From Promethearchaeota archaeon (GTDB lineage Archaea; Asgardarchaeota; Lokiarchaeia; Sigyniarchaeales; SOKP01), in NCBI GenBank assembly GCA_048940645.1, contig JBHLOI010000087.1, positions 1 through 11,321 on the forward strand: a stretch of 11,321 nt of DNA, written 5' to 3'. The position numbers and the translations under genes were made by a program. Positions within the stretch are counted from its first letter, which is position 1, and each line of letters opens with the position of its first letter. The notes under the pieces are model-generated. The model was not told the DNA's origin, did not search any database, and saw only the letters and a list, made by a program, of their open reading frames with translations. Of the stretch, positions 1 through 11,321 are shown piece after piece.

Positions 1-444
1 CCGAATGGTTTTATAAAATTTATTTATTGAAATATAATTTTTCCCGTCAAGATAGATTACATCCGAAAGTAAAATTGTATAGCCCTTCCAATTTATATTA
101 TATTCTACATTTTTCATTAGATACAGTTTTATTAAATCATTCCGCACTTTTGCTTTTTTTTCTTTTACAGCGTCTAAAATCTTCACATATTCAGGAGAAA
201 TTGTAATTCTATGATTCAAAGCAAGAAGATCTACGTCTTTTGGTTTATTTGTTTGAAAAGCTCTTCCGCGAGGGATTTTAATGCCTAGTTCATCTTTTAC
301 GAATCCTTTTGGATAATGAAATAAAAATCCAAATTCAAGATTAGAATTTGTTAATTCTCTTTCTAATTCTCCAATTTCAAGAATATATTTTCTAATCAAT
401 AGTTTTAATTTAGGTTCTCGCCTTTTAGTTGGTTTTTTGGCCAT
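1..444 (-). CDS. DUF2299-like hypothetical protein, 3' end beyond window edge
   Basis: Not in ORF track. Hand translation from ATG (CAT at 442-444) is open for 148 codons to the edge: MAKKPTKRREPKLKLLIRKYILE...LEFGFLFHYP...HRITISPEYVKIL...ILLSDVIYLDGKNYISINKFYKTIR. The 'I.ISPE' and 'D.IY.D..IS...FYK.IR' pattern recalls archaeal DUF2299; family call is from memory. Confidence 0.7.
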   Translation of the reverse strand, partial: MAKKPTKRREPKLKLLIRKYILEIGELERELTNSNLEFGFLFHYPKGFVKDELGIKIPRGRAFQTNKPKDVDLLALNHRITISPEYVKILDAVKEKKAKVRNDLIKLYLMKNVEYNINWKGYTILLSDVIYLDGKNYISINKFYKTIR

Positions 445-717
445 GTGTTTTGATTAATTTTATAGTTTCTTTTATAGAATTCTTTATATTTTAATATATA
501 TTGCATTGGGTAGATAATATTTAAATTTCCCTTATCAAGAGCCGAATTTAAAAATCATTAAGATATTGCTCGATGGAATATTTTTCATAGTGATTTTATT
601 AACTCTCCTAAAAAGACTTTTAAGAAATCCTTTTTCGAGTAGTTGTTTGAAAACAATATTTAAAATTCTATAAACTATTATACAAAATATTTTAAGTGAT
701 TTTTATCGTGTTAAAAT

Positions 718-891
718 ATGGAGAAGAAGAAATTCTTTACTTTAGAAGATCATAAACTAGCTTCAATGGGTCCAGATTATGTTGTCATAATCCCCAGGAA
801 ATTAATAAAGTATAAAATAATTGATCCGCAAAAACATTATAATATTCATTTTGAAGAAATCACCGGAGAGAATGAGAAAAAAAAGGGTTAA
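718..891 (+). CDS. small AbrB/MazE/SpoVT-like swapped-hairpin DNA-binding protein (57 aa)
   Basis: Below the ORF track cut-off. MEKKKFFTLEDHKLASMGPDYVVIIPRKLIKYKIIDPQKHYNIHFEEITGENEKKKG*. The 'K...MG..YVV.IP+.L......DP...Y.I.FE' pattern fits swapped-hairpin regulators. Confidence 0.6.
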   Translation: MEKKKFFTLEDHKLASMGPDYVVIIPRKLIKYKIIDPQKHYNIHFEEITGENEKKKG

Positions 892-979
892 CTTTCTTCT
901 CGATATGAACAATGTTTTATTATATCAAATTTTATAATGTGATTTTTCAGTACTTTAATGATTTTGGGAGTATAATCTA

Positions 980-1177
980 TTAATTAGGCAGATCATCTGG
1001 GTGAATAATTTTATAAAATTCCCTTTTTTTCCAATTTAAGATATCTTCGTTTGTGTACACAAATATTTTGTTGAAATTTTGATTGAAATATCTTAAATAC
1101 CCTCTTTGAATTATTAAGACGCCCATGGCAGAATTATTAGCAAAATGAAGGAATTGATCATTATGTAATTTCGTAGG
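980..1177 (-). pseudogene. PAS-domain fragment (sensor protein relic)
   Basis: Minus frame reads PTKLHNDQFLHFANNSAMGVLIIQRGYLRYFNQNFNKIFVYTNEDILNWKKREFYKIIHPDDLPN*. This is the N-terminal half of a PAS domain (G.LIIQ.G..Y.N..F..IF[G]Y...HPDD), bounded by stops at 1178-1180 and 980-982. Confidence 0.75.
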
Positions 1178-1508
1178 TTATTCCTTAACTTCTTCAACTT
1201 TATCTTTGCTAATTAATTTTCGCAAACATAGTAATATTAGATTTTCTTATTAATCTTTTTTAAACTAGAAATTCTTCTAAATTAGAGTTTTTTGCGGAAA
1301 TTTTTAAAAAAATATTGAAAAATAAAAATTTAAATAAAATTAGGCTAATTATATAAATATGGTATAGGGAAGTCTATAGGAGATTCTATAAAATTGCTAT
1401 TTTATGTTAATTTCAGAATACTCTAAAAATAGAAACTGGTAAAAATTAGCAGAGTTTCGATAAAACAAGACCAGTAGCAACATGTCATATGAATGATTGG
1501 ATTAATAA

Positions 1509-2186
1509 GTGGTTCTTATGAGTGAAAAATTTGAAAATGATATTCTAGAAATAATAAATTGGACAGAAAAAATGGCCAGAAATTATGAGTTAGCTATTAA
1601 AAAAGGTGAATTTGAAAAAGAGTGTCCTTATCCTAAAATAATTAAAATGTATGAAGATATAGGATATAAACTTAATGAGCATGGATGGAATGAGCAGGCT
1701 GTGATTTTCAATAGCCAAATTAAATTTTACAATAAAAAATTAGAGAAAGATAAGAAATTACGCGAAATTGAAGCTCAAAAAGTACAAAAAAAGAAAAAAT
1801 TTGAAGAATTACATAAAATTAAGGAAATTGATACTGTTAGAGCTGTAATCGATTCTCTCGATAAAGAAGAGGAGATTTTAAATTTTGAAGAGAAAAAGAA
1901 AGAAAAAATTGAAGAATCTGAAGAAATTTTTAATATGATCAGTATTGCTGAAAGATTAGCAAGAGAATACGAACAAGGAATAAAAAGGGGTAGCATTCTT
2001 CGTCTTGAATGTCCCTATGAAAAAATAATAGAAACTTATAAAAAAGCAAAAAAAAGATTTGAAAGTATTGGTTGGAAAGAAGAGTCGAGTAAATTGATCG
2101 AATCAATCTGGTATTATAATGATAAACTCGAAAAAGATAAAATATTACGCGAAATTGAAGAGAAAAAGCTTATTAAGGAATTTTAG
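1509..2186 (+). CDS. alpha-helical protein with two tandem ~85-aa repeats
   Basis: Internal repeat: AE+.AR.YE..IK+G...ECPY.KII..Y......GW.E......I.[FY]YN.KLEKDK.LREIE twice. ATG at 1518 is an alternative, probably better, start than GTG 1509. Confidence 0.85.
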   Translation: MVLMSEKFENDILEIINWTEKMARNYELAIKKGEFEKECPYPKIIKMYEDIGYKLNEHGWNEQAVIFNSQIKFYNKKLEKDKKLREIEAQKVQKKKKFEELHKIKEIDTVRAVIDSLDKEEEILNFEEKKKEKIEESEEIFNMISIAERLAREYEQGIKRGSILRLECPYEKIIETYKKAKKRFESIGWKEESSKLIESIWYYNDKLEKDKILREIEEKKLIKEF

Positions 2187-2293
2187 AATTTTTTACAATT
2201 TCTCTATCTGCTATAGAACTTCCAAGATTAAATATTAAACTTTTTTTAATCAAATAAAAATATATATATAAATAATGAAGTGGTAAACGAAGA

Positions 2294-2524
2294 ATGGATA
2301 AAAGGGATTTAGAAAGATTTTTTAATCGTTTAGAGGAATTATTAGAAACTAATGGGTGTAATGGTCGCGATTTAACGAATGCGGAGATTATTTTAGAGGA
2401 AATGCATATACCAAAAGAGGAGCAGGAGGAGTTTTTGGAGGATTGCAGAAGTTCGGGAGGGTTTTGTGATTGTGAGATTTTCCTAAACTCTGAAGAGTTT
2501 TTGAGAGAAAAGTATAATCATTAA
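2294..2524 (+). CDS. DUF2695-like small acidic Cys-motif protein
   Basis: 76-aa ORF with GGFCDCEIFLN matching the GG.CDCE[VI]..N signature of DUF2695, plus an upstream GC. AT-rich TATA-like element at about 2260-2272. Confidence 0.75.
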   Translation: MDKRDLERFFNRLEELLETNGCNGRDLTNAEIILEEMHIPKEEQEEFLEDCRSSGGFCDCEIFLNSEEFLREKYNH

Positions 2525-2676
2525 AGTTATCTTTTAAATAAAGAAGAAAATTGAATATCGATTTTGGACTTATTTAATCCTTTTCAAAGTTTTAATATTA
2601 TTTCTGTCCTTGAAGTAATATTTAATAATTATCCAATCAAATTAATTTATATAAAAAAAATTGTAGGTGATATCTA

Positions 2677-3183
2677 ATGAAAACAGATGATGACCAAGAT
2701 ATTAATATTCAAAGAAAGAAAAAAATGAAAAAAATTGGCTTCCTTACGCTTATAATTGGAATTGCTTTGATAATTGCTGGAATATTCTTTTTTATAGCTT
2801 CACTTAATTCAATGGGTGAAGTTGGAAATAATAATTTCATGTTGTTTGGTGGTGCTACAGCTGGATGTTGGTTTGTTGGTTCTATTTGTATTATGGCTAC
2901 ATTTATGTTATTACGTGTGGCGTATCATAGAGAAATTCTTAGGTATGGATATGAAGAAACGGGAATGGCTCTCGGCACAGCATCAGAAAGAGCGATAGAT
3001 GGATATGGAAGGATTATTGGTAAGGGATCTGAAGCAGTGGCAAGTGGTATTAAAAGTGCTGGTGGGATAAAATTAGATGTGGATAGTAATAAAGAACAAA
3101 TAATAAAAATTAGATGTAAAGCTTGTGGAACCCTAAATGATGAAGATGCTAAATATTGTGATGAATGCGGGCAACAAATTTAA
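2677..3183 (+). CDS. membrane protein with two TM helices and C-terminal zinc ribbon
   Basis: Hydrophobic IGFLTLIIGIALIIAGIFFFIA and FMLFGGATAGCWFVGSICIMATFMLL; C-terminal CKACGTLNDEDAKYCDECG; GGTGA just upstream of the ATG. Confidence 0.85.
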   Translation: MKTDDDQDINIQRKKKMKKIGFLTLIIGIALIIAGIFFFIASLNSMGEVGNNNFMLFGGATAGCWFVGSICIMATFMLLRVAYHREILRYGYEETGMALGTASERAIDGYGRIIGKGSEAVASGIKSAGGIKLDVDSNKEQIIKIRCKACGTLNDEDAKYCDECGQQI

Positions 3184-3251
3184 TTAAAATTGCATAAAGA
3201 TAAATATTTCAATGGCAGGAAAAAATTCGCTAAACGATTTATAAACAACGC

Positions 3252-3421
3252 TTGTTATTGGATATTGGGATTCCAGCCTATCTGATTCATGCATCGGGTC
3301 ATGCAACTTCGCATGATTTAATTAATTTCATCAATACAGTTAACCCTCAATCCATACCGAACATACATATTTTTTTGAGAAGTTATTTCAGAAATCAGAA
3401 ATTAAAGTTTTAACACCTTAA
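3252..3421 (+). pseudogene. C-terminal relic of RNase J-like beta-CASP metallo-beta-lactamase
   Basis: One frame reads LLLDIGIPAYLIHASGHATSHDLINFINTVNPQ. After a frameshift at about 3350 it continues IHTEHTYFFEKLFQKSEIKVLTP* (stop 3419-3421). HASGHA and (P)IHTEH correspond to beta-CASP motifs B and C. No N-terminal part is present. Confidence 0.8.
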
Positions 3422-3464
3422 TTAAATAAATCTATAGTATTTTAGACTAAATCTTAATCTCAAT

Positions 3465-3516
3465 TTACGTAAAATTTACGTAACGGGGACATATAAATTA
3501 CGTAAGCCTTACGTAA
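3465..3516. repeat. four perfect TTACGTAA palindromes on an 11-bp lattice (putative operator array)
   Basis: TTACGTAA at 3465, 3476, 3498 and 3509 (spacings 11, 22, 11), directly upstream of a TATA box and the RHH gene. Confidence 0.85.
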
Positions 3517-3530
3517 TATCTAGCATAACA

Positions 3531-3540
3531 TTTATATATA
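3531..3540 (+). promoter_or_regulatory. putative archaeal TATA box of the RHH gene
   Basis: TTTATATATA starting 28 bp upstream of ATG 3559, consistent with a leaderless or short-leader archaeal transcript. Confidence 0.55.
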
Positions 3541-3558
3541 AACAATACGATTCATTAC

Positions 3559-3846
3559 ATGATGACGAAACCAACGGAGAATTATGCTAGGATAAATTTA
3601 ATTTTGTCAAAGGAAGATAAAGATAAATGGGACAAGGTTGCAGGTGATCTTCTCGGGATCAGCCTATCTCAATTAATTAGAGACTCCGTTAATGACTACA
3701 TAAGCAGAATTGAAAATTATGAACGAATAGTAAAAAAGGATAGCTTTGAAAGAGTGTTAGATGTACTAGAACCGGAAATTGACAAATTAATTCGTGAAAA
3801 AATCGATGATTACTTGAACATAAAACTAAAACAGAAAGAACGATAA
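3559..3846 (+). CDS. ribbon-helix-helix (CopG/Arc-like) DNA-binding protein
   Basis: ARINLILSKEDKDKWDKVAGDLLGISLSQLIRDSVNDYI has an alternating beta ribbon, a helix, and a G-x-S-x-S-x-LIR second helix; charged helical C-terminus. Confidence 0.8.
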   Translation: MMTKPTENYARINLILSKEDKDKWDKVAGDLLGISLSQLIRDSVNDYISRIENYERIVKKDSFERVLDVLEPEIDKLIREKIDDYLNIKLKQKER

Positions 3847-3971
3847 GTTTATACGGGGTTTTGGTTCAGTCATATGATATGAATGTGATTAATGCCTTGC
3901 TGGTATTATTATGGTAGTTTAATTAAGGAAATTAAAGAATAGTGTAAACAAGGCCTCAGAAGTGGTAAATT

Positions 3972-4319
3972 ATGTCGATTATAGTGTTAGGAAATAAAAA
4001 TGTAAGCGAAATCATTCAAAGAGCTATTAAAAAAAAGGCAGATGCCTATAAATTTCTGATTAGAAATGGCTTGTTAAAAGAGGCTAATTATACTTATCAT
4101 GAATGGAAGGCTCTAATCGAAATCGCCGAATTATTAGGGCTGAAGTTTAAATCAATAGCTAATGTTAAGAGTGTGAAAATTGCGGGAGATAATTTATCAT
4201 TGACTAAGGACCAATTAGAAAAATTAGTAATATTGATCTACTTTCATTTTAACAGATACAAACTGCTTCATATAAGGGAATTCGAAAAAATGATAATTAA
4301 TATAATCGAGAATGAGTAG
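3972..4319 (+). CDS. hypothetical protein (115 aa)
   Basis: Intact ORF with plausible composition; no motif recognised. Confidence 0.65.
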   Translation: MSIIVLGNKNVSEIIQRAIKKKADAYKFLIRNGLLKEANYTYHEWKALIEIAELLGLKFKSIANVKSVKIAGDNLSLTKDQLEKLVILIYFHFNRYKLLHIREFEKMIINIIENE

Positions 4320-4433
4320 ATTAAAATGTTGACCTAGAAAATTACTCAGGGGGAGGAGGACCTTATTCAAAGCATATTAAATTCAGTTTATGATTCTGTT
4401 TGATAATAGATTAAGAGAAAAATAAAAAAATAT

Positions 4434-5120
4434 ATGGAAAAAATAGAGAAAGGAAGTAGAATAAATAAAGTGAATGAAAATTGCTTTAACTGTGCCCTTT
4501 TTAAATGGGATGAGTGGCGTCAGGGGAATTTTCCGTGTGAATATTATTCTGAGAGAATGTATTTAAATGGATATAAAGGTAATTGTGATTATTATATTTT
4601 TGATTATGAAAAAGCATCTCAAAAAATATCTGATCCACCACGAGAAAATTTTGTTAAGTTTTTTCCTAGCTATAAAAGGGCCTGTATCAACTGTAAGTTT
4701 TGTAACTTTGAAAATATAAAGTACAATATAAACCGCTGCCGATATTATCATGGAAAGCCAAAAGATAAAAACTTAACAAGTTATTATTGCGAAAATTTTA
4801 TGTGGAGGAACCTTCCCATTTCAGACAATTTTCTAAAAAGAATGGAGAGCGTTCGCGAAAAATTTATTAGGAGGTATCCTGAAACAGATATGAGAGAATT
4901 AGAGCTCAAAACTCGGACCAGAGAACTTGGAAATGGGATGAGAATCCTCGAGACCCTAGAAAGAGATTATAGAGCTTACCAAGATAAAATATTAGAATTA
5001 AGTAGAATGTATCAGCCAAAATATCCACAAAATAATGTTTTTTCAGCAATCATAGTAATTATTCTTATAATTTTAAGTATAATGGTAACAGCCTTGTTTT
5101 GTACAGTTATGAGATTTTGA
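4434..5120 (+). CDS. Cys-rich protein with two putative metal-binding repeats, helical stalk and C-terminal TM anchor
   Basis: C17-x2-C-x14-C-x15-C and C84-x2-C-x14-C-x16-C (CEYY/CRYY). Hydrophobic VFSAIIVIILIILSIMVTALFCTV ends 3 residues from the C-terminus. Confidence 0.8.
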   Translation: MEKIEKGSRINKVNENCFNCALFKWDEWRQGNFPCEYYSERMYLNGYKGNCDYYIFDYEKASQKISDPPRENFVKFFPSYKRACINCKFCNFENIKYNINRCRYYHGKPKDKNLTSYYCENFMWRNLPISDNFLKRMESVREKFIRRYPETDMRELELKTRTRELGNGMRILETLERDYRAYQDKILELSRMYQPKYPQNNVFSAIIVIILIILSIMVTALFCTVMRF

Positions 5121-5162
5121 TTTTAAGAGGCGCTAGGCTGGTAATTACGAGTAATTAATTAT

Positions 5163-5187
5163 AATGACAAAAATGTGAGATTTATAT
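5163..5187 (+). promoter_or_regulatory. conserved 25-bp upstream element, copy 1 (TGACA-N4-TGTGA + TATA-like)
   Basis: AATGACAAAAATGTGAGATTTATAT, identical at 7255-7279 and 8502-8526. Confidence 0.8.
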
Positions 5188-5288
5188 ACTCATAGTTTTT
5201 TATTAATATCGAGAAGAGGAAAAAATCGATAATTAGATAAATTGAATAAATTTTTAATGAACTTCATTGATAAAGAGAATATTGAAAT

Positions 5289-5816
5289 ATGTATGATGCA
5301 GAATTTAAGATAGTTCTTTTTGGTGACCCCGAAGTAGCAAAAGCTAATTTAGCTAAGAAATTCTTGACAGATTTATTCGTCTCTGGTACAAAAATGACAA
5401 TAGGAGTCGATTTTGAAGTAAAAAGTATATTTGTAGAAGATAAGAGAGTTAAATTAAAGATATGGGATTTCAGTGGTGAAGAAAGACATAGATTTTTACT
5501 TCCTACTTATGTAAGTGGTGCAAAAGGTGGCTTATTTATGTATGATATTACAAACTACGCGTCTATTGCTCATATCGATGATTGGTTATCAATTATTAGA
5601 AAGGAAATCAGACCAGGATATGAATTTCCTATAATGGCTGTAGGGATTAAATCCGGTGTAATGAAAGATAGACAGGTTTCTGCTGAAGAAGGGATGGAAA
5701 TTGCAAGATCAAGAGGACTAGATGGCTTTATTGAATGTTCTGTTGAAACTGGGGAGAATGTTGAGGAAGTTTTTGAAGAATTGATACGATTAATGATCAA
5801 CCGTTCTTTTATTTAA
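5289..5816 (+). CDS. Rab-like small GTPase with degenerate G1/G4 motifs
   Basis: FKIVLFGDPEVAKAN (G1), TIGVDF (G2), KIWDFSGEERHR (G3), VGIKS (G4), ECSVETGENVEEVF (G5). Confidence 0.92.
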   Translation: MYDAEFKIVLFGDPEVAKANLAKKFLTDLFVSGTKMTIGVDFEVKSIFVEDKRVKLKIWDFSGEERHRFLLPTYVSGAKGGLFMYDITNYASIAHIDDWLSIIRKEIRPGYEFPIMAVGIKSGVMKDRQVSAEEGMEIARSRGLDGFIECSVETGENVEEVFEELIRLMINRSFI

Positions 5817-5913
5817 TAAAAAGAATGAGAGAAAAATTACTTCTTTTTTTCTTATTATTTGGTCTGGGTAGTTAAGCATAGCAAAGTTTAGTGCGTTATA
5901 CCGTGACATACAA

Positions 5914-5938
5914 ATTGACAATAATGTGAAATATAAAT
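5914..5938 (+). promoter_or_regulatory. degenerate copy of the 25-bp upstream element
   Basis: ATTGACAATAATGTGAAATATAAAT, 20/25 match, with TGACA and TGTGA intact, upstream of the 5972 ORF. Confidence 0.6.
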
Positions 5939-5971
5939 ATTCAACTAAATTAAGATTACTCAAAAGAAATC

Positions 5972-7222
5972 ATGAAATGGAAAAAAAAAAAGAAATTTGG
6001 AAATTTTTCATATATATATAAGCTTTTGATGCTTAATCATCAAATAAATCCGAAAACTAGCGCCACTGAGTCCAAGATAAATGAATTTATCACACTTAAA
6101 TTAGAGAACGGAAAAACATTTATCTATGTAAATGGTAAAAGGTTTCTGCAGTGTATTCGTTTAATTCTTAATATTCCGAAGAAGGATACGCAATTATATG
6201 ATGAAATCGAGTCGATAGACGAAGCTGCAGATTTGTATAACAAACGCTTATCCCAAAATAGAATAGTAACAGGTCCTATGGCACGTCCTGTACTAGATCA
6301 GACTCATGATATTACGCCTGAGGAGGAATTTTGGGGGCATTGTTCAAATATTCAAGCATGGGTGGAAAATGAGTATGATACCAGAATTTTAAAGAGTAAT
6401 ATTTCTTTTCCATTATTGAGAGAGTTAACCCAAGCTGGAGATCCCTTGGCAAGAAAGGTTTTTAAGGATGAAATTGCCTTAAGACTCGAAAGCGGGTATC
6501 CTTCAGTTGTTCAGTATCTCATTAATCAAGGTTATATCAAATACTTAACACCCTTTGAATTTAAAACTGTAATAGATACTACCAAACTTATCGAAAATAT
6601 CTCAAGGGAACCCAGAACATTAAAGAAAGCTCTTAATATCCCCGCCATATCAGGCAGGAGTTTTTTAGAAGATATACATTTAAAAGATCCTTTAAAAATA
6701 AGACAATCACTCATTAGGGACACAGTACAGACAAGTGATATATTATCTGAAAGGAAAAAGGTGCTTGAAAAGAGAAAGAGACTTAAAAAAGCCTATTATA
6801 ATGATATATTGAAACTTATTGAAGCTAAGGAATACGAGAAAGCGATCGTAGAATGTGAAGACGTTGTTAATCGCTTAATTAAAAATAAAAAGTATAAGTT
6901 AGCTGGCATATCCCTAGTAATTCTTACTCTTATGTTATTAAAACAAAATAGGGTTAATGAAATTAATAAAAAATTAGAAGATATGGAAAAAAATCTTTAT
7001 AATTTCTCTGAAACTTATGCTTCTATGTTGATTCATTACATTTTAGATATAAATAAAAGAAAGAAGAAAGAACTAAAAAAGTCAGTATCATTGATTGAAT
7101 TTTTACCATTATTTGAAGAAGAGATCAACCTTTTGTACGATTATTTAGGTAAGGGGTATGAGGGAGTTAAAAAAAAAATAATCGTGCTACGGTTATCGTG
7201 TTATGGTTACATTTTCAAATAA
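5972..7222 (+). CDS. 'FWGHCSNIQAW' domain fused to a TPR-like helical C-terminus
   Basis: aa ~35-217 are paralogous to the central part of the 8764 ORF. The C-terminus is helical-repeat-like (YNDILKLIEAKEYEKAIVECEDVVNRL...LPLFEEE). True start may be ATG 6029, since the first 19 codons look like AT-rich intergenic sequence. Confidence 0.85.
   Translation: MKWKKKKKFGNFSYIYKLLMLNHQINPKTSATESKINEFITLKLENGKTFIYVNGKRFLQCIRLILNIPKKDTQLYDEIESIDEAADLYNKRLSQNRIVTGPMARPVLDQTHDITPEEEFWGHCSNIQAWVENEYDTRILKSNISFPLLRELTQAGDPLARKVFKDEIALRLESGYPSVVQYLINQGYIKYLTPFEFKTVIDTTKLIENISREPRTLKKALNIPAISGRSFLEDIHLKDPLKIRQSLIRDTVQTSDILSERKKVLEKRKRLKKAYYNDILKLIEAKEYEKAIVECEDVVNRLIKNKKYKLAGISLVILTLMLLKQNRVNEINKKLEDMEKNLYNFSETYASMLIHYILDINKRKKKELKKSVSLIEFLPLFEEEINLLYDYLGKGYEGVKKKIIVLRLSCYGYIFK
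6074..6623 (+). repeat. direct repeat copy A (~550 bp) of 9424-9973
   Basis: Colinear without indels at offset 3350. Perfect tracts at 6254-6367 and 6587-6619. Confidence 0.9.
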
Positions 7223-7254
7223 TTTTTCTATTAAAAAAGTTGTAAACTAATTAA

Positions 7255-7279
7255 AATGACAAAAATGTGAGATTTATAT
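7255..7279 (+). promoter_or_regulatory. conserved 25-bp upstream element, copy 2
   Basis: Identical to copy 1. Identity extends to 35 bp with copy 3 (7253-7287 = 8500-8534), and similarity to copy 1 continues to about 7323 (ATATC[TG]AGAAGAGGAAAAA[TA]TCGATAA). Confidence 0.8.
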
Positions 7280-7350
7280 GCTTAAATTTTTTTTTGATAT
7301 CTAGAAGAGGAAAAATTCGATAAATAAATTATATTTCTAAGGAAAGGATA

Positions 7351-8340
7351 ATGGTAGATTATACATTTCTCAAAGTTCTTATTTTCTGTGACAGTGTGGT
7401 AGGAAAACAAACTTTTATTAAGAAGTATTGTTCCAGCAGTTTTGGTCATAATTATAAATCAACCATAGGAGTGGATTTATTTACAACAAAGATTAAATTA
7501 AGGCAGGGAGATACCGCCAGTTTAACCTTTTGGGACATTGCAGAACAATCTTATTTTAACAGATTAATGACTCGTTATTATGAAGATGCGAATGCTGGAA
7601 TAATAATATACGATTTGACGGACGGAAATAGCTTAAATAAAATACCCGAGTGGATTCAAAAAATTAGAAAATATTCTGGTGATATTCCCCTATTATTGGT
7701 AGGAAACAAGTCAGATTTAAAAGAACTTCGAGAAGGGTCAAAAGAAAAATTAGAAAAGCTTAAAAAAAGATATGATTTGTCCTCATCTATAGAGATTTCA
7801 TTAACAACAGGTGAAAATGTGGAACAAATGTTTATGAAATTAACAGAGCTGATCTTAAACGAAGAAATTAATAATGAAAATATTAGACTAATTTTTCCTA
7901 ACGAAGAAAGAAGATTTGGGTTTTTTGATCAGAATATTGGAATTAAGCTCCAGAGTCATTCTTGGCATGATCCCTATATTTTTCTTACATTTATTAGAAA
8001 AAAACCGGATAAGTCATGGAAAAAACCCCCAAGTGGCGAGGAAAGGGTTCTCAAATTTTCATTAGAAGAGATGGTAATGATTTTGGATGTATTACGCGGG
8101 GAATCAGATTCTTGGTCTACCGTTCATAAGTTTAAAGGAGAGCGAACCATAATTAAGTTTCAGTGGGATAAGAAGGACGCTAGGAAATTATGGGTTTATA
8201 TTAATAAAGAATATAATAAATCCCCCGATATTGGCAATTACCACATCCCGTACAAATATATTAGCGTTTTTCGAATGCTTTTAGACCATATTTTGCAGCA
8301 AAAAATAGCATATGGGAACAAGCCGAAGATAATGAATTGA
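7351..8340 (+). CDS. Rab-like small GTPase fused to a putative Whirly/PC4-like C-terminal domain
   Basis: KVLIFCDSVVGKQT (G1), STIGVDL, FWDIAEQ (G3), VGNKSDL (G4), EISLTTGENVEQMF, followed by ~140 extra aa with a repeated beta-strand/helix pattern. The GTPase call is firm; the Whirly call is tentative. Confidence 0.85.
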   Translation: MVDYTFLKVLIFCDSVVGKQTFIKKYCSSSFGHNYKSTIGVDLFTTKIKLRQGDTASLTFWDIAEQSYFNRLMTRYYEDANAGIIIYDLTDGNSLNKIPEWIQKIRKYSGDIPLLLVGNKSDLKELREGSKEKLEKLKKRYDLSSSIEISLTTGENVEQMFMKLTELILNEEINNENIRLIFPNEERRFGFFDQNIGIKLQSHSWHDPYIFLTFIRKKPDKSWKKPPSGEERVLKFSLEEMVMILDVLRGESDSWSTVHKFKGERTIIKFQWDKKDARKLWVYINKEYNKSPDIGNYHIPYKYISVFRMLLDHILQQKIAYGNKPKIMN

Positions 8341-8501
8341 AAGAAAATGAAGCTTTCTTTAAAAAAACATTTTAGAATTTAATTAGACATTATTTTAGGA
8401 CTTAAAATATTGAAAAACCTTTTGAGATATTAGCTGATACTTTTTTGAAAAGACTCGGAATGAACTAGGTATGAACTTGAAAATAAATTAAAATTAATCA
8501 A

Positions 8502-8526
8502 AATGACAAAAATGTGAGATTTATAT
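8502..8526 (+). promoter_or_regulatory. conserved 25-bp upstream element, copy 3
   Basis: Identical to copies 1 and 2. Confidence 0.8.
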
Positions 8527-8655
8527 GCTTAAATGTTTTTGTTAATAATTGGGAGCGCAAAAATATCAATTGAAAAGATGTTAATAGATGGTTTATTTAA
8601 GACAGAAACGTATTAAAATTGGAACAGTAATAGTTTTAATAACCTTCTTCTAATT

Positions 8656-8706
8656 AATGGCGAAAATATAGGTCATATTTTTCATAAAATCGCAGAATTA
8701 ATTTAG
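8656..8706 (+). pseudogene. possible relic of a small-GTPase C-terminal helix
   Basis: NGENIGHIFHKIAELI* aligns with TGENVEQMFMKLTELI (7351 ORF) and TGENVEEVFEELIRLM (5289 ORF). The match is short. Confidence 0.45.
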
Positions 8707-8763
8707 AAAACAAAATAAAATCTCAATGGTTCTTAATAAAGATAACGAGCTATTGAATTTAAG

Positions 8764-10461
8764 ATGAATTCGGAAATGAAAGAAGCAAAGTTAAGAATTG
8801 GAGTGTTGGATTCAAGTCGAAGTGGTCGTTCATTATGTTATATAGACCATAATGTTATGAAGAAATTAGGTCTAATCACAGGTAATATTATTGAAATGAG
8901 AGGGAAGAAAAAGACCGCAGGTATTGCGGTTTCCAGCATCAGTGATAAAGGAAAGGGGATAATAAGATTAGACCAGGTCCAAATGTTAAATGCTGGGGCA
9001 GATTTTGGTCATTATATTACTATTAAGCCGGCACGAGTATATCCCGCTCAGGAAATTGTTTTAACTCGTACAAAAGCTAATCTTGATATTATGAGAAACG
9101 TATTTGCTATTAAAGCAAAATTGATTGGTAAACCTCTCGTTGTTGGTGATTTCTTGGGAGCTGTCATTGTTGAAAATACAAATCCATCTGACAAAATAGT
9201 GAAAGTTACAATTGACACATTAATTAAATTAAGTAAAAAAGTCGCGCCGAAAAAGAATTTTGTTAATCCAAATTGGATAAAGCTTATAGCTGCGAAAGAG
9301 AATGTCTTTAATCCGAATTGGATAAAATTTATGGCTGCGAAAAAGAAACACGTTCATCCAGATTGGATAAAAGCCAAGATAAATGAATATAAAAAATATA
9401 AATCTCCTCCTAGGCTGGAAAAAAAAATTAATCAATATATAACCCTTAAACTGGAACATGGAAGAACTTATATTTATGTAAATGGTATAAGATTTTTGCA
9501 ATGTATCAGATTAGTGCTTGATATTCAGAAGAAGGATGTTCGACTATATGATGAAATTGAGTCGATAGATGAAGCCGCAGATTTGTATAACAAACACTTA
9601 TATCAAAATAGAATAGTAACAGGTCCTATGGCACGTCCTGTACTAGATCAGACTCATGATATTACGCCTGAGGAGGAATTTTGGGGGCATTGTTCAAATA
9701 TTCAAGCATGGGTGGAACATGGCTATGATACCAGGATTTTGAAAAGTAATGTCTCATTTCCATTATTAAGGCAATTAACCCAAGCTGGAGATCCTTTAGC
9801 AGGAAAGATTTTTAGGGAAGAAATTGCTTTAAGGCTCGAAAGTGGTTATCCATCGGTAGTTCAGTATCTCCTTAATCAAGGATATGTAAAGTATCTAACT
9901 CCTTTTGAATTTAAAACTATATTAGAGACTACTCCGCTTATCGAAAATATCTCAAGGGAACCCAGAACACTAATTAACTTTTTATCATCCTGCGCTTTAA
10001 AATTTCCCAATTTGTTTAAGGATATTTTACTGAAGATTTTAATGCTGCCTGAGGGAAGAAATAATATAGTCTCGGGCCTTTCGTTAAAATCAAAAAGACC
10101 ATATTTAAGATATAGCAACCGATTTTTAATAACTCTTTATCAGGTATTAGAAGATCTTTTAGGAGGAGTTGAATTCCAATTGAAAAAATATATAATAGAT
10201 TGTATTTCTATCACCGGAAAACTTATTGAAAAAGGGCTTCATTCACCTCCATTGCCAGATATTTATCAAAAATTTCTGATGAATGCACCTTTTAATGATC
10301 TATTACCTGAGGTATTTATGCCTTTAGAAGATAAAATAAAAAATGATAATCAAATTCTTCACAAGTTTTACAATTCACAACCGAAATGTTCATACTGTGG
10401 AAAAATAATTCCAAGGGGATTGGATACCTGCCATTGGTGCGGACATAATGTGTGGACATAA
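8764..10461 (+). CDS. fusion protein: Cdc48/VCP N-domain + NPNWIK repeats + 'FWGHCSNIQAW' domain + helical region + zinc ribbon (no AAA ATPase)
   Basis: LRIGVLDSSRSGRSLCYIDHNVMKKLGLITGNIIEMRGKKKTAGIA...KGIIRLDQVQMLNAGADFGHYITIKPA matches the Cdc48 N double-psi barrel. AQEIVL...LIGKPLVVGD...VENTNP..IVKVT.DT.I is a shortened second N subdomain. C-terminal CSYCG...CHWCG. No Walker A/B motifs. Confidence 0.88.
   Translation: MNSEMKEAKLRIGVLDSSRSGRSLCYIDHNVMKKLGLITGNIIEMRGKKKTAGIAVSSISDKGKGIIRLDQVQMLNAGADFGHYITIKPARVYPAQEIVLTRTKANLDIMRNVFAIKAKLIGKPLVVGDFLGAVIVENTNPSDKIVKVTIDTLIKLSKKVAPKKNFVNPNWIKLIAAKENVFNPNWIKFMAAKKKHVHPDWIKAKINEYKKYKSPPRLEKKINQYITLKLEHGRTYIYVNGIRFLQCIRLVLDIQKKDVRLYDEIESIDEAADLYNKHLYQNRIVTGPMARPVLDQTHDITPEEEFWGHCSNIQAWVEHGYDTRILKSNVSFPLLRQLTQAGDPLAGKIFREEIALRLESGYPSVVQYLLNQGYVKYLTPFEFKTILETTPLIENISREPRTLINFLSSCALKFPNLFKDILLKILMLPEGRNNIVSGLSLKSKRPYLRYSNRFLITLYQVLEDLLGGVEFQLKKYIIDCISITGKLIEKGLHSPPLPDIYQKFLMNAPFNDLLPEVFMPLEDKIKNDNQILHKFYNSQPKCSYCGKIIPRGLDTCHWCGHNVWT
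9244..9378 (+). repeat. three in-frame 45-bp tandem repeats
   Basis: APKKNFVNPNWIKLI / AAKENVFNPNWIKFM / AAKKKHVHPDWIKAK starting at 9244, 9289 and 9334. Confidence 0.9.
9424..9973 (+). repeat. direct repeat copy B (~550 bp) of 6074-6623
   Basis: See copy A. Perfect tracts at 9604-9717 and 9937-9969. Confidence 0.9.
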
Positions 10462-10678
10462 AAAAGATTCAAATCTAATGAGTTAATAATCCTACTTATG
10501 TTCAATTCGAGAGATGACTTTATCTTGAAACTCTTTTCCCAGATCATATTCCTAAATAGTTCCTATTAATGAAACGTTTTTAATTGAAAATTTGTAATTT
10601 TTATAATAGTAAAATTGAAATTTCTGAATTTTCTTTAACTAGATGGAATATTATTAACATTAGCTTGAAGTGATTATC

Positions 10679-10846
10679 ATGATAAAAGCTAAACAACAAA
10701 AAGGCAAAATAGGGGACCAATCTTTTTATTATTATTGTGATAATTTAAAAGAATGTATAAACAGAAACAGTTTCATTAATGAAACGAGAAAAAAATTAAA
10801 AAGAAAAAAATTTGAAAATTTAAAAGTAAAAAATATTGTAGACTGA
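10679..10846 (+). CDS. possible small basic protein (55 aa)
   Basis: MIKAKQQKGKIGDQSFYYYCDNLKECINRNSFINETRKKLKRKKFENLKVKNIVD*. No recognised motif; could be spurious. Confidence 0.25.
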   Translation: MIKAKQQKGKIGDQSFYYYCDNLKECINRNSFINETRKKLKRKKFENLKVKNIVD

Positions 10847-11133
10847 GATTAAAAGTATTTATTTATAGCCTCAATATTAATAATAGAATGAGATAATCAA
10901 GTTCGATAATTATTTCTTCACTAATTAGGAGCATTTTTCTAATTTATACTCTATAATATAATACTATAGAAGAATTTGAATTGAAGAATTTATGATTTTT
11001 AAGATAAGAGACATTAAGAATCAAATACAATCTATAAAATACTCATATAAAAATTCAAAAATTATAAATTAGTAAATTTTTATTATGATTAAAAAGGGGT
11101 AAAGACAAAACCTCTTAGTAATATGATGTCAAA

Positions 11134-11321
11134 ATGACAGTTTATTGTAAAAGATGTGGGAGAGTTTTAACAGCAGCTAGTAGTATTAAATTAGGTTATG
11201 GGCCCACATGTTATAGAATTATAAAATCTCAAGAAAATCCCATTAATATTGAGGAAGAAATTAAATTCTTAAAAATAGAAATAAACATGGTAAAAAGAAT
11301 CATAAGGGAATTAAAAACTAA
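11134..11321 (+). CDS. DUF6011-like zinc-finger protein with coiled coil, truncated by window edge
   Basis: Not in ORF track. MTVYCKRCGRVLTAASSIKLGYGPTCYRII...IEEEIKFLKIEINMVKRIIRELKT. C..CGR.L....S...G.GP.C is the DUF6011 signature. Confidence 0.75.
   Translation, partial: MTVYCKRCGRVLTAASSIKLGYGPTCYRIIKSQENPINIEEEIKFLKIEINMVKRIIRELKT

Follow-up and report, generated by a model that had tools for sequence, protein, structure and literature searches.

Four neighbouring open reading frames, co-oriented on the + strand at positions 5163-10461 of a contig from a Loki-type Asgard archaeon, raise the question of whether the alternation of Rab-like GTPase genes with genes for a shared domain (here called X) reflects one functional unit. 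The window, i.e., the whole stretch of 11,321 nt that was analysed, had been described in an initial annotation as carrying a GTPase switch together with modular effectors, possibly for protein quality control or innate-immune sensing. The explanation favoured here, with a probability of roughly 0.55, is that the four genes and a GTPase gene on a second contig (C30) form one regulon, the products of which would be parts of one lineage-specific machine built from X proteins and pseudo-GTPases.

Gene Content of the Locus

The first gene, GT1 (5289-5816), encodes a Rab-like pseudo-GTPase of 175 aa (Pfam Ras, 2.6e-38) and is followed by X1 (5972-7222; 416 aa), in which a Lys-rich N-terminus precedes domain X (nt 6068-6616, residues 33-215) and a 200-aa helical tail, the protein having no Pfam family. 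GT2 (7351-8340; 329 aa) joins a Rab-like G domain (7351-7875; Pfam Ras, 3.8e-35 over residues 8-169) to a 155-aa tail with a predicted Whirly/PUR fold (7900-8340). The last gene, Cdc48N-X (8764-10461; 565 aa), begins with a homologue of the Cdc48/VAT N-domain (8764-9240) and continues with three 15-aa repeats of the KKNxFNPNWIK type (9248-9382), the second copy of domain X (9418-9966, residues 219-400), and a helical region that ends in a C4 zinc ribbon (9967-10461; CSYCGK...CHWCGH at residues 539-561, spaced CxxC-x10-CxxC). The repeats are a conserved juxtamembrane element that lies before X in receptor-like members of the X family, and the helical region with its zinc ribbon is the usual C-terminal partner of X, present in at least 40 family members.

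Open reading frames and Pfam matches confirm the order proposed at the outset (GTPase, X, GTPase with Whirly-like tail, Cdc48N-X with zinc ribbon). The exception is the "TPR-like" label of the X1 tail, where Pfam finds no TPR family at E ≤ 0.1. Real TPRs are present in other X proteins; the X1 tail matches only P0001, which is the same protein under another gene call, and a close relative, P0002.

Degenerate G Domains of GT1 and GT2

Both GTPases match Ras-superfamily profiles (Pfam Ras, together with TIGR00231), and the Pfam Roc model matches them as well. GT1 reads GDPEVAKA at G1, where the canonical motif is GxxxxGK[ST], retains DFSG at G3, and has IKSG at G4 (canonical NKxD) and SVE at G5. 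GT2 has CDSVVGKQ at G1 and has lost G3 (DIAE, canonical DxxG), with NKSD retained at G4. The C-terminal Cys prenylation motif of Rabs is found in neither protein, as GT1 ends in ...INRSFI and GT2 runs into its Whirly-fold tail. The comparison of GT1 with its canonical paralogue C78:6861-7388 (69% identity) gives a dN/dS of 0.15, and the GTPases against their paralogues give 0.15-0.24. A GTPase fold kept under selection after its nucleotide motifs have been lost is the mark of a pseudo-GTPase. The description of GT1 and GT2 as degenerate Rab-like GTPases therefore holds, the Ras fold being recognized by Pfam and the nucleotide motifs being broken in both, and because these motifs are broken, the "GTPase switch" assigned to the locus is doubtful.

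Among the 66 Ras proteins of the same genome, 35 retain G1, G3, and G4, or 52 when xKxD, a common form of G4, is counted as intact. A readable noncanonical P-loop occurs in just four, namely GT1, GT2, the C30 GTPase, and a membrane-anchored GT1-like protein encoded 4.9 kb from the third X gene. These motifs suggest that GTPase cycling has been lost in GT1 and GT2. Having lost residues for normal GTP binding or hydrolysis, the Rab-like partners of X would be nucleotide-independent or permanently locked binding modules, and pseudo-GTPases rather than cycling switches. These proteins may still bind nucleotides and not hydrolyse them, since NKSD is intact in GT2 and the P-loop is canonical in some of the Ras domains fused to X.

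Fusion of X to Ras Domains

A Ras domain is present in 29 of 257 X proteins, in both domain orders, and in 15 of 86 representatives at 50% identity, against a background of about 1.7% of the genes in this genome. None of 26 X-fused Ras domains keeps G1, G3, and G4 together. In P0007, organized as X-helical-ZnR-Ras, the Ras domain is 70.6% identical to GT1, and the metagenomic P0122 reads CBM96-TM-X-Ras-CDC48_N/CDC48_2 with a P-loop-less Ras domain. Such sequence data support a functional tie between degenerate GTPases and X.

Enrichment of GTPase genes in the neighbourhood of X genes, which had been set beforehand as a test, was not found: the 505 kb of sequence that surround about 52 X genes of relatives contain 4 separate Ras genes, versus 7-10 expected. 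Moreover, X proteins are mostly without a Ras domain and have many fusion partners; X could therefore be an all-purpose scaffold without a particular tie to GTPases.

Shared Promoter Element

Copies of one element on the + strand precede GT1 (copy 1, 5153-5224, 124 nt before the ATG), GT2 (copy 2, 7245-7316, 94 nt before the ATG), and Cdc48N-X (copy 3, 8492-8563, 260 nt before the ATG), and a 29-nt string within them (ATGACAAAAATGTGAGATTTATAT..., starting at 5164, 7256, and 8503) is 100% identical in all three. The claim that the same noncoding element stands before each gene is correct for these three copies, but the fourth, located at 5916-5938 on the same strand and 56 nt before the X1 ATG, is degenerate (TGACAATAATGTGAAATATAAAT). 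The element consists of an imperfect palindrome, TGACA-N4-TGTGA, abutting a TATA box; in copy 1, where the palindrome occupies 5165-5178, the TATA box is 2 nt downstream and the leader's conserved beginning is also included. The leaders are long and conserved; Rfam matched no RNA element within the cluster at E ≤ 1.

The 14-nt core occurs six times in the whole 3.83-Mb genome, versus two occurrences of a reversed control. Five of the six abut a TATA box and lie 56-260 nt before the four genes and C30:95-622, the GKQ GTPase gene on contig C30; the motif is absent from both other X/GT1-like genes, on contig C85. The close relative L045 has three exact copies. In other Asgard genomes the motif is found upstream of genes for Ras-X, Cdc48N-X, or P-loop-variant GTPases, and in a metagenome scan 12 of 13 matches with a readable downstream ORF precede noncanonical GTPases or Ras-X-type genes, Ras-X accounting for 4 of the 12.

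An operator-plus-TATA element that is rare in the genome and that lies upstream of the same gene classes in other genomes supports the co-regulation suggested earlier, and the four genes and the C30 GTPase gene are, by this sequence criterion, a predicted small regulon. Because each gene has its own dimer-type operator abutting a TATA box, one transcription factor probably controls all five genes.

Shuffling, Gene Order, and Selection

The two X copies share an identical tract of 114 nt (6254-6367 = 9604-9717, + strand), which spans the invariant EFWGHCSN motif. A run this long was obtained in none of 20,000 permutations (P < 5e-5), and gene conversion between the copies likely produced it. 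In the relative L045, at about 92% nucleotide identity, GT2 is fused to GT1 in place of the Whirly tail, with the junction inside the shared promoter repeat; this relative is mosaic, with parts that correspond to contigs C41 and C85, and has an orphan promoter copy. The tract and the fusion support the duplication and swapping of cassettes that had been proposed for the locus. The order of the four genes is not conserved in the closest relatives, even at about 92% nucleotide identity, and is strain-specific and mosaic.

Such rearrangement is also compatible with a recombination playground, a hot spot at which paralogous cassettes undergo duplication, conversion, and shuffling, the genes act independently, and the promoter is a copied remnant that doubles as a homology patch. 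The altered gene order and in-promoter junction of the relative, the conversion tract, the confinement of the X1 tail to P0001 and P0002, and the lack of neighbourhood enrichment would all fit. However, sequence conservation is much higher in the promoter than in the coding regions behind it, as the GTPases that follow the 29-nt-identical copies share just 33% identity with each other, and genomes assembled separately, as well as metagenomes, have the promoter in front of the same gene classes. Furthermore, every gene of the locus is under purifying selection (dN/dS 0.13-0.38), which also disposes of decaying duplicates, an alternative named in the initial annotation, and the same three domain types recur in single polypeptides. 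This explanation thus appears unlikely.

Domain X

The uncharacterised domain of about 180 aa reported to be present twice is indeed there, with a length of 183 aa; the two copies in the window are 64% identical over 274 aa and 85% over the 183-aa core. The family comprises at least 2,525 clusters at 50% identity and has no Pfam or NCBIfam model. X is found in 26 of 29 genomes of one GTDB family, at 1-22 copies per genome, in 0 of 121 genomes of other Asgard families, and in 0 of 4 genomes of the MK-D1-like family. The GTDB-based search, which restricts X to a single family and its two sister families, is preferred to the NCBI labels of the X-bearing MAGs (Thor-, Odin-, Hod-, and Hermodarchaeota), which conflict with it. 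The Asgard GTPase and ESP literature examined holds no description of X.

Sixteen columns are invariant across 66 sequences from distinct 50% clusters, and the residues include Cys32, Asp54, Glu90, His94-Cys95-Ser96-Asn97, and Arg142. The C-terminal half is an alpha-solenoid, of which the last 70 or so residues can repeat. The whole would be a cytoplasmic module in which a beta/alpha cap with the invariant Cys, Asp, His-Cys-Ser-Asn, and Arg is followed by the solenoid. The best match had an E of 0.54 in Foldseek against the PDB and a Z of 4.0 in VIA-align against 48,161 chains, where the C-terminal half matched generic alpha-solenoids. A PDB sequence-profile search returned one designed binder (E 1.4), and an Atlas structure search returned above TM 0.35 only clusters that contain X. 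X has, therefore, no detectable known fold, which by itself does not prove a new one. The gelsolin-like N-terminus of the third X protein (contig C85) was an impression gained by eye, with no Pfam support.

The invariant Cys, Asp, Glu, His-Cys-Ser-Asn, and Arg, and the very high conservation of paralogues, could point to an enzyme or metal-binding catalytic domain, whose active or metal site these residues would form and which the fused domains would merely target. However, no known catalytic fold is matched, a repeatable alpha-solenoid half is typical of scaffolds, and adjacent His and Cys in a helix would be an unusual catalytic geometry, all of which makes this role very unlikely.

TM segments occur before X in 54 of 257 proteins and after it in 4 of 257, and the CBM96 forms read SP-CBM96-TM-X, which places X on the cytoplasmic side of these receptor-like proteins. 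Other fusion partners are Ras, LRR, TPR, REC, and Cdc48N, with LRR and TPR being common.

A lineage-restricted family with a variable copy number, frequent LRR and TPR fusions, domain shuffling, gene conversion, and strain-level rearrangement is reminiscent of an innate-immunity or conflict system, in which X proteins would be rapidly diversifying NLR-like or polymorphic sensors with LRR, TPR, and CBM96 inputs and the pseudo-GTPases would be adaptors. However, X is not diversifying: it is highly conserved, with paralogues at about 70% identity. PADLOC gave no credible match for the ten window proteins at E ≤ 0.01, the sole row being a sub-threshold CARF-model match on GT2 (E 0.0026, 15.8 bits) that was discounted. 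An effector domain (nuclease, NTPase, TIR, protease, or another) was not seen, nor were genes of mobile elements or phages in the vicinity. With nothing tying the locus to immunity, the sensing role first considered is improbable.

Whirly-like Tail and Cdc48 N-Domain

The AF2 model of the GT2 tail (pLDDT 69) gave Foldseek matches with E values of 2.6e-4 to 6.3e-4, a probability of 1.00, and TM of about 0.5, and the top 11 were all MRP1/2, Whirly (StWhy2, AtWHY1-3), PBF-2, or PURA; the Atlas structure search added a Whirly cluster at TM 0.70/0.72. The "Whirly-like" designation is thereby borne out: the tail has the same predicted fold as the Whirly, PUR-alpha, and MRP1/2 single-stranded nucleic acid binders, without a Pfam Whirly or PurA match in residues 175-329 at E ≤ 0.1. 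Five homologues besides GT2 itself were found, all stand-alone proteins of 227-251 aa; among the sequences found, the tail is joined to a GTPase domain in this organism only.

Residues 9-158 of Cdc48N-X match CDC48_N (2.6e-13) and positions 3-161 of TIGR01243 (1.9e-16; total score 59.5 versus a cut-off of 802). The match to CDC48_2 (beta-clam), which follows the double-psi barrel, is weak (0.09). The protein shares the N-domain with Cdc48/VAT but has no family match to the AAA domains D1/D2; because D1/D2 are missing, it is not a Cdc48 but an N-domain that has been joined to X. The proposed link to Cdc48 is accordingly reduced to an N-domain homologue, with neither an AAA ATPase nor a tie to the Cdc48 ATPase.

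Still, X/GTPase complexes could receive, through the stand-alone N-domain, Cdc48 cofactors or clients with a ubiquitin-like tag, and these proteins would then be Cdc48/proteasome adaptors for quality control. The match does span both sub-domains, and the X-Cdc48N pairing recurs in P0006 and P0122. However, CDC48_N is present in just 2 of the best 120 X homologues, binding of peptides or adaptors is a general property of the N-domain fold, and no gene for an AAA ATPase, ubiquitin-like protein, E1/E2/E3, or proteasome lies in the window or its 26-kb version. As nothing was found that ties the locus to quality control, there is little reason to expect such a role.

A Proposed X/Pseudo-GTPase Machine

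Under the favoured explanation of one regulon and one machine, X proteins and pseudo-GTPases would bind each other physically and assemble into complexes. In some family members X is the intracellular part of single-pass, receptor-like CBM96 proteins, and in others an input domain (REC, LRR, or TPR) precedes it. Targets would be provided by the variable ends, with the Cdc48 N-domain binding ubiquitin-like ligands or peptides and the Whirly fold binding single-stranded nucleic acid. Pseudo-GTPases and an undescribed domain behind one rare, conserved promoter point to an unstudied signalling-type module in archaea closely related to eukaryotes, and we infer a signalling role for the locus.

A bolder version, offered tentatively, makes X the intracellular transducer that connects CBM96 receptors and soluble REC, LRR, or TPR sensors to dedicated, Rab-derived pseudo-GTPases, with outputs that include binding of nucleic acid (Whirly fold) and of clients (Cdc48-N type), and with one dedicated factor for the TGACA-N4-TGTGA operator. 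The CBM96 ectodomain would then be glycan-binding, and the system lineage-specific and eukaryote-style.

In most discussions, Asgard small GTPases figure as forerunners of eukaryotic membrane traffic. In the present Lokiarchaeial family, one Rab-like branch appears to have given up the GTPase cycle and to be wired, by fusion and by a dedicated promoter, to the very large X family. If this is true, archaea evolved pseudo-GTPase scaffolding and receptor-type architectures on their own, independently of eukaryotes. The reading can be tested on a compact set of one operator and five genes, and alignment A2 is a ready seed for a new domain family, the proteins of which are now annotated as "hypothetical" or "zinc ribbon domain-containing". 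No paper combining Asgard archaea with pseudo-GTPases was found in a search with most subscription journals outside its scope, so a prior description is possible.

Comparison with Known Systems

In MglA/MglB and the actinobacterial conservon (CvnA-D), a prokaryotic Ras-like protein acts together with a sensor and Roadblock proteins, the set being small and co-regulated. The present cluster (5163-10461) differs in having no Roadblock or sensor kinase gene; on the 26-kb version of the contig, about 8.5 kb separate it from the nearest Robl_LC7 gene, which lies downstream. X has no counterpart in those systems. In other genomes, motif-bearing GTPase genes adjoin Roadblock genes.

ROCO proteins (LRR-Roc-COR) likewise carry a Roc/Ras-like domain in one chain with an obligatory companion and LRR or other repeats. 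The X fusions differ in that both domain orders occur and the G domains are degenerate. Pfam finds no COR in the window proteins, and no Roco/LRRK chain is among the Foldseek or VIA-align matches of X, although a family that is missing from such a list is not thereby excluded; a COR/ROCO identity for X has no support from the Pfam or PDB fold searches.

Eukaryotic pseudo-GTPases such as CENP-M retain the small-GTPase fold under purifying selection, have lost the nucleotide-binding motifs, and serve as assembly modules (PMC4080450). GT1 and GT2 display the same pattern of a kept fold and lost motifs, their homology to CENP-M being only at the Ras-superfamily level and their loss of nucleotide binding being deduced from motifs.

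The closest parallels within the Asgard archaea are multidomain small GTPases fused to roadblock, longin, or "?" domains, as described by Tran et al. 2024 (PMC10933270) and in the preprint of Liu et al. 2020 (10.1101/2020.10.19.343400). These proteins likewise contain Rab-like G domains, are expanded in Lokiarchaeia, and are often fused in architectures not seen in eukaryotes. The partner here is X, which neither source, as read, names, and the X-linked G domains, by contrast, are systematically degenerate.

The Locus and Its Four Genes

The window is the whole of an 11.3-kb contig (C41) from a 3.83-Mb genome in 126 contigs with about 29% G+C, and the same locus is carried by a 26-kb contig of GCA_048941225.1. 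Positions 5289-10461 are filled by four plus-strand ORFs. The Rab-like genes GT1 (5289-5816, 175 aa) and GT2 (7351-8340, 329 aa) encode products that match Pfam Ras at 2.6e-38 and 3.8e-35, respectively, the latter with an additional 155-aa tail. They alternate with X1 (5972-7222, 416 aa), for which no Pfam or NCBIfam family was found, and Cdc48N-X (8764-10461, 565 aa), which has an N-terminal CDC48_N domain (2.6e-13; TIGR01243 over positions 3-161, 1.9e-16) and a C-terminal CxxC-x10-CxxC ribbon. Domain X is common to X1 and the 565-aa protein, with 85% identity across 183 aa.

The four genes form a genuine co-regulated set encoding pseudo-GTPases and X-domain proteins, part of an undescribed, large family that is restricted to one lineage and has signalling-type architectures. 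The initial annotation had also tied it to Cdc48 and proposed a role in protein quality control or innate immunity; the Pfam and NCBIfam search returned no AAA domain in the 565-aa protein, and no support was found for involvement of the Cdc48 ATPase, for quality control or for immunity. Binding of X to the pseudo-GTPases is something that we infer, as are the regulator and the biological role.

The Shared Promoter

Co-regulation had been proposed, with the same non-coding element noted before each gene, and this stands. The element is identical over 29 nt in three of its copies; the fourth, 5' of X1, is degenerate. Its core of 14 nt, TGACA-N4-TGTGA, forms an imperfect palindrome; six copies are present in the genome (both strands) versus two for a reversed control, and five of the six sit directly against a TATA box, 56-260 nt ahead of the four window genes and a GTPase on contig C30 whose P-loop ends in GKQ. 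These features characterize the element as a promoter with a putative operator. Because the promoters are 100% identical versus 33% identity between GT1 and GT2, they are not passive remnants of duplication; the copies are maintained through either selection or conversion. The conservation extends about 70 nt into the leader, in which Rfam found nothing, and Roadblock or Ras genes are often located upstream of the element. Locus L148 (C30:95-3004) contains the C30 GTPase, which brings the motif-bearing genes of the genome to five; a Roadblock-Roadblock-Ras fusion and a Roadblock-Zn-ribbon protein are encoded upstream of it, an arrangement also present in loci L082 and L109.

Other genomes have the motif in front of the same classes of gene. 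Exact Asgard matches in species-representative genomes lie before two Ras-X fusions, an orthologue of Cdc48N-X and variant GTPases with the P-loops GDASAEKS or GDNSVGKQ; the exception is one match before a 1154-aa unknown protein, and two matches are at contig ends. Among 23 metagenome matches the downstream ORF could be read in 13, of which 12 are Ras-like, four of these being Ras-X. The P-loop is readable in 11 of the 12 and is non-canonical in all 11 (types GKQ, VDKT, TEKT, TEKK, VKKQ, STGTE and VDIS).

Degenerate GTPases

In a Ras-profile alignment of 66 Ras-domain rows, comprising GT1, GT2 and the other Ras-like ORFs of the genome, GT1 has GDPEVAKA as G1 and IKSG as G4, and GT2 has CDSVVGKQ as G1 and DIAE as G3. 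Elsewhere in the genome a non-canonical P-loop can be read in just two proteins, namely, the GT1-like, membrane-anchored product of C85:12748-13698 (GEPEVARA) and that of C30:95-622 (GDKSVGKQ). A fully canonical GT1 paralogue is encoded at C78:6861-7388 and is 69% identical to GT1, with a dN/dS of 0.15. Selection therefore maintains the fold in the absence of the nucleotide residues, the pattern of a pseudo-enzyme. Judged from these motifs, nucleotide binding has probably been lost.

The Domain X Family

Homologues of X numbered 1,437 in a word-indexed search, with identities of 66-100% for the best 120, and an exhaustive HMMER search gave at least 2,525 clusters (50% identity) at E<=1e-3, of which 1,268 reach E<=1e-30. 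By a genome search with the profile of the seed alignment A2, X occurs in 26 of the 29 genomes of the window's GTDB family (1-22 matches each), and two sister families from its order also have it; none of four genomes of a fourth family of that order and none of 121 from 24 other families of the phylum gave a match. NCBI labels assign X-bearing MAGs among the homologues to Thor-, Odin-, Hod- and Hermodarchaeota, in conflict with the GTDB-based search, which detects X in only one family plus two sister families, all belonging to a single order.

Sixteen columns are invariant among 66 diverse members, including C32, D54, E90, H94-C95-S96-N97, W101 and R142 (numbering follows window positions 6059-6619). 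The AF2 model is confident (pLDDT 88) and consists of a four-stranded sheet, two helices, a hairpin and seven helices, for which Foldseek, VIA-align and a PDB sequence profile gave no relative. The last ~70 residues repeat in tandem up to seven times; the third X gene of this genome, on contig C85, has X plus an extra half repeat.

Among 86 representatives the fusion partners of X are Ras (15), LRR (12), TPR (9), REC (5) and CBM96 (4), and the CBM96 form is ordered as signal/anchor, CBM96, TM, X, helical region and Zn ribbon. TM segments precede X in 54 of 257 X proteins and come after it in four; X is therefore cytoplasmic. The standard companion of X, with at least 40 examples, is the helical-Zn-ribbon module found in the 565-aa protein, and three tandem 45-nt (15-aa) repeats at 9248-9382, of the type KKNxFNPNWIK, correspond to the conserved juxtamembrane pre-X element of these receptor-like forms; in the receptor-like proteins P0023, P0026 and P0122 such an element follows the TM helix. 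The tail of X1 was found only in P0001, the same protein under another gene call, and in one close relative, P0002. X1 (window 5972-6060) and several soluble relatives start with poly-Lys resembling the stop-transfer segment of the receptor-like forms, suggesting that soluble X proteins descend from truncated receptors.

Association of X with Pseudo-GTPases

Enrichment of GTPases beside X genes, as the initial annotation anticipated, was not seen: 505 kb around ~52 X genes of relatives hold four separate Ras genes versus 7-10 expected. X-Ras fusions are frequent and specific, with Ras in 29 of 257 X proteins and in both domain orders. P0007 has X and the helical-Zn-ribbon module followed by a G domain that is 70.6% identical to GT1 and has the P-loop GEPEVDKA, and in P0122 a single chain runs through CBM96, TM, X, a Ras lacking a P-loop and a Cdc48 N-domain, thus uniting all three domain types of the cluster. 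Canonical G1, G3 and G4 occur together in none of 26 X-fused Ras domains, and these are of several distinct motif types, so that degeneracy arose more than once.

In this genome a distance of 4.9 kb separates the third X gene from the third GTPase with a degenerate P-loop. Besides that X gene, the region (C85:12748-19853) contains the GT1-like pseudo-GTPase, whose N-terminal anchor is multi-TM, and a NiFe-hydrogenase operon; the promoter motif is absent from all three.

Selection, Probable Conversion and Cassette Shuffling

The genes are not decaying duplicates, a possibility considered at the outset, since dN/dS is 0.13 between the two X copies and 0.33-0.38 among Cdc48N-X orthologues. A 114-nt tract (6254-6367) is identical between both X copies (P<5e-5), and another identical tract, of 33 nt, is located at the point where the tails of the two X genes diverge.

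The proposed shuffling of cassettes is documented by L045 (1-8500; JGI 3300009034, Ga0115863_1005137), a metagenomic contig of ~92% nucleotide identity that is a mosaic of C41 and C85. It contains, in order, the end of X1, the promoter, the GT2 G domain with a fused GT1 orthologue where the Whirly tail would be, a further variant GTPase, an orphan promoter copy (at 2096, facing the next feature), an inverted hydrogenase operon and Cdc48N-X. In the promoter of the last gene, the switch from GT1-type upstream sequence to the leader of Cdc48N-X falls precisely on the shared motif; therefore, the repeated promoter also acts as a recombination patch. The junction lies at ~6476-6531.

Other Features of the Window

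A 225-aa protein (1509-2186) consists of two ~130-aa internal repeats, with direct DNA repeats at 1727-1780 and 2114-2167, and no family match was found for it. A 1-kb gene-free stretch includes a sub-threshold Rfam match to a C/D-box snoRNA family (1139-1210; 27 bits, E 0.86), which may be a C/D sRNA or a chance match. A small RHH-type gene (3465-3846) has a phased TTACGTAA array on its 5' side, unrelated to the TGACA-N4-TGTGA operator.

The Whirly-Fold Tail of GT2

Only five homologues of the GT2 tail (7873-8340) were found besides the window's own protein, all stand-alone and 227-251 aa long with an extra C-terminal domain. This domain (P0259-P0263), of ~60 aa with a conserved ...IWIPKSTI..., is absent from GT2. 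The Whirly-like character noticed in the tail is supported by structure comparison. The top PDB matches of its AF2 model (pLDDT 69) are only Whirly-superfamily chains, with E ~3e-4 and probability 1.00, and an Atlas model agrees; the chains are those of MRP1/2, StWhy2, AtWHY1-3, PBF-2 and PURA.

Follow-up and report, generated by a model that had tools for sequence, protein, structure and literature searches.

The N-domain of the AAA ATPases Cdc48, p97 and VAT is built from two subdomains (PF02359 + PF02933). A related fold is found in the UT3 domain of Ufd1, which is a pure binding module and belongs to an ATPase-less adaptor of eukaryotic Cdc48. A further point of reference are Asgard proteins that contain a core with the motif EFWGHCSN, named domain X here; their arrangements include CBM96-TM-domain X-zinc ribbon, Ras-domain X, and domain X-LRR. 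We analyzed a gene which unites these elements on a Lokiarchaeial (Asgard) contig; the whole stretch of 11,321 nucleotides under study is called the window. Like Cdc48, p97 and VAT, its product possesses the two-subdomain fold, but it contains neither a D1 nor a D2 AAA ring. With the EFWGHCSN proteins it has in common a putative zinc ribbon, and a Ras-like gene precedes it immediately; however, a Cdc48 N-domain takes the place of the ectodomain plus membrane segment or of the GTPase, the repeat array is expanded, and the tail FPYPFIFKPP is lost. In the literature, no description of the fusion or of domain X was found.

Results

Architecture of the fused protein

The protein consists of a Cdc48 N-domain, a basic linker with NPNWIK repeats, domain X, and a putative C4 zinc ribbon, in this order. 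The features of the gene are:

8764..10461, plus strand: whole gene, an open frame of 565 codons
8788..9243, plus strand: Cdc48-type N-domain, aa 9-160 (Pfam CDC48_N, TIGR01243 alignment, model), comprising a double-psi barrel (about aa 9-95) and a shortened Nc beta-clam (about aa 96-160)
9229..9417, plus strand: basic linker of net charge +14 (aa 156-218), which contains three NPNWIK repeats of 15 aa (Tandem Repeats Finder)
9418..9963, plus strand: core of domain X, aa 219-400, in which the motif EFWGHCSN is invariant (family alignment)
9964..10386, plus strand: helical C-terminal region, aa 401-541, an ARM/HEAT-like alpha-solenoid
10387..10440, plus strand: putative C4 zinc ribbon CxxC-x10-CxxC, aa 542-559 (read from the sequence)
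10437..10461, plus strand: 13-bp tandem duplication (tandem repeat, period 13) with the frameshift that ends the protein

Translation from ATG 8764 gives 565 aa, and translation from the conserved ATG 8776 gives 561 aa. In the leader alignment ATG 8776 is invariant. As the G041 orthologue has GTG at position 8764, the downstream codon is more likely the true start, and ATG 8776 is probably the conserved start codon. The gene-caller start of P0002 and P0003 is MKEAK.

A preliminary description had proposed a Cdc48 N-domain without ATPase, followed by repeats, then by domain X, and finally by a C4 ribbon, and this architecture is borne out by Pfam, TIGR01243 and the sequence. As it had anticipated, CDC48_N matched the N-terminus (aa 15-91) with 50.4 bits, which is above the cut-off of 35.1; CDC48_2, which had likewise been named for the check and represents the second (Nc, beta-clam) subdomain, stayed below its cut-off (12.9 vs 22.4 bits). 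AAA families gave zero Pfam matches in the protein even at E <= 1. The profile of the CDC48 family AAA ATPases, TIGR01243, scored 59.5 bits compared to a cut-off of 802.65 and covered profile positions 3-161 only, to which aa 9-158 were aligned.

The N-domain also matched the sequence of VAT-N with an E-value of 3.5e-07. An AlphaFold2 model of aa 1-170 reached a pLDDT of 88.9, and its comparison with p97-N (3qq8, 5glf) and VAT-N (1cz4) by means of Foldseek gave TM values of 0.73-0.78 at E-values of about 1e-11 to 1e-12. The superposition spans 165-175 columns, and on the basis of these approximately 170 matched columns both subdomains are present in the model. Relative to the parent paralogue described below, the Nc subdomain has been shortened by about 37 residues, among them the insert characteristic of the parent orthogroup; due to this loss, the ligand specificity of the N-domain may have changed.

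On the DNA level, the linker repeats form a tandem array at 9248-9372 with a period of 45 and 2.8 copies (Tandem Repeats Finder). The number of NPNWIK repeats is four in P0003 and three in the G041 orthologue. In P0004, similar repeats come after a membrane segment. An interpretation of the repeats as an amphipathic membrane-binding helix is not supported, as their helical hydrophobic moment of 0.2-0.3 is lower than the protein mean of 0.34; the strong positive charge is the sole part of this idea left standing.

At the other end of the protein, the ribbon cysteines are arranged as C542-x2-C545-x10-C556-x2-C559. The corresponding Pfam scores are below the cut-offs, both for DUF7575 (18.2 vs 28.5) and for DZR (11.9 vs 27.3). 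The adjacent 13-bp duplication removes the conserved tail of the domain X family, GGFFPYPFIFKPP (FPYPFIFKPP). The G041 orthologue lacks the duplication and has kept the tail, whereas P0003 shares the duplication, and the tail can still be read in the shifted frame.

Origin of the N-domain and selection

The N-domain is 67% identical to that of a Cdc48 paralogue of 759 aa encoded on contig C22 of the same genome. A phylogeny including the host's Cdc48 paralogues, as suggested at the outset, placed the N-domain inside this one own-genome orthogroup with a support of 98/98. In agreement with the tree, it has kept 70 of the 99 positions that are invariant in the C22 orthogroup, of which a canonical paralogue has 35. 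Its stem branch is long (0.86 vs <=0.07 for the parents). To judge from these sequence comparisons, the N-domain is a fast-evolving copy of the N-domain of the genome's own 759-aa C22-type Cdc48, which has become joined to unrelated domains.

This placement bears on the likeness to Ufd1, which had been pointed out in the preliminary description. The likeness is confirmed on the level of the fold; it does not extend to relationship, since the nesting inside an own-genome Cdc48 orthogroup makes the N-domain a recent Cdc48 derivative and not a relative of Ufd1. The Ufd1 family is absent from the Pfam matches at E <= 1.

For the N-domain, dN/dS values of 0.33-0.49 were determined, compared to 0.06 in the parent Cdc48, whose rate of evolution the N-domain exceeds five to eight times. 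Both comparisons gave values significantly below 1 (p = 0.002 and p = 0.035). Taken together, N-domain, linker and C-terminal region span 0.33-0.55, and domain X is at 0.11-0.19, again significantly below 1. Neutral evolution, which had been considered as a possible objection, is therefore contradicted by a dN/dS below 1 in every segment.

The domain X family

Domain X is confined to Asgard archaea, where it is represented by 2,416 cluster representatives with a conserved core corresponding to aa 219-389. With 50-68% identity to hundreds of proteins, aa 219-565 constitute a typical family member; bit scores are 833 for the comparison with itself and 200-530 for other members. P0001, itself among the rows of alignment A1, agrees with this alignment in all of its 22 invariant columns. 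In its model, domain X forms a sheet of four strands that leads into helices. Pfam, applied to all 71 family members, contained no family for the core; a profile search against PDB sequences gave nothing meaningful, and no Foldseek match in the PDB reached E <= 0.001, with the half containing the beta-sheet and EFWGHCSN barely covered. In the ESM Atlas, all matches were further Asgard domain X clusters, and a feature search for the fold found nothing.

In sister proteins, the N-terminal slot is occupied by a CBM96 ectodomain plus membrane segment or by a Ras-like domain. Among the best 120 domain X matches, CBM96 occurs in 46, Ras in 7, and CDC48_N in 4; fusions with LRR, TPR and Ras also occur in the family. 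The N-terminus of a domain X protein on contig C85 appeared gelsolin-like by eye, an assignment that was dropped as no Pfam match was obtained. Most family members carry the zinc ribbon; the combination of ribbon and FPYPFIFKPP tail was found in 76 of 216 sampled proteins.

The family is associated with GTPases. At 80 domain X loci, Ras was fused or located within 1.5 kb in 31 cases, with 24 cases of Ras in the same ORF; note that the density of Ras genes in the genome studied here is about one per 48 kb. Canonical G1, G3 and G4 motifs are present in only one of 36 domain X-linked Ras domains, compared to 45 of 83 genome-wide.

Neighboring genes

The following features lie upstream of the fusion gene:

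8502..8526, plus strand: 25-bp promoter-like element with a TATA-like end (repeat family D2)
7351..8340, plus strand: Rab-like GTPase with degenerate G1/G3, directly upstream (Pfam Ras, 121 bits)
5289..7222, plus strand: paralogous pair of a GTPase and a domain X protein (Pfam, sequence comparison)
5289-5816, plus strand: degenerate Rab-like GTPase of this pair
5972-7222, plus strand: domain X protein of this pair, with neither N-domain nor zinc ribbon

Exact copies of the 25-bp element precede the two upstream GTPase genes (5163-5187 and 7255-7279), and no further exact copy exists in the 3.8-Mb genome. The orthologous loci L009 and L011 carry the element unchanged in front of the gene. As a predicted, promoter-like signal, it ties the fusion gene to the two GTPase genes. 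The GTPase encoded at 7351-8340 contains the motifs FCDSVVGKQ and WDIAEQ; its extra C-terminal domain (aa 184-326) stands alone in P0384 and P0385. The domain X of the fusion is 84% identical to the product of 5972-7222 over aa 218-400. Moreover, a tract of 114 bp is perfectly identical (6254-6367 and 9604-9717), which indicates gene conversion between the two genes.

Distribution of the fusion

The fusion was found in four assemblies and thus is not unique to the window, which answers a doubt raised in the preliminary description. Of the 34 species searched in the genus, it occurs in 2. In each of the four assemblies the frame of 565 codons is uninterrupted, at a genomic GC content of about 30%, and because independent assemblies show the same junction, an assembly chimera is disfavored. 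The fusion of an ATPase-less N-domain with domain X is therefore real but narrow in distribution, being confined to a few close species.

Fusions of an N-domain with domain X are P0001, P0003 and the G041 orthologue. Related arrangements are domain X-Ras-N (P0004, P0071) and Ras-N-D1 (P0284); in G031, a domain X gene is located 40 bp upstream of a gene coding for N plus a single AAA ring. Adjacency of N-D1 and domain X was observed in one of three genomes possessing the short N-D1 form. An AU test did not reject the fused N-domains as a single clade (p = 0.17). They may hence go back to one event, and neither the two fusion types nor the seemingly recurrent N-domain links need have arisen independently.

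Other Asgard derivatives of Cdc48 contain the same type of N-domain but no working motor, namely a protein with N-coiled coil-zinc ribbon architecture on contig C112 of the same genome, and proteins of relatives with N plus one AAA ring having a DK Walker B. These ATPase-less or disabled proteins differ in partner domains and neighborhoods, and none contains domain X.

Discussion

A role as an adaptor or as a decoy or competitor is plausible for this protein: lacking any AAA ring, it can only bind. Our preferred, still tentative reading, to which we assign slightly less than an even chance, is that of a cytoplasmic adaptor without a recognizable enzyme domain, which presents a Cdc48-type head on a GTPase-linked scaffold. 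The N-domain would probably still recognize whatever partner or partners the C22-type Cdc48 has and would couple them to the scaffold made up of domain X and zinc ribbon. This scaffold may in turn bind and work with the degenerate Rab-like GTPases, whose genes lie immediately in front of the adaptor gene and appear to share its promoter element. The best functional analogy is Ufd1 UT3, at the level of fold and role only; an Npl4-like or SHP-type partner was not identified here. Several findings count against an adaptor: the shortening of Nc together with the loss of its insert, the constraint on the N-domain, which is five to eight times weaker than that on the parent, the restriction of the fusion to 2 of 34 species, the loss of the tail by a frameshift, the adjacency of N-D1 and domain X in only one of three genomes, and the possible single origin of the fused N-domains. 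A complex prediction for the N-domain with domain X plus C-terminus and with the upstream G-domain, carried out without controls, gave a score of 0.00 (mark 0.32) and speaks neither for nor against contact.

The absence of an ATPase and the retention of most orthogroup-specific residues would equally suit a competitive inhibitor, whose free N-domain withdraws cofactors or substrates from the C22-type Cdc48 and thereby from unfolding and hand-over to the proteasome, with domain X supplying only localization or regulation. Such a hand-over is in line with the C-terminus of the parent Cdc48, which reads F-Y-K and which we take to be an HbYX proteasome-docking motif, and disabled relatives do exist, for example P0312, where N plus a single AAA ring carries the Walker B change DE -> DK. 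We nevertheless regard inhibition as unlikely: each polypeptide brings a single N-domain to the competition with a Cdc48 hexamer that has six, Nc no longer contains its insert, the N-domain is under relaxed selection, and the present data fit an adaptor as well. The relaxed selection leads over to the question of whether the N-domain has a specific role at all or is a young, drifting product of domain shuffling that is tolerated and heading for loss. The narrow distribution, the long stem branch, the dN/dS values outside domain X, the Nc deletion, the tail-removing frameshift, and the gene conversion and changing repeat number at the locus all point in this direction. Taken alone, the fusion is indeed a narrow, recent and weakly constrained variant. 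However, mere drift is quite improbable, given an N-domain dN/dS significantly below 1 in both comparisons, a frame intact in all four assemblies, a fold predicted with high confidence, and the conservation of promoter element and leader.

Two further explanations assign a more specific meaning to the join. The C22-type N-domain might bind the module of domain X and Rab-like GTPase, in which case domain X receptor complexes would be a regular target of this Cdc48 and the fused copy would regulate the hand-off within or between molecules. Three kinds of physical link between the same N-domain type and domain X or Ras, together with the operon-like pair in G031, argue for such a connection; on the other hand, these links may share one origin, the adjacency of N-D1 and domain X is not general, and the gene of the full-length C22-type Cdc48 has no domain X neighbor here, which is why we consider this explanation very unlikely. 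Purely by comparison with plant NLRs and their integrated decoys, the head could instead be a bait within a GTPase-linked, receptor-like scaffold which detects viral or other factors that attack Cdc48. The ends of the family are swappable and sensor-like, including LRR arrays and CBM96 ectodomains, turnover at the locus is fast, with gene conversion and with switch proteins that are disabled, and a small phage-like ORF lies nearby. As PADLOC matched no known defense family (no hit), an effector domain is not recognizable, and the locus bears no sign of being a defense island, this possibility appears far-fetched.

Irrespective of these alternatives, among which the adaptor remains our preferred one, the protein is a natural "Rosetta stone", which unites the head of one Cdc48 paralogue with a large, unnamed, Asgard-only family that travels with disabled GTPases. 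The join of head and domain X therefore names concrete proteins to pair, namely the N-domain, domain X, and the two upstream GTPases. In a wider sense, and with little probability in our estimate, an Asgard Cdc48 unfoldase could be coupled to a GTPase-associated, often membrane-anchored, receptor-like system, the fusion serving as regulator or bait; if true, the extraction of membrane proteins by Cdc48 under the control of GTPases may have had a forerunner of this kind. A functional link would tie protein unfolding and quality control to GTPase-type signaling in these organisms.

Architecture of an ATPase-less Cdc48 N-domain protein

The window, 11.3 kb long, spans an entire contig of an Asgard genome of Lokiarchaeia (Promethearchaeia) type. 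The gene studied and the parts that follow the N-domain in its product are:

8764-10461, + strand: gene studied, an open frame of 565 codons
After the N-domain: basic linker, charge +14 over 67 residues, with three 15-residue NPNWIK repeats
aa 219-400, after the linker: domain X
Between domain X and ribbon: helical region
C-terminal to the helical region: putative zinc ribbon, CxxC-x10-CxxC

The preliminary description had assigned a Cdc48 N-domain to the N-terminus, and the comparisons bear this out. Of the two Pfam families it named, CDC48_N matches aa 15-91 with 50.4 bits (cut-off 35.1), but CDC48_2 stays below threshold. Just the first 161 positions of the NCBIfam profile TIGR01243 (CDC48 ATPase) align, to aa 9-158. 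For aa 1-170, the AlphaFold2 model (pLDDT 88.9) can be superposed on both p97-N and VAT-N across about 170 columns (TM 0.73-0.78, E about 1e-11 to 1e-12); therefore, both N-domain subdomains are present. In Pfam and NCBIfam searches, no AAA family matched the gene studied even at E ≤ 1, in agreement with the proposed absence of the ATPase; the place of the AAA modules is indeed taken by the NPNWIK repeats (in the DNA a 45-bp tandem repeat, 9248-9372), domain X, and the C4 ribbon. By sequence and fold, the N-domain belongs to the Cdc48 N-domain family, but the whole protein is no Cdc48 ATPase.

Origin of the N-domain

Among the three full-length Cdc48 genes of the same genome, the 759-aa paralogue on contig C22 is 67% identical to the N-domain, the other two just 27-32%. 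The C22 paralogue belongs to an Asgard-wide orthogroup, which was present in 95 of the 101 genomes of the family searched and whose hallmark is that Nc, the second N-domain subdomain, carries an insert about 30 residues long. A phylogeny against the host's Cdc48 paralogues, as suggested beforehand, placed the N-domain inside this orthogroup: in the ML tree it is nested there together with its orthologue P0003 (support 98/98), with a stem of 0.86 substitutions per site; the value for full-length genes is at most 0.07. It has kept 70 of 99 orthogroup-invariant positions; a canonical paralogue has kept 35. Its Nc is short by about 37 residues, the orthogroup insert among them.

Distribution and selection

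A search of other Asgard genomes showed that the fusion recurs, in four assemblies in all. Besides the window's, these are an NCBI assembly that is nearly identical (P0002; gene order is equal, a single residue differs), a JGI metagenome contig (P0003; 86-88% identity, four repeats, different neighbours), and G041, another species of the genus (three repeats). The search covered 121 genomes of the order, including 34 from the same genus; only the window's genome and G041 have the fusion.

dN/dS values by segment (Nei-Gojobori, two comparisons)
N-domain: 0.33 and 0.49 (p = 0.002 and 0.035 for below 1)
Domain X: 0.19 and 0.11
Linker: 0.55 and 0.44
C-terminal helical part: 0.55 and 0.54
Parent Cdc48 N-domain, same genome pair: 0.06

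The values for N-domain and domain X are non-neutral. Purifying selection therefore acts on the gene, but its N-domain is far less constrained than the source. The Nc deletion is a sign of erosion; a second one is a 13-bp tandem duplication directly after the ribbon (10437-10461), which shifted the frame, so that the GGFFPYPFIFKPP tail, conserved in the domain X family, was lost. This duplication is common to the window and P0003, and G041 is without it. In the shifted frame, the tail is intact on the P0003 contig (L009, about 8470-8610) and decayed in the window.

The domain X family

With aa 205-565 as query, 2,416 cluster representatives (50% identity) were found; for 1,005, E is 1e-30 or lower. 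All listed matches bearing a source name (the representative library is nameless) and 80 of 80 genome loci are from Asgard archaea. The conserved core (aa 219-389) had no match in Pfam, NCBIfam, or PDB sequences. The model (pLDDT 80) consists of a small four-strand sheet, helices that bear EFWGHCSN, an invariant motif, and a solenoid of ARM/HEAT-like type; structure searches related the solenoid to generic helical repeats only and otherwise retrieved just other Asgard clusters.

The family is modular. Among the best 120 matches, 46 carry a CBM96 (DNRLRE) ectodomain plus membrane segment, seven Ras, and four CDC48_N; further partners are LRR arrays, TPR, and a receiver domain. For 80 domain X loci from species-representative genomes, a Ras domain occurred in the same ORF in 24 cases; 31 loci had one at a distance of up to 1.5 kb, and 39 at up to 5 kb. 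The background density of Ras genes in the window's genome is roughly one in 48 kb. According to a rough motif test, canonical G1, G3 and G4 motifs occur in 1 of 36 domain X-linked Ras domains versus 45 of 83 genome-wide; both GTPases of the window are degenerate, like most domain X-linked ones. A third domain X gene of this genome lies on contig C85 (18564-19853); its core is 45% identical, and the N-terminal 170 aa or so of its product lack a Pfam match.

N-domains of the C22 type have further ties to domain X or Ras. In P0004 and P0071, domain X comes first, then a Ras-like domain, and the N-domain forms the C-terminal end; P0004 additionally has CBM96, NPxLIK-type repeats and a membrane segment. 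P0284 is Ras-N-D1. On contig C96 of the related genome G031 (4310-7304, - strand), the gene for a membrane-anchored domain X protein, which has both ribbon and tail, lies 40 bp upstream of that for P0312, a 475-aa protein with N-domain and single AAA ring. Its Walker B motif has DK instead of DE and one arginine-finger position is I. Probably, P0312 is a Cdc48 derivative incapable of hydrolysis. In two other genomes bearing this short form, the adjacency to domain X is absent. The window's genome encodes a second ATPase-less protein of the same N-domain type (contig C112, 17413-18489, - strand; about 346 aa), consisting of the N-domain with its insert kept, a coiled coil, and a zinc ribbon. 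Its gene is divergent from an adjoining ORF of more than 800 aa containing a Ras domain, and G041 and G033 have orthologues (352 and 355 aa). An AU test did not reject one common origin for the fused N-domains (p = 0.17). The ties are suggestive, but may go back to a single event.

Locus organization

The gene studied is preceded by a GTPase gene (5289), a domain X paralogue (5972), and a gene for a GTPase with an extra domain (7351). The same 25-bp element, AATGACAAAAATGTGAGATTTATAT, stands letter for letter upstream of each GTPase gene and of the gene studied; a TATA-like box forms its end:

5163-5187: before the first GTPase gene
7255-7279: before the second GTPase gene
8502-8526: before the gene studied, 240-260 nt upstream
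L009 (P0003 contig) 169, 2094, 6486 and L011 (G041 locus) 709: copies outside the window

The element is unaltered before the L009 and L011 orthologues despite a synonymous divergence of 0.16-0.25, and the leader is likewise conserved. No further exact copy exists in the window's 3.8-Mb genome. We infer co-regulation of the three genes, which may form a small regulon with the element as its promoter plus operator.

The window's two domain X genes are 82% identical outside two perfect tracts, one of 114 bp (6254-6367 = 9604-9717) and one of 33 bp (6587-6619 = 9937-9969), directly after which the homology stops. The longer tract, compared with an expected run of about 24 bp, indicates gene conversion.

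The C-terminal extension of the second GTPase (7351-8340; aa 184-326, window 7900-8340) has no Pfam match; elsewhere it stands alone as a protein (P0384, P0385; 66-68% identical). On L009, a single gene encodes a 390-aa double-Ras protein (P0383, 265-1437), in which the counterparts (orthologues) of both GTPases of the window are joined head to tail; an opposite-strand hydrogenase operon lies between this gene and the N-domain/domain X gene. The window also contains a small CxxC ORF (11134-11319) matching phage families (DUF6011 type, phrog_25989, E 9e-09) and a ribbon-helix-helix-like ORF (3559-3846).

Proposed function

Lacking an ATPase, the protein is restricted to binding. Best supported, though held tentatively and at somewhat under even chances, is the reading as an adaptor: the N-domain would fill an input slot of the domain X scaffold and would couple ligands recognised by the C22-type Cdc48 to the domain X/pseudo-GTPase module, with which the adaptor would be co-regulated. 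A decoy, which would keep these ligands away from Cdc48, we consider unlikely. Slightly less probable still is a shuffle product, tolerated yet drifting. It is improbable that the N-domain itself binds domain X or the GTPase module, and an integrated bait deserves very little credence.

The likeness to Ufd1 seen in the preliminary description holds for fold and likely role, but not beyond these. A literature search found neither domain X nor its fusion with an N-domain described. The product would be a motor-less N-domain adaptor linked to a member of the undescribed domain X family. This single gene is narrow in distribution and weakly constrained; it points to a testable tie between a Cdc48 paralogue and the GTPase-linked domain X system of Asgard archaea.
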